DNA from: Escherichia phage vB_EcoS_ESCO41
Reading direction: 5' to 3' (one strand)
Sequence record: NC_047820.1
Length of the DNA stretch: 50,800 nucleotides
In this document: in pieces, positions 1 to 50,800 of the stretch
Position numbering within the stretch: the first letter of the stretch is position 1
Layout of the letters: each line of letters starts with the position of its first letter
Made by a program: the position numbers and the translations under genes
The notes under the pieces: model-generated
Seen by the model: the letters and a program-made list of their open reading frames with translations, nothing else
Database searches by the model: none
What the model was told of the DNA's origin: nothing

Positions 1-100
1 TTGCAGCTATTGCAATGATTCACTTCACTATTGCGCATATAGCAATATTGCATCTATTGCAATGATGTTTTCGATTGTTGCGAATTGAGCAATGATTCAT
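1..100. repeat. iteron-like cluster of ~4 degenerate ~20-bp repeats built on the palindrome ATTGCAAT / GCAATGAT
   Basis: Direct reading: ttgcagctattgcaatgatt (1-20), ttgcgcatatagcaatattg (31-50), ctattgcaatgatg (54-67), ttgcgaattgagcaatgatt (78-97); no credible ORF. Confidence 0.5.
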
Positions 101-207
101 TGATGGGGGGAATGATGGAGTGATGGACTACCATACAAGTTGATTTTGATTCTGGCTGAGCCATTTTTTAGCCGACGCGTAATTGTGTGTAACTCATGTA
201 TAGGGCC

Positions 208-344
208 TGTATACTGTGTAACGATTTGGCATAAGCATACGCGGCATACGCATTTTTACGCATTAGTTACAATAAAATATCTATATATAACAACCCTTTA
301 TCTATATTATTATTATTATATATATCTATGTATACTGTGTAACG
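208..344. repeat. AT-rich element flanked by exact 16-bp direct repeat TGTATACTGTGTAACG (208-223, 329-344), with tandem GCATACGC (235-242, 244-251) and a (TTA)n/TATA tract; paralogous to 31036-31165
   Basis: Direct reading; about 90 bp aligns at roughly 85% with 31065-31160 (judged by eye). Confidence 0.55.
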
Positions 345-545
345 GATATCTAGGGGAGGCATCTGTCAAATTTGATAATATTGCCAACTAATATATAGGG
401 GAGCCATTCCGCCAGGATAATAGGGCCATATGCAGACAATCACCATTCAGTATGCGTTACATGATATACCGCCTACTTACATCAGGCGTAGCGAGGCCTC
501 CAGGGCAGAAATGTTTCCCGGCCTGTTTTTTACATGAGATTACTG

Positions 546-574
546 TTGACTTACGCGTTAACTCCATCCATAAT
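546..574 (+). promoter_or_regulatory. sigma70-type promoter TTGACT-N17-CATAAT upstream of the first early gene
   Basis: -35 TTGACT 546-551, 17-bp spacer, -10 CATAAT 569-574, about 40 nt before ATG 613. Confidence 0.5.
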
Positions 575-612
575 GACCTCACTTAAACGCAACAATCAAA
601 TGAGGTAGCGAG

Positions 613-1149
613 ATGGATAAGGTGACATTGGGTGATGTGATTCGTGAGATGGTCCGCCAGGCGATTAAGTCCGACAAGAAGCTATGCGTCGTTCCGGTCC
701 GCAAGATATTCAACCTGGTCAACGGGTATGATTATCCGGATGAAATCATCGACGAGGTGACGGGGGGGATAACTAGTCCAGGTCGTGAAATCGCAGGCCT
801 GAAAAGTTCATACATCTATAACACCGCAGCAAGAATGCAGGAGCTTCGCGATATTGATATGCACGTCAAGCATCGCTTTATCTGGCTGGCGTCAGGCGAG
901 GAAACGGCAGCTCGCAAGGTTGATGGCGATGGCGCGGACAAGAACCTCCTGATCCAGCTTGAGCCAGGCGCTCTTAAGCCGACCAAGCGCAAGGCTGCCG
1001 ATATTGAGAAAGAGGTAGCCACCATTGAAAGGTTCAAGGCAAGACTACTCAAGATCACGCCGAACATTATAGACCTGCAAGGCGAACAAAAAGAAGGCGC
1101 GCTTATCGCCCTGGCTCGCTACCATGAAATGATTAAGGAGACTAACTGA
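613..1149 (+). CDS. hypothetical protein (178 aa)
   Basis: Long ORF downstream of promoter; no recognised motif. Confidence 0.55.
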   Translation: MDKVTLGDVIREMVRQAIKSDKKLCVVPVRKIFNLVNGYDYPDEIIDEVTGGITSPGREIAGLKSSYIYNTAARMQELRDIDMHVKHRFIWLASGEETAARKVDGDGADKNLLIQLEPGALKPTKRKAADIEKEVATIERFKARLLKITPNIIDLQGEQKEGALIALARYHEMIKETN

Positions 1150-1673
1150 TGTTTAATTTTGACGAAGACAAACTGACTGATGAGCAGATTATGAATATTG
1201 CTATCCAGGATGGGCTACCGCCACTGCGGGTTGCAATCAATGCTAACGGGTATCGGCATGTTCAGCACCTATGGGGTCAGCCTGATGCATCTGAAGTCTA
1301 CAGAGATGAAGCGCTGGGCGTTCTGATTAAGTTGATCAGGAAGATGGCAAGGAACGGCAAGGGAGTGGTGGGTGTCAAGTCTCTATACGAAGGCGCGCGC
1401 AAGGTTAAACCGTTCGTAGGATGCTTTGATATCATGTTGCGCATCAAGGGTGGGCTCCCCGCTCTAGAGGAAATGAATCTCACGTGCCTCATTGGAGATA
1501 AGATTTATGTCCACCCGGCTATCATTGATGAGTACTGGAAACCAAACTTCAAAACTTACGAAGGTGAGTATGCTAGTAGACTACCATACCACTTACGGTA
1601 CGGTGAGGATGAGGTGGAGGCGGCGATCGAGTTCTACCGGAAAGCTAAATCACTCCTGAATGGTGAATATTAA
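1149..1673 (+). CDS. hypothetical protein; internally deleted paralog of the 527-aa P-loop ATPase at 46380..47963 (N- and C-terminal segments only)
   Basis: MFNFDEDKL..LPPLRVAINANGYR and NGKGVVGVKSLYEGARKVKPF..TCLIGDKIY match both termini of the 527-aa protein; ATGA overlap with upstream gene. Confidence 0.6.
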   Translation: MFNFDEDKLTDEQIMNIAIQDGLPPLRVAINANGYRHVQHLWGQPDASEVYRDEALGVLIKLIRKMARNGKGVVGVKSLYEGARKVKPFVGCFDIMLRIKGGLPALEEMNLTCLIGDKIYVHPAIIDEYWKPNFKTYEGEYASRLPYHLRYGEDEVEAAIEFYRKAKSLLNGEY

Positions 1674-1888
1674 TGCTTATAAAATGCGTGTATGTAAGGC
1701 AAGCAAATCAACAAAACCTTTCAGTTGTAAATGGCGGGATATACGTAGCTAAGCCAATACCTTGTTTTAATGGCTCATACTACATCAAGGTTGATGGCAG
1801 TGAGTACATAGTAAAGACGATAGGTGAAGCCCTTATGATAAAGAGTCTGGGTATCATAATGGCTAAATTCGAAATTGTTCGCAAATAG
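1673..1888 (+). CDS. hypothetical protein (71 aa)
   Basis: TAATG overlap with upstream gene; stop TAG lies inside cassette palindrome. Confidence 0.45.
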   Translation: MLIKCVYVRQANQQNLSVVNGGIYVAKPIPCFNGSYYIKVDGSEYIVKTIGEALMIKSLGIIMAKFEIVRK

Positions 1889-1928
1889 CACGAATTGCTA
1901 AACCAGTACCGCAAGGACGCGGTATAGT
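1886..1928 (+). promoter_or_regulatory. palindrome-promoter cassette: TAGCACGAATTGCTA + 22 bp + TATAGT
   Basis: Palindrome 1886-1900 overlaps stop codon; -10-like 1923-1928; leader CATCGAAACGAAACGAG 1934-1950. Confidence 0.6.
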
Positions 1929-1966
1929 TACTCCATCGAAACGAAACGAGTAATTGAGGATTTGAA

Positions 1967-2185
1967 ATGAGCAAGACAATCACGCTTGAGTGCCTTAAGA
2001 CAAACAACCCTGAGTTCCTTAAAGGTCACAAATATGTAGCAACGCTCGTTGATGGTAAGACCTGGGCCGTTAAGGGTGGGTTTAGTGATTACAAGTTCCC
2101 ACTTGATCACATACCTGGTGGAAACCTTGGTTTTGTTAGTGACTGTCGCTCAGTTAAGTTCGTGTTTGAAGTGGTAATGAAATAG
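1967..2185 (+). CDS. hypothetical protein (72 aa)
   Basis: ORF after cassette and leader; stop TAG inside next palindrome. Confidence 0.5.
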   Translation: MSKTITLECLKTNNPEFLKGHKYVATLVDGKTWAVKGGFSDYKFPLDHIPGGNLGFVSDCRSVKFVFEVVMK

Positions 2186-2225
2186 CACTTTTTGCTAAAC
2201 CTTCCGCAAGGCCATTTGATATAGT
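2183..2225 (+). promoter_or_regulatory. palindrome-promoter cassette: TAGCACTTTTTGCTA + 22 bp + TATAGT
   Basis: Palindrome 2183-2197 overlaps stop; -10-like 2220-2225 preceded by TGA. Confidence 0.6.
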
Positions 2226-2267
2226 GGCCTTGTTGAAGCAAAACAACCAATCACAGAGGATTTACAA

Positions 2268-2630
2268 ATGAAAGTTCGTTTACTTAACCCGTCAATCTAT
2301 GCAGGCATTAGCTACACCAAGCTCCACGAAAAGGAGACGAACCCGCGAGATCCTGGTTCATATCCGATCGTCGTAGAGGGTTTCTTTGATGGCACTGAAT
2401 TTAATAATACTTCAATCAAGGTTGGTGGTGACGAGCTTGATCGAGTATTCAAAAGCTATTTCAGTAGCGGAAAGCCAATGAACTCATGTTACGGTAGCGA
2501 AGCAGTTCTTGGTTGGTGGAACGATCCAGGCGAGCCTAAATCATGGGAACCTGTCGGGCCGTTCGATTACTGGAATAAGCTCAAGGCATCACGCGAAATT
2601 GGCGAGACGGTAGGGAAGGGTTACTTATGA
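2268..2630 (+). CDS. hypothetical protein (120 aa)
   Basis: ORF with RBS-like AGAGGA upstream. Confidence 0.55.
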   Translation: MKVRLLNPSIYAGISYTKLHEKETNPRDPGSYPIVVEGFFDGTEFNNTSIKVGGDELDRVFKSYFSSGKPMNSCYGSEAVLGWWNDPGEPKSWEPVGPFDYWNKLKASREIGETVGKGYL

Positions 2631-2806
2631 TTACTTTATGCATTCTGCTTTACATCCTGGGCGCAATTCCGGTTTATGCAATTGCAAAAGACGTTAGCAA
2701 TAGCGATAACAAATGGTACGACATGGTGATCGTTGCCGCTATCTGGCCCATTGCCATTGCTTTCGGGGTGGTTAATGGCATCTACCAAAAGTTGAAGGAG
2801 AAATAA
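2627..2806 (+). CDS. small hydrophobic protein (59 aa, below ORF-track cutoff)
   Basis: ATGA overlap with upstream stop; translation MITLCILLYILGAIPVYAIAK.. is membrane-like. Confidence 0.4.
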   Translation: MITLCILLYILGAIPVYAIAKDVSNSDNKWYDMVIVAAIWPIAIAFGVVNGIYQKLKEK

Positions 2807-2808
2807 TC

Positions 2809-3027
2809 ATGCAAGTCTACACTAACAGTAAAGGCATTGAGTTTTGTGCGGTAGGCGATGTTGTCCTGCGCACTGGTAGCGATGTCGGGGTTGTTAAAAT
2901 CTCACGCATCACACAGGATCAGTTGGTAAAGGGCATCCAGGCTGGAATCTTTACCTATCACTCATCGTTGACGGCTGATGATTACATCACACTTGATTCT
3001 GCGGTTCGCGTTGGGTTCATCGAATAG
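2809..3027 (+). CDS. hypothetical protein (72 aa)
   Basis: RBS GAAGGAG before ATG; stop TAG inside palindrome. Confidence 0.5.
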   Translation: MQVYTNSKGIEFCAVGDVVLRTGSDVGVVKISRITQDQLVKGIQAGIFTYHSSLTADDYITLDSAVRVGFIE

Positions 3028-3067
3028 CACTTTTTGTTAAAACTTGCTCGGAGACATTAGCTATAGT
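3025..3067 (+). promoter_or_regulatory. palindrome-promoter cassette: TAGCACTTTTTGTTA + 22 bp + TATAGT
   Basis: Palindrome 3025-3039 (G-T variant half-site), -10-like 3062-3067. Confidence 0.55.
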
Positions 3068-3108
3068 GCCTCCTGTCAAGTGAACACAAACCAACTGAGG
3101 AATCACAT

Positions 3109-3915
3109 ATGAACAGCATTAACCGTTATATCCCTGTGTCAGTGCCAACCAGCGTCAACATTCACGGTGTCGGAATGCAGGCCTGCGACGATGGGGTGTG
3201 GGTATCCTACGCGATGCATAAGCAAGAAATTGAGTCCTTACAGACACGTTTAAAGGCCTTAGAATCGACTCAAAAACATCAAATTTCTGCACCGTCGATT
3301 ATCGCTGACCATGTTGAGCAGGCAATCAAAGAAGCTGTAGGTAAGCTGGTGCACGAAGCATGTGAGCAATTGCTCAAGGATTTGCCTAAGTACAATGGCG
3401 ATCCGTGTCACAGCACTGTCGATGCGTTCGTGAATGATCTTGCGGCTGGCCCAGGTAAGACCATCATGGATGACACCTACAGCGTCGCAGGTGAATTGAC
3501 GAAGAACGCCAAGTTCACTTTCGGTAGCAATTTCGGTGAAGGCAAGGCGCTTACCATGTCAACCGCGAAAATGGAACCACGAAGCGGCGGTTACGGTTAT
3601 AGCAATCGTCACGCATGGGCGGTGGGTGAATGTGAATCAGCACGCGATCGCAAGGTGGCGGTTTGCTACCATGTTGGAGGCAATGAGTTTATCAATGGTT
3701 GCGAGTACGCGTATGAAATTGATGAATGCGAACCAGGATGTGAGCCGCGACTTATTCAAATCACGCAAGATGCCTTCTGCTCTGGATTAAAAGGTGATTA
3801 CCGTTGGGAAGCCAGGAGAATTGGTAATGTTATGAATGCCAAGGCAACGCTCGTTGACGCATACGCAATCATAAATCCTGATGGTGGCGTAGTGGCTCAG
3901 TTCTATATCAAATAG
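3109..3915 (+). CDS. hypothetical protein (268 aa), Cys-rich C-terminal half
   Basis: Long ORF; no recognised catalytic motif. Confidence 0.55.
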   Translation: MNSINRYIPVSVPTSVNIHGVGMQACDDGVWVSYAMHKQEIESLQTRLKALESTQKHQISAPSIIADHVEQAIKEAVGKLVHEACEQLLKDLPKYNGDPCHSTVDAFVNDLAAGPGKTIMDDTYSVAGELTKNAKFTFGSNFGEGKALTMSTAKMEPRSGGYGYSNRHAWAVGECESARDRKVAVCYHVGGNEFINGCEYAYEIDECEPGCEPRLIQITQDAFCSGLKGDYRWEARRIGNVMNAKATLVDAYAIINPDGGVVAQFYIK

Positions 3916-3955
3916 CACTTTTTGTTAAAAGGGGATTCATCCTGAGTGGTATAAT
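3913..3955 (+). promoter_or_regulatory. palindrome-promoter cassette: TAGCACTTTTTGTTA + 22 bp + TGGTATAAT
   Basis: Palindrome 3913-3927 overlaps stop; -10 TATAAT 3950-3955 with TG at -15/-14, inside hairpin GGGGATT..AATCCCC. Confidence 0.6.
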
Positions 3956-3988
3956 CCCCACATCAATCACACGAAAGGAAGTTAACAA

Positions 3989-4606
3989 ATGAATCAGATG
4001 TACACCATGATCAAGCATCACCTGAACACCGACGCAATCAATAAGACAGTATACTTGTTTGATTACGACGGCACTCTGTCGGACGGAACCCATCGCCTTC
4101 ATAAGCTGCCAACAAAGGATTTGCACCTTACTGAGTCATGGTCTGAGTTCAATCGACTATCAGAATATGATCAGCCTATCGAGTCAACCATTCAGGTAAT
4201 GAACAGCCTTTACAACTCCGGCGCGTTCATCATCATTCTAACAGGACGTTCAGACGAGGTGTGTGAGATTTCTACTCAGTGGCTTCATGATGCTGGAGCA
4301 AAATATAACGTTATGGTCATGCGCCAGGCTGATGACAACCGCAAGGACACCATCATCAAGGAGGAGTTTTTACGGTACATTGGCTTGCATCGCATCACGG
4401 CGGCATTTGATGACAGCCCTAGCGTAGTTGCTCACTTCCGAAGCCTCGGCATCACTACCTATCAGGTGTGTGACTATGGCGATAACGCGCACTCCGGCCT
4501 TAAGTCTCACGGCGTAGAAAAGGTTTGCGAGCACGAATTTAGCGATCCTCTACCTCCGCATGGTGTTCGCCAGTGCAAGAAATGCAATCTCGTAAGCGGT
4601 AAATAA
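3989..4606 (+). CDS. HAD-superfamily phosphatase-like protein
   Basis: FDYDGTLSDG matches the HAD DxDGT catalytic motif. Confidence 0.5.
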   Translation: MNQMYTMIKHHLNTDAINKTVYLFDYDGTLSDGTHRLHKLPTKDLHLTESWSEFNRLSEYDQPIESTIQVMNSLYNSGAFIIILTGRSDEVCEISTQWLHDAGAKYNVMVMRQADDNRKDTIIKEEFLRYIGLHRITAAFDDSPSVVAHFRSLGITTYQVCDYGDNAHSGLKSHGVEKVCEHEFSDPLPPHGVRQCKKCNLVSGK

Positions 4607-4655
4607 AACTAAACTTAACGGTCGAACATCTCGACCACTACTCAGGAATGTCAAA

Positions 4656-5273
4656 ATGTCAAAGATTATCATTCTCAACGGTCCGGCTGGTGTAGGTAAA
4701 GACACGATCGGCAACGCGCTCGCAGCGGATTACAATTGCATCCCGACCAGCTTCAAGCGTCCGATGTTTGAGATTGCCGCGTCAATCCTTGGTGTCAGGG
4801 CTTTTTCAATGTTCATCACCGCATACGACGACCGCGACCAGAAAGAGCATCCTCAGAGCTTTCTCGGTGGAAAGACCTGCCGCGAGTTCATGATCTGGAT
4901 TAGCGAAACAGTGGTCAAGCCGCTTTTTGGCAATCAGCAGTTCGGCAAATTGATGAGCGAACATATCCGTCTGTGTGATGAAGGATTCTGTTTTGTTTGC
5001 ACTGATGGCGGCTTCCCCGATGAAGTGATTCGACTCGTTGAAGATGGTCACGATGTTACCCTGGTCCGCTTGTTCATGGATGGCAAGACTTTCGCGGGAG
5101 ATAGCCGTGATTATATCCGCATCAAGGAATCGCATTTCCCTGATTACAAGAAATATAACGAACATGATGTGCATCTGGTGAATGGTGATATTGACGGCGG
5201 CGTCATAGCAGTTGTTCGCGCCTGCGGTATCCGTCCTGCAATCGACGAGTGGGCCGACGATATTCCTTGGTAA
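4656..5273 (+). CDS. P-loop nucleotide kinase, T4 gp1 (dNMP kinase)-like
   Basis: Walker A IIILNGPAGVGKDT resembles the T4 dNMP kinase N-terminus (recalled from memory). Confidence 0.55.
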   Translation: MSKIIILNGPAGVGKDTIGNALAADYNCIPTSFKRPMFEIAASILGVRAFSMFITAYDDRDQKEHPQSFLGGKTCREFMIWISETVVKPLFGNQQFGKLMSEHIRLCDEGFCFVCTDGGFPDEVIRLVEDGHDVTLVRLFMDGKTFAGDSRDYIRIKESHFPDYKKYNEHDVHLVNGDIDGGVIAVVRACGIRPAIDEWADDIPW

Positions 5274-5274
5274 A

Positions 5275-5317
5275 TAGCACGAATTGCTAAACCCGCTCCG
5301 GCGGGTTTTGTTATAGT
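5275..5317 (+). promoter_or_regulatory. palindrome-promoter cassette: TAGCACGAATTGCTA + 22 bp + TATAGT
   Basis: Palindrome 5275-5289 just after stop TAA; -10-like 5312-5317 preceded by TGT. Confidence 0.6.
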
Positions 5318-5346
5318 TAGTTCACACCAAACGACAGGAAAGCAAA

Positions 5347-5505
5347 ATGATTACTATCAACCTGTCAGACAAGCAAGCCGTCATTCTTAAGCAACTCCTG
5401 GCAACTCAGACTATGCAGTGCACAGACGATGAGTTCTCGGAGATGGTTAAAGAGGTTCGCACTCAGATCAACAATCAACAATTCGACGAAAACGAAGGGG
5501 AATAA
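5347..5505 (+). CDS. small hypothetical protein (52 aa, below ORF-track cutoff)
   Basis: ATG 5347 preceded by leader CACACCAAACGACAGGAAAG; ends TAA 5503-5505. Confidence 0.35.
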   Translation: MITINLSDKQAVILKQLLATQTMQCTDDEFSEMVKEVRTQINNQQFDENEGE

Positions 5506-5507
5506 CC

Positions 5508-5906
5508 ATGAAATTACGTTGCATCAAGATTAACGCTAATTGGGAGTCGATGATCAAAGATTACTTTCAGGTCGGTAAAGTGTATGAGGCAAAGTACGGT
5601 CGCAACATCTACATTGGCACGGTAGATGTTATTGATGATCGCGAAGGGCTTACCTGGTGCGCTATACAGAAAGGGAGCAAGTTCAACCTGAATCTTCCCA
5701 CTGGCCCAGCCGTCACTTTCGAACTTGTAACAGGTCCGCGCCGCCTGGTGGTAACTGAGAAGCGCGTAACTAACGTGTTAAACGACAAGCGTAAATTCCG
5801 CCGCATGTGCAGACAGTACGGTAAGCTTCGATTTACTGAGCCTGGGATGTTCTGCTTTATCGCCTTCGCGGCAATGAAAAAGAATGCACGCAATCACCAG
5901 CGATAG
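5508..5906 (+). CDS. hypothetical protein (132 aa), basic C-terminus
   Basis: ORF with RBS; stop TAG inside palindrome. Confidence 0.5.
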   Translation: MKLRCIKINANWESMIKDYFQVGKVYEAKYGRNIYIGTVDVIDDREGLTWCAIQKGSKFNLNLPTGPAVTFELVTGPRRLVVTEKRVTNVLNDKRKFRRMCRQYGKLRFTEPGMFCFIAFAAMKKNARNHQR

Positions 5907-5946
5907 CACTTTTTGTTAAAACTCATAATCGGGGTGACTGTATAGT
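5904..5946 (+). promoter_or_regulatory. palindrome-promoter cassette: TAGCACTTTTTGTTA + 22 bp + TATAGT
   Basis: Palindrome 5904-5918; -10-like 5941-5946; leader CATCGAAACGAACGAGG 5952-5968. Confidence 0.6.
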
Positions 5947-5976
5947 TACCCCATCGAAACGAACGAGGAAGCAGAA

Positions 5977-6189
5977 ATGAAAATTGAAATTATCGACGTG
6001 AATTATGCTACTGATGACGACTCCCTCACCTTAGAGGAGTGCGGGTTTAAATTTGGGGATGTTGTCGAGGTGTTCGGTCATTACATTGATGGCGACCTTT
6101 CAATCAGGGCCATCCGTGAAACAGAGTTTGTCACCGTTGGCGATGGGATCAGCATTAGCGAACATGAATATAAGGTAATCGAAGAATGA
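5977..6189 (+). CDS. hypothetical acidic protein (70 aa)
   Basis: ORF after cassette/leader/RBS. Confidence 0.5.
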   Translation: MKIEIIDVNYATDDDSLTLEECGFKFGDVVEVFGHYIDGDLSIRAIRETEFVTVGDGISISEHEYKVIEE

Positions 6190-6512
6190 TTTACATTCAC
6201 ACTTATGGCATTGGCAAATTTGGCAAAGAGATTCGCCGGACCGTTCACGAAACGAAGGAATTAGCAGAAGCGGCACAGAAAGTTCTCGGCGGTGAGTTCA
6301 AGGCTTACCGCGAAGCGGATGACTCGGTTGAATGCTGGCAGGTTGAGCGCATGCGTAACGTTCTGGAAAGTGAGGTGTCAGATCTTATCGATAACATGAC
6401 GAGTCACGGCCCTGGCGGACCATGGGAAGAGCCTGGCTCACCGGAATGGGATTGTGCCAAGGTTGACACAATGAACAAGATCAGCGAAATCATTGATGGG
6501 GTGTACGAATAA
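6186..6512 (+). CDS. hypothetical protein (108 aa)
   Basis: ATGA overlap with upstream gene. Confidence 0.5.
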   Translation: MIYIHTYGIGKFGKEIRRTVHETKELAEAAQKVLGGEFKAYREADDSVECWQVERMRNVLESEVSDLIDNMTSHGPGGPWEEPGSPEWDCAKVDTMNKISEIIDGVYE

Positions 6513-6685
6513 TGCTGACAATAATGATGGCTAATCTTGACCTATCATCTGATTTTAGCATTATCGCCTTCATCTTACCGATACTGCTACTACTGCCTTT
6601 CGCCTGTTACGTGGTAATAAAGGACCTGGCAGAATGGAAACGAATTGACAAAAAAATTAAACAAGCAACCTACAGGAATAAATAA
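6512..6685 (+). CDS. small membrane protein (57 aa, below ORF-track cutoff)
   Basis: TAATG overlap; hydrophobic core FSIIAFILPILLLLPFACYVV. Confidence 0.35.
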   Translation: MLTIMMANLDLSSDFSIIAFILPILLLLPFACYVVIKDLAEWKRIDKKIKQATYRNK

Positions 6686-6925
6686 ATGTTTGGATTAACC
6701 GATCCGCAGATGAACGCAGTAAAGGCCAAGGCCAAGCAATTAAACGCAGCGTATGCCACCCTAAGCAAGAAAGATCGCAAAGATGATAAGCTGGTTGCCT
6801 CAATTATTACCAAGCACCATGATGCCGTAGCGACCATTATATCGCGATCGCGTTTTATATGGATTGCAGGGTACATAGAGGGGAGGTGCGGAAAGCGTGA
6901 AAATGGGGAAAGTATCTATGAGTAA
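6686..6925 (+). CDS. hypothetical protein (79 aa)
   Basis: ORF immediately after previous stop. Confidence 0.45.
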   Translation: MFGLTDPQMNAVKAKAKQLNAAYATLSKKDRKDDKLVASIITKHHDAVATIISRSRFIWIAGYIEGRCGKRENGESIYE

Positions 6926-7112
6926 GATCAAGAAGGGTGACGTGATCAAGTGTATCGGCGCGCGCGGTTATGAGTTCTTTAATGGCTGCGAGTACACAGT
7001 GGAAAAAGTTGATTCCCAGGGATACGTTTATGTCTACAGCGACGAGGGGAACAAGGTCGCGATCGACTACCCTGTTTGCCAGACGTATGGAACTTTTAAA
7101 AAAGTTGATTGA
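6897..7112 (+). CDS. hypothetical protein; likelier start ATG 6918
   Basis: ORF-track frame; the ATG at 6918 has a GGGGAAAG RBS-like sequence. Confidence 0.4.
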   Translation: MKMGKVSMSKIKKGDVIKCIGARGYEFFNGCEYTVEKVDSQGYVYVYSDEGNKVAIDYPVCQTYGTFKKVD

Positions 7113-7137
7113 CAACCATCTCACTGACTGGTATCTT
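7109..7137 (+). promoter_or_regulatory. candidate sigma70 promoter TTGACA-N17-TATCTT upstream of tRNA genes
   Basis: -35 7109-7114, -10 7132-7137; weak -10. Confidence 0.3.
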
Positions 7138-7288
7138 TAATCTCGTAAACAGAAGAGGCCACCAAGTGGCAACGAGCGGTTCGTAATCCGCAAATTGAAA
7201 TAGCGCATCGCCAAAAGCAAAGTGTAAGTCGCAATACAATCGAGGCATTGTGAAAGCCTGCCGGATTCCGTAACCGGCCTTCATTTAA

Positions 7289-7366
7289 GCTCCGCTAGCT
7301 CAATTGGAAAGAAGCAACGACCTTCTAAGTCGTAGGTTACTGGTTCGAACCCAGTGCGGAGCGCCA
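7289..7366 (+). tRNA. tRNA-Arg (anticodon UCU)
   Basis: Acceptor GCTCCGC/GCGGAGC, anticodon stem ACGAC/GTCGT with loop CTTCTAA, T-arm ACTGG-TTCGAAC-CCAGT, encoded CCA; D-arm irregular. Confidence 0.75.
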
Positions 7367-7370
7367 ATTA

Positions 7371-7469
7371 CTCGGCGTTGCTAATATTGGCCTTAGGGTG
7401 GAGCTTATACCTCCATAAAGCAATCGACAGATAATCGATGTAATGCAGGTTCGATTCCTGCCGCCGAGA
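7371..7469 (+). tRNA. atypical tRNA-like gene (about 99 nt): anticodon-type loop CTTATAC (UAU) plus an extra 29-nt region with a second hairpin
   Basis: Acceptor CTCGGCG/CGCCGAG, T-arm GCAGG-TTCGATT-CCTGC, hairpins TGGAG-CTTATAC-CTCCA and ATCGA-CAGATAA-TCGAT; not a canonical class I or II fold. Confidence 0.4.
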
Positions 7470-7487
7470 CTAATAACGAGGTTTGAT

Positions 7488-7673
7488 ATGTTTGAGGTCA
7501 AGCTAACTATTTTGCTAATGGGGCGCACATGCGCATCTTGTAAGCAAAACTTTGAAGCAAAGGTTGAGGCCAGTAGCGCCGAAGAGGCCGTTTCAAAGGC
7601 AAAGAAAATGAGCGGAGTCGATACAACGACTCATAAATTTTTAGTTAATTATGTAAGGGGTATTTCATGCTGA
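7488..7673 (+). CDS. hypothetical protein (62 aa)
   Basis: ATG 7488 with RBS AACGAGG; the longer ORF-track start 7443 would overlap the tRNA-like gene. Confidence 0.4.
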   Translation: MFEVKLTILLMGRTCASCKQNFEAKVEASSAEEAVSKAKKMSGVDTTTHKFLVNYVRGISC

Positions 7674-7888
7674 CGTTTATTTATGGTTTTATTTTCGCTT
7701 TCGTCCTGATCATTTCGTTATCTTGCTCATGTGTAGCCAAGCTAATTAAGCGAGGTCAGTTCGCTCAAGCTCGATACGATGAGAAGAAAAAGCAGTGGCG
7801 CGTATCCGGCAAGTTTATCTCTGTGTTCAACGAGATTAACGACATTCGATCGGGGCGGAAGCCTGGGGCCATCAAATACGTTGACTGA
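7667..7888 (+). CDS. small membrane protein (73 aa)
   Basis: N-terminal hydrophobic segment FIYGFIFAFVLIISL. Confidence 0.4.
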   Translation: MLTFIYGFIFAFVLIISLSCSCVAKLIKRGQFAQARYDEKKKQWRVSGKFISVFNEINDIRSGRKPGAIKYVD

Positions 7889-7896
7889 TTCATTTA

Positions 7897-7921
7897 AGCA
7901 TCCTTTGGGGTGCTTTTTTTA
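7897..7921 (+). terminator. rho-independent terminator
   Basis: 7-bp stem AGCATCC/GGGGTGCT with G-U pair, then T7 run. Confidence 0.6.
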
Positions 7922-7932
7922 TGCCTGCAATC

Positions 7933-7941
7933 TGGTATAAT
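7933..7941 (+). promoter_or_regulatory. extended -10 element TGGTATAAT upstream of terminase genes
   Basis: Direct reading; no clear -35. Confidence 0.3.
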
Positions 7942-7970
7942 TCATTCCTATTCAACAAGGGGAAACAACT

Positions 7971-8489
7971 ATGAAAGACGAAAATTTCACCAGCCACGCG
8001 AACGAGAAGGTTCGAATCGGTAACTTCAAAGAGCTATACAATAAAAAGTATGGCGACATTGCCAACCTGAACCATCGTCACCCAATGACGCCTGAGACTG
8101 TATTCAACCTTGCGGTTAAATATTTCTCATGGGCCGAGGACCAGGCAATTAAGGCAATCGAAACGGCGAGCTTCCATGGTGTAGTTACTGAGAACCTAGT
8201 GCATAAGCCTCGCATTTTCACTTTAAACGGATTCTGCCTGTACTGCGGAGTTACAGCAAGCTCAATTCAGAGCTGGCGCGCATCACCTGGATTCGCGGAG
8301 GTAATGGAGTTCGTTGACTCTGTAATCCATGAGCAAAAATATCAGCTTGCTGCAGCCAATATCATCAATGCTGGGTTTGTAGGCAAGGAGATTGGAATCG
8401 ACAAGCCCGCCGAGGTCAACGTAAGTAATGTAGTGAATGATACTCAGACGATTGAGGATGCTGTGAAAAGCGTTCTTGATAAGATTTGA
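7971..8489 (+). CDS. putative terminase small subunit
   Basis: 172-aa ORF immediately upstream of the large terminase; assignment by position only. Confidence 0.45.
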   Translation: MKDENFTSHANEKVRIGNFKELYNKKYGDIANLNHRHPMTPETVFNLAVKYFSWAEDQAIKAIETASFHGVVTENLVHKPRIFTLNGFCLYCGVTASSIQSWRASPGFAEVMEFVDSVIHEQKYQLAAANIINAGFVGKEIGIDKPAEVNVSNVVNDTQTIEDAVKSVLDKI

Positions 8490-8516
8490 TAAACCTTTAG
8501 CTAGTTCACGTGGAGT

Positions 8517-10136
8517 ATGTGCACAATGGCAAGTAAAGACATTTTAATATGGGAAAATCTAACCGAGAAAGAGAAGTCGGTAGTGAAGGTGATGAGCGAA
8601 AGGTCTTTTAGTGATTTTATGCGCATATGGTTCGCTTTGATACAGGCTCAGAAGTTTAGGTCTAATTGGCACTTCAACTACCTTTGCTGGAAGGTTGAGC
8701 AGATAATCAACGGTGAGATACAAAACATCATATTCAACATTACCCCAGGCTCTGGCAAGACTGAGATCTTCTCCATTCACATGCCAGTGTATTGCATGTT
8801 CAGGAGCGAGAAGATAAGGAATCTTAACCTCTCATTCTCTGATAGTCTCGTTAAGGATAACGGGATCAGGACGCGTGAGATTATCGGGTCTGATGAGTTC
8901 CAGGAGCTTTGGCCCTGCAAACTAGCAAAGGCTTCAGGTGGTGACATTACCGCTCTAAACTCAAAGGAAAAGGCATGGTTAACTCTAACTTCACGTGCGA
9001 TCGGTGGTCAGGTAACTGGTAAGCGTGGCGGTTATATGGATGATGGCTTCACCGGAATGCTGACGCTTGATGACCCTGAGAAGCCGAAAGACCTATACTC
9101 AGCAGTAAAGAGAAAGGCTGGTCACACGCTGTTAAAGAACACCGTTCGATCGCGAAGAATGAATGACAAGACACCATGCGTTGTTGTTCAGCAGCGACTA
9201 CACGTAAACGACGCGACTTGGTTCCTGATGAATGGCGGTATGGGTGGGATGCAGTTTGAGCAGGTAATCATTCCGGCCCTGGTCACTGAGGAATACAGAG
9301 ACGCACTTCCTGACTGGTTGAAAGAAGAGTTTGACCGCGACGTTTTATCTTCTGAACCTGTCGAGATTGATGGTGTTAAGCATTATTCATTCTGGCCTGC
9401 AAAAGAAAGCGCAGAGAGCTTGCTTGCATTGCGGGAGGCCGACCTTTACACCTTTGAGTCTCAGTATCAGCAAAAGCCGATCGCGCTTGGTGGCAACGCG
9501 TTCAAGTCGGAATGGTTCCAGTATTACGGCGACGGCGAAAAAGCCAACATGCCAAAACCGGATCGCTTCGAATACCTCTTTACCACTGCGGACACCGCGC
9601 AGAAGGCTGAGGAAATTCACGACTACAGCGTATTTGTTCTGTGGGGTAAGTATAAGGATCGCGTGTATTTCATCGACGGCATTCGCGGTAAGTGGGAAGC
9701 GCCGGACCTTGAAACGATGGCTCTTAACTTTTACGGCAACTGCTTTAAGTGGGCGAAGGAGAACAAGACGTCATTACGCAAGGTTTACATTGAAGACAAG
9801 GCGAGCGGTACGGGCCTGATCCAGTCAATTAACAAGAAGCTCCCGATTGACATCACGCCAGTGCAGCGAGATACCGACAAGGTTACGCGTGCAATGGACG
9901 CAGCACCAATCATGAAAGCAGGGCGAATCGTTTTTCCTGAATCTCACCCAATGCTTACTGAAATGGAAGCGGAACTGGTAGGCTTCACCTTTGATGATAG
10001 CCATCCTCACGATGATATCGTGGATAACGTGGTTGATGCTGGTAACTTCGAGATGAACTTGCTTGATGATCCGGTGGCACGAATGAAAAAACTCGCAGGA
10101 CTCAGGAAAAGCACTAAAAGTCAAAACACGCCTTAG
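8517..10136 (+). CDS. terminase large subunit (likelier start ATG 8526)
   Basis: 539 aa, P-loop-like NITPGSGKTE, directly upstream of portal; GGAG 8512-8515 fits the 8526 start. Confidence 0.75.
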   Translation: MCTMASKDILIWENLTEKEKSVVKVMSERSFSDFMRIWFALIQAQKFRSNWHFNYLCWKVEQIINGEIQNIIFNITPGSGKTEIFSIHMPVYCMFRSEKIRNLNLSFSDSLVKDNGIRTREIIGSDEFQELWPCKLAKASGGDITALNSKEKAWLTLTSRAIGGQVTGKRGGYMDDGFTGMLTLDDPEKPKDLYSAVKRKAGHTLLKNTVRSRRMNDKTPCVVVQQRLHVNDATWFLMNGGMGGMQFEQVIIPALVTEEYRDALPDWLKEEFDRDVLSSEPVEIDGVKHYSFWPAKESAESLLALREADLYTFESQYQQKPIALGGNAFKSEWFQYYGDGEKANMPKPDRFEYLFTTADTAQKAEEIHDYSVFVLWGKYKDRVYFIDGIRGKWEAPDLETMALNFYGNCFKWAKENKTSLRKVYIEDKASGTGLIQSINKKLPIDITPVQRDTDKVTRAMDAAPIMKAGRIVFPESHPMLTEMEAELVGFTFDDSHPHDDIVDNVVDAGNFEMNLLDDPVARMKKLAGLRKSTKSQNTP

Positions 10137-10186
10137 CGTGCTTTGTATAATTTAGTGTAGATAAATAAAGTTAATGAGGTGTTAAG

Positions 10187-10735
10187 GTGAGATTCAGCGA
10201 TATTTTTACATACAAAAGCGGAGAGGTTTTCTGGAATGGAAGGCCAGAAAGTGATTTTAGTAAAATGAGTGCATATCACGCGTTTAATAGGATGGTTGGC
10301 AATACTGCTGGATACCTAGATAAATCAAACGGATACTGGTATGTGTGGATTACAATTGGCGGTATTGAAAAGAAAATACCACGATCACATATTGTGTGGT
10401 GTATTCACAATAATGCAGCCATCGTTCCAAAAGGGTTTGTTATTGATCATATAAACCACGTAAGAGATGATGATAGGATAGAAAACCTTGAACTTAAAAG
10501 CTATAGAGGAAACAACAGAAACCTTTCAATATCAAAAAGGAATAAAAGCGGTTGCGTAGGTGTTACATGGTATTCTCGCGATGAAATGTGGATGGCTTGC
10601 ATAATGGGTGATGACGGAAAGAACAAAAATCTTGGCAGGTATAATGACTGGTTTGATGCGGTTTGCGCAAGGAAGAGCGCGGAGCATGAGATTGGGTATC
10701 ACACAAACCACGGCAAGGATAGCGAGAATTGCTAA
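10187..10735 (+). CDS. HNH homing endonuclease (GTG start)
   Basis: IDHINHVRDDDRIENLEL matches the HNH/AP2-type motif; paralogous to 12823 and 40179 genes. Confidence 0.75.
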   Translation: MRFSDIFTYKSGEVFWNGRPESDFSKMSAYHAFNRMVGNTAGYLDKSNGYWYVWITIGGIEKKIPRSHIVWCIHNNAAIVPKGFVIDHINHVRDDDRIENLELKSYRGNNRNLSISKRNKSGCVGVTWYSRDEMWMACIMGDDGKNKNLGRYNDWFDAVCARKSAEHEIGYHTNHGKDSENC

Positions 10736-10748
10736 ACTCATGTATAAT

Positions 10749-10778
10749 GGCTAGGCTAACAACCTAGCCATTTTTATT
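10749..10778 (+). terminator. rho-independent terminator
   Basis: GGCTAGG-ctaacaa-CCTAGCC hairpin followed by ATTTTTATTT. Confidence 0.5.
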
Positions 10779-10790
10779 TGGAGAAAACAG

Positions 10791-12053
10791 ATGAGCAAAA
10801 AAAGCGTTAAGACCGACTCTTACAACAAGGTGTTTAAGGGTGAAGGCACGGCAGGCGGGGCGCTTGCATCGCTATATGATCAAATGTATGTGACTCAGTT
10901 TTACATTGATGATCCTATGGCTAAAAAGATTGTTGACGTAATACCAGAGGAGATGGTATTCCCTGGGTTCGGGCTGGACGGCGTGAAAGACGAGAAGGCA
11001 TTCAAATCACTATGGGATGGCCTAAAGCTGAACAAGCAGATCGTAGAGGCGTTCTCATGGGAGCGGCTATATGGCGGTTCAGCTATCGTTGCCGTCGTCC
11101 GTGATAACAGACTTCTGACATCACCAATCAAGGAAGGTGCTCAGCTTGAGTCAATCCGCGTCTACGAGAAAGAGCAGATCCGCATCAAGGACCGCGAGAA
11201 GAACGCACGAAATCCTCGCTATGGTATGCCGAAGATTTACACCATTAACCCTGGCGGCAGCGTACCGGAATACGACGTCCACTACACGCGAGTCTATGTT
11301 AACGGCGGCGAGCGTGTTCCTAACTCACTTCGTGCGCAGAATAACGATTGGGGCGCATCGGTGCTGAGCAAGGGCTTGATTGATGCCATTCTGGACTACA
11401 ACTACTGTGAGGAACTGGCGACTCAGCTATTGCGCCGTAAGCAGCAAGGCGTATGGAAAGCTAAAGGTCTGGCGGATTTGTGCGACGATGACGAAGGTCG
11501 TTACGCAGCACGGCTTCGATTAGCCCAGGTTGATGACAATAGCGGCGTAGGTCGTACAATTGGTATCGACGCCACCGACGAGGAATATGATGTTCTCAAC
11601 TCCGACATCAGCGGCGTAGACACCTTCCTTGATAAGAAAATGGACCGTATCGTGAACTACTCACAGATTCATGAAATTATCCTCAAGAATAAGAACGTAG
11701 GAGGCGTATCAGCGAGCCAGAATACAGCGCTTGAGACTTTCTATAAGATGATTGATCGTAAGCGTAACGAGTATTACAGGCCGCTTCTGGAGTGGTTAAT
11801 TCCAATGATGATTAATGAGGAAGAGTGGTCTGTACGCTTCGAGCCGTTATCAATGCCAAGCGAGAAAGAGCAATCTGAGACGCTGAAGAATAACGTCGAC
11901 TCAATCTCTAAGCTGGTTGCAGATCAGGTCATTGACCGTGACGAGGCGCGTGATACACTTGAGGCGATCGCAGACTTTATCAAGATTCAAGGACCGGCAC
12001 CGGAAATTGAAGTGATTGAACCAGCAGATCAACAGGTTAACAACGAGGAATAA
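10791..12053 (+). CDS. portal protein
   Basis: 420-aa ORF directly after terminase/HNH, acidic C-terminus; assignment by order and size. Confidence 0.7.
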   Translation: MSKKSVKTDSYNKVFKGEGTAGGALASLYDQMYVTQFYIDDPMAKKIVDVIPEEMVFPGFGLDGVKDEKAFKSLWDGLKLNKQIVEAFSWERLYGGSAIVAVVRDNRLLTSPIKEGAQLESIRVYEKEQIRIKDREKNARNPRYGMPKIYTINPGGSVPEYDVHYTRVYVNGGERVPNSLRAQNNDWGASVLSKGLIDAILDYNYCEELATQLLRRKQQGVWKAKGLADLCDDDEGRYAARLRLAQVDDNSGVGRTIGIDATDEEYDVLNSDISGVDTFLDKKMDRIVNYSQIHEIILKNKNVGGVSASQNTALETFYKMIDRKRNEYYRPLLEWLIPMMINEEEWSVRFEPLSMPSEKEQSETLKNNVDSISKLVADQVIDRDEARDTLEAIADFIKIQGPAPEIEVIEPADQQVNNEE

Positions 12054-12055
12054 TC

Positions 12056-12820
12056 ATGAAGGTTAACGGCATTGTAAATCAATGGAGTTACCCCGAAGCA
12101 AGCGAGCGGCAACTTAGCCGCTCATTGTCAACCTTCGCTGGTCAAATGGCTAAGAAGGCTGGCACGCTTACTGGTGGGATGAGGTTTGACGCTTCTGACG
12201 AGGAGATCAACAACGCAGAGGATGAGCTGGCGAAGTATGCCGCTGGGCTTATCGCGACTATCGTTGCTACACTTCCGGCACTGGCCATGGCAATCTATAA
12301 GTTCAACTCAAAGCAATTTCTAAACGTAGCGAAGAAGGCTGGAGGAAAGAATAATCAAGCGGTCATACTGCTTGGCGTGCTGGGGTCGAATGCTAGTGAG
12401 TCATGGTATCGTGAGAAGTCATCGCAATGGCGCGGTTCAGCTGAAGCAAGTATCCTGAAGCTATCAAACGACATCATCTCTGACTGGTCGCAAAACCTAC
12501 GCGTAGAAAATGTGCGCAATAAAACCAGCAAGCAGATTGACGAAGTTTTAAAGCAGCGTTACAAGGTGTATACTGGCTGGACCGTAAACCGATCTCGCGG
12601 CATCGTCTCCACCTGGAATAGCGTACTTATGCGCCAGCGCCTTGAAGATGCCGGGGTAACTCACTATTTCTGGCATGGTAAATTAGATGAGCGCGAGAGA
12701 TTGCAGCACGTAAAGTGGGAAGGTAAACGTATTGAGATCTCAGATGACCATCCGTTCCCTGGAGAGCCTTACGGTTGCCGATGCTGGGCTGTTCCATCAT
12801 TCGATAGCAATGGTAATTAA
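12056..12820 (+). CDS. head morphogenesis / minor head protein
   Basis: 254-aa ORF directly after portal; positional assignment. Confidence 0.55.
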   Translation: MKVNGIVNQWSYPEASERQLSRSLSTFAGQMAKKAGTLTGGMRFDASDEEINNAEDELAKYAAGLIATIVATLPALAMAIYKFNSKQFLNVAKKAGGKNNQAVILLGVLGSNASESWYREKSSQWRGSAEASILKLSNDIISDWSQNLRVENVRNKTSKQIDEVLKQRYKVYTGWTVNRSRGIVSTWNSVLMRQRLEDAGVTHYFWHGKLDERERLQHVKWEGKRIEISDDHPFPGEPYGCRCWAVPSFDSNGN

Positions 12821-12822
12821 CT

Positions 12823-13305
12823 ATGAATTTCAATGATTATTTTTATCATGTAGGAAAAGATCTCATCTGGAAAAATCCGACATCAGCAAGGGTTAAGGCT
12901 GGCGATATTGCTGGATGGAAGGATGAGGATGGATATATTTACGTTAGGATTATGGGTAGGCTAACTCCAGCCCATAGGGTAATATGGGAGATGCACCATG
13001 GCAAAATACCTGAAGGTATGGAGATTGATCATATAAACCACATCACGGATGATAACAGGATCGAAAACTTAAGGCTCGTAACCAGGCAAGAGAACTGCAA
13101 AAACGTCTCGATGAGTAAGTCAAACAAAAGCGGATTTGTCGGGGTTAGTTGGTGTAAGAGAACGAGCAAATGGTTTGCTTCAATAAGGGTGGACAAAAAG
13201 GAGCGGTTCCTTGGTAGATACGATATAAAAGATGACGCTGTGTACGCAAGAAAGGATGCAGAGACGAAATATAATTTTCACAAAAATCACGGGAGTAAAA
13301 AATGA
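12823..13305 (+). CDS. HNH homing endonuclease
   Basis: IDHINHITDDNRIENLRL motif; inserted between head genes. Confidence 0.75.
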   Translation: MNFNDYFYHVGKDLIWKNPTSARVKAGDIAGWKDEDGYIYVRIMGRLTPAHRVIWEMHHGKIPEGMEIDHINHITDDNRIENLRLVTRQENCKNVSMSKSNKSGFVGVSWCKRTSKWFASIRVDKKERFLGRYDIKDDAVYARKDAETKYNFHKNHGSKK

Positions 13306-14429
13306 CTACTAAGCAACGATATGACAGCGTTCCGATTAAGGCGCGATTCGATTCGAATGGTTTTCTGCATGACGAACCAGTCATCGCAAGAATCGGTATT
13401 CAGGAGTACATGCGTGCCGATGGAACAATGCAGCGAGAGTTCCGACCAGCGAACGAAGTGTTCAAGGCTGAGGCTATGGAGCTGTTCCGTGGAATGCCGA
13501 TCGTAGAGGGCCACCAGGAAGTAAGCACAAGCAACGCGCGAAAGATTGTTGTTGGCTCTCTTTCTGGCGCTGGCCGTCGAGACGGGATCGGCTTGAAGTG
13601 TCCGATCGTAATCCATGATAAGGAATCAATTGAATCAGCCAAGCGTGGCGACGCGGCTGAGTTGTCAGTTGGTTACAAGACCAATGACATTCACCGAGAA
13701 GGTTGGGGCAACGTTAACACTGGTGATTATGTTTTCAAGGATGACGCTGAAGGAATGGAGTCACGCTTCCCAAGCGGAACGGTAATGACCGACGAGTGGG
13801 AGGAGTTCGACGTACTGCAAACCAATATTGTCCCTAACCACGTCGCCAAGGTTAAGCACGGACGCGCAGGTATTGCCAGATTAAACCTTGACGGCTCAGA
13901 AGAAATTAAATATGATGAGCATGTTCAATTAACCAATGAGGAAAGTGAAATGACCGTAAAAATTAAAATTGACTCAGCTGAAGTGGAAGTATCAAAAGAC
14001 GTGGCAGACCACATCGGCAAGCTGCAAGCAAAAGCCGAACAAGCTGGCGCAAAGGTTGATGGCCTTCAAGCTGAATGCGACGCCCTGAAAGCTAAAGTTG
14101 ACAGCATTCCAGACCAGATCGAAGCAGCACTGAAAGAAGCAAAAGAAAAATCTGACGCGCTGGGCGCCGTTATCTCTTTTGCATCCGGCATCGGCATTAA
14201 GTGTGATGACCTGACTGAGAAAGAAATCAAGCTGGCGGTTATCGACGAAGTTCTCGGTATCGACGCGAAAGAAAAATCTGATGCATACATCAATCAGTCT
14301 TATGAAATCGCTCGTGATTCTGATAAGATGGCAGCTCAGCGAATCAAGGTTCATGGTGATAAGTCCGACGACAAAAACGATGGTGCAGACTCTGGAATCC
14401 CTGATCCTCAAGCTCGCTTCCGTAAGTAA
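13302..14429 (+). CDS. putative capsid scaffold / prohead maturation protein
   Basis: 375 aa; C-terminal Ala/Lys/Glu-rich coiled-coil-like region; lies between portal and capsid genes. Confidence 0.45.
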   Translation: MTTKQRYDSVPIKARFDSNGFLHDEPVIARIGIQEYMRADGTMQREFRPANEVFKAEAMELFRGMPIVEGHQEVSTSNARKIVVGSLSGAGRRDGIGLKCPIVIHDKESIESAKRGDAAELSVGYKTNDIHREGWGNVNTGDYVFKDDAEGMESRFPSGTVMTDEWEEFDVLQTNIVPNHVAKVKHGRAGIARLNLDGSEEIKYDEHVQLTNEESEMTVKIKIDSAEVEVSKDVADHIGKLQAKAEQAGAKVDGLQAECDALKAKVDSIPDQIEAALKEAKEKSDALGAVISFASGIGIKCDDLTEKEIKLAVIDEVLGIDAKEKSDAYINQSYEIARDSDKMAAQRIKVHGDKSDDKNDGADSGIPDPQARFRK

Positions 14430-14483
14430 TACAATCAGCGGTCGAAAGGCCGCTAACATATAAGTTGAAAAAGGAAAAATATC

Positions 14484-14996
14484 ATGGCACTAATCAAAGC
14501 ATCTTATACGGTTAACCGTTCAAAAGCATATGCAGGCCTGCTGGCTGACACCTCTCTCTACAACGTTGATGGAGCTTGTGCGGCGGCTAAAGAAATTAAG
14601 GTTGGCGTGGTAGTCGCCCTCGATCCTACTGGAAAGGTTGTTGATGGTCACAAAGTCGTAACTGACACCATCTCTGCAGAAACACCGAACCTGGTTGGCG
14701 TCGCAATCATGTCTCACGCGTACTCACCGGAAGGTGTATATGACGAAGGTTCTGCAACAAACGTGCTTACTCATGGTCGAGCATGGGTACTCTGTGCTAA
14801 AGACCTGCCTGAAGCGAACAAAGAGTTCAATAAGCAGGTGTTCTTGACCACTTCCGGCACTGTGGCGGCAACTGGTATTGGCACCGCGTACACCACTACT
14901 GGCGAATGGTTGAAGACTGATAATGAGAACTTCGACATTATCAAAATCCAGGTTACTCAAGCTCAATTCCAGCTTCCGGCAAGTCCGGCAGCTTAA
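14484..14996 (+). CDS. putative head structural/decoration protein
   Basis: 170-aa ORF with strong RBS, followed by terminator; positional. Confidence 0.35.
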   Translation: MALIKASYTVNRSKAYAGLLADTSLYNVDGACAAAKEIKVGVVVALDPTGKVVDGHKVVTDTISAETPNLVGVAIMSHAYSPEGVYDEGSATNVLTHGRAWVLCAKDLPEANKEFNKQVFLTTSGTVAATGIGTAYTTTGEWLKTDNENFDIIKIQVTQAQFQLPASPAA

Positions 14997-15013
14997 TAGC
15001 TGAACCATAATAT

Positions 15014-15036
15014 GGAGCCGAAAGGCTCCTTTTTTA
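15014..15036 (+). terminator. rho-independent terminator
   Basis: GGAGCC-gaaa-GGCTCC followed by T7; same hairpin as at 45841. Confidence 0.7.
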
Positions 15037-15074
15037 TTGCCAGGAATAGCTCAAGCGCTTAACACAAAAAGCTG

Positions 15075-15102
15075 TTGACCGTTTAACAAAAAATGCTATT
15101 AT
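15075..15102 (+). promoter_or_regulatory. sigma70-type promoter TTGACC-N16-TATTAT for the major capsid gene
   Basis: -35 15075-15080, -10 15097-15102. Confidence 0.55.
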
Positions 15103-15149
15103 AGACCCGTGAACTTAATCACGTCTTTCTAAACCAAAAGGAACAAATT

Positions 15150-16103
15150 ATGACTATGAAATTAGATTCTTTCGAGAAGAATATGATCACTAACGGCCTT
15201 CGCCAGCTCGGCATCAGCGGAAGCAAAGTCGATCAGATGGGTATCTGGACCGTTAACCAGATGACGCAACTTCTGAAGCGTCAATATGAAGAGGCGTACC
15301 CTGAAACTTCAGCGCTTGCTCTGTTCCCTGTCACCACAGAAATCAGCCCGACCGCTAACCTGTTCGAATACATGAAGTTGGACGGCGTGACCATGGCGAA
15401 GATTATCGCTGACTATAGCGACGACCTGCCGACCGTTGACGCTACTCACACCATGGAATCAGGTCGAGTTCACCGACTGGGTAACGCGTGGTTTATCTCC
15501 ATTGATGAGATCAAAACTGGAGCAGCTCTTGGTTCAAGCCTTTCTGACCGTAAAGCAACTCTGGCTCGCGAAGGTCACGAAACACTGGTTAATCAGCTGG
15601 TTTTCAAAGGCTCGAAGCCTCACAAGATCGTTTCGGTATTTGACCATCCGAACATTCCGCGAGTAAACTCTGTGGCTGGAGCGTGGGCTGACGCTGAAAA
15701 GGCAAGTGATGAACTGACCGACCTGATCGAGCAGATGGAATCAGTCACCAATGGTAAGCACAAAGTAACCGACATCGTAATTCCGCCGTCTCAGCGTAAA
15801 CTGCTGGCTAAGCGTATGCCGGAAACGACCATGAGTTATCTTGACTGGTTCAAGTCTCAGAACGGTGGCATTACCATCTCTTCCATTTCTGAACTGGAAG
15901 ACATCGACGGAGCAGGCACCAAAGCCGTACTGGCTTACGAAAAAGATCCGATGAACATGAGTATCGAGATCCCTGAGTCGTTCAACATGCTGCCAATGCA
16001 GCCGAAAGACTTGCACTTCAAAGTGCCGTGCACGTCAAAGACCACTGGCCTGATCGTGTATCGCCCACTTACCCTCATCCTCCTGGTTGGTGTGGGCAAG
16101 TAA
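15150..16103 (+). CDS. putative major capsid protein
   Basis: 317-aa ORF with own promoter, strong RBS AAAGGAACA and flanking terminators; positional. Confidence 0.6.
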   Translation: MTMKLDSFEKNMITNGLRQLGISGSKVDQMGIWTVNQMTQLLKRQYEEAYPETSALALFPVTTEISPTANLFEYMKLDGVTMAKIIADYSDDLPTVDATHTMESGRVHRLGNAWFISIDEIKTGAALGSSLSDRKATLAREGHETLVNQLVFKGSKPHKIVSVFDHPNIPRVNSVAGAWADAEKASDELTDLIEQMESVTNGKHKVTDIVIPPSQRKLLAKRMPETTMSYLDWFKSQNGGITISSISELEDIDGAGTKAVLAYEKDPMNMSIEIPESFNMLPMQPKDLHFKVPCTSKTTGLIVYRPLTLILLVGVGK

Positions 16104-16109
16104 AACAAA

Positions 16110-16137
16110 GCCCCTGATTAATTTCAGGGGTTTTTTT
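16110..16137 (+). terminator. rho-independent terminator
   Basis: CCCCTGA-ttaatt-TCAGGGG followed by T7. Confidence 0.7.
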
Positions 16138-16139
16138 GT

Positions 16140-16168
16140 TTGACTCATAGTCAAAAATGAATTAAATT
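16140..16168 (+). promoter_or_regulatory. candidate sigma70 promoter TTGACT-N17-TAAATT
   Basis: Direct reading; weak -10. Confidence 0.3.
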
Positions 16169-16210
16169 AGAACCTCAAAAGCTAATGCAACCAAGTAAGG
16201 AATATTAAAA

Positions 16211-16486
16211 ATGACTACCAAAACCGTTAAGATTAAAAATATTGGCGCTTGCCTGCTTCGCATCAACAAGACAAACGTATCCCCTGATGAATCAATTGAA
16301 GTTGATGAGTCAGAAATCAAGTCTCCTGCATTTAAGCACCTATTTATCTCTGGCGTCGTCGAGTTCGAAGATGAACCAAAGAAAACTCGTGAGATTATTG
16401 AAGGGTTCAAGTCAACCATGAAGACTAAGAAAAAGAAAGAGCCTAAGAGCATCGAAGAGCTGGAAACTGGCGCAGACATCAAATAA
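16211..16486 (+). CDS. hypothetical Lys-rich protein (91 aa)
   Basis: ORF between two terminators with RBS. Confidence 0.45.
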   Translation: MTTKTVKIKNIGACLLRINKTNVSPDESIEVDESEIKSPAFKHLFISGVVEFEDEPKKTREIIEGFKSTMKTKKKKEPKSIEELETGADIK

Positions 16487-16493
16487 ACCATAT

Positions 16494-16519
16494 GGGGCGC
16501 TAATGCGTCCCTTTTTTTT
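16494..16519 (+). terminator. rho-independent terminator
   Basis: GGGGCGC-taat-GCGTCCC followed by T8. Confidence 0.65.
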
Positions 16520-16537
16520 ATCAAGAGGAAATCAACC

Positions 16538-16951
16538 ATGAATGAAGATCAAATTAAGACGTTGGGGTTTATGCGACAGCTAGCTCCGGCACTCAAAAAA
16601 GTGGAAGATGAAGTTTTTACTGCATGGATAGCTCTGTCTGAGTCATTCGTATGCAAGAGCAAATTCGGCAATGATTACTACAAGGCTCTAGCCCTGTACA
16701 CAATGCACTTGATGTTTTTGGATGGTGCGATGAAGGGGGAAAATGAAAGCCTGGAAAACTACTCACGGCGAGTAACGTCATTCTCCCTGAGCGGTGAATT
16801 TTCCACTGGCTACGGCTCTGTAACGCAGAATACTGACGGTCGTCAGATTACTCAAACACCATGGGGTAAAATGTTCGACGTTCTCAACAAGAAGAAAGGC
16901 GGTGGCTTCGGCCTCATCTCTGGCATTCGGGCGCGGGGTTGTGTGCGATGA
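16538..16951 (+). CDS. putative head-tail connector/adaptor protein
   Basis: Position between capsid and tail genes. Confidence 0.35.
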
Positions 16952-17328
16952 TTGATTACAATGAAATCCAAAGGCTTACCAATCAGGGGATTAATGCTTT
17001 TTCTGGTAACGATGAGGTCGGGTTCGATATTATCATCACTGGTGGCGGCGTCCAAATGGTTGACGGTGAAGAGGTGAAAGTGCCGGAGGTTCGAGGTAAA
17101 GTGTTCGGCGCTGTGCGAGCGATCAACTATCACATGATTGATGGCGAATCTATCAAGCTGGGAGACAAGCGTGCGTTCTTCTCTAACGTTACACCGATTG
17201 AGAATGGGATGATTATCATCCTTGAGGGCCAGCACTGGCGAGTCGTTGACAATCGACCAGTTAACCCGACTCAATCTCACGTTATCGCATACCGTCCGAT
17301 CTTGCGTAAGGTAGCGGCACATGGCTAA
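16939..17328 (+). CDS. putative head-tail joining protein
   Basis: Overlapping, translationally coupled ORF in the structural operon. Confidence 0.35.
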
Positions 17329-17764
17329 CTATATCGTCAGGAAATTCCAGGGCGATATAGAGAAGTGGATTAAGCAGGTTAAATCGGGCCTTGATGACGT
17401 TATTCGTGAGTTCGTCAAGGCTGTACACGCCGATTTAGTTAAAGGCTCTCCAGTCGATACAGGGCGATTTAGAGCTAACTGGCAGATAACCTATAACCAC
17501 ATCCCAATGTACGCGCTGAATGAGTATGACAAAACGGGTGACAAAACCATCGCCGCAGGTATACGAACAGCTAACGCATTGCCGTTAGGTCGTGGCGGCG
17601 CGGTAACTACCATCTATTTTTCTAACATGCTGATCTATGCAAATGCTCTGGAGTACGGACATTCACAGCAAGCTCCCGCTGGCGTGCTTGGCCTGGTGGC
17701 TATCCGGTTGAGATCTTACATGGCAGAAGCAATTATTGAATCAAGGAATAAAAATGGTTTATGA
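17321..17764 (+). CDS. putative tail component
   Basis: Overlapping ORF in the structural operon. Confidence 0.35.
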   Translation: MANYIVRKFQGDIEKWIKQVKSGLDDVIREFVKAVHADLVKGSPVDTGRFRANWQITYNHIPMYALNEYDKTGDKTIAAGIRTANALPLGRGGAVTTIYFSNMLIYANALEYGHSQQAPAGVLGLVAIRLRSYMAEAIIESRNKNGL

Positions 17765-18155
17765 CGATTATGACCTGGCGGTCGCGGCGCGTAAGGCGCT
17801 ACATGGTGAGTTCGGAAGTCGATTCCCTATCATGCATGAGAACGTAGCGTTCACTGAGCCTGACGATGGCTCTACGTGGTTGAAGTTTGATTACATTCCG
17901 GCAGAGAAGACGTACAAATCTTTGAGCCGGAAGTGTATCAGGATTCGTGGCCTTGTCCAAATTGGCATTGTTTTCTCGCCTGATACTGGCATGGATGACG
18001 CGCGCAAACTAGCAAAAGAAATTGCTAATTTCTTCGAAGATGGTAAAATCCTTTCTGTAGGTTTTATTTTTGAAGGCGCGAGCCAAAAGCCCGTGCAGAA
18101 ATCACAACGAGGCTGGTTAATTCCAATCCGCTTCACAGTACAATACGACGAATAA
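17754..18155 (+). CDS. putative tail completion protein (start chosen at ATG 17754)
   Basis: RBS AAGGAATAAAA before ATG 17754; ORF-track start 17736 would overlap the upstream gene by 29 nt. Confidence 0.35.
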   Translation: MVYDDYDLAVAARKALHGEFGSRFPIMHENVAFTEPDDGSTWLKFDYIPAEKTYKSLSRKCIRIRGLVQIGIVFSPDTGMDDARKLAKEIANFFEDGKILSVGFIFEGASQKPVQKSQRGWLIPIRFTVQYDE

Positions 18156-18168
18156 AGGAGCATTAACT

Positions 18169-18843
18169 ATGGCACTTCCTAACGGTTCCCAAATCTTTAT
18201 TGAGCAGACCCGAGCAGCCACCGAAATCGAAGCAACCGCAGTGAGTAACGCGGAAAATCCGGTGGCGACTGTTGCGTCAACCACTGGCATTGTGAAAGGC
18301 GATTACGTCCTGGTGCTGGAAAGCGTATGGGCTGCATTTAAAAATCGCGTAATGCGAGTGAAAGAAGTAACCCTGGACGCATCAATCACGCTTGAAGGCG
18401 ACAAGAACACTTCCACGGCTGACCTTAACAAGTTCCCCGCTGGCGGCGCTTCCACCTTCGTTAAGATCGAAAGCTGGATTGAGATTCCATGCGTGAGCGA
18501 CATTGCAAAATCTGGCGGCGAGCAGCAGTTCTATACCAAGCAGTGCCTATCAGATGACCGAGAGAAGCAGATTCCGACCTTTAAATCTGCGACGTCCATC
18601 GCGTATACGTTCGACTTCGACTACTCCAACCCAATCACTCAGCTTCTGATTGGTTACGACGAAGACGGCAAGACGCGAGCTATGCGAATGTTCGTACCGA
18701 AGGCAAGCTATCCGATCCGCACCTTCTCTGGTACTCCATCTTTCGATGACATCCCTAACACGGTGATGAACGAAGATGAAACGACCATCCTGACCATCTC
18801 ACTTGATGGCAAATACACGCACATGAAAGAGTTTGTTGCGTAA
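18169..18843 (+). CDS. putative major tail protein
   Basis: 224-aa ORF with strong RBS AAGGAG, immediately before chaperone and tape-measure genes; terminator follows. Confidence 0.55.
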   Translation: MALPNGSQIFIEQTRAATEIEATAVSNAENPVATVASTTGIVKGDYVLVLESVWAAFKNRVMRVKEVTLDASITLEGDKNTSTADLNKFPAGGASTFVKIESWIEIPCVSDIAKSGGEQQFYTKQCLSDDREKQIPTFKSATSIAYTFDFDYSNPITQLLIGYDEDGKTRAMRMFVPKASYPIRTFSGTPSFDDIPNTVMNEDETTILTISLDGKYTHMKEFVA

Positions 18844-18849
18844 TGCAAA

Positions 18850-18872
18850 GGGGGCTATTGCCCCCCTTTTTC
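18850..18872 (+). terminator. rho-independent terminator
   Basis: GGGGGC-tatt-GCCCCC followed by T-run. Confidence 0.7.
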
Positions 18873-18917
18873 TATTTGTGATTTAATGTCACCAATTCAA
18901 ACAAAGAGGAAAACACC

Positions 18918-19235
18918 ATGAGCTTTAAAGTAACCCTATCAGAACGCCTACCAGACTTCCAATTGCCAGTTAAATTTGTATTACCGAACGGCGTGGAGGC
19001 TACATTTGCATTCACCGTCAAGGCGCTAACGTCATCCGAACTTAACGCTACGCTGAAAAATGCAGAAAAACAGACTGGCGCTCAGTTTGTAAAATCCCTG
19101 GCTAGTGGGTGGGAACTTGAGGACGAGTTCAATGATGAAAACATCAACAAGCTGGTTGACAGTTACCCTGCCGTTGTTGGTGGCCTTATCTCAACCTACA
19201 CTCAAGCGTTGGCTGGCTACCGAGTAAAAAACTAA
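18918..19235 (+). CDS. tail assembly chaperone (lambda G-like)
   Basis: 105-aa ORF directly upstream of tape measure, ending at slippery site A_AAA_AAC. Confidence 0.65.
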   Translation: MSFKVTLSERLPDFQLPVKFVLPNGVEATFAFTVKALTSSELNATLKNAEKQTGAQFVKSLASGWELEDEFNDENINKLVDSYPAVVGGLISTYTQALAGYRVKN

Positions 19236-19546
19236 AACGGGCGGTCGAGCTACTATTCAGGCGAACGCCCACCGACTCAGAATTAGAGGCATACGGATTA
19301 ACCCGTGAAGACTACGAAAACGAAGATCCTGAAATATTGCAGTTCGACGAGGAAACATACCAGTCATGGGAAGTATTCACCGCGATGCAAACTCAATGGA
19401 GATCTGCAGGAGCCGGAGCTTACGGGCTTGACTATAATGTCTTGCCTATGCTATTTCGAATCTATAAAATAGATTGTGAAGAAATGGCCTTAAATGATGT
19501 GCGTGTGATGGAAGCGGAAGCTCTTAAGCAAATGCACAAAAAATAA
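18918..19546 (+). CDS. tail assembly chaperone -1 frameshift product (lambda GT-like); shift at AAAAAAC 19226-19232
   Basis: The -1 frame stays open from 19232 to 19546 (I read every codon); heptamer is 3 nt before the zero-frame stop. Confidence 0.55.
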
Positions 19547-19547
19547 T

Positions 19548-19569
19548 AGCGCCTACGGGCGCTTTTTTC
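19548..19569 (+). terminator. hairpin plus T-run (possible attenuator)
   Basis: AGCGCC-tacg-GGCGCT followed by T6. Confidence 0.5.
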
Positions 19570-19582
19570 GTATGGGGGTTTT

Positions 19583-22489
19583 ATGACAGATAAATTTGCA
19601 GGGCTATCGCTTGGCGTTGACGTTTCCCAGGTTGACAGGGCGGTCAAGTCTCTTGATGAGCTGGCAAGCGCTAACAATAACGCAGGCAAGAGCTTCGACA
19701 ACTTCATTAATGCTGAGCAAGTCGCAAAGCAAAAAATGAAAGATTTAAACAACGAGGTCAAGCGCCAGAAGAAGGAGTTCTCTGAGGTAGAAAAGGTCAT
19801 CGACCCTACAGCGAACAAGATGCGCCAGCTGCAACAAGCAAGTGTAGATCTGGATAAACTCTGGAGTAAGGGCATGGTCCCTGATAAGGAGTTTTTTAAT
19901 CTTTCAAGCATGATTGAGACTCAGATTAACGCGCTTAATCGTTCGAAACTGGCTATGACCGAAGAGGGTCGGGCGGCACTGGAGAACTCAAAGGCAAAGG
20001 CCGCAGCAAAGAACAGTGCTGACTCATTCCTTAAGTCATTAAGGGATCAGGCGAACGCGGCTACCATGACAAAGCAGGAGCTATTGGAGCTGAGAGCCGC
20101 TGAGCTTGGCGTGACAGCTCAGGCCGCTCCATTTATCGCTGCAATGAACAAGCAGGCAAAGGCTACAAACGTAGCAGGGCTTTCTGTTGGTGAATACAAA
20201 AACGCAATGCGTATGCTACCAGCTCAGATAACTGACGTGGTTACTTCTCTTGCGTCAGGTATGCCTGTGTGGTTGGTTGCTGTTCAGCAGGGTGGGCAGA
20301 TCAAGGATTCATTCGGCGGCGTAGGAAATACGTTCAAAGTTCTGCTTTCATACCTGAACCCAGTAACCGTTGGGATGACTGCGATGGGTATTGCTCTTGC
20401 TGGCCTGGCAAAAGCTGGTTATGACTCCTACCGTTACATTACTGATATGCAAAACGCCTTGATTGAAACTGGTGGATTTTCAGCGGCTACCGCAGCTGAC
20501 CTTGATGCGATAGCAACAAAGATTGCTGACACCAGTAACGCGACTATCGGATCTGTTCGAGATATTGCTACTGAGCTTGCAAAGAGCGGGAAGTACACCC
20601 AGGACCAAATCAGGATTATTACTCGCGCCACTGCTGAATGGTCAGCCGCGACGGGTCGGGCAGCGAGCGATATTATCAGTGACTTTAGTAAGATTGCAGG
20701 TGATCCCGTAAAGGGTCTGGCAAAACTGAATGAGCAGTACAACTTCCTTGAAAAAGGACAGTTAACCTACATTAACGGAATCGCAAAGACTAGGGGAGAA
20801 ACCGAAGCAGTAACGGAAGCAACGAAATTATTTGCTGATGTCATGGAAGAAAGAATGAGCAAGATTGCAGGAACGGCGACACCACTTGAAAAGATGTGGA
20901 ATGACATTAAGAAATGGTCGTCTGATGCTTGGGGATGGGTTGGAGATCACACGCTAGGCGCACTAAACCTAATTATTGATGTGGTTAGCGGAACGGTAAT
21001 TCAGGTCAAGATGATTCTCGCCAAAGGTGATGAATACATTTCTAACTTTATCGCGTCGGCAATCAAGGCAACACAGTCTCTGCCTTTCGCAGAAGATTTC
21101 GGTAAGGACATTCTCGCAGGGCAGGAGAAGATCGCATCTGAGTCGAAAGCGACTTACGATGGACTTGCGAAAGATCTTGATGAGATTAACGCCAGGGTAG
21201 AAAAGGGAGAAATGGGGTACGTTAACGCCCTGAAGGAGCGGAGAGATCTTGAGAAGCAATACAGCAAAGAAACGAAGGACGCTGTAGAGAAAGAGGCAAA
21301 GGCCATTGAGGAAGCCAACAGGAAAAAGGGGGGCGCCAGGATAACAAAAGGGGCAACAGAACAGCTTGATAAAGAGCTTTACGTTCTCAAAGCCCAGCTT
21401 AAAACATTGCAAGAGCACACGTCTATTAACGACAAGATCTCAAGCCAGAGGAAAGCGCTATGGTCAACAGAAGCTCAGATCGCAATTCTGCAGGAGGCTC
21501 AGAGCAAACGCAAACTGACAAATGAGGAAAAGGCATTGCTCACCAGTCAGCAAAAGGTTCTCTCGCTAGCGAAGGAAAAGGCTGAAATTGGTGATCAGAT
21601 TGTTGCCCAGGAGAGAATAAACAAGCTGAATGATGATTCAATGAAGTTTATCATGCAGATGGACGCAGCCAGCAAGTCTCTGAACGAGACGAGGTCTATG
21701 GGTACTCGTGAAGCTGAAAGACAGCTTCAGCTTGAGAGAATTAAAGCTGATTACATGGCTAAAGGCGGCGGGGAGGATGACCAGGCGCTGAATAATATGC
21801 TTGATAAGCAGAAGGAGTATTATGCACAAGAGGATCAGCTTCGTGGAGATTGGCTGGCTGGTGCGCAGAAAGCATTTGCGGACTACGGAGATAGCGCAAC
21901 GGATATGTACGGAAACGTATATGACATCGCAACTAACTCCCTGAACGGTTTGTCAGACATGATGACTGAGTTCCTGATGACGGGGCAAGCTAACTTCGCA
22001 GACTTTGCAAAGAGCATTATCAGCCAGATCATTAAGATGATCACTCAGATGGTAATCTTCAACTCAATCTCTGGAATGATGGGCGGCTCGGCTGGCGGCA
22101 AGGGGTTCTCCTTCGCTAACTCAGGATGGTTCGCTACTGGCGGGTACACTGGCGACGGTGGAAAATATGAGCCTGCTGGAACAGTACACAAAGGTGAGTT
22201 TGTCATGACCAAGGAAGCGACAAAGCGAATTGGAGTCGATAACCTTTATCGAATGATGCGCGGTTATGCGAATGGCGGGATGGTTGGTGGAACTTCAAGC
22301 GGAGGCGGCGGCGCTGCAATCATGGCTGGCGGCGTGACAATTGGAAGCATCCCTGTTAGCATCAATAACGGTAGCGATCCGAAGGGTATGGAGCAAGGCG
22401 TGAAAATGATTTTCAAGCAAATGATTCAGGAATCATGCTCCCAGGGTGGCGAAGTTTACAATTACATCAACGGAAAAGCAGGAGCGTAA
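19583..22489 (+). CDS. tail tape measure protein
   Basis: 968 aa, Ala/Lys/Glu-rich helical sequence, Gly-rich C-terminal region, downstream of chaperone pair. Confidence 0.85.
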
Positions 22490-22492
22490 TAA

Positions 22493-22840
22493 ATGGCCCT
22501 AGACGTTTTCAAGTGGTGCGTACAGGTTCAGGATGGTGGCGGCGTGATGACCGTCACCAACAATGACAGGCAGGTGCAGTTTGGTAATGGATTCCGCCAG
22601 GTTGCATCGTCTGGCTACAACACTGAGCGACGAGAGTACGCAATCAGTTACGTTGGCAAGGACTGGAAAGAAGTGCGCGAATTTTTGCGATCGCACAGAC
22701 TGAAAGCCTTTGCCTTTACCCCACCGGAGGACAAGATCGGCGTCTTCCTATTGAAGCCTGACACGCTGAATACTCAGCCAATCGGTCGAGGTCTTCTTGT
22801 CGTAAAATGCACCATTGTAGAAACATTCACAGCGGTGTAG
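22493..22840 (+). CDS. minor tail protein (lambda M-like)
   Basis: 115-aa ORF immediately after tape measure. Confidence 0.55.
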   Translation: MALDVFKWCVQVQDGGGVMTVTNNDRQVQFGNGFRQVASSGYNTERREYAISYVGKDWKEVREFLRSHRLKAFAFTPPEDKIGVFLLKPDTLNTQPIGRGLLVVKCTIVETFTAV

Positions 22841-22845
22841 AATAA

Positions 22846-22869
22846 AGCCTCCTAGCGGGGGCTTTTTTA
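22846..22869 (+). terminator. rho-independent terminator
   Basis: AGCCTCC-tagc-GGGGGCT followed by T6. Confidence 0.55.
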
Positions 22870-22885
22870 TTGGAGGTGCGTGTAA

Positions 22886-23395
22886 ATGTTTAGGGTTTGT
22901 AAAAAATGCGGAGTTGAGAAACCTTTCGAGTTATTCTGCAAGCACAAGCAGTGCAAGAATGGGATAACTCATGAGTGCAAGGAGTGCAGTGAGGCCAGAA
23001 GGGTTCCATTAGACCCGAAAGAGAAGGCGGATTACGATAAGAGAAGGTACGAAAGAAGTAGGGACTCTCACCTTAAGATGATGAGTGAAAATAACGAGTT
23101 ATACAAAATGAGGCATTACATAGCAAGTGATAAAAAGAAAGGTTTTGTAAGTGATATAAACATTGAATATTGTATTATAAAAATGAATGAACCATGTCAC
23201 TACTGCGGTCACATTGACACACCAGCTAACGGCCTTGATAGAATAGACAACTCAATAGGTCACGTTAAATCAAACCTAGTTCCTTGCTGTCGATTATGCA
23301 ACATGACAAGGGGTGACAGGTGGAGCCATGAAGACTTTATCAAATACATATCGCCTTCAATTAAGCTTTTCAGGAGAGAAGAAAATGTCAGCTAA
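22886..23395 (+). CDS. HNH endonuclease with Cys-rich N-terminal zinc-finger-like region
   Basis: CKKCGVEK..CKEC and HYCGH..LDRIDN..NLVPCCRLCN motifs; inserted between M-like and L-like tail genes. Confidence 0.6.
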   Translation: MFRVCKKCGVEKPFELFCKHKQCKNGITHECKECSEARRVPLDPKEKADYDKRRYERSRDSHLKMMSENNELYKMRHYIASDKKKGFVSDINIEYCIIKMNEPCHYCGHIDTPANGLDRIDNSIGHVKSNLVPCCRLCNMTRGDRWSHEDFIKYISPSIKLFRREENVS

Positions 23396-24131
23396 ATTCG
23401 AAAACGTACTGCAGAGCCTGTTTCCGGGTGAGGTAATCACTCTAATTGAAATTGATGGAACTCGCTTTGGCGCTCAAATTTACAGAATGCACAACGAGAA
23501 CATCCAGTTTACGCCGGAAGAGATTCTTGCAGCAACACAGCCAGGCGGGAGCCTTAAGCCAAAAACAATCACCTTTCAGGGAAATGAATATGGCGCACGC
23601 CCATTCGGCATCTCTGGCATTGACTTAAATGGTAATGGCAAGGCCGGAAAGCCTCAGCTATCACTATCTAACCTTGATAGCCGCGTGTCGGCGCTTATCC
23701 GGTCCTACAACGGCATGATGCAGGCCAAGGTGACTATCTGGATAACCTCAAGAGAAATGCTCGGAAACAACGGAGAAGTCTCACCTGGCGACTTCAGAAA
23801 ATACGTTTACTACATTGAGCGACCGAACTTTGTCGATCAGAACGTTGCGAGATTTGACCTGACTTCACCATATGACATGGACGGAATCATGATTCCACCG
23901 CGAGTCACTCAGAGCGTTTGTTTTTGGGCGCAGCGCGGCTGGTACAGAAGCGGAAATGGGTGTGGTTATAATGGGAGCGCTATGTTTGATAAAGACAACA
24001 ATCCAGTAACCGATCCATCTCAGGACGTTTGCGCGGGAACTGTAACTGCCTGCAAGTTGAGATTCGGGGCTGAAAACGAATTGGACTTTGGCGGCTGCGC
24101 TGTCGCATCACTTGACAGGAAAAACCAATGA
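23386..24131 (+). CDS. minor tail protein (lambda L-like); start chosen at ATG 23386
   Basis: RBS AGGAGAGAAGAAA before ATG 23386; the ORF-track start 23313 is deep inside the HNH gene. Confidence 0.6.
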
Positions 24132-24853
24132 TTAACGGCAAAATTAAGATGGCAATCTTCGAGCATGCGAAATCAGTATACCCCAATGAATGTTGCGGGG
24201 TGGTGACTCAAAAGGGGCGGGTTCAGAAATACTGGCCCGTTGACAATGTTCACTCTGAGCCGGAAAAAGGATTCCAACTTGACCCTGTGCAATACGCCTG
24301 CATTGAGGGTAACGATGACCTAACCACGATTGCCATTGTTCACAGTCACACAGGAGACGGGGCTACGACCTTACCAAGCGCTCACGACCTGTGCGTATTG
24401 AACGAGATGGAGTTACCCTGGGTGATTGTAAGTCTACCGGAAGGTGACATGAGAGTTGTTCATCCTGAAGCCATGCCGCTGATTGGTCGGCCCTGGTCGC
24501 TTGGCTCTTTCGATTGCTGGGGGCTGATTATGGCATGGCACAAGGAGCGCGGCGTAATCCTGAATGACTTCCGAAAGCCTTACGAGTGGTGGAAGCCTGA
24601 ATATGGTGAGAATCTCTACCAGGATAACTACATTAAAGAGGGGTTTGTTGAAACCGGAAAGGATCCTGAACCTGGCGACATGATCATCATGAAATTACAA
24701 GCTGATGTATGGAACCATGCGGGGATTTACCTCGGAAAAAATCAAATTCTACATCACGCATTTGGTAAGCTGTCAAAGACGGATATTTACTCAGGATGGT
24801 TCCAGGATCACACGGTGATGGTATGTAGGCATAAGGAGTTAGAGAAATGTTAA
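24128..24853 (+). CDS. tail assembly protein (lambda K-like; JAMM/MPN plus NlpC/P60-type motifs)
   Basis: HSHTGDG metal-site-like motif and conserved Cys/His downstream; ATGA overlap with L-like gene. Confidence 0.65.
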   Translation: MINGKIKMAIFEHAKSVYPNECCGVVTQKGRVQKYWPVDNVHSEPEKGFQLDPVQYACIEGNDDLTTIAIVHSHTGDGATTLPSAHDLCVLNEMELPWVIVSLPEGDMRVVHPEAMPLIGRPWSLGSFDCWGLIMAWHKERGVILNDFRKPYEWWKPEYGENLYQDNYIKEGFVETGKDPEPGDMIIMKLQADVWNHAGIYLGKNQILHHAFGKLSKTDIYSGWFQDHTVMVCRHKELEKC

Positions 24854-25440
24854 AAACAATCAAGCTATCAGGTTCGCTTGGCCGCAGGTTCGGCGTTTTC
24901 CACAAATATGACGTTGACTCATACCCAGAGGCTATCCGAGCGCTATCATCTCAGGTTGCAGGGTTCAAGGAGTTCATGCAAAGCGAGATTGGCTCCCGTA
25001 TGCACTTTGCTGTGTTCGTGGATGGTAAGAACGTTGGGCCGCATGATGAATCGGCATTCAGTTGCGCTAAGGAGGTTCGAATTATACCGATCCCTACCGG
25101 TTCAAAAAATGGCGGCATGTTCCAGATTGTTGTTGGTGCTGTAATGATGGTGGCAGCATTCTACACTGGAGGCGCGTCACTGGCCCTCATGGGTACATTC
25201 GCAACGTCAGCATTTATGATGGGTGGCGCCATGGTTCTTGGCGGCGTGATGCAGATGATTTCACCGCAGCAAGGCGGCTCAAAGATGGAGGTTCAGAGCA
25301 GCAAAAACAAGCCTTCATATGCTTTCGGTGGCTCAGTTAACACAACGGCAGCGGGAAACCCGATCCCGGTCCCGTATGGTTACAGGACTGTAGGCGGGGC
25401 GACATTCTCAGCTTATAGCGTCGCAGAAGATATGGCATAA
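24847..25440 (+). CDS. tail assembly protein (lambda I-like)
   Basis: 197 aa with hydrophobic Gly-rich C-terminal half; position between K-like and J-like genes. Confidence 0.55.
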   Translation: MLKTIKLSGSLGRRFGVFHKYDVDSYPEAIRALSSQVAGFKEFMQSEIGSRMHFAVFVDGKNVGPHDESAFSCAKEVRIIPIPTGSKNGGMFQIVVGAVMMVAAFYTGGASLALMGTFATSAFMMGGAMVLGGVMQMISPQQGGSKMEVQSSKNKPSYAFGGSVNTTAAGNPIPVPYGYRTVGGATFSAYSVAEDMA

Positions 25441-25445
25441 CTTAA

Positions 25446-25469
25446 GACCCGCCTTGCGCGGGTTTTTTT
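25446..25469 (+). terminator. hairpin plus T-run
   Basis: CCCGC-cttgc-GCGGG followed by T7. Confidence 0.5.
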
Positions 25470-25474
25470 ACGCC

Positions 25475-25482
25475 TGTATAAT
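25475..25482 (+). promoter_or_regulatory. extended -10 element TGTATAAT upstream of the J-like gene
   Basis: Direct reading, 36 nt before ATG 25518. Confidence 0.35.
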
Positions 25483-25517
25483 GAAACATCTATAAATCGC
25501 ACTAAAGGCTAAACATC

Positions 25518-28500
25518 ATGATTAAAAATAGTGTAGTGACGGGCAGAAAGGGTGGAAGCAGTAAACCTCACACCCCACAAGAGATGGAAGATAACCTGAT
25601 CTCAATCAATAAGATTAAGGTTTTGCTCGCCGTTAGTGATGGTGAGGTTGACGCGAATTTCTCATTAAAGGACTTATATCTTAATGACGTACCTGTAATT
25701 GCACCCTCTGGAGAAGTTAACTATGAAGGCGTTAAGGCTGAATTTCGCCCAGGCACACAGACGCAGGACTACATCAAGGGATTTAACGACACGGCAGCTG
25801 AGTTCACCGTAGGTCGTGAATTGACGACTACGACTCCTTACGTGATCTCGGTAACGAATAAGCAGCTATCGGCCGTTCGCGTAAAAATCCTGATGCCTCG
25901 CGGCGTTACCACGAAAGAAAACGGCGATATGGTCGGCGTGGTCGTGAAGTGGGCCGTAGATATGGCGGTTGATGGAGGGAGCTACCAGGAAGTTTTGCTG
26001 GACACTATAGACGGGAAAACACTAAGCGGATATGACAAAACGAAGCGCATTGACTTGCCGTCGTTTAATAGCCAAGTCCTGCTTCGGGTTCGTCGTGTCA
26101 CTCCAGATTCTAATAATTCAAGAGTTGTTGACGCGATCAACATTCAGTCATATGCGGAAGTTATTGACGCTAAATTCCGTTATCCTCTGACTGGCCTTAT
26201 TTACGTTGAGTTTAACAGTGAGCTGTTCCCGCAGATCCCAAGCATTAGCACGAAAAAGAAATGGAAGATCATCAACGTTCCGAGCAACTACGACCCAGTG
26301 CTGAGAGAATACAGCGGCACATGGGATGGCAGTTTTAAAAAAGCGTGGTCAAATAACCCCGCTTGGGTGCTTTATGATTTGATTACCAATCAGAGATACG
26401 GGCTCGATCAACGTGAATTGGGGATCGCGGTCGATAAGTGGTCGCTCTATGACGCTGGGCAATACTGCGATCAGAAAGTTCCTGACGGTCACGGAGGGTT
26501 GGAGCCTCGCTACCTTTGCGATGTGGTGATCCAATCTCAGGTTGAAGCGTATAATCTGGTTCGAGATATTTGCTCAATCTTCCGAGGGATGAGCTTCTGG
26601 AACGGTGAGAGCCTTTCAATTGTCATCGACCGACCGAGAGAGGCTTCATACATTTTCACTAACGACAACGTCGTTGATGGCTCATTTGCCTACACGTTCG
26701 CGAGCGAAAAAAGCATGTACACAACTTGTAACGTCACGTTCGACGACGAGCAGAACATGTACAGCCAGGACATCGAGGGGGTATTCGACCTTAACGCTTC
26801 ATTACGATTCGGTCATAACCCAACGGCAATAACTGCAATCGGGTGTACTCGACGCAGTGAGGCTAACCGCCGAGGCCGCTGGGTTCTTAAAACAAACCTT
26901 CGAAGCACGACCGTGAGTTTTGCAACTGGCCTTGAGGGTATGATTCCGATGATTGGCGACGTAGTGGCTATCGCTGATAACTTTTGGTCAAGCAACCTGA
27001 CGCTTTCATTATCAGGTCGTGTCATGGAAGTATCTGGACTGCAAGTGTTCACTCACTTTAAAGTCGATGCTCGTGCTGGTGACTTTATTATCGTCAATAA
27101 GCCTGACGGTAATCCGGTTCGCCGTACTATTTCAAAGGTATCGGCAGACGGAAAGACGATTGAGCTTAATGTTGGTTTTGGTTTTGATGTTAAGCCCAAC
27201 ACTGTTTTCGCAATCGACAGAACTGACGTGGCTTTGCAGCAATACGTCGTAACTGGAATCACGAAGGGTGACGGTGATGATGAGTTCACATACAGCATCA
27301 CGGCGGTTGAGTATGATCCCAATAAATACGACGAGATCGACTACGGAGTAAATATTGATGACCGACCAACCAGTATTGTAGATCCTGACAACATGCAGCC
27401 ACCAAAAAACATTGTTGTTTCATCATACTCTCGAATCGTGCAGGGGATGAGCGTTGAGACAATGGTGGTAGGATGGGATAAAGTTCAGTACGCAAGCAAG
27501 TACGATGTGCAGTGGAGAAAGGATAACGGTAACTGGATGAACGTACCGCGTACAGCAAGCTCAGAGATTGAGGTTGAAGGGATTTATGCGGGTAATTATC
27601 ACGTACGCGTAAGGAGCATATCAAGCGGTGGAAACACGTCTCCATGGTCTGATGTTGTCAGCGTTGGGTTGACTGGTAAGATTGGGAAGCCAGATAAACC
27701 AACAGTCATAACCGCATCTGACGACCAGGTGTTTGGGATACGGGTTAAATGGGGATTTCCAGAAGGTTCTGGCGATACTGCATACACGGAGTTGCAGCAG
27801 ATACCAGATAATGGTGCTGGAGGTCACACTGGTGAGGAGAATGCGAGTCTATTAACAATGATTCCATACCCACAGTACGAGTACTGGCACTCGACACTGC
27901 CAGCAGGATATGTAAACTGGTACAGGGCAAGATTGGTAGACAGGATTGGTAACGCCTCTGACTGGTCTGACATTGTTCGCGGAATGGCAAGCGATGACGT
28001 TGAGTCCATCATTGGAGAAATAAAGGTTGATATCGAGAATTCCGATGGGTTTAAGTACCTACAGCAGAACGCCATTGAGTCAAACGGAGCTATTCAGGCG
28101 CAGGCGGAATCAATTCTTGAAAACGCACTTGCAAACGATACTGACGTGCGACGAATGACCAAGGAGAACGGCAAGAGAAAGGCTGAATACGTTCAGGCAG
28201 TGAATCTTATTGCCGATGAAACTCAGGCTCGCGTAGAGGCTCTCACGGCCCTTAAGGCGCAGATAGATGATGAAGTTGTAGCATCGATTACAGAAGTTCA
28301 GACTGCATTAGCCACAGAGACAGAAGCAAGGACTACAGCAGACACGGCTTTGAGCGCTCGACTTGGCGATACGCAGGCCTCGCTTAATGAAAAACTTGAC
28401 TCTTGGGTAGATGCGGAATCTGCTGGCGCTCAGTACGGCGTTAAGTTAGGACTCAAATACAATGGGGTTGAGTATAGCGCAGGGATGAGCATGGAACTTG

Positions 28501-28898
28501 TTGGAAGTGGTGCTGGCGTTAAGAGTCAGTTCATCTTTGACGCAAACAGATTCGCTATCAGTAACGGGATTGGATCTGGTTCCGGTCAGTGGGCATTGCC
28601 TTTTGTTGTTGAGAGCAACCAGGTGTTCATCCAGAGCGCGGTGATCAAGGATGGCTCAATCACTAATGCCAAGATTGGCAACAGGATTCAGTCAAACAAC
28701 TACGTGGCAGGTAGTGCTGGATGGGCGATTGACAAGAGTGGGGGTGCTGAACTCAATAGCGCAACAGTTCGCGGAAGCCTATATGCGAACAATGGTAACT
28801 TTGCGTTTAATGGAACAAACAATACTGTTCAGATTAACAACAATGGAATTACAGTAAACTTACCGAATGGAGGAAGGGTTGTAGTTGGAGTATGGTAA
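25518..28898 (+). CDS. central tail fibre / host specificity protein (lambda J-like)
   Basis: 1126 aa, last gene of the M/L/K/I/J-like array. Confidence 0.8.
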   Translation: MIKNSVVTGRKGGSSKPHTPQEMEDNLISINKIKVLLAVSDGEVDANFSLKDLYLNDVPVIAPSGEVNYEGVKAEFRPGTQTQDYIKGFNDTAAEFTVGRELTTTTPYVISVTNKQLSAVRVKILMPRGVTTKENGDMVGVVVKWAVDMAVDGGSYQEVLLDTIDGKTLSGYDKTKRIDLPSFNSQVLLRVRRVTPDSNNSRVVDAINIQSYAEVIDAKFRYPLTGLIYVEFNSELFPQIPSISTKKKWKIINVPSNYDPVLREYSGTWDGSFKKAWSNNPAWVLYDLITNQRYGLDQRELGIAVDKWSLYDAGQYCDQKVPDGHGGLEPRYLCDVVIQSQVEAYNLVRDICSIFRGMSFWNGESLSIVIDRPREASYIFTNDNVVDGSFAYTFASEKSMYTTCNVTFDDEQNMYSQDIEGVFDLNASLRFGHNPTAITAIGCTRRSEANRRGRWVLKTNLRSTTVSFATGLEGMIPMIGDVVAIADNFWSSNLTLSLSGRVMEVSGLQVFTHFKVDARAGDFIIVNKPDGNPVRRTISKVSADGKTIELNVGFGFDVKPNTVFAIDRTDVALQQYVVTGITKGDGDDEFTYSITAVEYDPNKYDEIDYGVNIDDRPTSIVDPDNMQPPKNIVVSSYSRIVQGMSVETMVVGWDKVQYASKYDVQWRKDNGNWMNVPRTASSEIEVEGIYAGNYHVRVRSISSGGNTSPWSDVVSVGLTGKIGKPDKPTVITASDDQVFGIRVKWGFPEGSGDTAYTELQQIPDNGAGGHTGEENASLLTMIPYPQYEYWHSTLPAGYVNWYRARLVDRIGNASDWSDIVRGMASDDVESIIGEIKVDIENSDGFKYLQQNAIESNGAIQAQAESILENALANDTDVRRMTKENGKRKAEYVQAVNLIADETQARVEALTALKAQIDDEVVASITEVQTALATETEARTTADTALSARLGDTQASLNEKLDSWVDAESAGAQYGVKLGLKYNGVEYSAGMSMELVGSGAGVKSQFIFDANRFAISNGIGSGSGQWALPFVVESNQVFIQSAVIKDGSITNAKIGNRIQSNNYVAGSAGWAIDKSGGAELNSATVRGSLYANNGNFAFNGTNNTVQINNNGITVNLPNGGRVVVGVW

Positions 28899-28904
28899 TA
28901 GATA

Positions 28905-28926
28905 AAGCCCCTTAATTGGGGCTTTT
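28905..28926. terminator. bidirectional terminator between convergent J-like and minus-strand genes
   Basis: AAGCCCC-ttaatt-GGGGCTT flanked by T-runs. Confidence 0.6.
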
Positions 28927-28929
28927 CTT

Positions 28930-29886
28930 TTAATACATGTTTGGGGTAAAAGGAAGTGCCATTGATATGTTTGTATCGAATGGAAATTGAGCACCTGATT
29001 GCGTTGAGTAGTTACCAATTACAGTTCCTGGGGCTGCTCTAACATTTCCACCTGACATACATATTCCCTTATACCTAAGATTGTTGTAACCTCCTGTCAC
29101 TCTTGTTGTTGCTCCACATCTAAGTATAGGAAAGAACCCACCAACATATTGCCAGTTGTTATTGATCTGAATGAACCCACCAAGGACAAATGGCCTCCTC
29201 ACACTTGAGAACACTATCTGCCCGGCGGGATTGCTCATTGTAATGCCAGGGCCAGCTGGCGGTGGTGAGTTGTTGAATATAACCAGATTCACATATGCAC
29301 TTGCCGCAACATCATCTGTACCTCCGTAGTTTATATCCCTACACCATATCGTTGAACCATCTGATTCAAGTGATACGTTTGGGTTATCCCACATGCCAAA
29401 AGGTATTCCAGGAACCGGAAGGCTTGCTGCACCGTTAACTTGCAAACCACCTACGTACGCCGCACTCATCAATCTCGCGTTGTTTGGTATGGCTGTAAAG
29501 TTCGTTGAGTTCTCTACAAGCAACCCCTGATTTCCAGCTGTAGCAGGTAGTATCTCAAAACAACTGCCGTAGAATCTTAATAGTCTACCATTCGAACCAT
29601 TGAAATTTCCGATCCCAATGCGCCCTACAGAATCGTTAACCTTTGAGAAGCTATTGAGGAAGTAGACCTCTGGAACAACATCAAAATCATCAACATACAC
29701 AGCCTGGCTTGGTAGGCAAAAAGCTGTTGAACCAGGTGTCATTGCCAATCCGAAGTCCCATGTTGAGTTAGCAGAATCAAACCCGTCAGCCTGAATTGCA
29801 CCTGACACGGCTGGCGCTCTTAATCCAGCCGTTATCTGCATAGGAGGTCTTCCGTCATTCAAGTCTATAAATATACCCTGAGGCAT
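28930..29886 (-). CDS. hypothetical Gly/Asn-rich protein (possible fibre or receptor-interaction protein); start ATG 29886
   Basis: 318 aa; RBS AAGGAG 7 nt upstream; TAATG overlap with the lipoprotein gene. Confidence 0.5.
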   Translation of the reverse strand: MPQGIFIDLNDGRPPMQITAGLRAPAVSGAIQADGFDSANSTWDFGLAMTPGSTAFCLPSQAVYVDDFDVVPEVYFLNSFSKVNDSVGRIGIGNFNGSNGRLLRFYGSCFEILPATAGNQGLLVENSTNFTAIPNNARLMSAAYVGGLQVNGAASLPVPGIPFGMWDNPNVSLESDGSTIWCRDINYGGTDDVAASAYVNLVIFNNSPPPAGPGITMSNPAGQIVFSSVRRPFVLGGFIQINNNWQYVGGFFPILRCGATTRVTGGYNNLRYKGICMSGGNVRAAPGTVIGNYSTQSGAQFPFDTNISMALPFTPNMY

Positions 29887-30128
29887 TATTTCCACTCCTT
29901 ACTACCGTGATCTGCAACGGAGCCGCCGTAACCTCCGCCATTGGCCTTAATTCCATCGTAGCGCACGTCAACTTCTCCAGCCGGCACAACCACACCATTT
30001 TTCCATTTAGCCACGCACACTCCGTTTGATTGCGTTGCACACCAACCATCAGGGCGAGGACCAGAAGAACAACCTACCATCATGATTGCTGCTGCGGCGA
30101 TGATTGAAAGTTTGATTAAGTTAGTCAT
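29886..30128 (-). CDS. small lipoprotein, Cor-like superinfection-exclusion candidate
   Basis: Signal peptide plus lipobox MVGC in [22 protein letters not shown]; about 80 aa; adjacent to tail-fibre genes as cor is in FhuA-dependent phages. Confidence 0.45.
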
Positions 30129-30168
30129 TTCTAATTCCTCATTAAGTGCGTTTCGTTTCGATGGAGTA

Positions 30169-30211
30169 ATAGTATCGCATCCTTGCGATCAGTGTTTAGC
30201 AATTAGTGCTA
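30169..30211 (-). promoter_or_regulatory. palindrome-promoter cassette (minus): TAGCACTAATTGCTA + 22 bp + TACTAT
   Basis: Palindrome (plus 30197-30211) overlaps the Rha-like stop; leader CCATCGAAACGAAACG at plus 30149-30164. Confidence 0.6.
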
Positions 30212-30856
30212 TTTCTTTTCCAGCAGCAGCTTGATATCAATGCCGAGATTATTCTCAATCAGTCCGGTCAGCGCATCAGTCTTTTCCTTAAGGGCGAAGC
30301 ATTGAGCTTCATATTTAAATCTTTCCTCCATCTCATCAGAACGACCGACCCAACACTGGCGAGCCTCACAAGCCAACATGTCGAGCTTTTCATCGGTATT
30401 CTTATCCATCAGCAGGATCTCATTTATTCTTTGCTCCGCAACAATGCGCTGGCTCAGGTGTGCATTTTGCGCATTAGCTACACCAAGCATCATGCGCGCC
30501 TCTTTTAGTTCATCAATACTTACCATCTGGCTGATTACCTCAGCTTGCTTTTTAACTAACACCTCAAGCTCATGAAGCCTACGGATAACTTTGTGGCGAA
30601 GCAAGACGCTGTAGCCAGTGATTAGCGTTTCGGTGAGCTCCTTGTCTAGAAGAATCTCAGAATTATAACCTCGACCATCTTTAAGTATCTGATATTGCTT
30701 ATCATCCAAAACTGGATGATCGTTATATTGTAACAACTCATTGATCATATCCCTTGCATCCCTCATTACGTGGAAGTGCTCCTTTCCAGTTAATCCAGCG
30801 ATTTCCTTTGTGCTCATCATGGTTTTTGGTTGTTCTTTGTACGCTTTAATGTTCAT
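30209..30856 (-). CDS. Rha-family phage regulatory protein (antirepressor-like); start ATG 30856
   Basis: MMSTKEIAGLTGKEHFHVMRDARDMI resembles the Rha N-terminal domain; RBS GAGAGATTAAA before 30856; longer ORF-track N-terminus is probably 5' UTR. Confidence 0.5.
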   Translation of the reverse strand: MNIKAYKEQPKTMMSTKEIAGLTGKEHFHVMRDARDMINELLQYNDHPVLDDKQYQILKDGRGYNSEILLDKELTETLITGYSVLLRHKVIRRLHELEVLVKKQAEVISQMVSIDELKEARMMLGVANAQNAHLSQRIVAEQRINEILLMDKNTDEKLDMLACEARQCWVGRSDEMEERFKYEAQCFALKEKTDALTGLIENNLGIDIKLLLEKK

Positions 30857-30926
30857 TTTAATCTCTCTATATGTTTTGACTGCGAAAATTTCGTATTCAA
30901 ACGGCACCATCGCCGCCATGCGCCTA

Positions 30927-30969
30927 AATATACCCAGATATAGCCAGTTGTCTTTAGCAATTCGTGCCA
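30927..30969 (-). promoter_or_regulatory. palindrome-promoter cassette (minus): TGGCACGAATTGCTA + 22 bp + TATATT
   Basis: Plus 30955-30969 palindrome with one half-site mismatch; -10 at plus 30927-30932. Confidence 0.5.
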
Positions 30970-31035
30970 TTTATCGCCAATTCCACCATAAATCACGGTT
31001 ACACGTAACCGATGTAACTCGATGTATACAATCTC

Positions 31036-31165
31036 TTCCGCGAAAAATGATATACGCGCTGTTACGCTGATTTACGCAATGGTTACATTAAAATATCTAT
31101 ATATATCAACCTTTTACTCTTATTATTATTATTATATATATTACTGTGTATATCATGTAACTACT
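31036..31165. repeat. AT-rich element paralogous to 252-344: ATACGC-type repeats, (TTA)n tract, TACTGTGTA motif
   Basis: Aligned by eye to the left-end element; lies between divergent transcription units. Confidence 0.55.
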
Positions 31166-31366
31166 TCTATAGAGTGTTCCGATTATAAATTTCTAATATG
31201 TACATTTATACAGTATTTAATCATACGTATACCAATGCACCATCCGATGAAAATGATATACACGATATACGCGACGTTTACATTGAGCTATAGCTGGTCC
31301 GGACAGTCATTTTATGTAACTACTAACTATGTATACACCAAGTTACAGATATATACGCGTAACCTA

Positions 31367-31394
31367 TTGACTAATGCAACCAATAGCGTATAGT
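31367..31394 (+). promoter_or_regulatory. sigma70-type promoter TTGACT-N16-TATAGT for the recombination operon
   Basis: -35 31367-31372, -10 31389-31394, then leader CATCAACAACGAACGAGG and ATG 31428. Confidence 0.55.
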
Positions 31395-31427
31395 CAGCCA
31401 CATCAACAACGAACGAGGATTAAAGAG

Positions 31428-32468
31428 ATGACCAAACCACTGTTTCAATATTTCACTTCAGAAGAAATGAGCAACGACTTTTATCACAGTAAAGATGAAT
31501 GGACTGCCGAGTATGTCTCTGGTTCATCGTTAAGCAAGATTCACAGCACATGCCCTGCGGCGTGGAAGTTCGAAATGAACTCTACGACTAAGGCTCTTGT
31601 TTTCGGCACGCAGTCACACACAAACTTTGAGAGTAAGGCTCTTTTTGAACGTCAATATCGCCGCGCACCGAAAGAAAGCGAGATTGAAAACGTGATAACA
31701 AGCCAGGCGGCATTGGCAGCTAAGTTAAAATCATTTGGCCTGACTGGTACAAGCGGAAAGCAATATCCAGAGTTGATTAAAATGATGGTTGATTGCGGCG
31801 AAGACCTTAACGTCATGTGGCTGATTGACATGATCGCACAATGTCAGGCGTGGGCCGACGGAGTGGAACTGGTTAAGGCTGAGGACTACGACGCCTGCGT
31901 CAGTATGCGCCAGGTTCTTGAGATGATTCCTGAACATAACGCCTGCATGAACAGTGAGACTGCATTCCGTGAGTATTCATTGTTTGGCGTGATTTGTGGC
32001 GTTAAAGTTAAGGTGCGACTTGACCATGTTGACATCGTTAAGGATCTAGAGGCAATACGGCGCATGGGCTACGATCCTGAGATTCACCCTGAAATTGTCG
32101 TCATCACTGATTACAAAACGACAATGAGCGCTAACCCGACCGAGTTCCCTCGCCTGGCGTTCAATCATGGCTACTACCTCAAGATGGCATTGCAGCGTGA
32201 CTTGTTCGTTAAATGCTTTGAAGAAACGCGACCTGTGGTTGTGCGCTTGCTGGCCCAGGAGAAGAAAGAACCTTACTTGCCTATGGCGTACCGGATGAGC
32301 GGCGATCAGCTTAAGATTGGGCGTGCTCAGTATATGAGCGTTATTCATACTTTCTCAATGTGCGAAGCGAATGACGTATGGCCTTCATACAGCAACGGCG
32401 AGCCAGAGATTGAGCTTGAGACTCCTGATTGGATTAAAAAGCAGTTCAATCACATTTTGGAATCGTAG
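31428..32468 (+). CDS. PD-(D/E)xK-family recombination exonuclease-like protein; start ATG 31428
   Basis: Motif IVVITDYKTT with acidic residues upstream; directly upstream of Erf-like and SSB genes; ORF-track start 31374 lies inside the promoter. Confidence 0.5.
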   Translation: MTKPLFQYFTSEEMSNDFYHSKDEWTAEYVSGSSLSKIHSTCPAAWKFEMNSTTKALVFGTQSHTNFESKALFERQYRRAPKESEIENVITSQAALAAKLKSFGLTGTSGKQYPELIKMMVDCGEDLNVMWLIDMIAQCQAWADGVELVKAEDYDACVSMRQVLEMIPEHNACMNSETAFREYSLFGVICGVKVKVRLDHVDIVKDLEAIRRMGYDPEIHPEIVVITDYKTTMSANPTEFPRLAFNHGYYLKMALQRDLFVKCFEETRPVVVRLLAQEKKEPYLPMAYRMSGDQLKIGRAQYMSVIHTFSMCEANDVWPSYSNGEPEIELETPDWIKKQFNHILES

Positions 32469-32507
32469 CACTTTTTGCTAAACACGAATGCGGTGATTTG
32501 CTATAAT
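32466..32507 (+). promoter_or_regulatory. palindrome-promoter cassette: TAGCACTTTTTGCTA + 21 bp + TGCTATAAT
   Basis: Palindrome 32466-32480 overlaps stop; extended -10 32499-32507 within hairpin CGGTGA..TCACCG. Confidence 0.6.
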
Positions 32508-32544
32508 CACCGTAAATCAAACGAAGTAAACAAAGGTATATATA

Positions 32545-33201
32545 ATGCGTACATCAGAGAAGTTTTCGAATGTTTCATCCGCTCTAATTGCAGCTAAAAA
32601 GCAGTTTGCCATCGCAAAAAAATCAGGCTATAACACTCACCTAAAAACTCACTACTCAAACCTGACGGACGTTTTGGAGGCGGTAGAGCCAGCACTGAAA
32701 GAACATGACCTTATGGTTATCCAGTCAAATCTGGACACGTCAACCGAAAAGGTGATGCACATTGAAACGCTCATCCTTCACAGTTCCGGCGAGTGGCTTG
32801 CTTTCCAGTACAATATGCCGATTGAGAAAATTAGCGCCCAGGCATACGGCTCTACGACTTCATACGGTCGCCGTTACGCATTATGCGCGGCACTTGGTAT
32901 TACTCAGAGCGATGACGACGCAGAGATCGCAAAGCGTACGGCAGCAGATTACAAAAAGCTGATCACCAACTGTGATAAGCTGGAAGACCTACAGGTGATT
33001 TATAAGAGCGCAAAGTGTTCACTTGGCGCGGCGGAATGGAAGATCGCAGAAGACCACTTGCAGAAGCGCAAGGCTGAGCTTAGCATTGGTAACGCTCGCG
33101 GATTCCAGCCAGCAAAAAAGGCTGACAATCAAAAGGTTGAGGATAAGGTTGCAAATGCACCTTCTGAACCTGTACAATCTGAATCCATCGAGCAATTCTA
33201 A
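32545..33201 (+). CDS. Erf-like single-strand annealing protein (putative)
   Basis: 218 aa between exonuclease and SSB; functional assignment by module context. Confidence 0.45.
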   Translation: MRTSEKFSNVSSALIAAKKQFAIAKKSGYNTHLKTHYSNLTDVLEAVEPALKEHDLMVIQSNLDTSTEKVMHIETLILHSSGEWLAFQYNMPIEKISAQAYGSTTSYGRRYALCAALGITQSDDDAEIAKRTAADYKKLITNCDKLEDLQVIYKSAKCSLGAAEWKIAEDHLQKRKAELSIGNARGFQPAKKADNQKVEDKVANAPSEPVQSESIEQF

Positions 33202-33239
33202 TTAACGGGGCTTCGGCCCCATCAAAAAAGGAAAATATA

Positions 33240-33683
33240 ATGCCACACGTAATCACTGGCCAGATCCGTAAATCACCATTCACTAAAGAAGGAAGCAACA
33301 ACAACGGACGTTGGAAAATGTATGCCGTCGAACTTTCTGAGCGCATGAAGATTCGAAATCAGAATGGCGAGGATGAGACGGTTTATAGCAACTACCGCGC
33401 TACATTCTTCGCAAAAGAAAACGTTATGCAGTGGTATGATGAAGCGTTCCAGGAGGGAAAGGTTGTTTCAATTTCTGCCGACACTCTTCATTTATCGTCT
33501 CGACAGGGTAATGATGGAACCGTTTACGTCACCGCTGAAATGATCCGGCCTCAGCTGCAATTCAGCCAGCGCGAACAAGCGCAGAAGCAGAGTCAAGGAC
33601 AACAACAGCATCAGCAGAATCAGAGACATCAGCAGCAGCAGCCACAACAACAAAAACAATTCGAAGACGATATACCGTTCTAA
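33240..33683 (+). CDS. ssb: single-stranded DNA-binding protein
   Basis: 147 aa; Gln/Gly-rich linker and canonical acidic tail ..QQKQFEDDIPF. Confidence 0.8.
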   Translation: MPHVITGQIRKSPFTKEGSNNNGRWKMYAVELSERMKIRNQNGEDETVYSNYRATFFAKENVMQWYDEAFQEGKVVSISADTLHLSSRQGNDGTVYVTAEMIRPQLQFSQREQAQKQSQGQQQHQQNQRHQQQQPQQQKQFEDDIPF

Positions 33684-33687
33684 AGAT

Positions 33688-33713
33688 AAGGCCCCTTTCG
33701 GGGCCTTTTTTGT
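33688..33713. terminator. bidirectional terminator
   Basis: AAGGCCCC-tttc-GGGGCCTT with T-runs; separates convergent SSB and tail-fibre genes. Confidence 0.65.
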
Positions 33714-33717
33714 TTGG

Positions 33718-36123
33718 TTAAATCAATCCATAAATAACATTGTGTAACGTAAGGGAGCCAATGGATGGTCCTACGTTAAAGTTTATCTCGGCTCTATATG
33801 CACCCTGAGGAACTGTTGATATAAGAGCGTAAAAAGAGAAGCTACCACCTTGCGGTATGTAGTAACCTACAGATTCCTCAACGGCATTACCAGAAATATC
33901 TAAAAATCTAATACTTGCTAATGCTGTTGTTGTGCTCATGGCCCAAAAGCCGAACTGGAAGTATCTACCCGGTTCGCAATCATAAGCATTAGTGGTAAAG
34001 TTAGCTGATGAGTTTAAGTCCGGTACATTCAAAAGGAATGACCTATCAAACTGAGCAGCTACACCTGTAGGCGCCTGCGAGACACTAGAGACAGCAACCG
34101 ATCCAGAAGAAGTTTGCGACAGTGACCAGTTGGAAGTATTCTGAAACTGGCCGCTGCCATTGCTTAGGCTGTTAATGTAAGGGCTAACAATTGATCCCTT
34201 GCTCCAATCACCAACAGGGAATCCAGCTCTCGGAAAGCACCCTCTCGCGATAACCTTTTTACTAGACCCGCCGACAACTTGCCTTGCTGGGAAACCAGAA
34301 GCAATTGTGGTACTTCCGTATAGGGGAAGCGAACAATTATTCAAGATTACAACGCCATCATCATTACTTACGATTGGAACAGACGTAAAACCATCTGGAA
34401 CAAGAATGGTGGTGTCTTTTATGCTTAATCTCGAACTTCCTGTGACCAGGAATGATACGAAGTTCTGACCTGGCTGATACTCTATATTTCCATTTGAGAA
34501 AACTACCGTCGCGTTATCGGACAGATTTACTGTGGGGTCAAAATAGCCACTCTTTTTACCTGCCGGTAATGAGCATGAATCAAAAATAAACTGACCATTC
34601 TCAAAGGTGATTGGTCCTCCGTTATCTACAATCCAGCAGTGATTAAACTTCATAACTTCACCAGAGTTAGCTCTCGACCTAAAAGTTATTGTCTCATTAA
34701 AACTCCTGCTTATTGCGCATTTATCAAAAAGAATCCTATATGAGTTGTCTAAGAACTCAATTCCACCAGTTGATATGATTCCGCAGTTCTCGATTCTTAA
34801 TTCGCCAGTCTCACCAGATGTTGCTCCACCTATACAGAACTTGCGGGCTCCAAGGCCAATAAATGAAACTCCAGATATCAATGATGTTGATGATATCGAG
34901 TCTCTATCAACATAATCAGTATTTGAGTTGAATATGTTGATGAAATATTCACCAACAGCACCGGGGGACTCTTTAATATTGCACTTGTTCTCGCCTATCA
35001 ATGAACCTTTTGATACGTCTATGTTTATCTGTGATTGCACAAGGCCATCTACAGGCACAACGCAGTCAAGGCCAGCCATGTTTACTGAGTTTATTGGCGC
35101 AGCTATATCACCATCACCAGTGTAACCAGCATCATATACTGTTGCTCTTCTACCGTTAAGTTTACGCCTCCATGTGACGCCGTCTCCTGCAAAAACAGTT
35201 ACATTATTAACCTGAAGTGATGCATCTGACGCGATAAGAGTACCGCCGCCTAGGTTGAATCCAGCCACATAAGACTCAAGCTCAATCGTAGTAATACCAA
35301 TCTCACCTGACAAACTAGATAACTCTGAAACTGATTTAACCTTACCGATTGAGCTTAAACCATCGTAATCAAACAAGTTTGAGTCATAAACCTTAACCCA
35401 TGAATCTACACCAACTCCACCCGTTGAATCTGGCGTAGAGCCTGCTGGAATCGTCTTTGGGAATGACCCAGTCCAGACATAAGACTTAACATCACTTCCA
35501 TTGATGTATAAAACCTGCTGATTTGTAGACTCTACCGTTCCTCCATCTGAGAAGTTTAAAGTTAATGTTCCAGACACAGAGTTTGCCGCTGCCTCTGCTC
35601 TATCGGCGGAAGATGATGCATTGGTGGCGTTAATTTGTGATGATGATGCATCACTTGAAACCTGTTCTGCAATCGTAACAATATCACCGTACTTCGTGTT
35701 TACCTGCTCTGCAATCGTAACAACATCACCGTGCTGCGTGTTTACCTGCGTTACCTTTGATTCAAAATCAGCATAGTCAAAATTGTTAAATGCATCAATA
35801 GCATCTGCAACTTCTGTTTCACGAGACTGATAGTAACGAAGTGTTTCTGCAACATCCTGAGCTAAGCCCTGAACGGTAATCCCATCGTGAGCAAGAATCG
35901 CGTAACCAGTTCCGGCAGGAACAGTTTCAGAATTAGGGTTATAAACATTAATATGCGTATCGCTGATAATTTCTGAGATAGTGTAAATCTGTACTGGTTC
36001 AGTTTTGAAAACAATGGTAGCACCAACGCGAATCAGTGTAAGCGGTGCTTTCCATGTCGTCCCGACGCCAGTAACCTCGCCATTTGCGGCTAGCGATGCT
36101 GTTCCTAAGTCATAAATTGCCAT
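33718..36123 (-). CDS. tail fibre / tailspike protein; start ATG 36123
   Basis: 801 aa; N-terminus MAIYDLGTASLAANGEVTGVGTTW is a phage-fibre-type anchor (recalled from memory); Gly/Asn/Ser-rich body; RBS AGGAG. Confidence 0.65.
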   Translation of the reverse strand: MAIYDLGTASLAANGEVTGVGTTWKAPLTLIRVGATIVFKTEPVQIYTISEIISDTHINVYNPNSETVPAGTGYAILAHDGITVQGLAQDVAETLRYYQSRETEVADAIDAFNNFDYADFESKVTQVNTQHGDVVTIAEQVNTKYGDIVTIAEQVSSDASSSQINATNASSSADRAEAAANSVSGTLTLNFSDGGTVESTNQQVLYINGSDVKSYVWTGSFPKTIPAGSTPDSTGGVGVDSWVKVYDSNLFDYDGLSSIGKVKSVSELSSLSGEIGITTIELESYVAGFNLGGGTLIASDASLQVNNVTVFAGDGVTWRRKLNGRRATVYDAGYTGDGDIAAPINSVNMAGLDCVVPVDGLVQSQINIDVSKGSLIGENKCNIKESPGAVGEYFINIFNSNTDYVDRDSISSTSLISGVSFIGLGARKFCIGGATSGETGELRIENCGIISTGGIEFLDNSYRILFDKCAISRSFNETITFRSRANSGEVMKFNHCWIVDNGGPITFENGQFIFDSCSLPAGKKSGYFDPTVNLSDNATVVFSNGNIEYQPGQNFVSFLVTGSSRLSIKDTTILVPDGFTSVPIVSNDDGVVILNNCSLPLYGSTTIASGFPARQVVGGSSKKVIARGCFPRAGFPVGDWSKGSIVSPYINSLSNGSGQFQNTSNWSLSQTSSGSVAVSSVSQAPTGVAAQFDRSFLLNVPDLNSSANFTTNAYDCEPGRYFQFGFWAMSTTTALASIRFLDISGNAVEESVGYYIPQGGSFSFYALISTVPQGAYRAEINFNVGPSIGSLTLHNVIYGLI
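35661..35744 (-). repeat. intragenic 42-bp tandem repeat (2 copies, 4 mismatches) in the tail-fibre gene, encoding VNTQHGDVVTIAEQ / VNTKYGDIVTIAEQ
   Basis: Direct comparison of 35661-35702 with 35703-35744. Confidence 0.7.
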
Positions 36124-36148
36124 AATAATCAACTCCTATATTGTTGTT

Positions 36149-36163
36149 TAGCACGAATTGCTA
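36149..36163. promoter_or_regulatory. isolated TAGCACGAATTGCTA palindrome 26 bp upstream of the tail-fibre start, with no -10 at the usual distance
   Basis: Direct reading. Confidence 0.4.
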
Positions 36164-36189
36164 AAGCGCATTGTATCATAACAAAGGAA

Positions 36190-36212
36190 TAAAAAAACCC
36201 GCCGTAGCGGGT
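36190..36212 (-). terminator. rho-independent terminator (minus strand) after the primase-like gene
   Basis: ACCCGC-tacg-GCGGGT followed by T7 on the minus strand. Confidence 0.65.
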
Positions 36213-36217
36213 AATTG

Positions 36218-37159
36218 TCATGAATACTTATCTATCAGATCCTGCGGCGTATATAGCTTTCGCTCAAGGCCCATCTTGAAGTTTCCACCGTTCGGCACGA
36301 CGACCTTCAAATCTCTCTCATCAGCCATGTAAAGCGTTCTCAAATCGTCAGCCGGACAAGCTACGCGCAACTCTCGATCTCCACGATAACGATAAGCAAC
36401 TATCTCAAGATTCTCAGGAGAGAAAGTAACCCAGACTTCCTGAATGGTCGCCATCTTCACACGATAACCATCAATCAGATCGCTTGTCATATATATAGCT
36501 GCATCAGCCTCGCCACTCCCCAGCTTAACCACTGAGCCGCGAGAATAATCACGCGCAAGGAAAGTGTATTCGCCATTATCATAAGCAAACATGACGTTAC
36601 ACATATCCTCATCAATTCCGTCATGGTGGACCATGTAGCACGGTAGTGCGTGTATTAGCTCCTCAGTGCCATTCTGACGCACTTTTACGCCAACATCATA
36701 CGAATCCTCAGTTAGGCACTCATACACGCTTAAATCGGTGCTCTCGCGCTTTTCTGTGCGTTCCATTACAGCTACACACGACTCATGATCCGCCATCTTG
36801 CCTAGGCCTTTCTCCGGTACGCGTGACGCCCTGCGGTAAGCTTTGGCTTTGTAATCCTGTGGCACTTTGCCAAGGAATCGACCGAGAATATTAATCACTT
36901 CACTGTAAGGCTCACCAGTCAGCTTCATCATCCAGCCAACACCGGAGTCGTTACCGCACTGATTACAGATTGCCCCACCGTCACCAGGGGAGTTAATGTT
37001 ATCAGTCCAGCGGAAGCGATCCGATCCTCCACAATACGGACAAGCCTGGTGCTTCTTATTAAAAACTCCAGACTGTAAGCCACATATCGACTGCAAGGCT
37101 TCTCGCCATAACCCCTTCATATATGGCAGAACTTCTTCTTTCCGATACATCTCATTCAC
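36218..37159 (-). CDS. primase-like zinc-binding protein (putative; GTG start)
   Basis: CPYCGGSDRFRW..CNQCG zinc-finger-like pairs near N-terminus; 313 aa; replication-module context. Confidence 0.45.
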   Translation of the reverse strand: MNEMYRKEEVLPYMKGLWREALQSICGLQSGVFNKKHQACPYCGGSDRFRWTDNINSPGDGGAICNQCGNDSGVGWMMKLTGEPYSEVINILGRFLGKVPQDYKAKAYRRASRVPEKGLGKMADHESCVAVMERTEKRESTDLSVYECLTEDSYDVGVKVRQNGTEELIHALPCYMVHHDGIDEDMCNVMFAYDNGEYTFLARDYSRGSVVKLGSGEADAAIYMTSDLIDGYRVKMATIQEVWVTFSPENLEIVAYRYRGDRELRVACPADDLRTLYMADERDLKVVVPNGGNFKMGLERKLYTPQDLIDKYS

Positions 37160-37174
37160 TTTGATTACTCCAAT

Positions 37175-37204
37175 AAAAAAGGTTGCACCAATTATGGCAC
37201 AACC
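37175..37204 (-). terminator. hairpin plus T-run (minus strand) that also carries the -10 of a degenerate cassette
   Basis: GGTTGCACC..GGCACAACC hairpin with plus-strand A6 (minus T6) tract. Confidence 0.45.
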
Positions 37205-37233
37205 TTAATTTTACTCTTTAGCTTTTCGTGCCA
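37191..37233 (-). promoter_or_regulatory. degenerate palindrome-promoter cassette (minus): TGGCACGAAAAGCTA + 22 bp + CATAAT
   Basis: Same spacing as canonical cassettes; -10 lies in the hairpin loop. Confidence 0.4.
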
Positions 37234-37234
37234 T

Positions 37235-37423
37235 CTAAACAACAAAGTGATGAGTCATTCTCCGCGACAAAAAAGACTCAAGATATCTTTCAATTACTTC
37301 CTTTTTACCAGTTTTTTTGTTGTAGGCGTATGGAGTTCCGCTGGTGTTGTCAACTTTACCAACAAATTTGTCGCCATCAACGTTAAAGATTGCTACGAAT
37401 TTACATTTAGGTAATTTGTTCAT
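37235..37423 (-). CDS. hypothetical protein (62 aa)
   Basis: ORF preceded by leader CACATCGAAAGCAGG and RBS. Confidence 0.45.
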   Translation of the reverse strand: MNKLPKCKFVAIFNVDGDKFVGKVDNTSGTPYAYNKKTGKKEVIERYLESFLSRRMTHHFVV

Positions 37424-37465
37424 TTTGTATATCCTCGTTTGGTTTGCCTGCTTTCGATGTGGTCA

Positions 37466-37508
37466 ATCATACCTCATCAATGAGAAATGTCTTTAGCTTT
37501 TCGTGCCG
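37466..37508 (-). promoter_or_regulatory. degenerate palindrome-promoter cassette embedded in the 3' end of the HTH gene: CGGCACGAAAAGCTA + 22 bp + TATGAT
   Basis: Plus 37494-37508 palindrome-like, -10 at plus 37466-37471, then leader and gene 37235..37423. Confidence 0.45.
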
Positions 37509-37959
37509 CATCGTTAGCGGCCTTAATCTTGCGCCATGAACGACACTCTGGCTTAGTGGCTAGTTCAGCCTCGGTGACGACGCGCAGCATGTGACGCTTT
37601 TTGCAACGCAGCGTTAGCGGCTTACCGTTCCCGTCGAATTGCAGATCCGGTCGGCAGAACGTAGCGCGGAATCCCTCTCCAGTTCGTTTGTATCGGTTAT
37701 GAGCCAGCTGAGCGCCACGGGCCGACATCATGCCGCGCTTAAACCATTCCTCAACGGCCTGGCGACTAACTTTCAGTTGCTTTGCGATATTTGCCTTCGT
37801 TCCGTAGAAGTCGAGAACCATTTCCAGTCGCGCCCGAAGCCCCGCCTTTACTTCATCTTTTAAAACGTAGTAACCTGAAGGTCGTTTTCGTTGCTTTTTG
37901 TCTTCAGTGCGGACTGTTCCGTTGTTACCGTTAATAGTTCGCTTGTCAACTGCTTTCAT
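37477..37959 (-). CDS. basic DNA-binding protein with helix-turn-helix (candidate transcription regulator)
   Basis: HTH-like TKANIAKQLKVSRQAVEEWFKRG; Lys/Arg-rich; divergent from the helicase gene with a palindrome in between. Confidence 0.5.
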   Translation of the reverse strand: MKAVDKRTINGNNGTVRTEDKKQRKRPSGYYVLKDEVKAGLRARLEMVLDFYGTKANIAKQLKVSRQAVEEWFKRGMMSARGAQLAHNRYKRTGEGFRATFCRPDLQFDGNGKPLTLRCKKRHMLRVVTEAELATKPECRSWRKIKAANDAARKAKDISH

Positions 37960-37972
37960 TTTATCACCTCAA

Positions 37973-38015
37973 TAGCATTTTTTGTTAAAAGTCATTACGA
38001 TTTGATGGTAGTATT
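37973..38015 (+). promoter_or_regulatory. palindrome-promoter cassette: TAGCATTTTTTGTTA + 21-22 bp + TAGTAT
   Basis: Palindrome 37973-37987 sits 14 bp upstream of the divergent HTH gene start and upstream of the helicase gene. Confidence 0.5.
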
Positions 38016-38060
38016 GTACCAAATTAAACGCTACAAGACAATTTTTATAGGAATTTAGAT

Positions 38061-39242
38061 ATGTTGCCTATCGAGAAGTTGGTTGCGAACTTCGATAAAG
38101 AAAGAATCAAACAAATTCAGAGAGATTATCAGTTTGGCGAGATAACCCCTTACGAATTCCAGTGCGTTACATTTGATGCAATTGGAAAGGCTATTGGGAA
38201 GTATGAGGCCCCATTTATAGCAGACCTTTCCGTTTCTGCGGGTAAGACAATTATTCTTGCCATGATTGGTAAGCGCATGGAGCAATTAGGGTTGCCTTAT
38301 ATGGTTCTTTCTCGCCAGTCAGAGATAATCAGCCAGAACTCAGAAGAGCTCCGTAATTTCGGTATCCGTAACAGCGTATATTGCGCTGGCCTTAACGTTA
38401 AATCAGTTTACTACCCAACCATAGTGGCTAGTGAGGGTACGGCAGCCAATGGCTTATTTAAGGGGCTTGGTGACTATGTTCCTGCGGTTATCGCTATAGA
38501 TGAATGTCACATGCTTGATACCATAGATATTGTGGAAGCCGAAGAGAATGAAGAAACATTTGAGCAAATGAGCACAAAGAAAGGCGAGATGGTTTTTAAG
38601 GATGGCGTTAATACTGGATTGCTTGGTACTGGTCGTGCGCAGTACACGCTAATAATCACTGAGATGAAGCGTCGCTGCCGTGAAAAATACGGGCGGGAGC
38701 TTCGTATATTCGGCCTTACTGGTAGCCCTTATCGAAACAATGACCATATCGTCGTTAGCAATCCAAACATCCGTGGGTTCTGGCGAAAAACTGTGATTCA
38801 GGTTCCAACAAATTACCTTGTTGATTTGGGATTCGTGGTTCCTACTGTTTATGGCGAGGTTGGCGATTTAGGTTATGACCTTAGCGAGTTTGAGCCTGAC
38901 GGAAGCGATGGTGTGAAAGATTTCAGCAAGAAAGAAATGGATGCGATGGCTGCAAAGATTCACGACAATCAGTCAATGACTCAAAAAATAATGGGGTTTG
39001 TTGTAAAAATACTAGAGACTCGTAACGCCGCGCTGGTTACATGCGCTGGCAAGTTGCACTGCAGTGAAGCGGCTGCCGCACTGCCTGATGGATACCCTTA
39101 CGCAATCATTACTGATTCTACTGGCGAGAAAAAACGACGTGAGATTCTATCTGATTGCCAGACAGGTAAGTACAAAATAATATTCCAAATTGGGTGTCTA
39201 ACTACGGGCGTTTCGGTCCCGCCCTTACGCAATCATTACTGA
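38061..39242 (+). CDS. SF2 helicase, N-terminal part (reading frame broken by 127-bp tandem duplication)
   Basis: Walker A SVSAGKTI, DEAD-box-like AIDECHM; ORF stops 21 nt into the second repeat copy. Confidence 0.65.
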   Translation: MLPIEKLVANFDKERIKQIQRDYQFGEITPYEFQCVTFDAIGKAIGKYEAPFIADLSVSAGKTIILAMIGKRMEQLGLPYMVLSRQSEIISQNSEELRNFGIRNSVYCAGLNVKSVYYPTIVASEGTAANGLFKGLGDYVPAVIAIDECHMLDTIDIVEAEENEETFEQMSTKKGEMVFKDGVNTGLLGTGRAQYTLIITEMKRRCREKYGRELRIFGLTGSPYRNNDHIVVSNPNIRGFWRKTVIQVPTNYLVDLGFVVPTVYGEVGDLGYDLSEFEPDGSDGVKDFSKKEMDAMAAKIHDNQSMTQKIMGFVVKILETRNAALVTCAGKLHCSEAAAALPDGYPYAIITDSTGEKKRREILSDCQTGKYKIIFQIGCLTTGVSVPPLRNHY

Positions 39243-39348
39243 TTCTACTGGCGAGAAAAAACGACGTGAGATTCTATCTGATTGCCAGACAGGTAAGTAC
39301 AAAATAATATTCCAAATTGGGTGTCTAACTACGGGCGTTTCGGTCCCG
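39095..39348 (+). repeat. perfect tandem duplication, 2 x 127 bp (39095-39221 and 39222-39348), inside the helicase gene
   Basis: Base-by-base comparison; 127 is not a multiple of 3; deleting one copy restores a single ORF 38061..40182. Confidence 0.85.
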
Positions 39349-39369
39349 CCGTGGGACACAAGCGTTGTA

Positions 39370-40182
39370 TTGAGAAAGATTGGTAGCTTAACTCTCATGA
39401 TTCAGCTTCTTGGGCGAGGCATGCGAATTCTAAAGAAAAAGCATATAGAAATGGGGATGAAAAAAGATGATCACCTTGTTCTAGACTTCGCCGGCGCACT
39501 TGACGATATGGCCGAACTTTACTTTGACCCAATCATTGAAGAAATTCAGGCTGAGAAGTTCAAGTCCTCAAGGAAAGGTGGTGATGAGGTCCGGCAGTGC
39601 CCGCAGTGTGGATATGAGAACTCACCATTTGCTCGACGCTGTAGCAACAAGATTGATGGAAAGCGCTGTGAGCACTTTTTCAGCTTTACGGTTTGTGAAG
39701 ATATTACTGACCCACAAACAAAGTCCGTCATCAAGAAAGGTTGCGGTACTCGCAACGACATAGCAGCAAAGGTTTGTCGTGAATGCGGAGAAATGCTTAA
39801 AGACCCTAATGCTAATCTAACCGGTAAGATGTATCGTCGTGGTGATTACCTCCGAGTTTATGATTTTCAAGTTGGTTTAAGTAAGAACCAGACTGGAATA
39901 GTTGTTAAATACAACATCATGGCGCATAACGGAGAGCGGTTTAATGCTTGGGAGTTCTTTAATCCAGAATCAGACCATCGAGTTTGCAGCGTGCTTTGGA
40001 AAAATTTCTGCCTATCCCATATTGAGAATCGCACAGAAGCAGCACGAATTGCTAAACTTCGCAGCGCAAAAATGATTATGATGAACGTAGATAAATTCCG
40101 TGCTCCTGTGCAGGTAACTCACAGAAAGAATGGCAAAGGAAAGGACATAATAGCTTTTAAGAATTTTGGAGAATTATTATGA
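39370..40182 (+). CDS. SF2 helicase, C-terminal part (motif VI plus Cys-rich zinc-finger-like region); possibly a pseudogene fragment
   Basis: QLLGRGMR helicase motif VI; CPQCG..RRCSNK..CEHF and CGTRND..CRECG; frame continuous with upstream ORF if one repeat copy is removed. Confidence 0.55.
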   Translation: MRKIGSLTLMIQLLGRGMRILKKKHIEMGMKKDDHLVLDFAGALDDMAELYFDPIIEEIQAEKFKSSRKGGDEVRQCPQCGYENSPFARRCSNKIDGKRCEHFFSFTVCEDITDPQTKSVIKKGCGTRNDIAAKVCRECGEMLKDPNANLTGKMYRRGDYLRVYDFQVGLSKNQTGIVVKYNIMAHNGERFNAWEFFNPESDHRVCSVLWKNFCLSHIENRTEAARIAKLRSAKMIMMNVDKFRAPVQVTHRKNGKGKDIIAFKNFGELL

Positions 40183-40655
40183 ATTGGAATGAGTGTTTTT
40201 ACTATGACAATGGCGTTTTGAGGTGGAAAATCCGCAGGGCTAATTGCGTTAAAATTGGTGACGAGGTCGGATTTAAACACGAGAGAGAGGGTTATAGGTT
40301 TTTCTGTAGGGACAGAAAACAATACTCTACACACAGAGTAATATGGGAAATGTTTTACGGACCAATACCGAAGGGCATGGAGATAGATCACATTAATCAC
40401 GTTAGGGATGACAATAGAATAGAAAACCTTAGACTTGTAAGTAAGCAATCAAATATGGAGAACAAATCGAAATACAAGAACAACAAAAGCGGATTTACTG
40501 GAGTGAGCTTCGAAAGTAAGTCTGGTCGGTGGTCTGTGAGTGTTGGGTCAAAAAGATACGGAAGATTCGATAACATCGAGCACGCAAAAATATGCGCAAT
40601 GATAGTTAGGGCTGAACTTGGATACCACGATAACCATGGGGATTATTTCCAGTGA
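40179..40655 (+). CDS. HNH homing endonuclease
   Basis: IDHINHVRDDNRIENLRL motif; paralog of 10187 and 12823 genes. Confidence 0.75.
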   Translation: MNWNECFYYDNGVLRWKIRRANCVKIGDEVGFKHEREGYRFFCRDRKQYSTHRVIWEMFYGPIPKGMEIDHINHVRDDNRIENLRLVSKQSNMENKSKYKNNKSGFTGVSFESKSGRWSVSVGSKRYGRFDNIEHAKICAMIVRAELGYHDNHGDYFQ

Positions 40656-41071
40656 ATATTACAGATAAGGTTGATTACATTGAGTTTTACCCGGGCCCTG
40701 TTAAATCATGCCCAAAGGAGGATGACGAACAAATATTTTGCTCTGATTGGGTTAAGTATAACTATCCAGAGATGGTATTTTTCCACTGCGTGAATGAGGG
40801 TAAGAAAACCATTGGACAAGCAAGAAAGGACCAGGCTAAAGGATTGCTTAAGGGGGTTTCGGACTGCTTATTCCTGATGCCTGAATCGCTGCGTGGCAAA
40901 TACCCTTTCGGTGCCATAGAGCTAAAGAGAGCAGGAAAAACCCAAGCAAGCCCAGTCAGTGACGAACAGAAGTCATTCCTTAAAAGCGTAAGGGAATCAG
41001 GAGGTTTTGCTGGGGTTGCCTACGGGCGTGAAGGTTTTCTTGCGGCATTTAAAGAGATGATTTCAAAATAG
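40652..41071 (+). CDS. VRR-NUC-like nuclease domain protein (putative)
   Basis: PD-(D/E)xK-like pattern around ..FLMPE..GAIELKRAGK..; low-certainty motif reading. Confidence 0.4.
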   Translation: MNITDKVDYIEFYPGPVKSCPKEDDEQIFCSDWVKYNYPEMVFFHCVNEGKKTIGQARKDQAKGLLKGVSDCLFLMPESLRGKYPFGAIELKRAGKTQASPVSDEQKSFLKSVRESGGFAGVAYGREGFLAAFKEMISK

Positions 41072-41111
41072 CACGAATTGATAAAGACTAATCGGTGAGG
41101 TGGTGTATTAT
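41069..41111 (+). promoter_or_regulatory. palindrome-promoter cassette: TAGCACGAATTGATA + 22 bp + TATTAT
   Basis: Palindrome 41069-41083 overlaps stop; -10-like 41106-41111 in loop of GAGGTG..CACCTC hairpin; leader CATCGAAACGAAG. Confidence 0.55.
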
Positions 41112-41150
41112 CACCTCATCGAAACGAAGTAACCAACCAAGGAAATCAAA

Positions 41151-41423
41151 ATGAAAAAGTCAATCATCGCTCTACTGGCAGTTGTGGCAATGGCAGGTTG
41201 TGCAGAAGATACCAAGTTTTACGATTGCGGCAAGGAATCCTTCACAGTAACCAAGTCACAGATTGTTTCAGATAAGGGCGTTGTTATTGAGCGTGAAGGC
41301 GATCACTACGAACTGCAAACTTTCTTAGGGAAGGCAGTTTACAACGTGACTGAAAGTCAGGTCAAAGTTAGCGTCGGCGGGTTCGTCGCTGTGAATAACT
41401 GCAAAGTTACCGAGGTTAAATGA
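41151..41423 (+). CDS. small lipoprotein (90 aa)
   Basis: MKKSIIALLAVVAMAGCAED: signal peptide plus lipobox. Confidence 0.55.
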   Translation: MKKSIIALLAVVAMAGCAEDTKFYDCGKESFTVTKSQIVSDKGVVIEREGDHYELQTFLGKAVYNVTESQVKVSVGGFVAVNNCKVTEVK

Positions 41424-41424
41424 G

Positions 41425-42153
41425 ATGATCGACTCAAATGACAAAGATACCCATGACGCATTCGTTAGCTTTGAACAGATCGAGCGTGAAAACTTTGTTA
41501 CCAATGCGCTTGTTCCTGGGAACGGTCATTACCAGGCGGTCAAGCCTGATACCTTCTATCAGGTAACTGGAAACCGATATGCCGGAAGCAAGACGCCTGA
41601 CGCAGTTCGTGACCTATGGGCCACTGACAGAGAAGTAATCTCATGGATGGAGCTTCGTTATGGGAAGTATGACATTGACGCCGCCGACAGCGCTAACAAT
41701 GCTGTTTGCGAAAAGTTCTACAGCGAACAAGTGAACTGCCTAAAAATCTGGTGGGGTAGCAATAAGCACATCTGGCTTAATCCGCCGTACTCACATCCAG
41801 ATCCTTTCGTGAAGAAAGCGATTGAACAAATGGAGCACAACAATCAGATTGATATGTTGCTTCCTGGTGATAACTCTACGGCATGGTTTGCCGAGGCCAG
41901 ACGCAACGCGGCTGAAATCATCTGGATTGAGGCGGACATCACAGAGATTGACAGTCAGGAATATTGCCGGACGGGGCGGTTGGCATTCATCTCTGGACTG
42001 ACCGGAAAGCCTGTCGATGGCAACAATAAAGGTAGCGTTATTTTTGTCATGCGAAAACTGCAAGAAGGCGAGACGCAGAAAACGACATACGTTAGCGTTG
42101 CCGATATTTGTCCTGGCGTAAGCCGCAAGAAACCACGTAAGCGGAGTGTTTAA
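41425..42153 (+). CDS. DNA N6-adenine methyltransferase (Dam-like)
   Basis: Catalytic NPPY motif in IWLNPPYSHPD; 242 aa. Confidence 0.65.
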   Translation: MIDSNDKDTHDAFVSFEQIERENFVTNALVPGNGHYQAVKPDTFYQVTGNRYAGSKTPDAVRDLWATDREVISWMELRYGKYDIDAADSANNAVCEKFYSEQVNCLKIWWGSNKHIWLNPPYSHPDPFVKKAIEQMEHNNQIDMLLPGDNSTAWFAEARRNAAEIIWIEADITEIDSQEYCRTGRLAFISGLTGKPVDGNNKGSVIFVMRKLQEGETQKTTYVSVADICPGVSRKKPRKRSV

Positions 42154-42385
42154 GATGGAAAAGTTGCAATTTGATTTAACTGAGCAGGGGCAATTCCTTT
42201 TATTTCGCGGCCTTGTTTGCACGGCTCTTACAATGGCTGGGTTCAAGGGTGATGCTTGGGTATTCTCAAATCTTGACATGTCATTTGAAGAGGTCCAAGG
42301 CACTCCATTTGAATCATGGTCAAGATCAATAGCAAAAGATCTCGCAGACTATAAGCGCGATTGCCCTGAAGATTTTAACCAATAG
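42146..42385 (+). CDS. hypothetical protein (79 aa)
   Basis: Overlaps methylase stop; own stop inside palindrome. Confidence 0.45.
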   Translation: MFKMEKLQFDLTEQGQFLLFRGLVCTALTMAGFKGDAWVFSNLDMSFEEVQGTPFESWSRSIAKDLADYKRDCPEDFNQ

Positions 42386-42425
42386 CACGAATTGCTAAAC
42401 ATACCCGCCGCCGTGCGGGTATACT
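42383..42425 (+). promoter_or_regulatory. palindrome-promoter cassette: TAGCACGAATTGCTA + 22 bp + TATACT
   Basis: Palindrome 42383-42397; -10-like 42420-42425; leader CACACCAAAGAAACGAGG. Confidence 0.55.
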
Positions 42426-42455
42426 TCTTTCACACCAAAGAAACGAGGAATCACC

Positions 42456-42689
42456 ATGAAAAAGCAACCTTTTAGCACTTACAACCAGCAGGCATACCGT
42501 AAAAATATTTTACTGCCGCACCTGCTTCGCATGGCTAATGAGTGCGCAAGTGAAGCGCTGTCGCTTGGTAAGGACGGCGGTCTTGACGAAGTGATTGCCG
42601 TTACTTATCTCAAGGGCGCTTATGGTCACTTGCCGATCGCAGACTATCAAGCTATGTCAGGGAGCTTTGACATTTATGGTAACTGTTGA
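42456..42689 (+). CDS. hypothetical protein (77 aa)
   Basis: ORF after cassette/leader/RBS. Confidence 0.45.
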   Translation: MKKQPFSTYNQQAYRKNILLPHLLRMANECASEALSLGKDGGLDEVIAVTYLKGAYGHLPIADYQAMSGSFDIYGNC

Positions 42690-42921
42690 GGTAGGTCGTC
42701 AGGCTGTTTGGGATCACTGCAAGGAGGCGGGCATAAGTGATGATATTGCTCTTATAGCAAAGTATTTCGATATTAAAGATATATGCGTCATTTTCAACGG
42801 AAAGATGACGTATATACACGAAAGGCCACGTAAGCTGATCAGGGTTCCGGCAAATTCGGTGAAGATTGACTACAGGGCCTGCATTCAAGCAACGAAAGAC
42901 GCAGCGAGAAGATATAAATGA
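42676..42921 (+). CDS. hypothetical protein (81 aa); start chosen at ATG 42676
   Basis: ATG overlaps upstream stop by 14 nt; ORF-track start 42595 would overlap by 95 nt. Confidence 0.4.
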   Translation: MVTVEVGRQAVWDHCKEAGISDDIALIAKYFDIKDICVIFNGKMTYIHERPRKLIRVPANSVKIDYRACIQATKDAARRYK

Positions 42922-43169
42922 ACTTACCAGGCCTTGATTTTGACGCTGACAAATATCCGACTTGCAGCAACAACAATGAGACGTTCGCAATCATCCCTTT
43001 CTCTGACTGGTTACCTTCTGACTTCGAAGATGTGCCATGTTCGCGCGGCGGCGGGTATCGCCTGATGTATTTTAGCCCGTCAACTGGTATGATGGCTCCC
43101 AGCGAATCAGAGGAAGCAGGTGAGGCGGTTGAGCCAAATACTTTAACAACATGGTTGAAAAAGATTTGA
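42918..43169 (+). CDS. hypothetical acidic protein (83 aa)
   Basis: ATGA overlap with upstream gene. Confidence 0.45.
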   Translation: MNLPGLDFDADKYPTCSNNNETFAIIPFSDWLPSDFEDVPCSRGGGYRLMYFSPSTGMMAPSESEEAGEAVEPNTLTTWLKKI

Positions 43170-43250
43170 TGCGCTGCTTAATTGCTGTATTATTACCGCC
43201 GATAACTGGCTTTATTATCATATACTTAATAACACGATAAGGATTTAAAA

Positions 43251-44381
43251 ATGGCTATTCAGAAAATTAGTGACGAACAATTCATTGCAGAACGTGAAGC
43301 TGGTAAAACACTTCGTCAAATTTCCCAGGAATACGGAATGAACATCCGCACCGTAGAGCAACGCTCAAGCAACCTGGCCAAGAGAGGTCACGGACACGGT
43401 AACAAAGCTGTTGCTAAATATGTTCCTGATGGATTCGCTGTAAAAGGCACGTCAACCATGATTGATGCGGAAGGTAACGAGAAGATTCGGTGGGTTAAGA
43501 CCTCAATTGATAATGAGCGCCTTGAGGTTCTGATGGAGCAGGCTCGCGAGGCATTCTGCTCAGAGTTGCCGAAGGCAGATGTGGTAATCCATTCAGGCAA
43601 TGAGGTCAACTCTGAATTAATGACTCTTTACCCTATTTTCGATATCCATATTGGCATGATGGCACATCGCCATGAATCTGGTGAGAATTATGACACTAAC
43701 ACGGCAGAGAAATTAATGTGGTCATATTTTGACCATGCAATCTCTGTATCACCAGCCTCAGAGAAAGCTGTGATTTTAGTTGGTGGAGACTTCCTCCACT
43801 CCGATGGGTTGGAGGCGGTAACTCCAGCAAGCGGACACTGCCTTGATCAGGATAGCCGATATGCTAAGTTAGTTTATGTTGCGATTCGCTCAATTCGTGG
43901 TGCCGTAGGGAAGATGCTTAAGAAGCATAAAAATGTCGAGATTCAGATTATAGAGGGAAATCATGACCAAAGTGGTATGATTTGGCTTCGCGCGGCAATG
44001 GCTGCATTTTATGAAGACGAGAGTAGAGTGTTTGTTGATACCAGTCCGGCAATCATGCACAAAACACGATTTGGTTCAACACTACTTGGTTACACGCACG
44101 GTCACACGATGAAGAAAGCTGAGGGTCGACTTGCAGCAATGGCGACCGACTACCGCAAAGACTTTGGTGAATGTGAGTTTGTTTACTGCCACTCCGGCCA
44201 TTTCCATCATGCAACTGTTACAGAGTGCACTCTTGGGATTGACGAGGTTCACCCAGCGCTGGCTAGCAAGGATGCATATGCCGCTCGAGGAGGGTGGCGA
44301 TCATATCGTCAAGCTGCTGCAATCATCTATCACAAGGATTTCGGTGAGGTCGGTAGACACATTTATCGCCCAGGTATGTAA
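43251..44381 (+). CDS. calcineurin-like metallophosphoesterase with N-terminal HTH-like segment
   Basis: GGDFLHSD and GNHD phosphoesterase motifs; N-terminal GKTLRQISQEYGMNIRTVEQ. Confidence 0.55.
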   Translation: MAIQKISDEQFIAEREAGKTLRQISQEYGMNIRTVEQRSSNLAKRGHGHGNKAVAKYVPDGFAVKGTSTMIDAEGNEKIRWVKTSIDNERLEVLMEQAREAFCSELPKADVVIHSGNEVNSELMTLYPIFDIHIGMMAHRHESGENYDTNTAEKLMWSYFDHAISVSPASEKAVILVGGDFLHSDGLEAVTPASGHCLDQDSRYAKLVYVAIRSIRGAVGKMLKKHKNVEIQIIEGNHDQSGMIWLRAAMAAFYEDESRVFVDTSPAIMHKTRFGSTLLGYTHGHTMKKAEGRLAAMATDYRKDFGECEFVYCHSGHFHHATVTECTLGIDEVHPALASKDAYAARGGWRSYRQAAAIIYHKDFGEVGRHIYRPGM

Positions 44382-44382
44382 G

Positions 44383-44426
44383 TAGCACTTTTTGCATAAC
44401 ACTATAGCGCCGAAAGGCGCTATATT
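44383..44426 (+). promoter_or_regulatory. palindrome-promoter cassette (variant half-site): TAGCACTTTTTGCAT + 23 bp + TATATT
   Basis: Starts 2 nt after stop TAA; hairpin AGCGCC-gaaa-GGCGCT in spacer. Confidence 0.5.
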
Positions 44427-44453
44427 CATATCTCACCCACAGAGGATTCAATC

Positions 44454-44627
44454 ATGGTTAAATTATTTTGCGTTAAGAACACATCTAAAACCCTTCCTTT
44501 CACTGTTAACAATCCGTACAGCGCCGAGTATCAAGGTGACGGTAACTACAAGATTTACGGCGACGATATGACGTGGATTTTTGCGCCGATTGATGGTGCG
44601 CTGGTTGAATTTATTATCGCTGACTAG
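44454..44627 (+). CDS. small hypothetical protein (57 aa, below ORF-track cutoff)
   Basis: ATG 44454 preceded by CACAGAGGATTCAATC RBS; ends TAG 44625-44627. Confidence 0.35.
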   Translation: MVKLFCVKNTSKTLPFTVNNPYSAEYQGDGNYKIYGDDMTWIFAPIDGALVEFIIAD

Positions 44628-44654
44628 CGCAATAAAAACATAACGTTAAGCACG

Positions 44655-44680
44655 GGGAGCCTTTAGGCTCCCTTTTTTTT
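44655..44680 (+). terminator. rho-independent terminator before the lysis cassette
   Basis: GGGAGCC-ttta-GGCTCCC followed by T8. Confidence 0.7.
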
Positions 44681-44759
44681 CGCTTCTTTTTCATACCATG
44701 CTAATGTATTATGTTTTTTACTAACTGAGATATTGACAAATACATAAAAGGTGGATCAC

Positions 44760-44975
44760 ATGAGAGAGGTAATTAACGCCGCTACAGCGTCAACTGGCGG
44801 GGCTGCGGTAACTGGAGCGGCAACTGGTCAAGTGACCATAGCAATAATCAGCCTTATCGCTCTAATCATTTTTGGTGCGTGGGGTGCTTACTGGAAGTTT
44901 AAGGATAGCCAGGCGATTAGGCGCGCTCTTGAATCAGGAGACTTAAAAACAGCAATCAAGATAAGGAGCAAGTAA
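44760..44975 (+). CDS. putative holin (pinholin-like); start ATG 44760
   Basis: 71 aa with one hydrophobic segment VTIAIISLIALIIFGAWGAYW and charged C-terminus; RBS GGTGG; immediately upstream of endolysin. Confidence 0.5.
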   Translation: MREVINAATASTGGAAVTGAATGQVTIAIISLIALIIFGAWGAYWKFKDSQAIRRALESGDLKTAIKIRSK

Positions 44976-45461
44976 ATGAAGCAGAAGTTGTTAATTAGTG
45001 CGGCTACAGCTGCGGCAATATACATAGCAGCGCCGCTTATTGAGCTTGTCGAGGGTGTGGAGAACAGGCCTTACATTGACATTGCTGGAGTGAAAACAGT
45101 TTGTTCAGGGATCACTGGCCCAGACGTAGTTTGGGGTAAAGCTTACAGTAACAGGGAGTGCCGGAACCTGCTGGAGAAATACATTCAGATTCATGGCAAG
45201 TATGTTCAGAACGCCGTCACCTACCCAATCGCACCAGAGACAAGGGCGGCTTTAATCAGCTTTAGCTACAACGTTGGCGGTTCAGCAATGAGGAAATCCA
45301 CTGCTATTAAGTTGATTAATCAGGGTAAGATTGAGCAGGGTTGCAAGGCTCTGGGGATGTGGAACAAAGCTACCGTTAATGGAAAAAAGGTTGTCGTTAA
45401 GGGTTTGGTGAATCGCAGGAATGAGGAGATTAAATTATGTTTAAGCGGAATTGGAAAGTAG
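44976..45461 (+). CDS. endolysin, phage lysozyme family with N-terminal SAR-like hydrophobic segment
   Basis: LVEGVENRPYIDIAGVKTVCSGITG and ISFSYNVGGSA resemble phage 21 R / P1 Lyz (Glu-Asp-Thr catalytic triad region), recalled from memory. Confidence 0.75.
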   Translation: MKQKLLISAATAAAIYIAAPLIELVEGVENRPYIDIAGVKTVCSGITGPDVVWGKAYSNRECRNLLEKYIQIHGKYVQNAVTYPIAPETRAALISFSYNVGGSAMRKSTAIKLINQGKIEQGCKALGMWNKATVNGKKVVVKGLVNRRNEEIKLCLSGIGK

Positions 45462-45838
45462 TCGCATCGGCAGTATTGCTGTCCATTTTTTTAACGGGTT
45501 GTTCGGCAACATCTGCTCTGACTGGTTTGATTGGCAGCAAGCCAGAAATTAGCGCACAGGCTGGGGCCGAAAACGTGAAGCAAACGGTAGGCGTTACCGG
45601 AAAGGTGGATAAGTCAAACGACAACGACACCACTATCAAAGATTCAAAGGTAGGAAAGGTTGATACGTCAAACGGGAAGTCTGTCAGCACATCAAGCATC
45701 AAGGCTGACACCATCATCGCTGATAAGATTGAGATCAGGAATGACTCAAAAGGCAATCTGATTGCTGGACTGGTATTCCTGTTCATCGGTATTCTGATGG
45801 TAATTTTCTATCTATGGCTGGAACGACGCAAAAAATAA
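45437..45838 (+). CDS. unimolecular spanin (T1 gp11-type)
   Basis: N-terminal lipoprotein signal with lipobox LTGC and C-terminal transmembrane segment in a single 133-aa protein; overlaps endolysin 3' end. Confidence 0.65.
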   Translation: MFKRNWKVVASAVLLSIFLTGCSATSALTGLIGSKPEISAQAGAENVKQTVGVTGKVDKSNDNDTTIKDSKVGKVDTSNGKSVSTSSIKADTIIADKIEIRNDSKGNLIAGLVFLFIGILMVIFYLWLERRKK

Positions 45839-45840
45839 AA

Positions 45841-45864
45841 GGAGCCGAAAGGCTCCCTTTTTTT
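45841..45864. terminator. bidirectional terminator
   Basis: GGAGCC-gaaa-GGCTCC with T-runs on both sides; identical hairpin to 15014. Confidence 0.7.
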
Positions 45865-46057
45865 ATCCAAATCTTTGCACCAGCAGCAACAATTCACCTT
45901 CATTATTGCACAGTGTATGCTCATCACGACGTCCGGCACGCATGGATGAGTTAAGAATTGAAAGAAGGGCTTGATTAATCCCATCCTCACTGATGCCATT
46001 CTCAGAACTGCATCTGATTATCGCGTCGATTACAACCTGGCTTTCCGAATAACTCAT
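45863..46057 (-). CDS. hypothetical protein (64 aa); uncertain
   Basis: ORF overlapping the 3' end of the upstream gene by 56 nt; weak RBS. Confidence 0.3.
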   Translation of the reverse strand: MSYSESQVVIDAIIRCSSENGISEDGINQALLSILNSSMRAGRRDEHTLCNNEGELLLLVQRFG

Positions 46058-46376
46058 TATCGCTCATCTTCTCTATGTTCATCATCTCCCATGTATAGCT
46101 ATCGTTCTCACCGCCATAGCACCTGAAATGAAATTCAAATGGCCTTTTTTGCGCCCCTTTGGACCAGTACCAGTTGTTCACGCCGTCAAGGTATCCTTCG
46201 CCCATGCATCTTGCTATGAACTCCTTTGATGCTGATGATGCGAAGTAGCGAGGCGTAACTCCGGCAGCCTTCGCCAGTCGCTCGCACTCCCTATGCTTGT
46301 ATATGAATACCGCCAGGTGCTGACGATTGAACTTTTTATATCCTTCACAAAACCGGTACACGTCGAGCAGGAACAT
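46002..46376 (-). CDS. hypothetical protein (124 aa)
   Basis: ORF directly downstream of the ATPase gene on the minus strand. Confidence 0.45.
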   Translation of the reverse strand: MFLLDVYRFCEGYKKFNRQHLAVFIYKHRECERLAKAAGVTPRYFASSASKEFIARCMGEGYLDGVNNWYWSKGAQKRPFEFHFRCYGGENDSYTWEMMNIEKMSDNELFGKPGCNRRDNQMQF

Positions 46377-46379
46377 TGT

Positions 46380-47963
46380 TTACCCCAGCAATCTCGGATT
46401 AATGTAAATTTTATCACCAATCAGGCACGTATAGTTCTTCTCATCCAACATAGGGATTAGGTGATCCTTGATGCGAGTCATCACACCAGCTTGCCCTTCA
46501 AAGGGTTTGACCTTACGCGCAGCTTCATATAGGGATCGGACACCTACAACGCCTTTCCCGTTCTTGCCTTGCTTGATCAGTATGTCTATCAGCTTGTTCA
46601 TCTCCGCATGGTCGCCAGCGTGACCAGCGGCGTTGGCAGATGACAGATAAGTCTTACTCAGTTCCTGGAACATAATTACCGCTTCCTGCATTGTGTCAAG
46701 CTCAATCTCTCTGGACTTCTGCGGACTCCCGCCATTGGGATTAAACCAGTTACGCACAGTGTGAAGAACAGCCGCGATCCTGATAGCCTGCTTATCAAAC
46801 TTACCAAGCGCGCCGCGAAGCATTGTGTGTGAATACTTCCCGCCGTCCGCAAGGTGAGGCTCCATATCCTGACGCGCACGGTTGAGATATTTCATCGCCG
46901 ACGTGCTCACTGTCAGGTTTACTTCGTGTTCGCTCATGATCTCATGGACCAGACGGAAGTAGTCCGCCTTGAGTCCGCCATCAATCGGCTCATATGTTGA
47001 TTCGCCTTTCTCATCTACGAACACACGCTCACCAAGGAATGACTTCTCACGCACAAGCAGGAAACGCTCGGATACACCGATACCACGCGCGCCAGCGTTC
47101 ATGATCGCGTTTATCGTTTCATCCTGTGCAATTACAGAGATGCAACCCATCGCAATAAAGCTCATGTTATTGTCTGCGTTCGCACGGGCGATAGATACGT
47201 TACCAGCATCCCACGCCTTAAGCACAAGCTCGCTGTTCGTTTTCTTTGAGCCGTCACCATAGGTCATGCCTAACAGTGAGTTCACGCTCGTTGCTTCATC
47301 CGAGATAACTGCAAAGTTGCCCTGGCGGTTGTTGATTCGCGCAAGACCTTCCGGCGTGGTGTCGGATACGGGGAAAACGATGTCACAGAGTCGTTCAAGT
47401 TTTTCTTCAAGCTCCTCTTTCTCCTCAAACAGAGCCGCCATATCAGATGGTGATTTTTCCTGCTTCATCTCCTTGGATAGAGCGGAGAGCTTAGCCATAA
47501 TCTTCTTGCGGTCACGCTTTCGGATCTCGTTGAGTCGCTCAGTCTCTGCGATCATTGGGGCCAGAGAAAGTGAGTTGATGGCTGATTTACCTGTCGATGG
47601 CGGCTGACTGGTTACGACGTAAAGAGCGGTCGGCTGTTGTGTTCCGTGATACTCAACCGTAAATCGGCCCAGCATGGCGGCTGATATGCATCCGAGGAAA
47701 TGCATGTAAGCGGACGACTCTGGGAACTGAACAGAACGAGCGGCATTGCTTGACAGTTTACCAACGACATCATAATCGTTACCAAGTGAGATAACCGGAT
47801 ATTTGTCACCGCCTGAGTCAATCTCTGTTGGGGCTTTCCAGAACGACTGGCTTTGCCTGTATCCGTTCGCATTGATGGCAACGCGCAGAGGCGGGAGGTT
47901 ATCGGCGGCGGCGACAGCCATGACCTGATCGATTGACAATTTATCTTCGTTGAAATCAAACAT
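46380..47963 (-). CDS. P-loop NTPase, putative replication ATPase/helicase (SF3-like)
   Basis: Walker A SQPPSTGKSA, Walker B FAVISDEA; 527 aa; termini homologous to the 174-aa protein at 1149..1673. Confidence 0.55.
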   Translation of the reverse strand: MFDFNEDKLSIDQVMAVAAADNLPPLRVAINANGYRQSQSFWKAPTEIDSGGDKYPVISLGNDYDVVGKLSSNAARSVQFPESSAYMHFLGCISAAMLGRFTVEYHGTQQPTALYVVTSQPPSTGKSAINSLSLAPMIAETERLNEIRKRDRKKIMAKLSALSKEMKQEKSPSDMAALFEEKEELEEKLERLCDIVFPVSDTTPEGLARINNRQGNFAVISDEATSVNSLLGMTYGDGSKKTNSELVLKAWDAGNVSIARANADNNMSFIAMGCISVIAQDETINAIMNAGARGIGVSERFLLVREKSFLGERVFVDEKGESTYEPIDGGLKADYFRLVHEIMSEHEVNLTVSTSAMKYLNRARQDMEPHLADGGKYSHTMLRGALGKFDKQAIRIAAVLHTVRNWFNPNGGSPQKSREIELDTMQEAVIMFQELSKTYLSSANAAGHAGDHAEMNKLIDILIKQGKNGKGVVGVRSLYEAARKVKPFEGQAGVMTRIKDHLIPMLDEKNYTCLIGDKIYINPRLLG

Positions 47964-47995
47964 CTTATTCTCTCTCGTTGTTATCGATGGGTATA

Positions 47996-48039
47996 AATAT
48001 ACCCGCCGAAGCGGGTATTGTCATTAACAAAAAGTGCTA
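47996..48039 (-). promoter_or_regulatory. palindrome-promoter cassette (minus): TAGCACTTTTTGTTA + 22-23 bp + TATATT
   Basis: Plus 48025-48039 palindrome overlaps upstream stop; hairpin ACCCGC-ttcg-GCGGGT; leader CATCGATAACAACGAGAG. Confidence 0.55.
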
Positions 48040-48246
48040 TTTTTTGAAGTGCCCTGGCGCATAGCATTTTCCATCCTTCTTATGCAAAACCCACCCAGCA
48101 GATTTAAGTTGCCTTGCACAATCAGAAAAGTTCTCGCCAGCAGCGTCCGTATAGTGTGGCATAAAATAATGCCCATCATCATTTGACTCAGTTGAGCACT
48201 TCTTGCAGTCGCAATAAACAGCGATGGAATAACCTGAAATAATCAT
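48037..48246 (-). CDS. hypothetical Cys-containing protein (69 aa)
   Basis: ATGA overlap with upstream gene. Confidence 0.45.
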   Translation of the reverse strand: MIISGYSIAVYCDCKKCSTESNDDGHYFMPHYTDAAGENFSDCARQLKSAGWVLHKKDGKCYAPGHFKK

Positions 48247-48596
48247 TTGTAAGCCGCCTCAAACTTATACATCCCATAACCAACATCATATCCAACCTCA
48301 TCATCGCGAGTGAGTTGCCAGCCGTCGCCGTCATTGTCGTAGATGTAGCCGGCATTACGACCTAATCCAGCGTGCATGGAGATCTGATAGCGCTTTCCTT
48401 CAGTGAATGATTTCTTAAGTGGATTGCTGTGGTCAACTTTTGTACATAGCAGGGTTTTGGTCTTAATGTAGCGCCCCTTGACGTCCAGGTTAACCCACTT
48501 GCCATCAACCTTGATTTGCTCTACATCATCTTTCACTCGAGCTTTAAAGAGTTTATTGTCTGAACTCACGAAGTTCTTTGTCAGTGTGGTAGCCAT
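48243..48596 (-). CDS. hypothetical protein (117 aa); start ATG 48596
   Basis: Leader CATCGAAACGAAACACACC and RBS AAGGAAA precede ATG 48596; ORF-track start 48668 falls in the cassette. Confidence 0.5.
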   Translation of the reverse strand: MATTLTKNFVSSDNKLFKARVKDDVEQIKVDGKWVNLDVKGRYIKTKTLLCTKVDHSNPLKKSFTEGKRYQISMHAGLGRNAGYIYDNDGDGWQLTRDDEVGYDVGYGMYKFEAAYK

Positions 48597-48634
48597 GATT
48601 ATTTTCCTTTGGTGTGTTTCGTTTCGATGAGATG

Positions 48635-48677
48635 AATATACAGGAAAAGCCCCGAAGGGCTTTAGCAATTAGTGCTA
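48635..48677 (-). promoter_or_regulatory. palindrome-promoter cassette (minus): TAGCACTAATTGCTA + 22 bp + TATATT
   Basis: Plus 48663-48677 palindrome overlaps stop of methyltransferase-like gene; hairpin AGCCC-ttcg-GGGCT. Confidence 0.6.
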
Positions 48678-49343
48678 TTTGTTACTTTCATATAGTGCGC
48701 GAGCAAACCCCTCAGGTGTTAATGATCGGAGTACTTTTGTCTTTGCAGACTTTCCGCCGCAGTATTTCCAGGCCCAGAAGAACCCAATGCTCTCGACTGG
48801 CTTTTTAATCGGTTCAACAAATCCATTCCCACACCAAATACATGTCTTTTTATTATAGGCGTTACGAGGGGGCATCCTGGGGTGATAAACTTCATCATGT
48901 TCAACGTAACCGCCATAATCGCAAGGGTGAAAATAGAAGTCAGGCTTACGCCACAGGCTTGAAAGCTTGCCTACCGGATTCTCGACCATCCAGGGTGCCT
49001 GGAAGTGATTTCCGACTTCCTCGACGAGCTTCGCATTAGCCAAGGCATACGCCAGTTCATCCTCACTGCGCTCATGCTGTGATCCAGACTGAGAGAACAG
49101 CGTGCAATCAGGGAATCCGATAACCATCTGCGCCGGAGGCAGGCCGAGTAATTCACACTTGGTGATGAAATCCTTGTCAATCCACATATTGACGTAGTGG
49201 ATGTTCTCATGCTTCATCTTGATATGGTATTCGCCATGATTACCAGAGTCCGCGTTGAAACAGTAGACGGTGTGACCATCTTCCGCCCATGGCAGGCCAG
49301 CGATGCCGGATCCGTCAAAAAGACAATAAATTACCTTTTTCAT
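48675..49343 (-). CDS. compact C5-cytosine methyltransferase-like protein (putative)
   Basis: Motif I-like LFDGSGIAG, motif IV-like GFPDCTLFSQSG (Pro-Cys), motif VI-like ENPVG; only 222 aa, no obvious target-recognition region. Confidence 0.4.
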   Translation of the reverse strand: MKKVIYCLFDGSGIAGLPWAEDGHTVYCFNADSGNHGEYHIKMKHENIHYVNMWIDKDFITKCELLGLPPAQMVIGFPDCTLFSQSGSQHERSEDELAYALANAKLVEEVGNHFQAPWMVENPVGKLSSLWRKPDFYFHPCDYGGYVEHDEVYHPRMPPRNAYNKKTCIWCGNGFVEPIKKPVESIGFFWAWKYCGGKSAKTKVLRSLTPEGFARALYESNK

Positions 49344-49498
49344 TTCTTCTTTTCCTTCTCAATTGCTTTCTGTGTGATTTCGTAACTGCTTTGCAAGTCT
49401 TCAACCTGAGCGCTGGTGCTCCATGGATACCATCCTTGACCTGAGAGCTTCGCGATCGTGTCGTTGTCGTAGTAGTTCAAATCGGATGGCTTGAGCAT
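49340..49498 (-). CDS. small hypothetical protein (52 aa, below ORF-track cutoff)
   Basis: RBS GAGGTGAAATA before ATG; TAATG overlap upstream and ATGA overlap downstream. Confidence 0.3.
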   Translation of the reverse strand: MLKPSDLNYYDNDTIAKLSGQGWYPWSTSAQVEDLQSSYEITQKAIEKEKKK

Positions 49499-49737
49499 TA
49501 TTTCACCTCATCAAACGTTGCGATGCCAGGGATGAACATTCCGACCTTCCATCCTGCGATAGCAATCCAGCCAGAATCGTGCTTGTGCGGTCGCTCAGCG
49601 CCATTAATTACCCACTCGTTCGGGATTGTCTTACCTTTAATGATTAGCGGCTCAGCGTCGTATACAGAGCCTTTTACGAACGGTGTCAAAACTTTCTTGT
49701 CGGTGCTGGTGATGCAATTTGTGCATATTACTTTCAT
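49498..49737 (-). CDS. hypothetical protein (79 aa)
   Basis: ORF with RBS, in coupled gene chain. Confidence 0.45.
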   Translation of the reverse strand: MKVICTNCITSTDKKVLTPFVKGSVYDAEPLIIKGKTIPNEWVINGAERPHKHDSGWIAIAGWKVGMFIPGIATFDEVK

Positions 49738-49746
49738 GTTATCGCC

Positions 49747-49962
49747 TTAGAACGGTATTCCGTCGTCAAATTTTAAGCGGTAGTCGAAATCATCACCGAT
49801 TCCGTCGACTGACTGGTTGCTCTCGCTTTCCAGATCCATATCCATAATGCCGAGAGCGTCATCAAGTTCTATACATCCATAAGCTACCTTGAGCGCCCAC
49901 TCTTCATTAAGTCCGGCTTCAAGTGCCGCGCGGTGGCGGCTCCAGAAATTATCTTGATGCAC
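49747..49962 (-). CDS. small acidic protein ending in SSB-like tail ..FDDGIPF (GTG start)
   Basis: 71 aa, highly acidic; C-terminal DDGIPF mirrors the SSB tail DDIPF of 33240..33683. Confidence 0.4.
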   Translation of the reverse strand: MHQDNFWSRHRAALEAGLNEEWALKVAYGCIELDDALGIMDMDLESESNQSVDGIGDDFDYRLKFDDGIPF

Positions 49963-49964
49963 TG

Positions 49965-50189
49965 TTAGCTCCAGGAATTGATGTAAAGTGAATTGTCGTT
50001 TAACAGGTTGACCATCTCAGCACGGGTAAGGCTACGGATGATTGAGCCTGGATGAGTGCCAACAACGTAGCGGTCGAACTCACGGCGCGTAATGGTTATT
50101 TGGCTTACGCCTGCGGCGCGGTCCAGCTTGACGATTGCACGGCCTTTTGCTTCGATGTGTGCTACTACGTTCTGAGCTTTAACTGACAT
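49965..50189 (-). CDS. hypothetical protein (74 aa)
   Basis: Strong RBS AAGAGGAAG after cassette and leader. Confidence 0.5.
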   Translation of the reverse strand: MSVKAQNVVAHIEAKGRAIVKLDRAAGVSQITITRREFDRYVVGTHPGSIIRSLTRAEMVNLLNDNSLYINSWS

Positions 50190-50227
50190 TTTTACTTCCT
50201 CTTTGTGTACTTCGTTTCGATGAAATT

Positions 50228-50270
50228 ATTATGCCTCAATCCGTGAGGCTTCGTTTAGCAATTCGTGCTA
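50228..50270 (-). promoter_or_regulatory. palindrome-promoter cassette (minus): TAGCACGAATTGCTA + 22 bp + CATAAT
   Basis: Plus 50256-50270 palindrome immediately after upstream stop TAA; leader TTCATCGAAACGAAG. Confidence 0.6.
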
Positions 50271-50271
50271 T

Positions 50272-50703
50272 TTAACGATTTTTTGGTGGTCGTTTATAGT
50301 GAGAATAAAACGGCGTTGGCGGAAAGCATGGCTGATAACCAGTCAGGTTCTGACGTGCCGCTTTACCGAGCGCAACAGCCGCATTTTGCTGAACTCTGGC
50401 AATCTCACCATTGCGGAACAACCGCTCTTTACTGAACCGTCGCCCCATGAACTCAACGGCAAGGTAGTCAATAGGATCTAGCGCCACGCGTTTTTCCATG
50501 AATACCTTTCGGCTTGATGCCAGGAATACTTTGCTGCCTTTCTTGCCGACTGCTGAGCGAATAAGTCTATAGGTTGAATCGACGAACTGGTAATAGAAGC
50601 GCCATGCTCCATAGGACCACACATACATCCGGCCTGACGGAGTAATGAATCTGGTCTTGCCGTCAGCAATGCCCTTATAGATAACTCCGTAAACAATGCT
50701 CAT
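50272..50703 (-). CDS. hypothetical protein (143 aa)
   Basis: ORF with RBS AAGGAGAAATAA. Confidence 0.5.
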   Translation of the reverse strand: MSIVYGVIYKGIADGKTRFITPSGRMYVWSYGAWRFYYQFVDSTYRLIRSAVGKKGSKVFLASSRKVFMEKRVALDPIDYLAVEFMGRRFSKERLFRNGEIARVQQNAAVALGKAARQNLTGYQPCFPPTPFYSHYKRPPKNR

Positions 50704-50736
50704 TTATTTCTCCTTATCTCTCGTTTCTATGAGGTA

Positions 50737-50780
50737 ATAATAGCGAATCCACCATGACTGGTCATTAGCAAAAAGTGCTA
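50737..50780 (-). promoter_or_regulatory. palindrome-promoter cassette (minus): TAGCACTTTTTGCTA + 23 bp + TATTAT
   Basis: Plus 50766-50780 palindrome; leader CATAGAAACGAGAG. Confidence 0.5.
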
Positions 50781-50800
50781 TTCGTTGGATTTATGGATTG

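Follow-up and report, generated by a model that had tools for sequence, protein, structure and literature searches.

A published direct repeat of T1-like phages, inverted at the predicted start point of the lateral tail fibre gene of Escherichia phage vB_EcoS_ESCO41, as a candidate site for timed repression

In Escherichia phage vB_EcoS_ESCO41, the gene for the lateral tail fibre lies on the minus strand among replication genes, and a short repeat is found close to its ribosome-binding site. This arrangement raises the question of how a virion gene in such a position is transcribed and whether the repeat may take part in its control. The sequence analyzed (hereafter the window) is the whole stretch of 50,800 nucleotides from record NC_047820.1, a T1-like coliphage of the Drexlerviridae with 95% identity to vB_EcoM-p111 (p111). 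The features under discussion are collected in Table 1.

Table 1. Coordinates of the fibre locus and of the related features of the window
Feature	Position	Strand	Remarks
DR inverted with respect to the major capsid gene	15084-15098	-	second inverted copy, in promoter spacer
SSB-like gene	33240-33683	+	neighbour on one side of the fibre gene
Hairpin between the convergent SSB and fibre genes	33688-33707	.	likely two-way terminator
Lateral tail fibre/tailspike gene	33718-36123	-	801 aa, ATG at 36123
Fibre ribosome-binding site AGGAG	36133-36137	-	9 nt 5' of the ATG, direct sequence reading
DR copy TAGCACGAATTGCTA	36149-36163	+	exact match; inverted with respect to the fibre gene; predicted +1 to +15
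Extended -10 TGaTACAAT	36178-36170	-	6 nt upstream of the repeat, in the fibre direction
Intrinsic terminator 3' of the primase gene	36197-36212	-	ACCCGC-TACG-GCGGGT, then T7
Primase zinc-ribbon gene	36218-37159	-	neighbour on the other side of the fibre gene
Cro-like helix-turn-helix regulator (T1 gp23 homologue)	37477-37959	-	first gene of the minus-strand unit
DR TAGCATTTTTTGTTA	37973-37987	+	regulator/helicase divergent region

An earlier note on this DNA had described an 801-aa minus-strand fibre gene between SSB and primase-like genes, and the ORF, Pfam and PHROG results all agree with that description. The ORF extends from 33718 to 36132, with the tabulated ATG as the realistic start; the annotated p111 homologue is likewise 801 aa in length. 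A TTG at 36132 was rejected as the start codon, as it abuts the Shine-Dalgarno sequence and the p111 annotation agrees with the ATG. The protein matches Pfam Tail_spike_N (residues 188-245, 7.9e-16) as well as PHROG tail families. Its N-terminal part (~140 aa) is common to the family while the remainder is variable: the whole gene is matched by p111 only, other relatives match the first ~420 nt (~140 codons), and the N-terminal 116 aa show 69-100% identity in 15 IMG/VR loci. The same pattern of a conserved N-terminus and a variable rest was reported for Drexlerviridae lateral tail fibres in the BASEL paper (PMC8594841). The gene has the conserved N-terminal segment and the flanking genes by which these fibres are recognized, and in flanking genes, strand and N-terminal segment there is no material difference from the known Drexlerviridae fibre locus (T1 gp26, Rtp50, TLS Stf; PMC8594841). 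The order SSB(+)/fibre(-)/primase(-)/regulator(-)/helicase(+) is the norm in T1, Rtp, TLS and the BASEL phages, so the gene cannot be called displaced, as it had been; judged by gene order, its odd position is ordinary for the family. In the Webervirus KP36 and Pantoea phage AAS23 the fibre locus is arranged otherwise, and there the fibre promoter travels with the gene.

The fibre gene appears to form a separate transcription unit, because a strong terminator follows the primase gene and because the fibre gene has its own promoter element that is conserved in the family. Terminator-like hairpins flank the gene on both sides, as previously proposed. Hairpins equivalent to that 3' of the primase gene were found in all relatives examined; this terminator is predicted to insulate the fibre unit from upstream transcription and, given its strength, primase read-through is unlikely to be the sole source of the fibre transcript. 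The hairpin at the SSB/fibre junction has a good T-run on the plus strand and a weak one on the minus strand, and at the same junction the T1 and ETEP102 records carry annotated terminators on both strands. The predicted fibre promoter is of the extended -10 sigma-70 type, with TG one base 5' of TAnnnT and the gene downstream. TGnTAnnAT is found at this position in 25 of 26 distinct junctions (the exception being TLS). From standard sigma-70 geometry we infer a start point at 36161-36163. A TATTAT located 21 nt past the repeat in the fibre direction was considered as an alternative -10 and rejected: it overlaps the ATG, the start would fall inside the ORF and the element is not present in T1 or Rtp.

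The repeat had been taken for a perfect palindrome, but only its 5-bp arms (TAGCA and TGCTA) are complementary, and the 5-nt centre between them (CGAAT) is asymmetric. The reverse complement of TAGCACGAATTGCTA is TAGCAATTCGTGCTA, so that the 5+5 arm bases alone are symmetric. Compared with the literature by sequence, the element is not new: it is one more copy of a direct repeat (DR) already published for T1-like phages, described in the TLS paper (PMC11447400) as the 21-nt sequence aaATAGCACnnnTTGnTAAAA and noted there also in T1, Rtp and Rogue1. The 15-bp core of the fibre copy is identical to that of this repeat, which is present in many copies per genome; it belongs to the 'G' class (centre GAA) and agrees with the DR core TAGCAC-N3-TTGnTA at all 11 specified positions. 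Its flanks in the window are 5' gtt and 3' aagc, as opposed to the A-rich aaA/AAAA of the DR, whereas those in T1, Rtp and LF82-11 (aaa/aag) are nearer to the A-rich form. From E. coli phages to those of Klebsiella and Pantoea, the DR shows practically no variation. In IMG/VR, among the matches listed, contigs of 39-53 kb, which is the size range of T1-like genomes, each contain many exact copies. A search of the literature for the exact motif string returned no paper, and no start-site, RNA-seq, binding or expression data for any T1-like phage were found in the searchable literature. The terms 'promoter', 'direct repeat' and 'transcriptional regulator' do not occur in the KanT1 paper; the Rogue1 paper mentions promoters in its methods only, and its 'repeat' matches are protein repeats.

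The DR marks about twenty promoters in T1-like phages. In the window there are 11 copies with at most two mismatches (0.14 expected by chance) and 19 copies under a looser family definition. Using a criterion devised in this analysis, a -10 (TAnnnT) located 21-23 nt downstream of the DR, 16 of these 19 copies are followed by such an element, 12 of them at exactly 22 nt (background rate 0.042, P=7e-20), and p111, T1 and Rtp give an equal result. The 22-nt spacing is not mentioned in the TLS paper (PMC11447400). No -35-like hexamer was found in the window 17 nt upstream of the DR-linked -10 elements. Canonical DR copies span approximately -49 to -35, with their centre near -42, and the centres of the half-sites are separated by 10 bp, a spacing that suits a dimeric helix-turn-helix protein; the DR-binding factor is probably dimeric. 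Class-II activators bind near -41.5/-42, as do CRP and FNR at class II promoters, lambda cI at OR2 for PRM and, near -43.5, Mu Mor/C. The canonical DRs resemble these sites in position, in having dyad arms one helical turn apart and in preceding a -10 without a -35, while the fibre copy does not lie at a class-II position (dyad near -41.5).

Two other readings of the repeat were rejected. The TTGCTA of the repeat cannot readily serve as a displaced -35, as a 22-nt spacer exceeds the sigma-70 range and, were it shortened by extrusion of the hairpin, the bases left would be far too few. Sigma-54 promoters have GG-N10-GC spacing (TGGCAC-N5-TTGC); the DR has N3 where N5 is needed, giving GG/AG-N8-GC, and most copies have AG rather than GG. 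Because about 17 other promoters of the window carry the same element, a binding factor shared between these and the fibre copy is a reasonable expectation.

The fibre copy is nevertheless set apart from the published DRs, which point along transcription and lie ~76 nt upstream of start codons (PMC11447400). By contrast, it points away from its gene, with the ATG at a distance of 25 nt and no -10 located 22 nt downstream. No plus-strand TAnnnT was found 21-23 nt downstream of it in the window, T1, Rtp, HazelMika or LF82-11; in the window, the sequence 22 nt after the repeat is GGAATA. The previous statement that the repeat has no -10 at the usual distance is therefore correct for the usual geometry of the repeat but not for the gene, as TGaTACAAT is found on its other side, in the fibre direction. 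The same element is present in the same orientation and position in T1, Rtp, p111, ETEP102, phiEB49, HazelMika, LF82-11, JulesPiccard, PsgS01F, e4/1c, BrunoManser and IMG/VR loci. It is inverted alike in 18/18 distinct homologous junctions from several subfamilies, with a gap to TGnTAnnAT of 6 nt (7 nt in T1 and BrunoManser). Among these 18 distinct relatives, conservation is 0.99 in the arms, 0.88 in the centre and 0.64-0.73 in the flanks. The fibre copy is absent in Jk06, Sf12, Opt-79, KP36, AAS23 and TLS (the phage of the published repeat has no copy at its own fibre gene), and because several lineages do without it, it must be dispensable. In the first five of these, TGnTAnnAT is retained.

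The fibre gene is not the only virion gene with a DR in an unusual place. The predicted promoter of the major capsid gene (TTGACC at 15075-15080, a spacer of 16 nt and TATTAT at 15097-15102) contains an inverted copy, listed as TLS DR7 (PMC11447400); the arrangement is the same in T1 and p111 and absent in Rtp. In T1, a DR copy overlaps the -10 of the terminase promoter, while gp40 and J have the DR in the leader; no DR was found at the terminase promoter of the window. Across the T1 late promoters the DR is located anywhere from the spacer to about +35 and in both orientations. With the DR in or just after the predicted core promoter, these T1 late structural promoters are compatible with a timing role. 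The regulator/helicase divergent region resembles a switch in its predicted layout. Its DR precedes the helicase -10 (TAGTAT) by 21 nt, with its centre at about -42 for helicase, and the same site, inverted, falls at about +20 to +34 (centre ~+27) of the leader of the regulator gene, for which a promoter TTGTCT-17-TGgTACAAT is predicted at 38041-38013. The regulator and helicase -10 elements overlap on opposite strands, and this layout is shared by T1, Rtp, TLS, p111, KP36 and AAS23. At these other promoters that look competent for host polymerase alone (capsid; T1 terminase, gp40 and J; regulator), the DR is found inside or after the core promoter. A site that is position-flexible and bi-oriented at such promoters suits occlusion rather than contact activation.

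We tentatively favour, at somewhat less than an even chance, a model in which the terminator-insulated fibre unit has its own extended -10 and the inverted DR at the predicted +1 to +15 lets the DR-binding factor repress it. In this model, the fibre gene would be transcribed from an extended -10 sigma-70 promoter of its own, TGaTACAAT. A canonical DR near -42, upstream of a -10 lacking a -35, would be a class-II activator-type site for a putative dimeric factor; the same factor bound at the fibre DR would occupy the region that RNA polymerase needs and so turn the promoter off. The fibre gene, though located among replication genes, would then follow the schedule of the virion genes rather than that of the early or middle genes. 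Counting against the model is that it requires a relief step late in infection, as an early/middle activator would otherwise repress a virion gene. The earlier note had proposed separate, timed control of the fibre gene by a shared factor; the separate unit, the shared repeat and the repressor-type position support that proposal, while the displacement, the palindrome and the missing -10 on which it also drew do not stand.

Systems with comparable geometry are known. The lac O1 operator is centred at +11 and overlaps the transcription start; the fibre DR is likewise a short dyad in the initial (predicted) transcribed region. Factors that activate one set of promoters and repress another depending on site position include ϕ29 p4, lambda cI at OR and the controller (C) proteins. 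The DR is similarly found at activator-like and operator-like positions, and a single site serves both promoters in the regulator/helicase region, although for the DR such dual action is inferred from geometry only. In mycobacteriophage L5, the stoperators are 13 bp long and asymmetric, and the prophage repressor of this temperate phage binds to them. This analogy was raised by the TLS authors (PMC11447400); it differs in that T1-like phages are virulent and that most DR copies are upstream of promoters rather than within units.

If the DR were instead a positive element, the bound factor would stimulate the fibre and late promoters together with the ~17 DR promoters. The activator-like geometry at 16/19 sites is in keeping with this; among the options named in the TLS paper (PMC11447400) are UP-like elements and 'enhancer-binding sequences', and the earlier T1 work that it cites speaks of 'perhaps enhancers' in late transcription units. 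However, a site at +1 to +15 falls within the polymerase footprint, the varied late DR positions in T1 are ill-suited to fixed-contact activation, and the full extended -10 is kept even in lineages without the DR, so that the fibre promoter should need no activator. We consider this reading unlikely. Rather unlikely, too, is that the fibre copy has no role and is kept by descent, in a homology arm (from the primase end to the fibre 5' end) used for swaps of the receptor-binding module. Relatives do share only the upstream region and the first ~420 nt of the gene, and lineages without the fibre DR retain the promoter element. Simple descent would not, however, account for near-invariant arms amid far less conserved intergenic sequence and around a centre that varies, which points to selection on the half-sites, or for a position and orientation that are fixed across subfamilies.

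The repeat could also act in RNA, as a stem-loop (5-bp stem, 5-nt loop) at the 5' end of the fibre mRNA that is either a stabilizer or bound by a protein in the manner of boxB. The predicted start point would place the hairpin at the 5' end, and the leaders of the window and Rtp contain it in their minimum-energy folds, but with -3.0 kcal/mol (-0.5 in the TTT class) its stem is weak, structure in the leaders does not exceed that of shuffled controls (z about +0.5) and a different fold is obtained for the T1 leader. The arms show strict sequence identity instead of compensatory changes. Since canonical copies precede the start points of their own promoters, what defines the family is DNA rather than RNA. 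The DR does not have the features of a lambda boxB-type hairpin, and no N-like protein was identified by Pfam or PHROGs among the 22 window proteins scanned. Taken together, we regard an RNA element as improbable. Least credible is a plus-strand promoter with the DR as its upstream element, producing RNA antisense to the primase 3' end: the DR is in canonical orientation on that strand, but the plus-strand -10 is lacking in all five genomes named above and no plus-strand gene lies downstream, which makes this reading very improbable.

With repression at the fibre promoter as the preferred reading, the leading candidate for the DR-binding factor is the phage's Cro-like regulator. It shows a weak Pfam P22_Cro match and matches phrog_2856 (transcriptional regulator) at 1.6e-83. 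The fold predicted by AlphaFold2 (mean pLDDT 76) appears Cro-like: the best Foldseek matches are Xfaso-1 and N15 Cro (TM 0.64-0.71 by target length, E about 0.04), and restriction-modification C proteins are among the weak fold matches. The regulator was found in 827 phage records; of the 40 matches listed, 39 have names of enterobacterial phages and one, a weak match, that of a Xanthomonas phage. Its predicted recognition helix varies (SRQAVEEW, SNQTVQGW, NLKTVWGW, SIQVVQQW and SKQTINAW). A varying helix facing an invariant DR is unlike the usual matched pair of protein and site and would be mild evidence against the regulator. A host protein is also possible. The Lrp consensus is YAGHAWATTWTDCTR (quoted in PMC5554404); the DR arms agree with it at 10/10 positions and the DR overall at 11/15 (GAA class) or 13/15 (TTT class with GCTA), while the invariant C at DR position 6 departs from it. 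Among the matches listed, the DR and the regulator always co-occur, and distribution therefore does not separate a phage factor from a host factor. As a separate observation, the KP36 annotation hints at a sigma-70 region-4 domain in the T1 gp16 homologue; no Pfam match to such a domain was found in the homologue from the window.

A broader view, which we hold to be distinctly unlikely in full, is that one factor and one 15-bp site run the whole temporal programme of T1-like phages, with ~twenty -35-less promoters on and the virion promoters off. From about -42, the factor would switch on early, replication and accessory promoters, while sites in or after the core promoter would keep the capsid, tail, T1 terminase and fibre promoters off; late in infection the pattern would be reversed, either as replication multiplies the sites or as the factor is lost. 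In a possible variant, a host protein that is itself conserved, for instance Lrp, would be the factor and would tie phage expression to host physiology, because the DR is invariant across Escherichia, Klebsiella and Pantoea phages while the recognition helix drifts.

Among phages T1 is a classic, and in laboratories it is notorious as a contaminant. The individual finding is modest, given a gene position that is usual for the family and a motif already in the literature. What is new is the strict 22-nt distance from DR to -10 and the smaller set of DRs that sit atop promoters apparently fit for host polymerase alone, of which the fibre copy is the cleanest and best conserved. Together, these two additions give a concrete and testable model of how early and late expression may be separated in T1-like phages. 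For fibre-module swaps intended to retarget such phages, the ~90 bp 5' of the ATG (terminator, extended -10, repeat and ribosome-binding site) would be part of the expression unit, to be carried along or altered deliberately in T1-like engineering.

Across window positions 33000-37500, phage vB_EcoM-p111 (Drexlerviridae, Nouzillyvirus) matches with 94.7% identity over 89% of the length, and dozens of other T1-like coliphages give partial matches; the window itself is also an IMG/VR entry (50,800 bp). The minus-strand ORF at 33718..36132 most realistically starts from the ATG at 36123, with AGGAG 9 nt 5' of it, and encodes an 801-aa protein with a Tail_spike_N domain and matches to PHROG tail-fibre and tailspike families. 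The same 801-aa product is annotated in p111. The facts of the earlier note were thus largely right: this is a minus-strand fibre gene, it lies between SSB-like and primase-like genes, it is bounded by terminators and it has the TAGCACGAATTGCTA motif just upstream of its start. The note erred in calling the gene displaced, in finding no -10 and in describing the motif as a perfect palindrome: complementarity is limited to the 5-bp arms, around an asymmetric CGAAT centre.

Features of the fibre locus and of two other promoters associated with the repeat
Feature	Position	Strand	Remark
SSB-like gene	33240-33683	+	fibre gene neighbour
Terminator-like hairpin	33688-33707		flanks fibre gene
Fibre-gene motif TAGCACGAATTGCTA	36149-36163		25 nt from ATG
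Terminator-like hairpin	36197-36212		flanks fibre gene
Primase zinc-ribbon gene	36218-37159	-	fibre gene neighbour
Major-capsid-gene promoter TTGACC-16-TATTAT	15075-15102		inverted repeat TAACAAAAAATGCTA in spacer
Regulator promoter TTGTCT-17-TGgTACAAT	38041-38013	-	good sigma-70 promoter

The order SSB(+), fibre(-), primase(-), regulator(-; a Cro-like homologue of T1 gp23), helicase(+) is shared by T1 (gp27/26/24/23/22), Rtp (rtp49-53) and TLS (gp55-59), and the BASEL paper describes this lateral-tail-fibre locus as flanked by recombination genes and primase/helicase genes that are conserved and fully syntenic, with conservation of the fibre gene confined to its far 5' end (PMC8594841). Our own sequence searches agree: the whole gene is common to p111 only, and other relatives share approximately 420 nt. 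In AAS23 the fibre gene comes after the tail genes, sharing their strand, and in KP36 it comes after ssb; in both phages the fibre promoter moves along with it. The helicase gene (T1 gp22 homologue) contains a perfect 127-nt tandem duplication in the window (39095-39221 and 39222-39348, 100% identical). Because 127 is not a multiple of three, this gene is split into ORFs 38061-39242 and 39370-40182; either the assembly is at fault here or the duplication is real and disruptive.

The motif at the fibre gene belongs to a family of direct repeats (DRs), of which the window has 11 copies at ≤2 mismatches (0.14 expected). The 2024 re-annotation of TLS identified a 21-nt DR, aaATAGCACnnnTTGnTAAAA, in 21 copies of three classes (AAA, TTT and GAA) that are oriented along transcription approximately 76 nt before start codons; it also stated that the DR occurs in T1, Rtp and Rogue1, and its authors were undecided among stoperator-like, enhancer-binding and UP-like roles (PMC11447400). 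Using that definition, 19 copies were identified in the window at ≤1 mismatch. A TAnnnT element lies 21-23 nt downstream of 16 of these (background rate 0.042, P=7e-20), at exactly 22 nt in 12 cases, and the spacing is similar in p111 (16/19), T1 (16/21) and Rtp (18/20). Klebsiella phage KP36 and Pantoea phage AAS23 have the same repeat and spacing. No -35-like hexamer was found 17 nt upstream of the -10 elements of these canonical copies. The 22-nt spacer usually contains a GC-rich hairpin, which in many cases is the terminator of the gene before it. With the -10 set at -12..-7, the canonical DR spans approximately -49..-35, centred near -42 with its half-sites one helical turn apart, as expected for a class-II activator site. 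The genes served are the small ones at either end of the genome, together with those for recombination, replication, methylases and accessory functions. A conserved leader, ATCGAAACGAA, follows many of these promoters, in Rtp as well; ATCGAAACGAA(AC) starts approximately 7 nt past the -10 (for example at 1946-1957, 30125-30136 (-), 41129-41139, 48603-48614 (-) and 50196-50206 (-)), and may act as an initial transcribed sequence or as a signal for translation or processing.

The fibre copy of the repeat is inverted relative to its gene, and no -10 is present at 21-23 nt in the copy's own orientation. Read in the fibre direction, the primase stop is followed by the terminator (36212-36197) with its T-run, TGaTACAAT (36178-36170), a 6-nt gap, the repeat (36163-36149), AGGAG and the ATG. 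When junctions between primase and fibre genes were gathered from 27 named genomes and IMG/VR loci, the copy was present in 23/27, representing 18 distinct sequences. All 18 have the repeat inverted alike, with a gap of 6 nt after TGnTAnnAT (7 in T1 and BrunoManser). Conservation is 0.99 in the arms and 0.88 in the centre, compared to 0.64 in the gap, 0.73 in the upstream flank and 0.67 in the downstream 30 nt. The orientation is considered fixed because the copy always reads TAGCAA...GTGCTA, although the centre varies (ATTCG, AATCG, ATCTG, ATTAG, AATAG and AATTG). Jk06-type phages, Sf12, Opt-79, KP36 and AAS23 lack the repeat and retain the terminator and TGnTAnnAT, while the TLS junction has a different arrangement. 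As TGnTAnnAT is conserved and kept even without the repeat, the fibre gene is predicted to be served by a conserved extended -10 promoter of its own. With standard sigma-70 spacing, transcription would start at 36161-36163, putting the repeat at +1..+15. The fibre gene's position and the motif family were known before; the apparent novelties are the 22-nt rule for canonical copies and the recognition of the fibre copy as an inverted, operator-positioned and well-conserved member of the family. The junctions of phage records PP134917 ("Pseudomonas phage PsgS01F") and MG065688 ("Campylobacter phage A110b") are nearly identical to those of Rtp-group coliphages, so these host labels look doubtful.

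The operator-type placement of the fibre copy is not unique. The inverted repeat in the spacer of the major-capsid-gene promoter is common to the window, p111, T1 and TLS, but not Rtp. T1 has a repeat overlapping the extended -10 of its terminase promoter, and further copies in the gp40 leader and in that of a J-like tail gene; the window has a degenerate copy at the J position and, unlike T1, none at the terminase promoter. The terminase promoters (window 7930-7960; T1 8340-8395) resemble the fibre promoter, with a terminator T-run, atgcctgcaa and TGgTAnAAT in that order. At the regulator gene, an inverted repeat adjoining the RBS lies at approximately +20..+34 of the transcript and doubles as the upstream element for the helicase promoter, which runs the other way; the helicase (TAGTAT, +) and regulator (TACAAT, -) -10 elements overlap on opposite strands (38005-38020). 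This layout is kept in T1, Rtp, TLS, p111, KP36 and AAS23, with the overlap itself recorded in T1, Rtp and TLS, and the two divergent promoters should be mutually exclusive because of it. There is therefore one type of site in two contexts: at a fixed distance upstream of promoters without a -35, and, with variable position and orientation, on promoters for which host polymerase alone looks sufficient.

Other copies in the window follow the 22-nt spacing. Degenerate repeats (37160-37240 and 37440-37510 (-)) precede the primase gene (TGGCACGAAAAGCTA, then CATAAT at 22 nt, this -10 lying in the loop of terminator hairpin 37179-37206) and a 62-aa ORF (37235-37423) between regulator and primase (CGGCACGAAAAGCTA, then TATGAT at 22 nt); no gene matching this ORF was found between regulator and primase in the T1, Rtp and TLS annotations. 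A mechanically called 253-aa Rha-like ORF (30209-30970 (-)) has such a promoter inside its 5' end (TGGCACGAATTGCTA, then TATATT at 22 nt, 30955-30969), and translation probably begins at an internal ATG. Another, at 40040-40054 (CAGCACGAATTGCTA, then TATGAT at 22 nt), falls within the 3' part of the helicase ORF and serves the HNH endonuclease gene (40179-40655) that is inserted ahead of the VRR-NUC gene.

Beyond this anatomy, we infer that the most likely mechanism is one in which a repeat-binding factor would activate from approximately -42 and occlude where its site lies within the core promoter or initial transcribed region, the fibre copy being the cleanest operator-type case. A role for the repeat as an RNA hairpin is weakly supported: the predicted stability is -3.0 kcal/mol, falling to -0.5 in the TTT class, the leaders do not exceed shuffled sequence in structure, and the arms show sequence identity without compensatory changes. 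If the copy were conserved passively, as part of a homology arm for recombination, the higher conservation of its arms than of their flanks would be left unexplained, and a positive "enhancer" role is a less likely candidate that fits the varied repeat positions poorly. A plus-strand antisense promoter at the fibre copy was excluded because no -10 is present. As a literature search found no experimental data on any T1-like phage, activation and occlusion by one factor stays a testable hypothesis.

Among annotated regulators, the gp23-like protein (37477-37959) alone is conserved family-wide (827 phage records). Residues 31-120 form a confident core in its AlphaFold2 model (pLDDT >86), and the model is closest in structure, at weak E-values, to the all-helical Cro proteins of Xfaso-1 and N15. 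TLS has only three consensus sigma-70 promoters, and one of them drives the regulator gene (PMC11447400). If the regulator binds the repeat, the copy in its own leader would provide autoregulation; counting against the regulator as the binding factor, its predicted recognition helix differs among phages with identical repeats. A conserved host protein would explain the repeat's invariance. The E. coli Lrp consensus, YAGHAWATTWTDCTR (PMC5554404), matches the arms at 10/10 outer positions and the repeat at 11-13/15 overall, but the invariant C at repeat position 6 is a misfit, and Lrp is considered here only as a candidate and a lead to a possible host factor. Under the proposed mechanism, fibre expression would be uncoupled from the surrounding replication genes and tied to the capsid and tail promoters, close to what the earlier note suggested.

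Follow-up and report, generated by a model that had tools for sequence, protein, structure and literature searches.

Between the primase gene and the divergent helicase gene of Escherichia phage vB_EcoS_ESCO41, we delineated a predicted single-gene regulator unit. It encodes a 160-aa basic protein with a Cro-type fold and lies between two promoter cassettes, the upstream half of which is formed by the 21-nt direct repeat (DR) of T1-like phages. As the best, if tentative, explanation, we propose that this Cro-fold protein is the leading candidate for the factor binding the DR and that the unit functions as a self-limiting switch. The arrangement, which had been pointed out in an earlier note on this DNA, was confirmed by sequence comparison; its interpretation appears plausible and is partly supported but also weakened by comparative data.

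The 50.8-kb stretch of DNA analyzed here (in the following called the window) is essentially the complete genome of a T1-like siphovirus (Drexlerviridae). The region from 36100 to 40300 shares 85–88% identity with the E. coli phages BEK3, XT34 and vB_EcoS_FP, while phage CJ19 from the genus Nouzillyvirus is the nearest relative as judged by the helix-turn-helix (HTH) protein. The genes for a tail fibre, the primase, a 62-aa ORF and the HTH protein follow each other on the minus strand; next come the helicase gene on the plus strand and the genes for an HNH endonuclease, a VRR-NUC protein and a Dam methylase. The gene for the zinc-ribbon type DNA primase (36218..37159, minus strand) lies downstream of the regulator module. 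The divergent gene for the SNF2-type helicase (38061..40182, plus strand) appears split into two parts, 38061..39242 and 39370..40182, by a perfect tandem duplication of 127 bp (39095–39221 and 39222–39348). Repeat searches for iterons or an origin near the HTH gene yielded only DR-related repeats and this duplication.

The gene at 37477..37959 on the minus strand had been described as encoding a 160-aa basic HTH protein, and this description holds. The ORF begins with an ATG, is preceded by the ribosome binding site (RBS) GAGGTG (37970–37965) and encodes a protein with a pI of 10.44 containing 39 lysine and arginine versus 17 aspartate and glutamate residues. The RBS directly adjoins the upstream repeat, and the corresponding alignment columns (CACCTCA) form a conserved block. 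The protein matches phrog_2856 with an E-value of 1.6e-83 (residues 1–157 on profile positions 8–165 of 165) and is a homolog of TLS gp57, a “transcriptional regulator”. A tblastn search with the protein found 823 phage records; the family is nevertheless small, with 30 representative clusters, and confined to T1-like genomes. In all nine cases checked (the window, T1, Rogue1, CJ19, GH-K3, Vc1, L006, L007 and L008), the gene is located between the primase gene and the divergent gene for the SNF2-type helicase. It is a core gene of T1-like phages, always found at this primase/helicase location.

The protein is predicted to possess an all-alpha HTH domain of the Cro type with the five helices of the Cro fold. 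An N-terminal arm of residues 1–30, modeled with low confidence, precedes the all-alpha Cro-like core (residues ~35–102), which is followed by a C-terminal extension. A profile search against PDB sequences gave an E-value of 0.023. In Pfam, the P22 Cro family (PF14549) reached 22.4 bits, under its gathering cut-off of 30.2, and YdaS_toxin 17.6 against a cut-off of 30; NCBIfam returned a sub-threshold “carph-isopro” HTH-like domain and nothing else. The most conserved part is the N-terminal arm (DKRxxNGNNGTRRGxDKKxRK) with 72% pairwise identity, followed by the segment GFRAxFCRPDLxFDxNGK with 65%. R44, R75 and R103 are conserved as well. The predicted recognition helix (residues 65–74) is the least conserved segment, with a mean pairwise identity of 24% versus 46% overall, and the positions in it that usually contact bases are occupied by acidic, neutral or hydrophobic residues. 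A constraint at the DNA level behind the conservation of the arm was ruled out: because synonymous sites in this region vary across the nine genomes, the constraint acts on the protein.

Upstream of the start codon, a palindrome had been noted at a distance of 14 bp. It is indeed present at 37973–37987, where it reads TAGCATTTTTTGTTA on the plus strand, but the distance to the ATG is 13 nt. The palindrome is imperfect, with the arms TAGCA and TGTTA pairing at four of five positions. It differs at five positions from TAGCACGAATTGCTA, which the earlier note had taken as the canonical form, and at a single position from the family pattern TAGCAC-N3-TTG-N-TA. Allowing a maximum of one mismatch, this pattern occurs 19 times in the window versus 0.92 expected, a number reached in none of 100 shuffles; the canonical 15-mer with up to three mismatches was found 18 times versus 1.5 expected. 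Exact matches to TAGCA-N5-TGCTA number 10 each in the window, T1 and Rogue1, 9 in CJ19 and 7 in the Klebsiella phage GH-K3, and the motif exists also in the Vibrio phage Vc1 and three metagenomic relatives. These sequences identify the 15-bp palindrome as the core of the 21-nt DR that T1-like phages have in common.

In phage TLS, the DR has the consensus aaATAGCACnnnTTGnTAAAA and was found in 21 copies, 18 of them listed as intergenic; these copies run with transcription, about 76 nt ahead of start codons, and the repeat was reported also in T1, Rtp and Rogue1 (PMC11447400). The window sequence at 37971–37991, AATAGCATTTTTTGTTAAAAG, has one mismatch to this consensus (C6 to T), a variant shared with TLS DR7 and DR18. 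The T-type of the DR is TAGCACTTTTTGTTA and the G-type TAGCACGAATTGCTA. The copy at 37973..37987 is of the T-type on the plus strand and has the same orientation as the helicase gene, 88 nt before its ATG at 38061. Among 95 copies, neither C6 nor T10 ever varies, and a G stands at position 3 in 100%, whereas position 13 is a C in 62% or a T in 34%. With flanks that are A-rich on either side, the motif is pseudo-symmetric. Its two conserved blocks are ~11 bp apart, fitting two adjacent major grooves. From E. coli phages as far as Vc1 and metagenomic relatives of 38–42% identity, the DR stays the same.

From the same 95 DR copies, taken from nine genomes or loci, we derived the consensus AA-TAGCAC-KWW-TTGYTA-AA and the elements that follow it. 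A -10 hexamer (TAtaaT) starts 22 nt past the DR in 72 copies and within 21–24 nt in all of them, a G occupies position -14 in 79 of the 95 cassettes, and a CA dinucleotide is located 7 nt past the hexamer, followed by the conserved leader ATCGAAACGAA. The transcription start predicted from this pattern is the A of CATCGAAACGAA. At the proper -35 position the hexamer is poor (AAACCx), except for two cassettes with ATGACA or ATGACC. Sequence comparison shows that a promoter cassette of ~60 nt has the DR as its upstream half, with a weak -35 hexamer, the -10 element, the CA start and the leader making up the rest. Because the DR ends 22 nt ahead of the -10 element, it would span about -49 to -35 relative to the predicted starts, with its centre at -42. 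A site centred near -41.5 or -42 next to a poor -35 is the classical position of a class-II activator. The cassettes have this layout, with the DR centred at -42 of the predicted start, a poor -35 and a -10 in place. The 36 nt between the DR and the start form stable hairpins of variable sequence (mean z of -2.9 versus -0.08 in random windows), which often enclose the -10. Cassettes are confined to the non-structural arms of the genome, where they bound nearly every transcription unit, and there is none in the standard arrangement between 5.9 and 30.2 kb of the window.

Other promoter elements were considered for the DR and rejected. The sigma54 consensus is TGGCAC-N5-TTGCW, with -24 and -12 elements spaced GG-N10-GC. 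In the motif TAGCAC-N3-TTGC, the spacing is AG-N8-GC, too short by 2 nt; moreover, G2 is replaced by A in 94 of the 95 copies, and the distance to the sigma70-type -10 further downstream is fixed. If TTGYTA were a true -35, its spacer would measure 22 nt, and no -10 exists at 17 nt. UP elements are A/T-rich regions at -60 to -40 without specific G/C requirements. In the DR, G3, C4, C6 and G12 vary little or not at all, and only the flanks and three to five central bases are A/T-rich.

Looking from the upstream repeat in both directions, two promoters are predicted. The earlier note had suggested that this repeat also serves the divergent helicase promoter, and the orientation of 37973–37987 agrees with that, pointing towards the helicase and not the HTH gene. 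By alignment with TATTAT in the relatives, the -10 element of the helicase cassette is predicted to be TAGTAT (38009..38014, plus strand) and the start to be the A at ~38021, which follows a C. According to this geometry, inferred from the cassette consensus, the DR spans about -48 to -34 of the predicted helicase start, with its centre at -41. On the minus strand, the HTH gene has a putative sigma70-type promoter at 38013..38041, composed of TTGTCT, a 17-nt spacer and TACAAT with a TG upstream of the -10, and its predicted start is at ~38006. The -10 of the HTH gene (38018–38013) overlaps that of the helicase by 2 bp. As a consequence of these overlapping -10 elements, the DR of the helicase falls at +20 to +34 of the predicted regulator transcript, 2 nt from its RBS.

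Eight of nine genomes have an equivalent leftward regulator promoter, its TATAAT being the reverse complement of the TATTATA of the helicase, and every relative examined carries a DR in the leader of its regulator gene. A protein bound at this site would therefore influence expression of the regulator, whichever protein it is. In the same eight of nine genomes, the candidate operator overlaps the gene's own expression signals, which is the layout expected for autoregulation. As sequence comparison shows, the regulator gene is among the few without a cassette promoter and has a predicted host-type sigma70 promoter instead; with cassettes on either side, it forms a single-gene unit between two cassette promoters. 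The curators of TLS, working independently, listed three sigma70-type promoters in all, one of which, P57, drives the gp57 “transcriptional regulator”; DR11 lies between P57 and gp57, and DR10 and the terminator T57 follow after gp57 (TLS annotation). The leader RNA of the regulator in the window showed no structure (z = +0.56), and no Rfam family was matched.

The other cassette lies at the 3' end of the HTH gene. The claim that a degenerate cassette inside the coding end drives the next gene is borne out by a complete set of predicted elements on the minus strand: the repeat CGGCACGAAAAGCTA, the -35-like AAGACA, a 16-nt spacer, TATGAT and the leader CATCGAAAGCA. The repeat (37494..37508) is degenerate with four mismatches to the DR and lies in frame within the last codons of the HTH gene, where it encodes AARKAK. 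The rest of the cassette extends over 37449..37493, with AAGACA at 37493–37488, a small hairpin CTCATtgATGAG that takes in the TGA stop codon of the HTH gene, the -10 TATGAT at 37471–37466 and the leader at 37459–37449; its predicted transcription start is ~37458. Next follow the RBS and the ATG of a 62-aa basic ORF (37235..37423, minus strand), with the DR copy inside the coding sequence lying 85 nt ahead of the ATG at 37423.

This ORF was not found in any of the five reference genomes compared. It belongs, together with a duplicated cassette, to an insert of 275 bp that is bracketed by 18-nt perfect direct repeats, TCTTTAGCTTTTCGTGCC, at 37215..37232 and 37490–37507. Both copies overlap repeat cores and define the junctions of the insert. 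Behind the insert, the primase promoter cassette (37179..37233, minus strand) combines the repeat TGGCACGAAAAGCTA at 37233–37219 with a 12-bp terminator-like hairpin and T-run (37206–37179), the loop of which contains the -10 CATAAT (37196–37191); its start is predicted downstream of 37191. The cassette within the 3' end of the HTH gene is the ancestral primase promoter of the module. Precisely within 37490–37989, the stretch from one DR to the other, the DNA is 91% identical to that of CJ19, whereas the flanking primase and helicase share 45–52% protein identity with those of CJ19 and are unrelated at the DNA level. Because both the block of identity and the insert are bounded by DRs, these repeats act as recombination junctions.

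Does the regulator bind the DR? The earlier note had regarded a DNA-binding gene flanked by its presumed operator as the classic layout of autoregulation. This argument is weakened: flanking by cassettes is the rule in this genome, and proximity therefore has little weight. The proposal that the HTH protein is the prime candidate for the palindrome-binding factor fared better, with the fold, the co-occurrence within the family and the host-type promoter on its side, and the variable recognition helix and the existence of a rival binder against it. Binding is made plausible by the DNA-binding fold, the strong basicity and the host-type promoter of the protein, by a distribution of the gene that matches that of the DR across the family, by the two conserved blocks one helical turn apart and by the DR in the leader of its own gene. 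Against binding speaks the contrast between a hypervariable recognition helix and an invariant DR in the same genomes. Looking for co-variation between the two, we detected no positive case, the DR being the same even in Vc1 and in relatives of 38–42% identity. An invariant DR despite a variable helix 3 counts against recognition through helix 3. Further points that weaken the idea are the merely pseudo-symmetric nature of the DR and the Pfam HTH matches below the gathering threshold. In addition, cassettes drive small genes at both genome ends, which would probably have to fire before any phage protein exists. If the HTH protein binds the DR, recognition would probably occur via the basic arm at its N terminus, which is invariant, and via further conserved residues and not via the conventional helix. 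Taken together, we consider the Cro-fold protein the single most likely reader of the DR, while assigning this assumption less weight than to all other options combined.

Based on this candidate, a sequence of events can be proposed. Host RNA polymerase would first transcribe the regulator leftward from ~38006, and owing to the overlap the polymerase could occupy the region in only one orientation at any time. A dimeric DR reader may then, by analogy with class-II activators, recruit polymerase to the rightward helicase promoter. The same DR-bound protein would obstruct leftward transcription of the regulator, constituting a self-limiting switch. With overlapping -10 elements and the DR in the leader, binding of the reader would lower the synthesis of the regulator in this proposal. 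The effect on the cassettes could be either activation or repression.

In an alternative scenario, possible though doubtful, the DR is read by the host machinery alone, through the RNA polymerase alpha-CTD and/or sigma70 on a UP-like or extended upstream element, or through a conserved host factor. The cassettes would then be strong constitutive promoters, and the Cro-fold protein would have another role; it might bind a phage-specific site or join primase and helicase in the initiation of replication. The invariance of the DR across phages of Escherichia, Klebsiella and Vibrio fits a highly conserved reader such as RNA polymerase, and family members are on record also from Pseudomonas and other hosts. 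At about -44 to -40, the position of the proximal UP subsite, the DR has its A/T-rich centre, and UP elements are among the suggestions made for TLS (PMC11447400). Cassettes preceding what are presumably the first genes to be expressed, at either end of the genome, the variable recognition helix and the location of the HTH gene between primase and helicase are equally in line with this scenario. However, UP elements are A/T-rich and lack an invariant GCAC or G12, and the TTGYTA block is too distant from the -10, at 22 nt, for the role of a -35. The correctly spaced -35 hexamers are poor, so that some form of assistance is expected, and we know of no host factor with the DR consensus.

It is also conceivable, but unlikely, that another phage protein binds the DR, the prime candidate being a winged-helix protein of 124 aa (46002..46376, minus strand) whose gene is co-transcribed with that of a DUF3987 ATPase/helicase. 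It is a homolog of TLS gp70, named “HTH domain-containing protein” (TLS annotation). The protein occurs family-wide and, different from the Cro-fold protein, its recognition helix is conserved (60% versus 54% overall), with K51, E52, F53 and R56 invariant. However, the DUF3987 neighbor and a conserved acidic tail (SDEELF) would better fit an origin-binding or helicase-adaptor role, the protein has no Pfam match and belongs to a PHROG family without assigned function (phrog_2794), and its gene has no special relation to any DR.

Returning to the Cro-fold protein, a wider reading takes into account DRs located at late genes. DRs lie in the spacer of the capsid promoter (window 15084, T1 15071, CJ19 25388, Vc1 5715), within the leader of the tail-fibre gene (36149 and relatives) and adjoining the start of the gene for a large tail protein (25497; T1 25022). 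As these operator-like DRs are conserved, the same reader could repress late genes. In this speculative and rather improbable extension, the Cro-fold protein would be a master timer of all Drexlerviridae: reading the DR mainly by its N-terminal arm and not by the hypervariable helix 3, it would activate ~20 early and middle promoters from -42 and repress itself as well as the late capsid and tail-fibre promoters, until its titration by replicating genomes with ~25 sites apiece frees the late genes.

Binding of the Cro-fold protein to the DRs purely as a repressor or “stoperator”-type roadblock, shutting off and insulating early and middle units, has an even smaller chance of being correct. As noted for TLS, the DRs are oriented intergenic repeats like the stoperators of mycobacteriophage L5 (PMC11447400). 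The operator-like positions in the capsid spacer, the tail-fibre leader and the regulator leader are conserved across genera, and the G at -14 may render the cassettes partly independent of an activator. Yet a position at -42 beside a weak -35 is typical of activation, the phages are virulent with no lysogeny module within the window, and the objection of the variable recognition helix applies here, too. Very improbable, finally, is a function of the palindrome as RNA, with a short hairpin forming in leaders or where upstream messages end: 11 cassettes of the window have a DR whose TAG serves as stop codon for the gene before it, C or T at position 13 opposite the invariant G would give a G-C or G-U pair in RNA and the strong, variable hairpins mentioned above follow the DR, but the stem has only 5 bp, the regulator leader is unstructured and lacks an Rfam match, and the fixed 22-nt spacing to the -10 and the CA start links the DR to promoter geometry.

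T1-like phages, which rank with the commonest coliphages and are notorious contaminants of laboratories and fermentations, program their transcription without a polymerase or sigma factor of their own. The DR and the gene family with its putative regulator annotation were on record before; the window contributes one more family member, which carries a local insertion. Within the searchable literature, the DRs are described by the TLS paper alone, and we found nothing tying them to the regulator and no transcript mapping or binding data. New with regard to this literature are the promoter geometry of the DR, the pair of divergent promoters that overlap and an explicit, testable shortlist of candidate readers. 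With a defined promoter geometry, a predicted start, a predicted bidirectional switch and two candidate binders, the question of the DR becomes testable. If the link between regulator and DR is true, the two would constitute a compact, portable activator-promoter pair, and the link would explain why module boundaries of the mosaic genomes coincide with DRs. The 2024 re-annotation of TLS raised the question of what the DRs do and offered stoperators, enhancer sites or UP elements as possibilities (PMC11447400). The reading of the Cro-fold protein as a master timer, if true, would answer this question.

Compared to phage TLS, the window shares the motif of the DR, its three centre types (TTT, GAA and AAA/TAA) and its orientation with transcription, the order primase, regulator, helicase, a DR between the sigma70 promoter and the regulator, and a DR with a terminator hairpin 3' of the regulator (DR10 and T57 in TLS). 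Absent from the TLS description is the 275-bp insert with its 62-aa ORF, which arose from duplication of a DR region. The TLS paper ties the DR to no -10, start site or gp57; the cassette geometry is proposed here. The all-alpha Cro proteins compared (Xfaso 1 Cro, 3BD1; N15 Cro, 2HIN/6ON0; P22 Cro, 1RZS; PF14549) comprise ~60–70 aa versus 160 aa here. They lack the invariant basic N-terminal arm of 30 residues and the C-terminal extension, and unlike in these systems, the family studied here shows a hypervariable recognition helix and the phage is virulent. With the L5 stoperators, the DRs have in common that many short oriented sites lie in short intergenic regions; the L5 sites, however, are asymmetric 13-mers bound by the lysogeny repressor, whereas the DRs stand in fixed register with a -10 and a start. 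The phage lambda cI protein, bound at OR2, activates PRM from a site centred at -42, and Mu Mor binds a dyad at -43.5 of Pm. We detected no homology of the HTH protein to cI or Mor beyond the generic HTH fold. The helicase cassette resembles both promoters in having a pseudo-palindrome near -42, a poor -35 and a good -10, and the divergent, competing promoter pair is likewise a feature of class-II-type phage activator systems. It differs from lambda and Mu in that the binder is a candidate, in the physical overlap of the two -10 hexamers and in the presence of ~20 such promoters per genome.

The promoter repeats, which carry the core of the family-wide 21-nt direct repeat, coincide with mosaic module boundaries at 37490 and 37989, at the two ends of the gene for the 160-aa putative HTH regulator. 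The 91% DNA identity with phage CJ19 begins and ends exactly at these two repeats, and the DNA flanking them is unrelated. An 18-nt perfect direct repeat, TCTTTAGCTTTTCGTGCC, is found in the segment 37215-37507, with one copy on each side of a 275-bp insert. Within this insert lie a duplicate of the promoter repeat and a 62-aa basic ORF (37235..37423). CJ19, Rogue1, T1 and GH-K3 lack the ORF, which looks like a small gene that was inserted at the repeat via recombination.

The repeat is also closely tied to gene ends. In 11 cassettes of the window, the gene ahead of the repeat terminates with the TAG that opens it (plus strand: 1886, 2183, 3025, 3913, 5904, 32466, 41069 and 42383; minus strand: 30211, 48039 and 48677), and about 60 nt hold the gene end, the repeat, a hairpin and the next promoter together. 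We surveyed the hairpins in 95 cassettes from the window and from the loci L001-L008 of related phages. Most of these cassettes have a stable hairpin located between the repeat and the predicted start (for example, in the window, 2198-2233, 5919-5954 and 41084-41119), with a mean z of -2.9 vs -0.08 in controls; its sequence varies among cassettes. The -10 hexamer often lies within the loop or the 3′ arm, and T-runs are present in only some of the hairpins. Possible roles are those of a terminator, an RNA 3′ stabiliser or a DNA cruciform.

Repeats lacking the standard cassette arrangement are kept across genera at late genes, where their positions are operator-like. In the capsid promoter, the repeat (15084-15098) is reversed and lies within the spacer of a strong TTGACC-16-TATTAT promoter with TG. 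Beside the side tail-fibre gene it is located directly upstream of the RBS (36149-36163), and a degenerate copy at the gene for the 1126-aa tail protein (25497-25511) adjoins the ATG, downstream of TTGCGC-17-TATAAT. A further near-perfect repeat, CAGCACGAATTGCTA (40040-40054, plus strand), lies within the helicase coding region, about 125 nt upstream of the HNH endonuclease gene, and has no -10 element at the standard distance. Including its flank, it shares 16 identical bases with 36150-36165, and its in-frame translation is AAR-x-AK, as for the copy in the 3′ end of the HTH gene.

The same SNF2-type helicase is split into two ORFs through a frameshift from a perfect 127-bp tandem duplication (39095-39348; copies 39095-39221 and 39222-39348). 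Removal of one copy restores a single ORF of 664 aa, close in length to its relatives. An assembly artefact could account for the duplication; alternatively, it may be genuine, with an inactivating or an adaptive effect.

In the divergent control region upstream of the recombination genes (30995-31035) there are two further motifs: GGTTAC-AC-GTAACC is palindromic, and GATGTA-ACTC-GATGTA is a direct repeat adjoining TACAAT. They may constitute a different operator system. The identical string is present in Rogue1 (about 26515-26560).

The 527-aa DUF3987 helicase (46380-47963, minus strand) matches phrog_7327 with its final ~90 residues (aa 439-526), as does a 174-aa early-region ORF (1149-1673, plus strand) over its full length; the C-terminal domain of the helicase therefore recurs in a separate early-region protein. 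Adjoining this ATPase is a conserved 124-aa winged-helix protein (46002-46376, minus strand), with a recognition helix invariant at K51, E52, F53 and R56; its acidic tail, SDEELF, is conserved too. This homolog of gp70, the HTH domain-containing protein of the T1-like phage TLS, could serve as an adaptor that binds the origin, or it could be a rival candidate for reading the repeat.

Follow-up and report, generated by a model that had tools for sequence, protein, structure and literature searches.

The helicase locus and the 127-bp duplication

The window analysed here is the whole 50,800-nt stretch of DNA from Escherichia phage vB_EcoS_ESCO41 (NC_047820.1). It contains a helicase gene that, in the record, is interrupted by a tandem duplication, and the features of this locus are the following:

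37971-37989, plus strand: promoter-like motif AATAGCAC-N3-TTGNTAAA, which precedes the ATG of the helicase by ~70 nt; it belongs to the context of the locus and is not part of the artefact proposed below.
38061-39242, plus strand: 393-aa ORF of an apparently truncated helicase, an exact match to the deposited 'hypothetical protein' AQY55308.1 / YP_009789964.1 (UniProt A0A1U9WR40) of ESCO41; the HNH, VRR-NUC and regulator proteins encoded nearby match entries of this phage exactly as well.
39095-39221, no strand assigned: first copy of the 127-bp unit, which is authentic coding sequence of the helicase (codons ~345-387, RecA2/Helicase_C domain, PYAIITDSTGEKKRREILSDCQTGKYKIIFQIGCLTTGVSVPP).
39222-39348, no strand assigned: copy 2 of the 127-bp unit, 100% identical to copy 1.
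39222-40182, plus strand: remainder of the helicase in the +1 frame, in which copy 2 is read correctly and is followed by motif VI (QLLGRGMR), a pair of zinc ribbons and the C-terminal domain.
38061-40182 minus 127 nt, plus strand: the helicase gene as most probably present in the phage, 1995 nt / 664 aa, a predicted RadD-like SF2 DNA helicase.

An earlier note on this DNA had described an exact duplication of 39095-39221 at 39222-39348, and the sequence itself, Tandem Repeats Finder, a repeat finder (family D2) and a separate script all agree on it, with 127 of 127 positions identical and a start-to-start spacing of 127. Tandem Repeats Finder, applied to the window, returned 39095-39350 with a period of 127, 2.0 copies, 100% matches and a score of 512; beyond the 127-bp unit the identity extends 0 nt leftward and 2 nt (CC) rightward, which constitutes a microhomology at the junction. 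The repeated 127-mer runs from CCCTTACGCAATC to GTTTCGGTCCCG, copy 1 ends in GGCGTTTCGGTCCCG where copy 2 begins with CCCTTACGCAATCATT, and the 32-mer that spans this junction, GGCGTTTCGGTCCCGCCCTTACGCAATCATTA, is impossible in a single-copy genome. The duplication is the sole exact direct repeat of at least 40 nt in the 50.8-kb window, and a perfect repeat of 127 bp is not producible by chance. Which of the two copies, 39095-39221 or 39222-39348, is called the 'extra' one is an arbitrary choice.

Elsewhere in the window, a 42-nt in-frame tandem repeat of two copies (~90% identical, 35660-35743) lies within an 804-aa minus-strand ORF (33718-36132); because its copies have diverged, it looks natural, unlike the 127-bp repeat.

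The list of open reading frames bears out the frame shift of the ORF that begins at 38061 and its stop at 39242, inside copy 2: the 393-aa product ends in ...GVSVPPLRNHY, and the last 6 codons (LRNHY and the stop) are copy 2 read out of frame. In the +1 frame, no stop codon intervenes between a point within copy 1 and position 40182, so that copy 2 is read through. As had also been noted, the C-terminal part, with QLLGRGMR and a zinc-finger-like region, lies in this +1 frame and has no good start: a search for start codons found neither ATG nor GTG, and the first candidate is a TTG at 39370 that is not preceded by an evident Shine-Dalgarno sequence. Deletion of one copy by script yields a single 664-aa helicase, as had been predicted. 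Thus, as a factual description of the repeat and of the disrupted ORF, the earlier note was accurate throughout.

The restored helicase

In the truncated 393-aa ORF, the match to Helicase_C scores 20.7 bits, below the Pfam cut-off of 23.5, whereas in the restored 664-aa protein the match covers profile positions 7-109 of 110 and reaches 30.8 bits, above the cut-off; the junction therefore cuts the RecA2 domain. The restored protein has the features by which an SF2 helicase is recognized, namely a complete Helicase_C/RecA2 domain with motif VI, a Walker A motif and a DExH motif, and SAGKT, DECH and QLLGRGMR are all visible in its sequence. It falls into PHROG 16 (phrog_16, 'DNA helicase') with an E-value of 4e-75, and its closest solved relative is Escherichia coli RadD (PDB 6jde; E 5e-31). 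Taken together, these sequence matches predict an ordinary SF2 helicase with C-terminal zinc ribbons.

RadD, an SF2 helicase of DNA repair, carries a zinc-binding region at its C-terminal end, and the restored protein matches it over residues 209-547. The likeness consists in the SF2 motifs SAGKT, DECH and QLLGRGMR, followed by the zinc ribbons. The restored phage protein differs from RadD in its N-terminal part, and its C-terminal domain is the longer of the two; a RadD-like role in T1-like phages is a prediction. This comparison bears on the helicase gene and not on the duplication.

The gene immediately downstream (40179-40655, plus strand) encodes an HNH_3-type homing endonuclease (E 6e-24) and overlaps the helicase stop codon (ATGA). 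It is one of three HNH_3-type paralogues in the window, with paralogous segments at 10431-10486 and 13013-13068 (family D4). The gene is missing from phage vB_EcoS_FP, where a VRR-NUC gene directly follows the helicase, and an identical HNH protein is encoded in three metagenome contigs (L010-L012). The HNH gene looks like a mobile insertion beside the helicase.

Conservation of the gene in relatives

Comparison with related genomes, which the earlier note had suggested as a check, revealed a single-copy, intact 1995-nt gene throughout. In 61 of 61 phage records that cover the helicase gene, the match spans 1995 nt, that is, 2122 - 127, and the BLAST match to these relatives comes in two pieces owing to the extra copy in ESCO41. 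An explicit alignment with vB_EcoS_FP shows a single copy of the 127-bp segment there, and copy 1 (39095-39221) aligns to that genome one time only. At the protein level, the named members of a 342-member cluster formed at 90% identity are all 664 aa long. Moreover, three metagenome/Logan contigs that carry the identical downstream HNH gene encode a gap-free helicase of 1995 nt and 664 aa, which is 94.1% identical to the de-duplicated ESCO41 gene in nucleotides and 98.3% identical in amino acids. No frameshifted or split helicase was detected among the 61 phage records, the cluster members and the three contigs. Over its full length, the window is colinear with ~50-kb relatives, for instance vB-EcoS-XT34.

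Relative to the three metagenome contigs, 59 of the changed codons upstream of the junction are synonymous and 8 are non-synonymous; downstream, the corresponding numbers are 39 and 3. Hence the whole helicase gene is under purifying selection. Relaxed selection downstream of the break was not seen in this comparison with the closest contigs. Judging from these codon changes, the segment that the record puts out of frame has remained under purifying selection to the present day.

Neither the exact de-duplicated 664-aa protein nor the 270-aa fragment started at the TTG has an exact match in a collection of 15 billion proteins. Given that the exact 664-aa protein is unmatched, the collections searched hold no independent assembly of ESCO41 for comparison.

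Sequencing, assembler and k-mer overlap

When a genome forms a circle in the de Bruijn graph, SPAdes outputs a linear contig in which the last k bases equal the first k bases, and in SPAdes 3.5.1 the k-mer series tops out at 127 for 250-bp reads. The length of the ESCO41 repeat, 127, is thus the largest k of the assembler used, and the SPAdes 3.5.1 run for ESCO41 presumably used k = 127. According to the paper that describes ESCO41 (50,800 bp, KY619305; type of the genus Nouzillyvirus, Drexlerviridae, T1-like), Nextera libraries were sequenced on a MiSeq (2x250) and assembled with SPAdes v3.5.1, and the genome was 'resolved as a single contig'.

Overlaps of precisely this length have been documented as '127 bp artificial overlaps' produced by SPAdes at default settings (Philipson et al. 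2018, PMC5923482), and for phage U136B the SPAdes contig had 127-bp terminal repeats that were trimmed ahead of its re-opening in line with phage TLS (PMC8104045). ESCO41 resembles these cases in the assembler, in the exact length of 127 bp and in the perfect identity of the copies; furthermore, U136B is a T1-like phage, as is ESCO41, and its overlap arises from self-closure of the genome within the assembly graph. The difference lies in the position and fate of the repeat, which in those reports was located at the contig ends and trimmed, whereas in ESCO41 it is an internal tandem duplication, as expected if the contig was re-opened without trimming. Our searches found no usable literature on SPAdes k-mer lists or on internalised overlaps.

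Other genomes from the same laboratory

In SPAdes 3.1.1, the default k series has 55 as its top value. The record of phage ESCO5 (KX664695.3) contains a perfect 55-bp x2 tandem repeat at 145412-145521 (L007 4413-4522). The locus tags of this record run 268..1 and then 274..269, which implies that it was reverse-complemented and rotated, and the 55-bp repeat sits exactly at the point where the tags wrap, between ESCO5_00001 and ESCO5_00274, which marks the join of the former contig ends. At the homologous site, ESCO13 has one copy of the 55-bp unit within flanks that are otherwise near-identical to those of ESCO5. ESCO5 and ESCO13 were sequenced like ESCO41, but were assembled with SPAdes 3.1.1. 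The ESCO5 repeat is the same assembler-overlap artefact, at k = 55, in a second public record.

Thus, in ESCO5 and ESCO41, both from one laboratory, the length of the perfect duplication follows the top k of the assembler, at 55 and 127 respectively. The two cases are alike in laboratory, sequencing, assembler family, rotation of the record and a perfect tandem repeat of the top-k length of SPAdes; they differ in the value of k (55 with SPAdes 3.1.1, 127 with 3.5.1) and in that the ESCO5 repeat fell in an intergenic spacer, where no gene was broken and it went unnoticed. The ESCO13 record is also rotated (tags 280 and 1 meet at L009 5108/5165) and shows no duplication at that join, and ESCO3 contains neither a terminal overlap nor a long exact repeat. 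Among the records of this laboratory, in which overlap trimming was done only sometimes, the defect is therefore sporadic rather than systematic.

Evidence for a probable re-opening of the record

The start and the end of the ESCO41 record lie within one non-coding region that separates a minus-strand block from a plus-strand block in divergent orientation; no substantial ORF begins before 613, and the start of the last minus-strand gene is at 50703. This arrangement suggests that the start of the record was chosen and is not an arbitrary contig break, because an arbitrary break in a densely coded genome would more probably fall inside a gene, as does the proposed break in the helicase. A search with window positions 1-600 showed that relatives carry this region at scattered positions, and no reference for the re-opening was evident. 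We infer that the original contig ends lay at 39221/39222.

Window positions 1-120 hold several short words of the TTGCAAT / ATTGC(A/G) type within the first ~100 nt (TTGCAGCTATTGCAATGATT...ATTGCGCATATAGCAATATTGCATCTATTGCAATGATG), which may be an array of protein-binding sites close to the chosen start, for example a pac or a regulatory region. An 88-nt AT-rich direct repeat (247-334 and 31063-31150, 82% identical, family D5), with TATCTATATAT and (TTA)n runs, is located in the two large intergenic regions at which the orientation of the genes switches, and may represent a regulatory or origin-like region.

Interpretation and alternative explanations

We propose the following scenario. ESCO41 is T1-like, and the genomes of such phages close as a circle in a shotgun assembly; from the 2x250-bp reads, SPAdes would have written this circle as a linear contig whose last 127 bases repeat its first 127. 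The submitters would then have re-opened the contig at a conventional non-coding start, joining the old ends with the overlap kept, and the join would by accident have fallen inside the helicase gene. The retained overlap would have produced both the perfect 127-bp tandem duplication and the frame shift, which would exist in the record only, while the phage itself would have one copy and an intact 664-aa RadD-like helicase. Under this scenario, the reads should contain a single copy of the 127-bp unit, and the true genome is most probably ~50,673 bp long with one intact 1995-nt helicase gene. We regard it as very probable that the duplication goes back to a SPAdes k = 127 overlap, left untrimmed and internalised on re-opening of the record, and hence is an artefact of assembly and curation. 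The earlier note had left three readings side by side, and one of them, an assembly or sequencing artefact, is borne out by the length equal to the top k, by the documented 127-bp overlaps and by the k = 55 case of ESCO5; the other two are not, and neither is the headline of a split helicase gene, given that the evidence supports the artefact alone.

The most straightforward competing view takes the deposited sequence, with its two copies, at face value: a very recent tandem duplication in the sequenced stock would have arisen through slipped or illegitimate recombination at CC, a microhomology of 2 nt at the boundary that slippage could also yield, and the helicase would be inactivated or split but dispensable on the laboratory host. 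Such a duplication would match the k = 127 of the assembler in length only by coincidence, the ESCO5 record from the same laboratory has a k = 55 tandem repeat at its contig join, and the duplication would have struck a gene that is intact at 1995 nt in all relatives found, with both halves under strong purifying selection. Furthermore, the phage is fully viable; in the describing paper it forms plaques, grows to high titre and serves as a component of a phage cocktail. A perfect 127-bp tandem repeat in a useful gene would also be expected to collapse quickly by homologous recombination and to be counter-selected. A recent inactivating duplication, one of the readings of the earlier note, is thus unsupported, and we consider it improbable.

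A duplication that is genuine and also tolerated could in principle operate by either of two routes. Recoding would involve a +1 ribosomal slip at the junction CCG-CCC-UUA, with tRNA-Pro re-pairing from CCC to CCU, resulting in a full-length helicase with a 42-aa internal repeat; the junction does coincide with a codon boundary, U follows the CCC there, +1 slippage is favoured in a CCC-N context, and the +1 frame is open through copy 2. The duplicated segment would, however, repeat core RecA2 strands and motif V. The other route would express separate N- and C-terminal fragments, with re-initiation at TTG 39370, but there is neither a Shine-Dalgarno sequence nor a good start for the C-terminal part, and the promoter-like matches around the locus stay at chance level: scanning 37400-41200 for promoters and terminators yielded 9 consensus matches against 6.8 expected, with only one weak site, seen twice, inside the repeat. 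Both routes presuppose a real duplication, and no relative has a frameshift or a split gene; a split gene with unusual translation, as the earlier note had also entertained, is likewise unsupported, and we give this reading almost no credence. In its strongest form, the idea would be that the duplication is truly in ESCO41 DNA, 127 being a coincidence, and that a working helicase is made either through the +1 CCC-U slip, with the 42-aa repeat in RecA2, or from two fragments that assemble, which we consider highly improbable. A programmed frameshift as such was rejected in view of the lack of a frameshift in any relative. An intein, an intron or a homing insertion was rejected as the cause of the split, since the inserted sequence is a second copy of the flanking coding sequence.

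An artefact of another kind, such as a mis-assembled heterogeneous population, a sequencing chimera or a hand-merged contig overlap, would likewise yield a perfect repeat that is missing from relatives. The describing paper, however, reports a single contig, and the exact length of 127 together with the 55-nt analogue in ESCO5 points specifically to a de Bruijn k-mer overlap, so that the chance of such an origin seems negligible.

Implications for sequence records

As an untrimmed k-mer overlap, the duplication would be without biological importance, and its relevance would lie in the quality of the data. The ESCO41 genome serves as the exemplar of the genus Nouzillyvirus and is a RefSeq entry; the proposed artefact lengthens the recorded genome by 127 bp and, in place of a conserved 664-aa helicase, leaves a truncated 'hypothetical protein' (the 393-aa YP_009789964.1 / A0A1U9WR40) and an orphan C-terminal fragment. 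Such artefactual helicase entries spread into protein databases and comparative analyses, and the GenBank, RefSeq and UniProt entries for both fragments should be treated as artefactual. These observations also offer a simple screen: where the record of a phage or plasmid contains an internal, perfect tandem duplication whose length is exactly 55, 77, 99 or 127 bp, an assembler overlap left untrimmed is the most likely cause.

A promoter-like motif upstream of the helicase and elsewhere

The 19-nt motif upstream of the helicase, AATAGCAC-N3-TTGNTAAA, occurs in 16 copies in the window, compared with 0 expected from shuffled sequences:

1884, 2181, 3023, 3911, 5273, 5902, 37971, 41067, 42381: copies on the plus strand.
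15082, 30195, 30953, 48023, 48661, 50254, 50764: copies on the minus strand.

Each copy has the same orientation as the genes downstream of it. Within the longer families of repeats to which such sites belong (D1/D3), a TATAGT-like hexamer follows ~20 nt after the motif, often with a GC-rich hairpin in between. In this T1-like group, the motif probably serves as a phage-specific promoter or regulatory element.

Follow-up and report, generated by a model that had tools for sequence, protein, structure and literature searches.

The question raised by positions 44760-45838 of the Escherichia phage vB_EcoS_ESCO41 genome (NC_047820.1; the whole stretch of 50,800 nt that was analysed is called the window below) is whether the three close-packed genes found there form a lysis cassette, and to which of the known lysis systems this cassette is related. 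An earlier reading, made from the sequence only, had placed here a SAR-type endolysin and a unimolecular spanin of the phage T1 gp11 type. In our view, the segment very likely serves a T1-like siphophage as its lysis cassette, consisting of a holin, a SAR endolysin and a unimolecular spanin.

Layout and identity of the cassette

Three genes on the plus strand, in the order holin, endolysin, spanin, lie between two intrinsic-terminator-like hairpins:

44760..44975, plus strand: holin of the T1 gp13 family, 71 aa (PHROG 2877, E 4.5e-37, positions 1-71 of 71; exact match to AQY55320.1, named holin)
44976..45461, plus strand: endolysin, a GH24 / T4-lysozyme-like muramidase, 161 aa (Pfam PF00959, Phage_lysozyme, E 3e-33; PHROG profile match, E 7e-46)
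45437..45838, plus strand: unimolecular spanin of the T1 gp11 family, 133 aa (PHROG 1804, E 6e-48; exact match to AQY55322.1)

The boundaries proposed by the sequence-only reading are exact, 44760 being the ATG of the 71-aa ORF and 45838 the final base of the TAA that closes the 133-aa ORF. Each gene has its own Shine-Dalgarno sequence: AGGTGG for the holin, AAGGAG for the endolysin and GAGGAG for the spanin. The endolysin ATG comes immediately after the holin TAA; the start of the spanin gene overlaps the 3′-end of the endolysin gene by 25 nt (1 nt in T1), and the spanin gene, the final one of the cassette, is followed by a terminator. An antisense ORF of 118 aa (45430-45786, minus strand) had no PHROG match and was taken as a by-product of the coding strand.

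Deposited ESCO41 proteins, named holin, endolysin and Rz-like spanin, match the three products exactly. This phage is classified in Drexlerviridae, Nouzillyvirus, and its genome shares 87-91% identity with others of Nouzillyvirus. The cassette was thus known before, and it contains nothing new.

In T1 (NC_005833, 42878-43982) genes for gp13, gp12 and gp11 make up a cassette identical in gene order and flanking genes to the one observed here, with products of 71, 162 and 133 aa as compared with 71, 161 and 133 aa. As in T1, genes for a DNA repair exonuclease and a DUF7244 protein lie upstream, while genes for a PHROG 2794 protein and a DUF3987 helicase are convergent downstream; the synteny covers T1 genes 16-14-13-12-11 and 10-9. 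Two further differences were seen: in T1 an HNH endonuclease gene is inserted after the exonuclease gene and before gene 14, with none at this place in the window, and the membrane-anchoring sequences of the two phages are unrelated in detail. Gene structure, homology, motifs with their conservation, and synteny are established for the cassette.

The holin

The holin aligns with T1 gp13 without gaps (58% identity). Its N-terminal segment (residues 5-24) is rich in Gly, Ala and Thr and is followed by a single strong membrane segment (residues 25-45) and then by a basic C-terminal tail. Hydropathy on the Kyte-Doolittle scale is 2.40 for residues 25-43 and 0.66 for residues 5-23; the two are separated by Gln24 alone, with almost no loop. 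Published descriptions of the family differ: the T1 RefSeq note (NC_005833) gives a holin with a single transmembrane domain, and PMC11447400 describes the T1-family holin as having two membrane domains and as belonging to class II pinholins.

One possible reading is that the protein crosses the membrane once (N-out, C-in) and makes lesions of its own kind, rather than being a two-segment pinholin of the S68 type of phage 21. The single strongly hydrophobic segment, with the weak one joined to it through Gln24, would fit such a topology, as would the wording of the T1 RefSeq note and the lack of any match to Pfam holin families at E below 0.1. Still, we think this topology the less probable one. 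The first segment of the phage 21 pinholin is SAR-like, Gly/Ala/Thr-rich and with glycines, and the N-terminal segment here, in which G14 and G19 are invariant (alignment A3), resembles it. T1-family holins are placed among pinholins by both PMC11447400 and PMC6139136; besides, pairwise alignment with the weakly similar holin of podophage RothJ (E 1e-4) shows 11 additional residues in the latter at the segment junction. A two-segment pinholin and a single-pass holin would both fit a working cassette, since a SAR endolysin needs depolarisation only.

A second start of the dual-start holin/antiholin type at the in-frame GTG 44751, three codons upstream of the ATG, was rejected; this GTG falls within AGGTGG, the Shine-Dalgarno sequence that serves the ATG, lacks a separate ribosome-binding site, and would extend the protein by Asp-His, with no basic residue gained. 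An internal Met is likewise absent, in contrast to the TLS holin with its dual-start motif M1RDFLLM2 (PMC11447400).

The upstream gene and the flanking signals

The features around the three genes are as follows:

44454..44627, plus strand: DUF7244 (SH3-like) protein, 57 aa, counterpart of T1 gene 14 (Pfam PF23896, E 4e-30, full length; PHROG 4788, E 9e-35)
44654..44681, plus strand: intrinsic-terminator-like hairpin, GGGGAGCC-TTTA-GGCTCCCT followed by a T run (terminator scan)
45841..45866, both strands: terminator-like hairpin, GGAGCC-GAAA-GGCTCC, with T runs on both strands (scan)

The first hairpin separates the DUF7244 gene, just upstream of the cassette, from the holin gene; in an alignment a hairpin with a T run is present at the equivalent site in GaoY1-9D, NBD2, AttikonH6, Rogue1 and T1. 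The second closes the cassette against the convergent minus-strand genes, and terminators are annotated at the equivalent position in T1 and Rogue1. Between the upstream terminator and the holin no sigma-70-like promoter passed a consensus scan. A TATTAT ∼48 nt upstream of the holin ATG is conserved in the alignment of six phages, in which a perfect TTGACA lies just 20 nt upstream of the ATG in the window, GaoY1-9D and NBD2; neither is convincing as a promoter.

The DUF7244 protein is 45% identical to T1 ST14, and an accessory part in the lysis module of Drexlerviridae was proposed for it in PMC13164509. We see it as a rather unlikely possibility that it may be a fourth part of the cassette, binding peptidoglycan or the SAR endolysin and tuning lysis as in that proposal, or, in a related second reading, that the gp11-type spanin gene may pass from one phage family to another on its own, without the holin and endolysin genes. 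The sequence-only reading was silent on the DUF7244 gene as well as on the holin within its own coordinates.

The endolysin

Two parts of the endolysin are of particular importance for its assignment:

44988..45041, plus strand: putative SAR segment, residues 5-22, LLISAATAAAIYIAAPLI, following K2 and K4 (hydropathy, composition)
45051..45098, plus strand: catalytic triad E26-x8-D35-x5-T41 (alignment A2)

RrrD and phage 21 R (R21), both SAR endolysins, are the best solved relatives of the endolysin by sequence as well as by predicted fold. In comparison with PDB sequences we observed hits to RrrD (4zpu, E 1.5e-25) and to R21 (3hde, E 5e-25, about 40% identity), with the R21 alignment extending into the N-terminal segment; identity to T1 gp12 is 46%. 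The AF2 model (pLDDT 86) matches the folds of full-length RrrD and R21 at TM 0.77-0.78. The GH24 fold, the E-x8-D-x5-T triad and four cysteines outside the SAR segment are common to the endolysin and to R21/RrrD (PDB 3hde, 3hdf, 4zpu); the only Cys residues of the endolysin, at positions 43, 62, 123 and 155, are all conserved with R21. E26, D35 and T41 are invariant in alignment A2, which includes R21, and the triad pattern was found in 7/7 sequences.

Residues 5-22 have a Kyte-Doolittle value of 2.09 over 18 residues, as compared with 2.92 (19-residue window) for the membrane segment of the spanin; half of them (9/18) are Ala, Ser or Thr, and none is Cys. Comparable SAR-like N-terminal segments were seen in five homologues and in R21. 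The N-terminal segments of R21, RrrD and the endolysin are alike in being Ala/Gly-rich, uncharged and Cys-free, though the one here, as distinct from R21 and RrrD, is Ala-rich without Gly. The six-residue linker TGPSGN, situated in R21 between the SAR segment and the catalytic Glu, is absent here. Unlike the R21/RrrD systems, which have a two-component spanin, the endolysin is paired with a holin of a different family and with a unimolecular spanin.

Thus, what the sequence-only reading had pointed to, a SAR-lysozyme-like enzyme with a hydrophobic N-terminus and with similarity to phage 21 R, was borne out by the Pfam match, the triad and the closest solved relatives, with the qualification that the N-terminus is weakly hydrophobic. 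As to SAR behaviour itself, the sequence can only suggest it.

Phage P1 Lyz (PDB 1xjt, 1xju) also combines a GH24 domain with an N-terminal SAR segment, and its structure 1xjt matches the predicted fold at TM 0.71. P1 Lyz is activated by disulfide exchange through a Cys residue in the SAR segment. As the SAR segment here has no Cys, this type of activation would be unavailable to the endolysin; Lyz103 is thiol-regulated like P1 Lyz, and the absence of a SAR-segment Cys puts the endolysin with the R21 type.

It is very unlikely that the endolysin is not of SAR type, its N-terminus being a cleavable Sec signal peptide from which a soluble, active enzyme is secreted and then controlled in some other way. 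The basic n-region (K2, K4) is what such a peptide would have, and the small residues A12-A14 fit the -3/-1 rule for an Ala-x-Ala-type site; however, the hydrophobic stretch runs beyond them to I22, the best-placed cleavage site, after A19, is blocked by Pro at +1, and the catalytic Glu26 is only four residues past the segment. R21 and RrrD were crystallised at full length with their N-termini kept, and their alignment with the endolysin runs into the segment; a composition of one-half Ala/Ser/Thr is like that of known SAR domains. Both simple rules and the relationship to these full-length structures speak against cleavage by signal peptidase. Moreover, an active muramidase freely secreted would cause premature lysis of the host, and published annotation of the T1 family is in favour of SAR endolysins, T1 gp12 and TLS gp68 being predicted as such (PMC11447400).

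The spanin

The 133-aa protein has three parts:

45437..45502, plus strand: predicted lipoprotein signal peptide with lipobox LTGC, the Cys22 codon at 45500-45502 (motif, alignment A1)
45503..45754, plus strand: periplasmic domain, residues 23-106 (alignment A1)
45755..45823, plus strand: C-terminal transmembrane segment, residues ∼107-129, then a basic tail ERRKK (hydropathy, AF2)

The N-terminus, MFKRNWKVVASAVLLSIFLTGC, contains three basic residues, a hydrophobic core and the lipobox L-T-G-C, with Cys22 and with Ser at +2; G21, C22 and S23 are invariant across the nine homologues of alignment A1. An outer-membrane lipoprotein signal of the gp11 family calls for a basic n-region, a hydrophobic core, [LVI][ASTVI][GAS]C and no Asp at +2. 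When we looked for a lipoprotein-signal pattern in all six frames of the window (ORFs of 50 aa or longer, with 1058 start variants), the spanin alone carried it. The best 19-residue hydropathy window of the spanin, residues 108-126 with Kyte-Doolittle 2.92, is well over the cut-off of 1.9 for C-terminal hydrophobicity that was reached by 23 of the 1058 variants. Since the protein is unique in this set, the combination of a lipoprotein signal and a membrane segment is not a chance occurrence. These two elements, named by the sequence-only reading as the hallmark of a T1 gp11-type spanin, are both present.

Identity to T1 gp11 is 38% overall (E 5e-27) and 44% (36/82) in the periplasmic domain, the range for other homologues in that domain being 36% to 99%. 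The threshold for the T1 gp11 family in PMC6139136 is 40% identity or more across 40% or more of the periplasmic domain; at 44% over the whole domain, the protein falls within the family, as had been claimed. It has in common with T1 gp11 the lipobox L-S/T-G-C, Ser at +2, the C-terminal membrane segment and a Cys-free periplasmic domain. According to PMC6139136, T1 gp11 is the prototype u-spanin, complements a lambda RzRz1 defect, and nearly all members of its family are situated within pinholin/SAR-endolysin cassettes. Fluorescence-microscopy and genetic results of a 2018 study on gp11 localization are mentioned in PMC9636201.

The lipobox, the C-terminal membrane segment, the basic tail and the Cys-free periplasmic domain are kept in all nine homologues, from Drexlerviridae and Autographiviridae, while their membrane segments diverge freely in sequence; no periplasmic Cys was found in the nine sequences (the spanin and eight homologues). 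A conserved periplasmic motif is SATSAL..GLIGSKP..(S/T)AQ.GAEN.KQ. The AF2 model built on the nine-sequence alignment has a helix at residues 105-132 (pLDDT about 90) and, for residues 23-90, pLDDT below 50 with no secondary structure. In PMC6139136 the periplasmic domain of the gp11 family was described as a short helix and, after it, at least four beta elements. Runs of alternating hydrophobic and polar residues, e.g. TIIADKIEIRN, are compatible with strands and prove nothing. Pfam and NCBIfam matches of the spanin to STEVOR (Plasmodium) were rejected as being under the curated cut-offs; they are related to low complexity and to the C-terminal membrane segment.

Comparison with lambda Rz/Rz1 reveals no sequence similarity; there is one polypeptide instead of two, and, unlike Rz/Rz1, the spanin has neither periplasmic cysteines nor predicted coiled coils. 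In both phages the spanin is the last function of the cassette, and presumably it bridges inner and outer membranes in the same way and disrupts the outer membrane after peptidoglycan removal. The label 'Rz-like spanin' used in RefSeq and PHROG is one of function, not of homology.

That the 133-aa protein is instead a small lipoprotein, such as a superinfection-exclusion protein of the Cor/Llp type, or the outer-membrane half of a two-component spanin with a missed partner, is extremely improbable: T1-like phages do encode a Cor lipoprotein and the RefSeq product name is 'Rz-like spanin', but T1 Cor sits elsewhere, adjoining tail genes, the protein is homologous along its length to T1 gp11, which has been experimentally shown to replace Rz/Rz1 (PMC6139136), its gene is the last of the cassette, the protein carries its own inner-membrane anchor, and no other ORF in the window has a lipoprotein signal. 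An o-spanin embedded in the gene was rejected as well, since neither of the two ORFs (33 aa each) that lie there in other frames has a lipobox and one is without Cys.

The presence of a unimolecular spanin had also been used in support of a T1-like assignment of the phage. The assignment itself is right, given the identity with ESCO41 (Drexlerviridae) and the synteny with T1, which supports it; the spanin alone is no sign of a T1-like phage, because gp11-type spanins also occur in Autographiviridae podophages. As to the possible movement of the spanin gene mentioned above, its periplasmic domain shares 59% identity with the one in a Klebsiella podophage as compared with 44% for T1; the holin and endolysin of this podophage are barely related to those described here, and its gene order differs.

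Proposed lysis pathway

Membrane topology, lipid modification, SAR release, pinholin behaviour and membrane fusion are here read from the characterised homologues T1 gp11 and R21, by analogy with which lysis would proceed as follows. The 71-aa holin would gather in the inner membrane, trigger at a set time and collapse the membrane potential. By then the endolysin would have been exported by Sec, with its uncleaved, weakly hydrophobic SAR segment holding it in the inner membrane in an inactive state. Depolarisation would free it into the periplasm, where it may refold as shown for R21; this refolding would occur without disulfide exchange, as the SAR segment has no Cys. The muramidase site E26/D35/T41 would then degrade the peptidoglycan.

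The spanin is predicted to be lipid-modified at Cys22 and, because its +2 residue is Ser and not Asp, sorted to the outer membrane, with the C-terminal segment remaining in the inner membrane. About 85 periplasmic residues of the single polypeptide would thus bridge the envelope through the peptidoglycan mesh. With the peptidoglycan gone, the spanin would move and collapse, disrupting the outer membrane, probably by fusion with the inner membrane.

Significance

With regard to how unimolecular spanins disrupt the outer membrane, the spanin described here offers no special handle in comparison with T1 gp11. The product name 'Rz-like spanin' would be better given as 'unimolecular spanin (T1 gp11 family)'. 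While of little weight beyond annotation, the analysis confirms the ESCO41 genome as one on the T1-type lysis route, with a SAR endolysin and a single-protein spanin.

Composition of the lysis cassette

We found three ORFs of a lysis cassette in the window, each with a normally spaced Shine-Dalgarno sequence; the interval given in the sequence-only reading, 44760-45838, runs exactly from the holin start codon to the end of the spanin stop codon. The protein products have exact sequence matches in the proteins deposited for vB_EcoS_ESCO41 as holin (AQY55320), endolysin (AQY55321) and Rz-like spanin (AQY55322).

Features of the lysis cassette and its surroundings
Upstream of cassette: DNA repair exonuclease, PHROG 704
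44454-44627, +: DUF7244 protein, 57 aa (PF23896, E 4e-30), counterpart of T1 gene 14
44654-44681: terminator-like hairpin with T run, downstream of the DUF7244 gene and upstream of the holin gene
44760-44975, +: ORF 1, holin, 71 aa
44976-45461, +: ORF 2, endolysin, 161 aa; ATG immediately after the ORF 1 TAA
45437-45838, +: ORF 3, spanin, 133 aa; 25-nt overlap of its start with the end of ORF 2
45841-45866: hairpin with T runs on both strands, just downstream of the spanin ORF
Downstream, convergent: 64-aa ORF
Downstream, convergent: PHROG 2794 protein
Downstream, convergent: DUF3987 helicase

A recent paper (PMC13164509, 2026) describes the DUF7244 protein as a standalone SH3 domain and proposes an accessory role for it in lysis by Drexlerviridae; given the hairpin between its gene and the holin gene, co-transcription with the cassette may be absent. 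A perfect TTGACA hexamer (44734-44739), kept in phages GaoY1-9D and NBD2, is located only ∼20 nt 5′ of the holin ATG; no acceptable −10 element could be placed for it such that the transcript would keep the ribosome-binding site.

Spanin

The claim that a single 133-aa protein combines a lipoprotein signal with a C-terminal transmembrane segment was borne out, as both features are present. In the N-terminus, MFKRNWKVVASAVLLSIFLTGC, a hydrophobic core follows three basic residues and leads to the lipobox L-T-G-C, whose cysteine is Cys22; at position +2 there is Ser, not the Asp retention signal, hence sorting to the outer membrane is expected. The best 19-residue window near the C-terminus (residues 108-126, Kyte-Doolittle 2.92) is followed by ERRKK, and residues 105-132 form a confident helix in the AlphaFold prediction. 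A six-frame scan of ORFs of 50 aa or longer, comprising 1058 start variants, found the lipoprotein-signal pattern in the spanin alone; therefore, the combination of features is not due to chance.

The assignment to the T1 gp11 type was also upheld. The protein matches PHROG 1804 (spanin, E 6e-48) and has 38% identity to T1 gp11 (E 5e-27), rising to 44% (36/82) over the periplasmic domain; the latter value places it in the T1gp11 family under the rule of 40% identity over 40% (Kongari et al., PMC6139136). The deposited name ‘Rz-like spanin’ can be refined to ‘unimolecular spanin (T1 gp11 family)’.

In an alignment of nine homologues from Drexlerviridae and Autographiviridae, the lipobox Gly-Cys is invariant and followed by Ser in eight (Ala in AttikonH6); all nine have the C-terminal hydrophobic segment with a basic tail, and their periplasmic domains are free of cysteine throughout. 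In sequence the anchors themselves vary freely, a pattern expected if selection acts only on anchor topology. The periplasmic domains of the ESCO41 and GaoY1-9D spanins are 99% identical (83/84); their signal peptides, of 22 and 17 residues, differ by a 15-nt indel (window 45437-45502; 3533-3583 in GaoY1-9D locus L001), and the second halves of their membrane segments are unlike (window 45790-45838). These differences leave the ESCO41 spanin alone in its 90%-identity cluster. The anchors are evolving far more quickly than the periplasmic domain.

Endolysin and holin

The endolysin is a GH24 lysozyme (PF00959, E 3e-33) with 46% identity to T1 gp12. The triad E26-x8-D35-x5-T41 is invariant among the endolysin, five homologues and phage 21 R (R21). 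Its likeness to SAR (signal-anchor-release) lysozymes, noted earlier, holds: the best solved sequence relatives are RrrD (4zpu, 1.5e-25) and phage 21 R (3hde, 5e-25), and the AlphaFold model (pLDDT 86) has the same two, at full length, as first fold matches (TM 0.77-0.78). The hydrophobic N-terminal segment (residues 5-22, LLISAATAAAIYIAAPLI), preceded by K2 and K4, is half Ala/Ser/Thr and less hydrophobic than the membrane segments of the holin or the spanin. It has no cysteine, and so, unlike in P1 Lyz, thiol activation would be unavailable; by sequence the enzyme belongs with the R21 type. Homology and published family annotation favour a putative SAR segment that would escape signal peptidase and be released on depolarisation.

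Along its entire length the holin fits PHROG 2877 (E 4.5e-37), and it aligns with T1 gp13 without gaps (58% identity). It has a single strong membrane segment (25-43) and a basic C-terminal tail; the N-terminal segment is Gly/Ala/Thr-rich, with G14 and G19 invariant in the alignment. Sources on topology are at odds: the RefSeq note gives the T1 holin one membrane segment, whereas PMC11447400 describes T1-type holins as pinholins with two, and hydropathy values do not settle the choice. No convincing dual-start motif was found in the holin gene.

Likely course of lysis

By analogy with the work on T1 gp11, R21 and lambda to which PMC6139136 and PMC9636201 refer, lysis would most likely start with depolarisation of the inner membrane once the holin triggers. 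The Sec-exported, membrane-tethered endolysin would then be set free, refold and break down peptidoglycan. The spanin, tethered to the outer membrane by its lipid and to the inner membrane by its C-terminal segment, would, once loose from the peptidoglycan mesh, disrupt the outer membrane, probably through fusion of both membranes. To reach across the envelope, its ∼85 periplasmic residues would have to be mostly stretched out; that no compact fold is predicted for them is compatible with this but does not demonstrate it.

Occurrence in other phages

The spanin family was detected by tblastn in 1174 phage records, including Autographiviridae podophages of Pectobacterium (Nobby; locus L008, 1447-2684) and probably Klebsiella (RothJ, a record without lineage; locus L006, 1495-2726). 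In these podophages the order is spanin-holin-lysozyme, in contrast to holin, endolysin, spanin in ESCO41. Periplasmic identity to the ESCO41 spanin is 59% for RothJ, 44% for T1 and 36% for Rogue1; the RothJ lysozyme and holin are barely related to those of ESCO41 (30% over 100 aa and 26%, E 1e-4, respectively). This suggests that the spanin gene may have been swapped between phage families independently.

The spanin alone is no proof of a T1-like phage; the T1-like assignment itself is right, given the exact protein matches to ESCO41, its place in Drexlerviridae and flanking genes that match T1 genes 16, 14, 10 and 9. This phage serves as exemplar of Nouzillyvirus ESCO41, and the window appears to hold its complete genome. 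Other Nouzillyvirus genomes have 87-91% identity to the window; such relatives were the top megablast hits in the phage collection, with ESCO41 itself not among the hits. The only tRNA gene found in the window is tRNA-Arg (anticodon TCT; 7289-7366, +).

In the close relative vB-EcoS-XT34 (L009, 1373-1864) an opposite-strand HNH homing endonuclease gene lies between endolysin and spanin and abolishes their overlap, which is therefore not required. In Salmonella phage 36 (L004, 1040-1347) the annotation splits the endolysin into two short pieces and begins the spanin at a truncated Met (MCIALSGC), which seems to reflect miscalled starts or sequencing errors that shift the frame rather than biology.

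The cassette is confirmed and its interpretation supported; it is already known and annotated in the public record. Refinements are the spanin name, the DUF7244 neighbour and a caveat on SAR and pinholin behaviour, which we infer for endolysin and holin, respectively.

Follow-up and report, generated by a model that had tools for sequence, protein, structure and literature searches.

The closest described relative of the protein considered here is the Dcm-like C5 cytosine methyltransferase of phage KarlJaspers (Bas06), encoded by bas06_0055 (711 bp, 236 aa), and its counterpart in phage K42, which shares 95.4% genome identity with Bas06 and has the same 711-bp dcm gene (10.1101/2023.08.16.553469). 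All phages that escaped the retron Ec86 had lesions in dcm, disruption of dcm was found to give escape, and expression of the K42 Dcm was toxic only where the retron was present; LC-MS showed that K42 Dcm raised the 5mC content of the Ec86 msDNA and that a C82A/E128A/K175A/K176A mutant did not, and defence by Ec86 was lost when the CCTGG site of its msDNA was mutated (10.1101/2023.08.16.553469). The evidence on the specificity of the K42 enzyme is indirect (msDNA site mutants; a dcm+ MG1655 background; a vector control with little msDNA 5mC; 10.1101/2023.08.16.553469), and later papers repeat the account in which Dcm triggers the retron, citing the published version (PMC12916289, PMC12640716). 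The documented effect of the K42 homologue is the opposite of protective, namely the triggering of retron Ec86/Eco1.

Other described systems are more distant. The canonical enzymes of the PF00145 family (M.HhaI, M.HaeIII, E. coli Dcm) are some 100 residues longer than the phage protein, and they possess a large target-recognition domain and a recognisable QxRxR motif, both of which it lacks; they also have a Pro in the “PC” of the active site where the phage protein has an Asp, and ENV where it has ENP. The catalytic domains of DNMT3A and DNMT3B are eukaryotic, comprise ~280-290 residues, form oligomers with regulatory domains and share 13-18% identity with the phage protein. The CmoX-type cytosine C5-carboxymethyltransferases usually travel with a phage cmoA, encoding the Cx-SAM synthase, and an amide ligase (PMC12783734).

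A compact methyltransferase gene in a T1-like phage

The window analysed, the entire 50,800-nt sequence of Escherichia phage vB_EcoS_ESCO41 (NC_047820.1), is the genome of a T1-like (Drexlerviridae) phage, with mosaic blocks 88-91% identical to several E. coli phages. A preliminary description, made from the letters of the window, had proposed a C5-methyltransferase-like ORF of 222 aa; its exact position, its location on the minus strand and its ATG start were confirmed (Table 1), and the same ORF is annotated in the Escherichia phage CJ19 (Drexlerviridae, Nouzillyvirus), as a “hypothetical protein” with 98.2% amino acid identity. The two orthologs differ in 52 codons, 48 of the differences being synonymous and 4 non-synonymous (pN/pS ~0.02), from which it follows that the ORF is expressed and that purifying selection acts strongly on it. 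The start codon overlaps the stop codon of an upstream 52-aa ORF in a 4-nt ATGA.

Table 1. Features of the methyltransferase locus and of the companion dam gene. Positions are those of the window; residue numbers refer to the 222-aa protein.
Feature	Position	Strand	Basis or detail
Compact C5-cytosine DNA methyltransferase gene (“Dcm-like”, phrog_757)	48675..49343	-	ATG start, 222 aa
Motif I, predicted SAM-binding loop F9-D10-G11-S12-G13, after strand 4-8	49305..49319	-	translation
Motif IV, F77-P78-D79-C80-T81, with C80 as predicted catalytic nucleophile	49101..49115	-	translation
Motif VI, E121-N122-P123 (ENV-equivalent, Val replaced by Pro)	48975..48983	-	translation
K165-K166-T167, predicted substrate-binding lysines, at the start of strand 167-172	48843..48851	-	alignment
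Variable, indel-rich segments aa 145-160 and 176-195, candidate minimal target-recognition region	48759..48911	-	alignment
C-terminal helices R206-S-L-T-P-E-G-F-A-R-A...N221, motif IX/X-like	48678..48728	-	conservation
Promoter-like cassette: AATAGCACGAATTGCTAAA, 20-nt hairpin spacer, CATAAT	50228..50272	-	element copy at 50254-50272
Promoter-like cassette overlapping the methyltransferase stop codon, with -10-like TATATT for the next ORF	48635..48679	-	element copy at 48661-48679
Phage Dam-type N6-adenine DNA methyltransferase, 242 aa	41425..42153	+	PF05869, TIGR01712, phrog_111, PADLOC

Family membership and fold

Among the PHROGs, phrog_757 (“DNA methyltransferase”) matches the protein over residues 1-222 with an E-value of 3.8e-78. 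The protein as a tblastn query detected 1487 phage records, from T1-like phages of Escherichia, Klebsiella, Salmonella and Shigella, phiKO2, rV5-like myoviruses and others, and many of these records are already annotated as cytosine methylase. The family forms 920 or 3363 clusters at 90% identity, depending on which of two queries is used, and 825 clusters at 50% identity in an exhaustive search; its cellular copies are prophage-borne. Family members measure 215-245 aa and virtually all full-length ones fall within 200-260 aa, so that the small size of the ORF is the family norm and no truncation. Widespread among T1-like phages, often annotated and in part characterised, the family gains one more member with the 222-aa ORF.

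The Pfam search found no match of the protein to PF00145 at E<=1, short of the curated threshold, and nothing but a spurious 12-bit match to Lipoprotein_15; searches against NCBIfam, PADLOC and the PDB sequences found no match. The relatives of the protein match PF00145 as their sole Pfam family (15 of 113 at E<=0.01), and one of them, P0034, which is 60% identical to the 222-aa protein, scores 27.3 bits with this model against a cut-off of 22. Family profiles compared with the PDB sequences gave non-significant alignments to M.HaeIII (E 0.94 and 0.49) and to DNMT2 (E 0.34), each of which keeps motifs I, IV and VI in register, and a match to a borneol dehydrogenase that was also non-significant (E 0.056). 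No pairwise similarity between E. coli Dcm and the 222-aa protein was detectable, and “Dcm-like” is therefore to be read as a statement about function and not about close kinship; when hhalign was used to compare the family alignment with the E. coli Dcm as one sequence, motif IV was the only part to align, with a probability of 1.9%. The HMM search against methyltransferase profiles that the preliminary description had proposed as a check thus divided: phrog_757 matched, and the PF00145, NCBIfam and PADLOC models did not. Given that the protein has no Pfam methyltransferase match, the proposal to abandon the assignment where no profile matches would mislead if Pfam were used alone.

A confident AlphaFold (AF2) model of the protein (pLDDT 89.4, pTM 0.88) has the predicted catalytic-domain fold of the C5-cytosine DNA methyltransferases, and the ten best Foldseek matches of this model are all C5-methyltransferases (E 1e-6 to 4e-5), including DNMT3B, the methyltransferase of prophage CP-933R (3g7u), DNMT1 and DNMT3A. 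Taken together, the relatives that pass PF00145, the fold, the order of the motifs and the tested homologue of K42/KarlJaspers identify the family as belonging to the C5-cytosine DNA methyltransferases. The original assignment had been based on short motifs only; it is borne out by fold, motif order and the K42/KarlJaspers Dcm (45% identical), and has conservation and the PF00145 matches of the relatives behind it as well.

Comparison with the Bas06 enzyme extends over the full length of the protein (45% identity, E 1e-68) and into its surroundings. The Bas06 gene lies two small ORFs upstream of a gene for a 527-aa DUF3987 helicase, in the same synteny as here, both genes have the same promoter cassette overlapping their stop codon, and both phages carry a companion Dam, the Dam-like methyltransferase of Bas06 being 70% identical to the one in the window. 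The residues that were mutated in the K42 enzyme, C82, E128, K175 and K176, are all conserved here as C80, E121, K165 and K166. The two enzymes differ in motif IV, which reads F-P-D-C here and F-P-P-C in the K42/Bas06 Dcm, and at two further positions, where E211 and N161 stand in place of the R and D of the Bas06 Dcm.

Conservation of the active site

Conservation was assessed in two sets, one of 242 relatives (close) and one of 95 distant representatives. Motifs I, IV and VI had been recognised in the preliminary description in the order and spacing expected of a C5-methyltransferase, motif IV as Pro-Cys and motif VI as ENP. Order and spacing hold, with 71 residues from F9 to C80 and 41 from C80 to E121, as do motifs I and VI; the reading of motif IV does not, as the residues are Phe-Pro-Asp-Cys, with Pro and Cys non-adjacent.

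The motif I residues F9, D10, G11, S12 and G13 are each conserved in at least 90% of the 242 relatives and align to the FSGAGG of M.HaeIII; in distant family members the first Gly of motif I varies. The predicted nucleophile C80 is invariant in both sets (242/242 and 95/95) and aligns with C82 of the K42/Bas06 Dcm and with the Cys of the PPCQ of M.HaeIII; in these alignments (GGPPCQ in M.HaeIII, AFPPCT in Bas06) D79 sits where the canonical Pro of “PC” stands. Immediately ahead of the catalytic Cys, 128 of the close relatives have Pro, 95 have Asp and 19 have Ser, and the distant representatives have Pro (69), Glu (10), Val (9) or Asp (4), with Ser also occurring, from which it follows that the family tolerates the loss of a proline otherwise regarded as “invariant.” The loop that comes after motif IV (residues 82-90) has low pLDDT in the AF2 model. 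Motif VI is invariant in 242/242 relatives, and in the distant set E is found in 95/95, N in 90/95 and P in 94/95; E121 aligns with E128 of the K42 Dcm, and ENP with the ENV of M.HaeIII.

No QxRxR of motif VIII could be identified in the 222-aa protein; the equivalent strand has instead the invariant K165-K166-T167, a possible functional counterpart of that motif. K165 is invariant in the 242 relatives and in the distant 95, T167 is nearly so, and K165/K166 align with K175/K176 of the K42 Dcm, both of them replaced in its inactive variant, Dcm-mut. Towards the C-terminus, R206, S207, T209, P210, G212, A214, A216 and N221 are conserved in at least 97% of the 242 relatives; the stretch RSLTPxGFARA...N221 looks motif IX/X-like, and no significant sequence alignment covers it. 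Nearly invariant in the close set overall are motif I, T81, G87, K166-T167 and R206-S-L-T-P-x-G-F-A-x-A...N221, and C80, E121, P140 and K165 are still invariant in the distant one.

Two positions set this protein and its closest relatives apart from the rest of the family: they have Glu at 211 and Asn at 161, whereas 232 of the 242 relatives have R211 and D161. Glu at 211 is always paired with Asn at 161, and since the D161N and R211E changes always occur together they look compensated, which argues for maintained function and against decay.

Target recognition and sequence specificity

The protein had been described as too short for a full target-recognition domain, and this holds: between the KKT strand, which is motif-VIII-like, and the motif-IX-like helix lie ~30-35 residues (aa 173-205), variable and indel-rich, and we could not identify a separate target-recognition domain. 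With so little sequence available, target recognition has no other candidates than the segments aa 145-160 and 176-195. They flank the conserved strand KKTCxWxGxGF. High entropy and many indels mark two regions when the family is aligned; these segments form one of them, and aa 55-69 together with aa 91-117, inside the core, form the other. Identity to the Bas06 Dcm falls to 38% in aa 145-160 and to 6% in aa 176-195, with indels, against 75-79% in the flanking core, and the target may differ accordingly. From this pattern of sequence variation we infer that the two segments probably set sequence specificity. A cluster of cysteines (C141/C168/C171/C195) considered as a Zn-binding mini recognition module was rejected, as only C168 is well conserved.

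By analogy with what has been proposed for the K42 homologue, the target of the enzyme may be CCWGG; this is uncertain because the variable segments of the two proteins differ strongly. The window contains 112 CCWGG sites (observed/expected 0.87), an uninformative number, and the statistics of CCWGG and of palindromes across the window gave no hint of a methylation target. GATC, with 177 sites (observed/expected 0.66), is moderately under-represented in the window.

Promoter-like cassettes

The window contains 19 copies of the element AATAGCAC-NNN-TTGYTAAA where chance would give 0.17, and every copy points in the direction of the genes around it. In ~14 of the 19 copies the element is followed by a variable spacer of 20 nt, often a GC hairpin; a -10-like hexamer stands exactly 22 nt after TTGYTA, and after it comes the conserved leader CATCGAAACGAA (~14 copies). 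These repeated cassettes are probably the promoter cassettes of the phage, judging from their sequence. They were detected by repeat analysis and not by a generic promoter scan; a generic scan for sigma-70 promoters and terminators over 45800-50800 gave counts at shuffle expectation.

Two of the cassettes bracket the gene. The one at 50228..50272 is, from its sequence, the likely promoter of a unit of four small ORFs and the methyltransferase gene. In the other, which overlaps the stop codon, the spacer hairpin GCCCTTCGGGGC followed by TTTT may act as a terminator. A cassette is found at the same place in CJ19 (L001 6665-6683) and in Bas06 (L004 10074-10092), where it overlaps the dcm stop.

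The companion Dam and the genomic neighbourhood

The preliminary description had paired the ORF with an NPPY-type adenine methylase, and this gene proved to encode a bona fide phage Dam. Its product scores 198.5 bits with PF05869 (E 8.3e-59; cut-off 28.1) and 180.6 bits with TIGR01712 (cut-off 97), matches the PADLOC “orphan methyltransferase” model (E 2.9e-107) and phrog_111, and has NPPY at residues 119-122 (41779..41790); being above both curated cut-offs and having this motif, it shows no notable difference from the phage T1-type Dam. Its target is assumed from the family to be GATC. The combination of a Dam and a C5 methyltransferase is typical of Drexlerviridae.

The ORF is surrounded by small co-oriented ORFs of unknown function (phrog_4548, 4448 and 2684) and the gene for the DUF3987 helicase, and the dam gene by a VRR-NUC protein, a small lipoprotein-like ORF and an HNH homing-type endonuclease. 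Profile searches of these neighbours revealed no recognisable restriction partner near either gene, and the description of both as orphan methyltransferases therefore stands. The searches with Pfam, PHROGs and PADLOC found no nuclease or defence profile among the neighbours of the ORF, and a family member in a Salmonella prophage has other neighbours than those found here, again with no recognisable nuclease among them.

Proposed activity and alternative explanations

We consider it likely that the product of the 222-aa ORF is an active, SAM-dependent DNA cytosine-C5 methyltransferase of a compact phage “Dcm-like” family, and that it works as an orphan, on its own. By analogy with the canonical C5-methyltransferases, SAM would be bound by the FDGSG loop together with the N-terminal Rossmann strands, the target cytosine would be flipped out, and Cys80, in a flexible loop spanning residues 77-90, would attack C6; Glu121 of the ENP would protonate or hold N3/N4, Lys165 and Lys166 would contact the substrate, and the methyl group would be transferred to C5. 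Nearly the whole protein would on the same analogy correspond to the catalytic core, the large recognition domain being reduced to aa 145-160 and 176-195. A phage promoter cassette would drive transcription of the gene together with the small ORFs in line with it, and the enzyme, along with the phage Dam, would methylate phage DNA during replication as well as whatever other DNA the cell contains.

The phage would probably benefit through protection from cytosine-methylation-sensitive restriction in hosts that do not have a matching methylase, and a known cost is the triggering of retron Ec86/Eco1 when msDNA is methylated in this way. The role in restriction evasion suggested in the preliminary description is a plausible hypothesis; in Drexlerviridae, according to the BASEL study, resistance to restriction does not follow in any simple way from the presence of these methyltransferase genes.

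The tested homologue has Pro-Pro-Cys, and the activity of the Asp type (F-P-D-C) is accordingly a prediction only. A literature search for methylomes of T1-like phages or tests of Asp-type enzymes found nothing. A protein that has become degenerate, with D79 and R211E having abolished methyl transfer and with some other role in binding DNA or SAM, would agree with the replacement of the Pro of “PC”, with the presence of E211 and N161 where Arg and Asp are near-invariant, with the missing PF00145 match, and with the fact that the tested homologue is of the Pro-Pro-Cys type only. We nevertheless regard it as unlikely: the ORF has a pN/pS of ~0.02 against CJ19 and retains C80, E121, N122, P123 and K165, the Asp and Ser types account for 114 of the 242 relatives and occur in many phage groups, with Glu and Val in other distant lineages, and N161 and E211 change together in what looks like compensation. 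Mutants of Pro185 in the EcoRII methyltransferase, studied by Kossykh et al. in 1995, reportedly keep partial activity, which is a further point against a non-catalytic protein.

The same fold could also serve another chemistry or another substrate, either carboxymethyl transfer from Cx-SAM, as in CmoX, or the methylation of RNA or tRNA, as in DNMT2. This appears quite improbable, as the K42 homologue made 5mC and acted on DNA; the cmoA and ligase that usually accompany CmoX have no counterpart here, as tblastn with E. coli CmoA gave a best E of 2.1 in the window, which amounts to no homologue, and profile searches found no ligase among the neighbours of the ORF. Split C5-methyltransferases such as M.AquI exist, and the co-oriented neighbours of unknown function (phrog_4548, 4448, 2684) would leave room for the ORF to be the methylase half of a restriction-modification or two-component system in which a neighbouring small ORF supplies the nuclease or the specificity. 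Such an arrangement is very improbable indeed: those neighbours have no nuclease or defence profile, the K42 Dcm expressed alone from a plasmid sufficed for methylation and for triggering of the retron, a promoter cassette lies between the gene and the ORF downstream of it, and the Salmonella prophage member is found among different neighbours with no recognisable nuclease.

Within the preferred reading of an active orphan C5-methyltransferase, one may go further and propose that the Asp-type subclade (F-P-D-C, here with N161 and E211) is fully active in spite of lacking the “invariant” proline, and that it has a target other than that of K42, set by ~35-50 variable residues. This proposal is tentative and on balance doubtful; were it true, these proteins would be among the smallest scaffolds of sequence-specific cytosine methyltransferases.

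Implications

The CJ19 ortholog is annotated as a “hypothetical protein” and the gene is missed by Pfam, NCBIfam and PADLOC; the name DNA cytosine-C5 methyltransferase is justified. In phages with this gene 5mC is to be expected, with consequences for predictions of restriction sensitivity and for the reading of nanopore or bisulfite data; recognition by retron Ec86/Eco1, such as that of E. coli BL21, is likewise to be expected and bears on the prediction of host range. Judged by its sequences, the family appears to dispense in nature with the Pro of Pro-Cys and with a large recognition domain, which enzyme engineers may find modestly interesting; the property belongs to the family as already known and was not discovered in the window. 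What interest remains concerns the predicted active site, of the Asp type, and the small size of the candidate recognition region. In the family, an Asp tends to sit either at position 79, before the catalytic Cys, or at position 82, two residues after it, a tendency that is real and not strict.

A repeated promoter-like cassette

A promoter-like cassette, one copy of which precedes the methyltransferase unit while another overlaps the methyltransferase stop codon, is repeated at 19 sites in the window, where 0.17 would be expected by chance, and all copies share the orientation of the genes. Its 5' part reads AATAGCAC-NNN-TTGYTAAA and has the dyad TAGCA-N5-TGCTA inside it; this is followed by a variable spacer of 20 nt, often with a GC hairpin and sometimes with a T-run, by a -10-like hexamer (TATAGT/TATAAT) exactly 22 nt past TTGYTA, and then by a conserved leader, CATCGAAACGAA. 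The centre of the dyad would fall at about -42, where class-II activators have their site. The cassette is common to the window, to Escherichia phage CJ19 and to phage Bas06 (KarlJaspers).

Features of the window (cassette sites are examples)
Feature	Position	Strand	Remark
Cassette sites	1884, 2181, 3023, 3911, 5273, 5902, 41067, 42381	+	repeat
Cassette sites	30195, 48023, 48661, 50254, 50764	-	repeat
tRNA-Arg	7289..7366	+	anticodon TCT; single copy of this gene in the phage genome
HNH endonuclease ORF	40179..40655	+	phrog_99, E 1e-58
VRR-NUC nuclease ORF	40652..41071	+	PF08774, E 2e-8
90-aa ORF	41151..41423	+	lipoprotein-type signal sequence (MKKSIIALLAVVAMAGC...)

A second, AT-rich repeat (…TTATTATTATTATTATATATAT…) has two copies, at ~305-345 and ~31121-31160, which lie ~30.8 kb apart and have similar flanks.

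An interrupted helicase gene and the ORFs before dam

A perfect tandem duplication with a period of 127 bp was found at 39095-39350, within 38061..40182 (+); its copies, 39095-39223 and 39222-39350, match exactly over 129 bp. The gene containing it encodes a phrog_16 DNA helicase and is split by the duplication into two ORFs, one of 393 aa and one of 261 aa, whereas the helicase of Bas06 is a single ORF of 2040 bp, and the frame is regained once one copy is taken out (...GVSVPPWDTSVVL...). The second copy is an artefact of the assembly, or else the duplication is recent and has shifted the frame of what looks to be an essential gene.

The HNH endonuclease ORF lies immediately 3' of the interrupted helicase gene and overlaps the VRR-NUC ORF, which is found just upstream of the region of dam, the Dam-type adenine methyltransferase gene. 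Between the VRR-NUC gene and dam is the 90-aa lipoprotein-like ORF, an insertion at a place where no ORF is present in Bas06; it had no match among the PADLOC profiles, and its product may be a superinfection-exclusion lipoprotein of the Cor-like kind.

The methyltransferase fold in larger proteins

In predicted structures from uncultured Caudovirales, the fold of the compact methyltransferase (the 222-aa C5-cytosine methyltransferase-like protein) is one domain within very large proteins: the BFVD matches (Foldseek E ~1e-10, TMq 0.65) are A0A6J5SE15 (1397 aa) and A0A6J5NPY6 (1126 aa), of which UniProt names one “Helicase/UvrB, N-terminal” and the other uncharacterised. Helicase genes also adjoin the stand-alone compact methyltransferase gene in several phage groups.

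Follow-up and report, generated by a model that had tools for sequence, protein, structure and literature searches.

Five open reading frames of 52 to 59 residues that fall below a 60-residue cutoff in a phage genome are, in our reading, all ordinary small protein-coding genes of a T1-like (Drexlerviridae, Nouzillyvirus-like) phage, and we put the probability of this at roughly 0.92. The interpretation is backed by the existence of the frames, their conservation, purifying selection, codon usage, synteny and predicted folds. The window analyzed here is the whole stretch of 50,800 nucleotides from Escherichia phage vB_EcoS_ESCO41 (NC_047820.1). An initial annotation, made from the letters alone, had proposed that five short ORFs absent from the ORF track look real, and all five are present in the window sequence, on the strands and at the coordinates that it gave:

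49340..49498, minus strand: ORF1, the headline case, 52 aa, ATG start
2627..2806, plus strand: ORF2, 59 aa, ATG start
5347..5505, plus strand: ORF3, 52 aa, ATG start
6512..6685, plus strand: ORF4, 57 aa, ATG start
44454..44627, plus strand: ORF5, 57 aa, ATG start

The sole reason for their absence from the ORF track is a length of less than 60 aa. That they look real is supported by their being the only open frame at each locus, by purifying selection and by GenBank annotation in related phages.

The window represents the genome of a T1-like siphophage of the Drexlerviridae whose close relatives include the Nouzillyvirus phages CJ19, TH30, and XT34. In megablast comparisons of two parts of the window with a phage collection, the best matches were CJ19, TH30, 50EP, XT34, ETEP102, TH21, and TH27, at 82-94% DNA identity, and most of these phages are classed as Drexlerviridae, genus Nouzillyvirus. 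The left-to-right layout is the usual one for T1-like phages: rightward small early genes lead to the terminase, head, and tail genes, followed by recombination and replication genes, a holin/SAR-endolysin/u-spanin cassette, and a leftward block that runs up to the right end of the window.

Eight full genomes were used for comparison (CJ19, TH30, TH21, TH27, Msk, 12469II, T145P1, and A110b), together with partial loci from 50EP, ETEP102, and XT34. The gene map consists of ORFs of at least 60 aa that show codon periodicity of substitutions against the eight related genomes; it replaces a greedy map based on length only, which took in several antisense shadow ORFs and was discarded. At least one ORF above the 60-aa cutoff, that at 31022..31393, looks non-coding. 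A Pfam search with ten genes neighboring the short ORFs gave no match at E ≤ 0.01.

Coding signal and conservation of the five ORFs

Each of the five starts is preceded by a Shine-Dalgarno-like purine tract 5-8 nt upstream, which bears out the ribosome-binding sites that had been claimed for them, with duplex energies of -4.3 to -7.7 kcal/mol, whereas random ATGs in the window average -3.3. The claimed stop/start overlaps can be read directly from the sequence, as TAATG and ATGA in ORF1, ATGA in ORF2, and TAATG in ORF4. The two products that had been described as strongly hydrophobic are those of ORF2 (GRAVY 0.84, two TM-like segments) and ORF4 (GRAVY 0.58, one such segment).

Could these frames simply have stayed open by chance in non-coding DNA between genuine genes? 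The six frames of the window hold 83 ORFs of 50-59 aa, and the length of the five ORFs alone is therefore not beyond chance; in addition, comparison of ORF1 with its closest relatives is uninformative (see below). Against this reading, the five occupy ranks 1-5 among the 83 by codon-usage log-likelihood, a score trained on 33 long, well-supported genes versus their off-frames. They score 0.17-0.48 bits per codon, whereas the other 78 average -0.17; supported genes of 60-130 aa average 0.29 bits per codon, and the five fall inside the range of those genes. By our own count, a set of five named beforehand would take the five top ranks of 83 in 1 of 29,034,396 cases. In the gaps of the gene map of ORFs of at least 60 aa, a census of ORFs with 25 aa or more found support for these five and no others.

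Comparison with related phages also argues against chance. All five are conserved, and extension of tblastn hits to full ORFs yielded intact homologs that begin at the homologous ATG in 1-10 related genomes per ORF, the exception being three Braunvirinae phages, whose ORF5 homologs begin one codon upstream. No stop interrupts the proposed frame in any relative (11/11 for ORF1, 6/6 for ORF2, 11/11 for ORF3, 2/2 for ORF4, and 9/9 for ORF5), while any other frame is open in at most one genome. Start and open frame are thus kept in relatives with as little as 46-55% identity, whereas stops build up in the other five frames. Values of dN/dS against diverged relatives (Nei-Gojobori, with the window as reference) lie between 0.03 and 0.45, with binomial p values down to 1e-9, and pooled substitutions for ORF2 to ORF5 are highest at the third codon position (for example, 34/23/116 and 11/3/30 at positions 1/2/3). 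Together with the matches to protein-family profiles described below, these signals make chance frames a very improbable explanation.

The conserved feature might instead be something other than protein, namely a regulatory RNA, a promoter, a terminator, or a packaging signal, with the open frames as a by-product. Regulatory elements are frequent in phage intergenic regions, and both ORF3 and ORF5 lie near terminator-like hairpins. These hairpins, however, fall outside the ORFs, and RNA or DNA signals do not produce three-base periodicity in an ORF's own frame; moreover, similarity at the protein level outlasts DNA identity, being still present where the latter is only about 50-60%. We consider it highly unlikely that the conservation is of this kind.

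As protein-coding genes, the five are already known: they are publicly annotated in relatives, three belong to catalogued families, and ORF5 is treated in a paper (see below). Homologs are annotated as CDSs for hypothetical proteins in the GenBank records of CJ19, XT34, ETEP102, 50EP, and Bas11, and the hypothetical proteins annotated in Nouzillyvirus and other Drexlerviridae are the same genes, with the same positions, start codons, and coupling to neighbors, their proteins being 77-100% identical. The catalogued families are phrog_4548 for ORF1, phrog_16063/DUF7180 for ORF3, and phrog_4788/DUF7244 for ORF5; the three ORFs match highly significantly, and phrog_4548, phrog_16063, phrog_4788, and DUF7180 are all listed as families of unknown function. 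Pfam and NCBIfam searches with ORF1, ORF2, and ORF4 gave no match. A literature search for expression data from T1-like phages found none, the one candidate preprint being an RNA-seq and proteomics study of a T5-like phage.

From the sequence we infer that the five are translated, belong to operons, and in two cases insert into the membrane, and any function ascribed to them is likewise inferred. They would be translated within polycistronic operons, with ORF1, ORF2, and ORF4 starting by translational coupling at TAATG or ATGA overlaps and ORF3 and ORF5 starting from Shine-Dalgarno sites of their own. The products look like accessory proteins that may act on host or phage partners.

ORF1 and its predicted leftward operon

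ORF1 is tightly embedded between two genes of the leftward block. Its ATG shares an A with the TAA stop of the upstream 79-aa gene (TAATG), and its TGA sits inside the ATGA that starts a downstream methyltransferase of 222 aa:

49498..49737, minus strand: 79-aa gene directly upstream of ORF1, phrog_4448 (E 1e-43)
48675..49343, minus strand: DNA (cytosine) methyltransferase gene, phrog_757 (E 4e-78), its ATG overlapping the ORF1 stop

The phrog_4548 profile matches ORF1 over its whole length (E 4e-25; 88 bits; residues 1-52 aligned to positions 1-50 of a 53-position profile), and tblastn against the phage collection found it in 114 phage records at identities down to 46%; a large protein database holds 10 protein clusters of this family. 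It is annotated as CJ19_069, ETEP102_76, and WNO25486, and the 50EP record carries an annotated variant of 174 nt. The same ATG is used in 10 relatives. Compared with the three nearest of these, ORF1 shows only 3-4 substitutions each, with dN/dS of about 1 for two of them, and such comparisons are uninformative; pooled substitutions by codon position are 1/4/5, a periodicity that is not significant. Against diverged relatives dN/dS is 0.07-0.28 where it can be computed, dS being saturated against the four most distant. So far as sequence comparison goes, the coding support for ORF1 comes from its more distant homologs.

The phrog_4448 gene is highly conserved, and a homolog of it lies upstream of ORF1 in all eight genomes. 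In Msk about 200 nt separate the two genes; in the other seven genomes they are adjacent. The methyltransferase, which is 47% identical to the Dcm-like methyltransferase of Bas11, is absent beside ORF1 in TH27 and the Braunvirinae phages, and hence ORF1 travels with the phrog_4448 gene and not with the methylase. In Bas11 the pair formed by phrog_4448 and ORF1 is absent: there, bas11_0051 and bas11_0050, homologs of two window genes located further upstream of the pair, run straight into the Dcm gene. This absence indicates that the pair is an optional two-gene module.

An AlphaFold2 model of ORF1, built from an alignment of 17 sequences, shows a two-helix hairpin (helices at residues 9-19 and 29-50, pLDDT 78.6). 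The alignment agrees with this model in that the helices are conserved and the loop is variable in length. A Foldseek search of the model against the PDB gave no significant fold match (best E 3.6); a two-helix hairpin is too simple to be placed in this way. ORF1 is thus predicted to encode a soluble 52-aa protein, a two-helix hairpin with a variable loop. Such a protein would be cytoplasmic and made together with the phrog_4448 protein in the leftward operon; our best guess is that it may serve as a small partner of the latter, kept in fixed proportion to it by translational coupling.

ORF2, ORF3, and ORF4

An ATGA overlap links the start of ORF2 to the upstream gene at 2268..2630, and 2 nt separate the ORF2 stop from the next ATG. 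In the phage collection, tblastn found it in 13 phage records at 61-88% identity over the full length and in one further record partially, and an exhaustive search added four small homolog clusters; long matches of 494-1619 aa, each with several matching stretches, were set aside as hydrophobic low-complexity sequence. Two motifs are conserved in the family, LY.LGA.PV and D....A.WP. The XT34 record annotates ORF2 as a CDS of 180 nt (WPK42175), whereas the CJ19 homolog, CJ19_051, is annotated with a longer N-terminus. The selection signal of ORF2 is the weakest of the five (dN/dS 0.28-0.45, p about 0.01-0.1). Its match to the phrog_7899 HMM is weak (E 0.0016, 19.6 bits) and could be driven by composition, as for a TM protein. 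The predicted product is a small membrane protein of a narrow family, which would form a two-TM hairpin in the inner membrane.

ORF3 begins about 72 nt after the preceding gene and stops 2 nt from the next ATG. Its Shine-Dalgarno site is the weakest of the five, at -4.3 kcal/mol. Between the dNMP kinase gene and ORF3 lies one of the hairpins mentioned above:

5289..5308, plus strand: the terminator-like hairpin

A terminator is annotated at the equivalent place in ETEP102. A promoter-like site at 5321-5348 was ruled out as the ORF3 promoter, as it overlaps the start codon. ORF3 matches phrog_16063 with an E of 1.6e-24 and Pfam DUF7180 with 45.8 bits versus a gathering cutoff of 27, the latter over profile positions 1-49 of 79. 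In both profiles the match is confined to roughly the first two thirds. The Braunvirinae homologs are 72-79 aa long, whereas ORF3 is shortened and lacks their C-terminal 20-25 residues, retaining the N-terminal part of DUF7180 (MITINLS...TQINNQQFD). It is annotated as CJ19_046, ETEP102_15, and WPK42180 (XT34, a CDS of 159 nt), dN/dS is 0.03-0.27, and substitutions by codon position are 5/5/35. We predict an acidic, soluble DUF7180 protein of 52 aa.

ORF4 is joined to the gene before it by a TAATG overlap, and no nucleotide separates its stop codon from the ATG that follows. Relative to CJ19, TH30, TH21, and TH27, it constitutes an exact insertion of 174 nt at a TAATG gene junction. The CJ19 sequence at this junction is TACGAATAATGTTTGG, where the stop codon TAA of the first gene overlaps the ATG of the second; in the window, the whole of ORF4 is placed between the two genes that overlap directly in CJ19. 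Unlike the window, the Nouzillyvirus relatives CJ19, ETEP102, and XT34 have no counterpart of ORF4. It does occupy the same slot, between homologous neighbors, in Msk, a phage of a different subfamily (Braunvirinae), and three other Braunvirinae phages carry about 1.1 kb of other genes there. Mosaicism of this sort at gene boundaries is normal for phages, and what it involves here is a small accessory membrane protein.

Within the phage collection, the only homologs of ORF4 are those of OzMSK/Msk (2 records, 77% identity). Substitutions relative to Msk by codon position are 11/3/30 (p about 1e-9), with the synonymous distance saturated; this codon-level test represents one independent phage genome, and at the protein level the family is backed by 13 metagenomic clusters (74-96% identity). 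These homologs keep the TM segment and a basic C-terminal tail that is almost invariant (KD.AEWKRIDKKIK.AT.RNK), and on a contig of 23.7 kb a gene is called in the same 108-57-79 aa order as at the ORF4 locus. Searches with PHROG and Pfam profiles found no family match for ORF4. The sequence PFAC suggested a lipoprotein, but this was rejected: the box departs from the canonical form, and homologs have A, D, S, or V in place of the Cys. The 57-aa ORF4 product is predicted to cross the membrane once and to end in a basic C-terminal tail, which would face the cytoplasm, and the gene would be a cassette that phage lineages swap at gene boundaries.

ORF5, the lysis cassette, and possible functions

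A gap of about 72 nt separates ORF5 from the preceding gene, and the ORF lies between a DNA-repair exonuclease gene and the holin, the flanking genes belonging to phrog_704 and phrog_2877. The order exonuclease-ORF5-holin-endolysin-spanin is the same in eight relatives and in Bas11. The match to Pfam DUF7244 is complete (104 bits versus a gathering cutoff of 27, with all 57 residues aligned to all 57 profile positions). The family, also catalogued as phrog_4788, includes Rtp62, Sd1_gp3, CJ19_078, and bas11_0041, the last at 37% identity to ORF5, and is represented in a large protein database by 34 protein clusters. Against diverged relatives dN/dS is 0.05-0.15. AlphaFold2 yields a confident model (pLDDT 90.9) of a five-stranded SH3-like beta-barrel.

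DUF7244 has been described as a "standalone SH3" that is widespread in the lysis module of Drexlerviridae, occurring in 188 of 522 of these phages and always near that module (Eremina et al. 2026, PMC13164509). ORF5 shares with it the Pfam model, the SH3-like barrel, and the gene order. What our analysis adds to the published account is a conserved terminator before the holin and the lack of an export signal:

44654..44681, plus strand: intrinsic terminator with an 8-bp GC-rich stem, a 4-nt loop, and a T-run, 27 nt after the ORF5 stop

A hairpin with a T-run occurs at the same place between ORF5 and the holin in 9/9 relatives, at -15 to -18.5 kcal/mol. Three different stem sequences are found, all of which keep the pairing through compensatory changes. 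In Bas11, the start of the ORF5 homolog overlaps the stop of the upstream exonuclease gene. Given this overlap and the conserved terminator, ORF5 looks like the last gene of the upstream exonuclease unit, with read-through into the holin possible. No export signal or TM segment was found in ORF5, the highest 19-aa Kyte-Doolittle window being 1.31, at the C-terminus. The endolysin of the lysis cassette is an exported protein of the SAR type, and ORF5 is a standalone, unfused gene. The ORF5 product would thus be a standalone SH3-like barrel encoded last in the exonuclease unit, ahead of the pinholin/SAR-endolysin/u-spanin cassette.

The initial annotation had named a cassette leader among the features of the five, a label that would apply to ORF5. 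The gene does adjoin the lysis cassette, as published, but the conserved terminator separates it from the holin. An auxiliary part in the lysis module, with the SH3 domain binding peptidoglycan or modulating the endolysin, has been proposed (Eremina et al. 2026, PMC13164509); this agrees with the leader reading. The constant adjacency of the gene to the holin, endolysin, and spanin genes favors such a role, as do its placement near the lysis module in the published survey and the SH3-like fold of the model. The conserved terminator and the absent export signal, on the other hand, fit poorly with binding to the cell wall, and we treat a lysis role as a tentative possibility.

A further reading would make all five ORFs accessory host-interaction genes, which might act in superinfection exclusion, inhibit host defenses, or trigger them. 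Its model is Gp54, a small non-essential protein of the T1-like phage Bas11 that is sensed by CapRelSJ46. Zhang et al. 2024 (PMC11578894) reported Gp54 (PDB 9AXB) as the small protein that triggers CapRelSJ46. None of the five ORFs resembles it in sequence, and a tblastn search for a Gp54 homolog in the window gave no match at E ≤ 1; the ORF5 profile likewise gave no match to 9AXB at E ≤ 10. On these negatives, we rejected ORF5 or any other window protein as a Gp54 homolog. Structurally, the match to Gp54 is no better than that to generic SH3 domains. Gp54, likewise SH3-like, is six-stranded, whereas ORF5 has five strands, and the two differ in genomic position. Gp54 is an analog of ORF5 and not a relative. 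A host-interaction role for the five seems rather unlikely.

It is a similarly doubtful suggestion that ORF5 might be a cytoplasmic partner from the exonuclease operon, such as an adaptor or a Gp54-like defense factor, and not a lysis helper. The ORF4 cassette and the phrog_4448/ORF1 module might likewise be mobile anti-defense or exclusion genes that are swapped at start/stop junctions between Drexlerviridae lineages.

For annotation quality, the reading of all five as ordinary small genes means that a 60-aa cutoff loses five real genes, or about 6% of roughly 80. Small phage proteins are a current source of anti-defense factors and defense triggers, Gp54 of Bas11 being an example, and a correct inventory of them is useful. 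Among the five ORFs there is nothing unexpected for a T1-like phage; the most interesting point that remains is the putative functional membership of the DUF7244 SH3 protein in the lysis cassette.

Variable gene slots and inserted genes

ORF4, the 57-aa membrane protein gene at 6512-6685 (+), corresponds to an exact, gene-sized indel of 174 nt relative to CJ19 (L007, position 33537), falling where stop and start codons overlap as TAATG. What occupies this slot, between a 108-aa and a 79-aa gene, varies among genomes: four Nouzillyvirus genomes have nothing there, Msk carries ORF4, and in three Braunvirinae phages other genes take up ~1.1 kb. ORF1, the 52-aa phrog_4548 gene, forms an optional two-gene module with its neighbor:

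49498-49737 (-), phrog_4448 gene
49340-49498 (-), ORF1

Bas11 lacks this module at the corresponding place (L015 38726-38737), which is flanked by the homolog of the 71-aa gene on one side and that of the Dcm methyltransferase on the other. Across subfamilies, the phrog_4448 protein is ~84-96% identical, and the identity of ORF1 falls to 46-50%.

The packaging, head, and tail module is interrupted by three genes of homing endonuclease type:

10187-10735 (+), HNH or endonuclease-VII-like gene
12823-13305 (+), HNH or endonuclease-VII-like gene
22886-23395 (+), HNH or endonuclease-VII-like gene

The last of these has blastn coverage in none of the eight compared genomes (0/8) and is therefore a lineage-specific insertion.

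Noncoding features and listed ORFs without codon periodicity

44654-44681 (+), intrinsic terminator between ORF5 (DUF7244, SH3-like) and the holin gene
7289-7366 (+), tRNA-Arg (anticodon TCT)
31022-31393 (+), 123-aa ATG ORF, listed in the track of ORFs of at least 60 aa
140..391, 83-aa TTG ORF within window positions 1-612

The terminator is conserved in nine Drexlerviridae genomes, its stem taking three different sequences with pairing preserved in all. The tRNA gene lies in a region (6926-7666) that is otherwise poorly coding, and ETEP102 has a tRNA-Arg annotated at the equivalent place.

Against the eight relatives, the 123-aa ORF lacks codon periodicity (131/129/111 substitutions at codon positions 1/2/3); it is probably not a gene, a listed ORF that represents the reverse of the error by which small genes are missed. 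No coding sequence with support was found in positions 1-612, where the TTG ORF is kept in relatives yet shows no codon periodicity (121/91/100); this stretch is likely a noncoding terminal or regulatory region. The divergent-promoter gap of CJ19 equivalent to 31022-31393 apparently contains no annotated gene.

Gene boundaries and strand assignment

42595-42921 (+), 108-aa TTG ORF as listed, over-extended
16162-16539 (-), the longer of two opposed ORFs
16211-16486 (+), 91-aa gene opposite it

Substitution periodicity changes at 42688, inside the listed TTG ORF, and the real gene is therefore 42688..42921 (77 aa), whose start overlaps the end of 42456..42689. At the opposed pair, we rejected the minus-strand ORF as an antisense shadow sharing wobble positions with the plus-strand gene, whose counterpart appears to be CJ19_029 (273 nt). 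Ranking by length alone chooses the wrong strand here.
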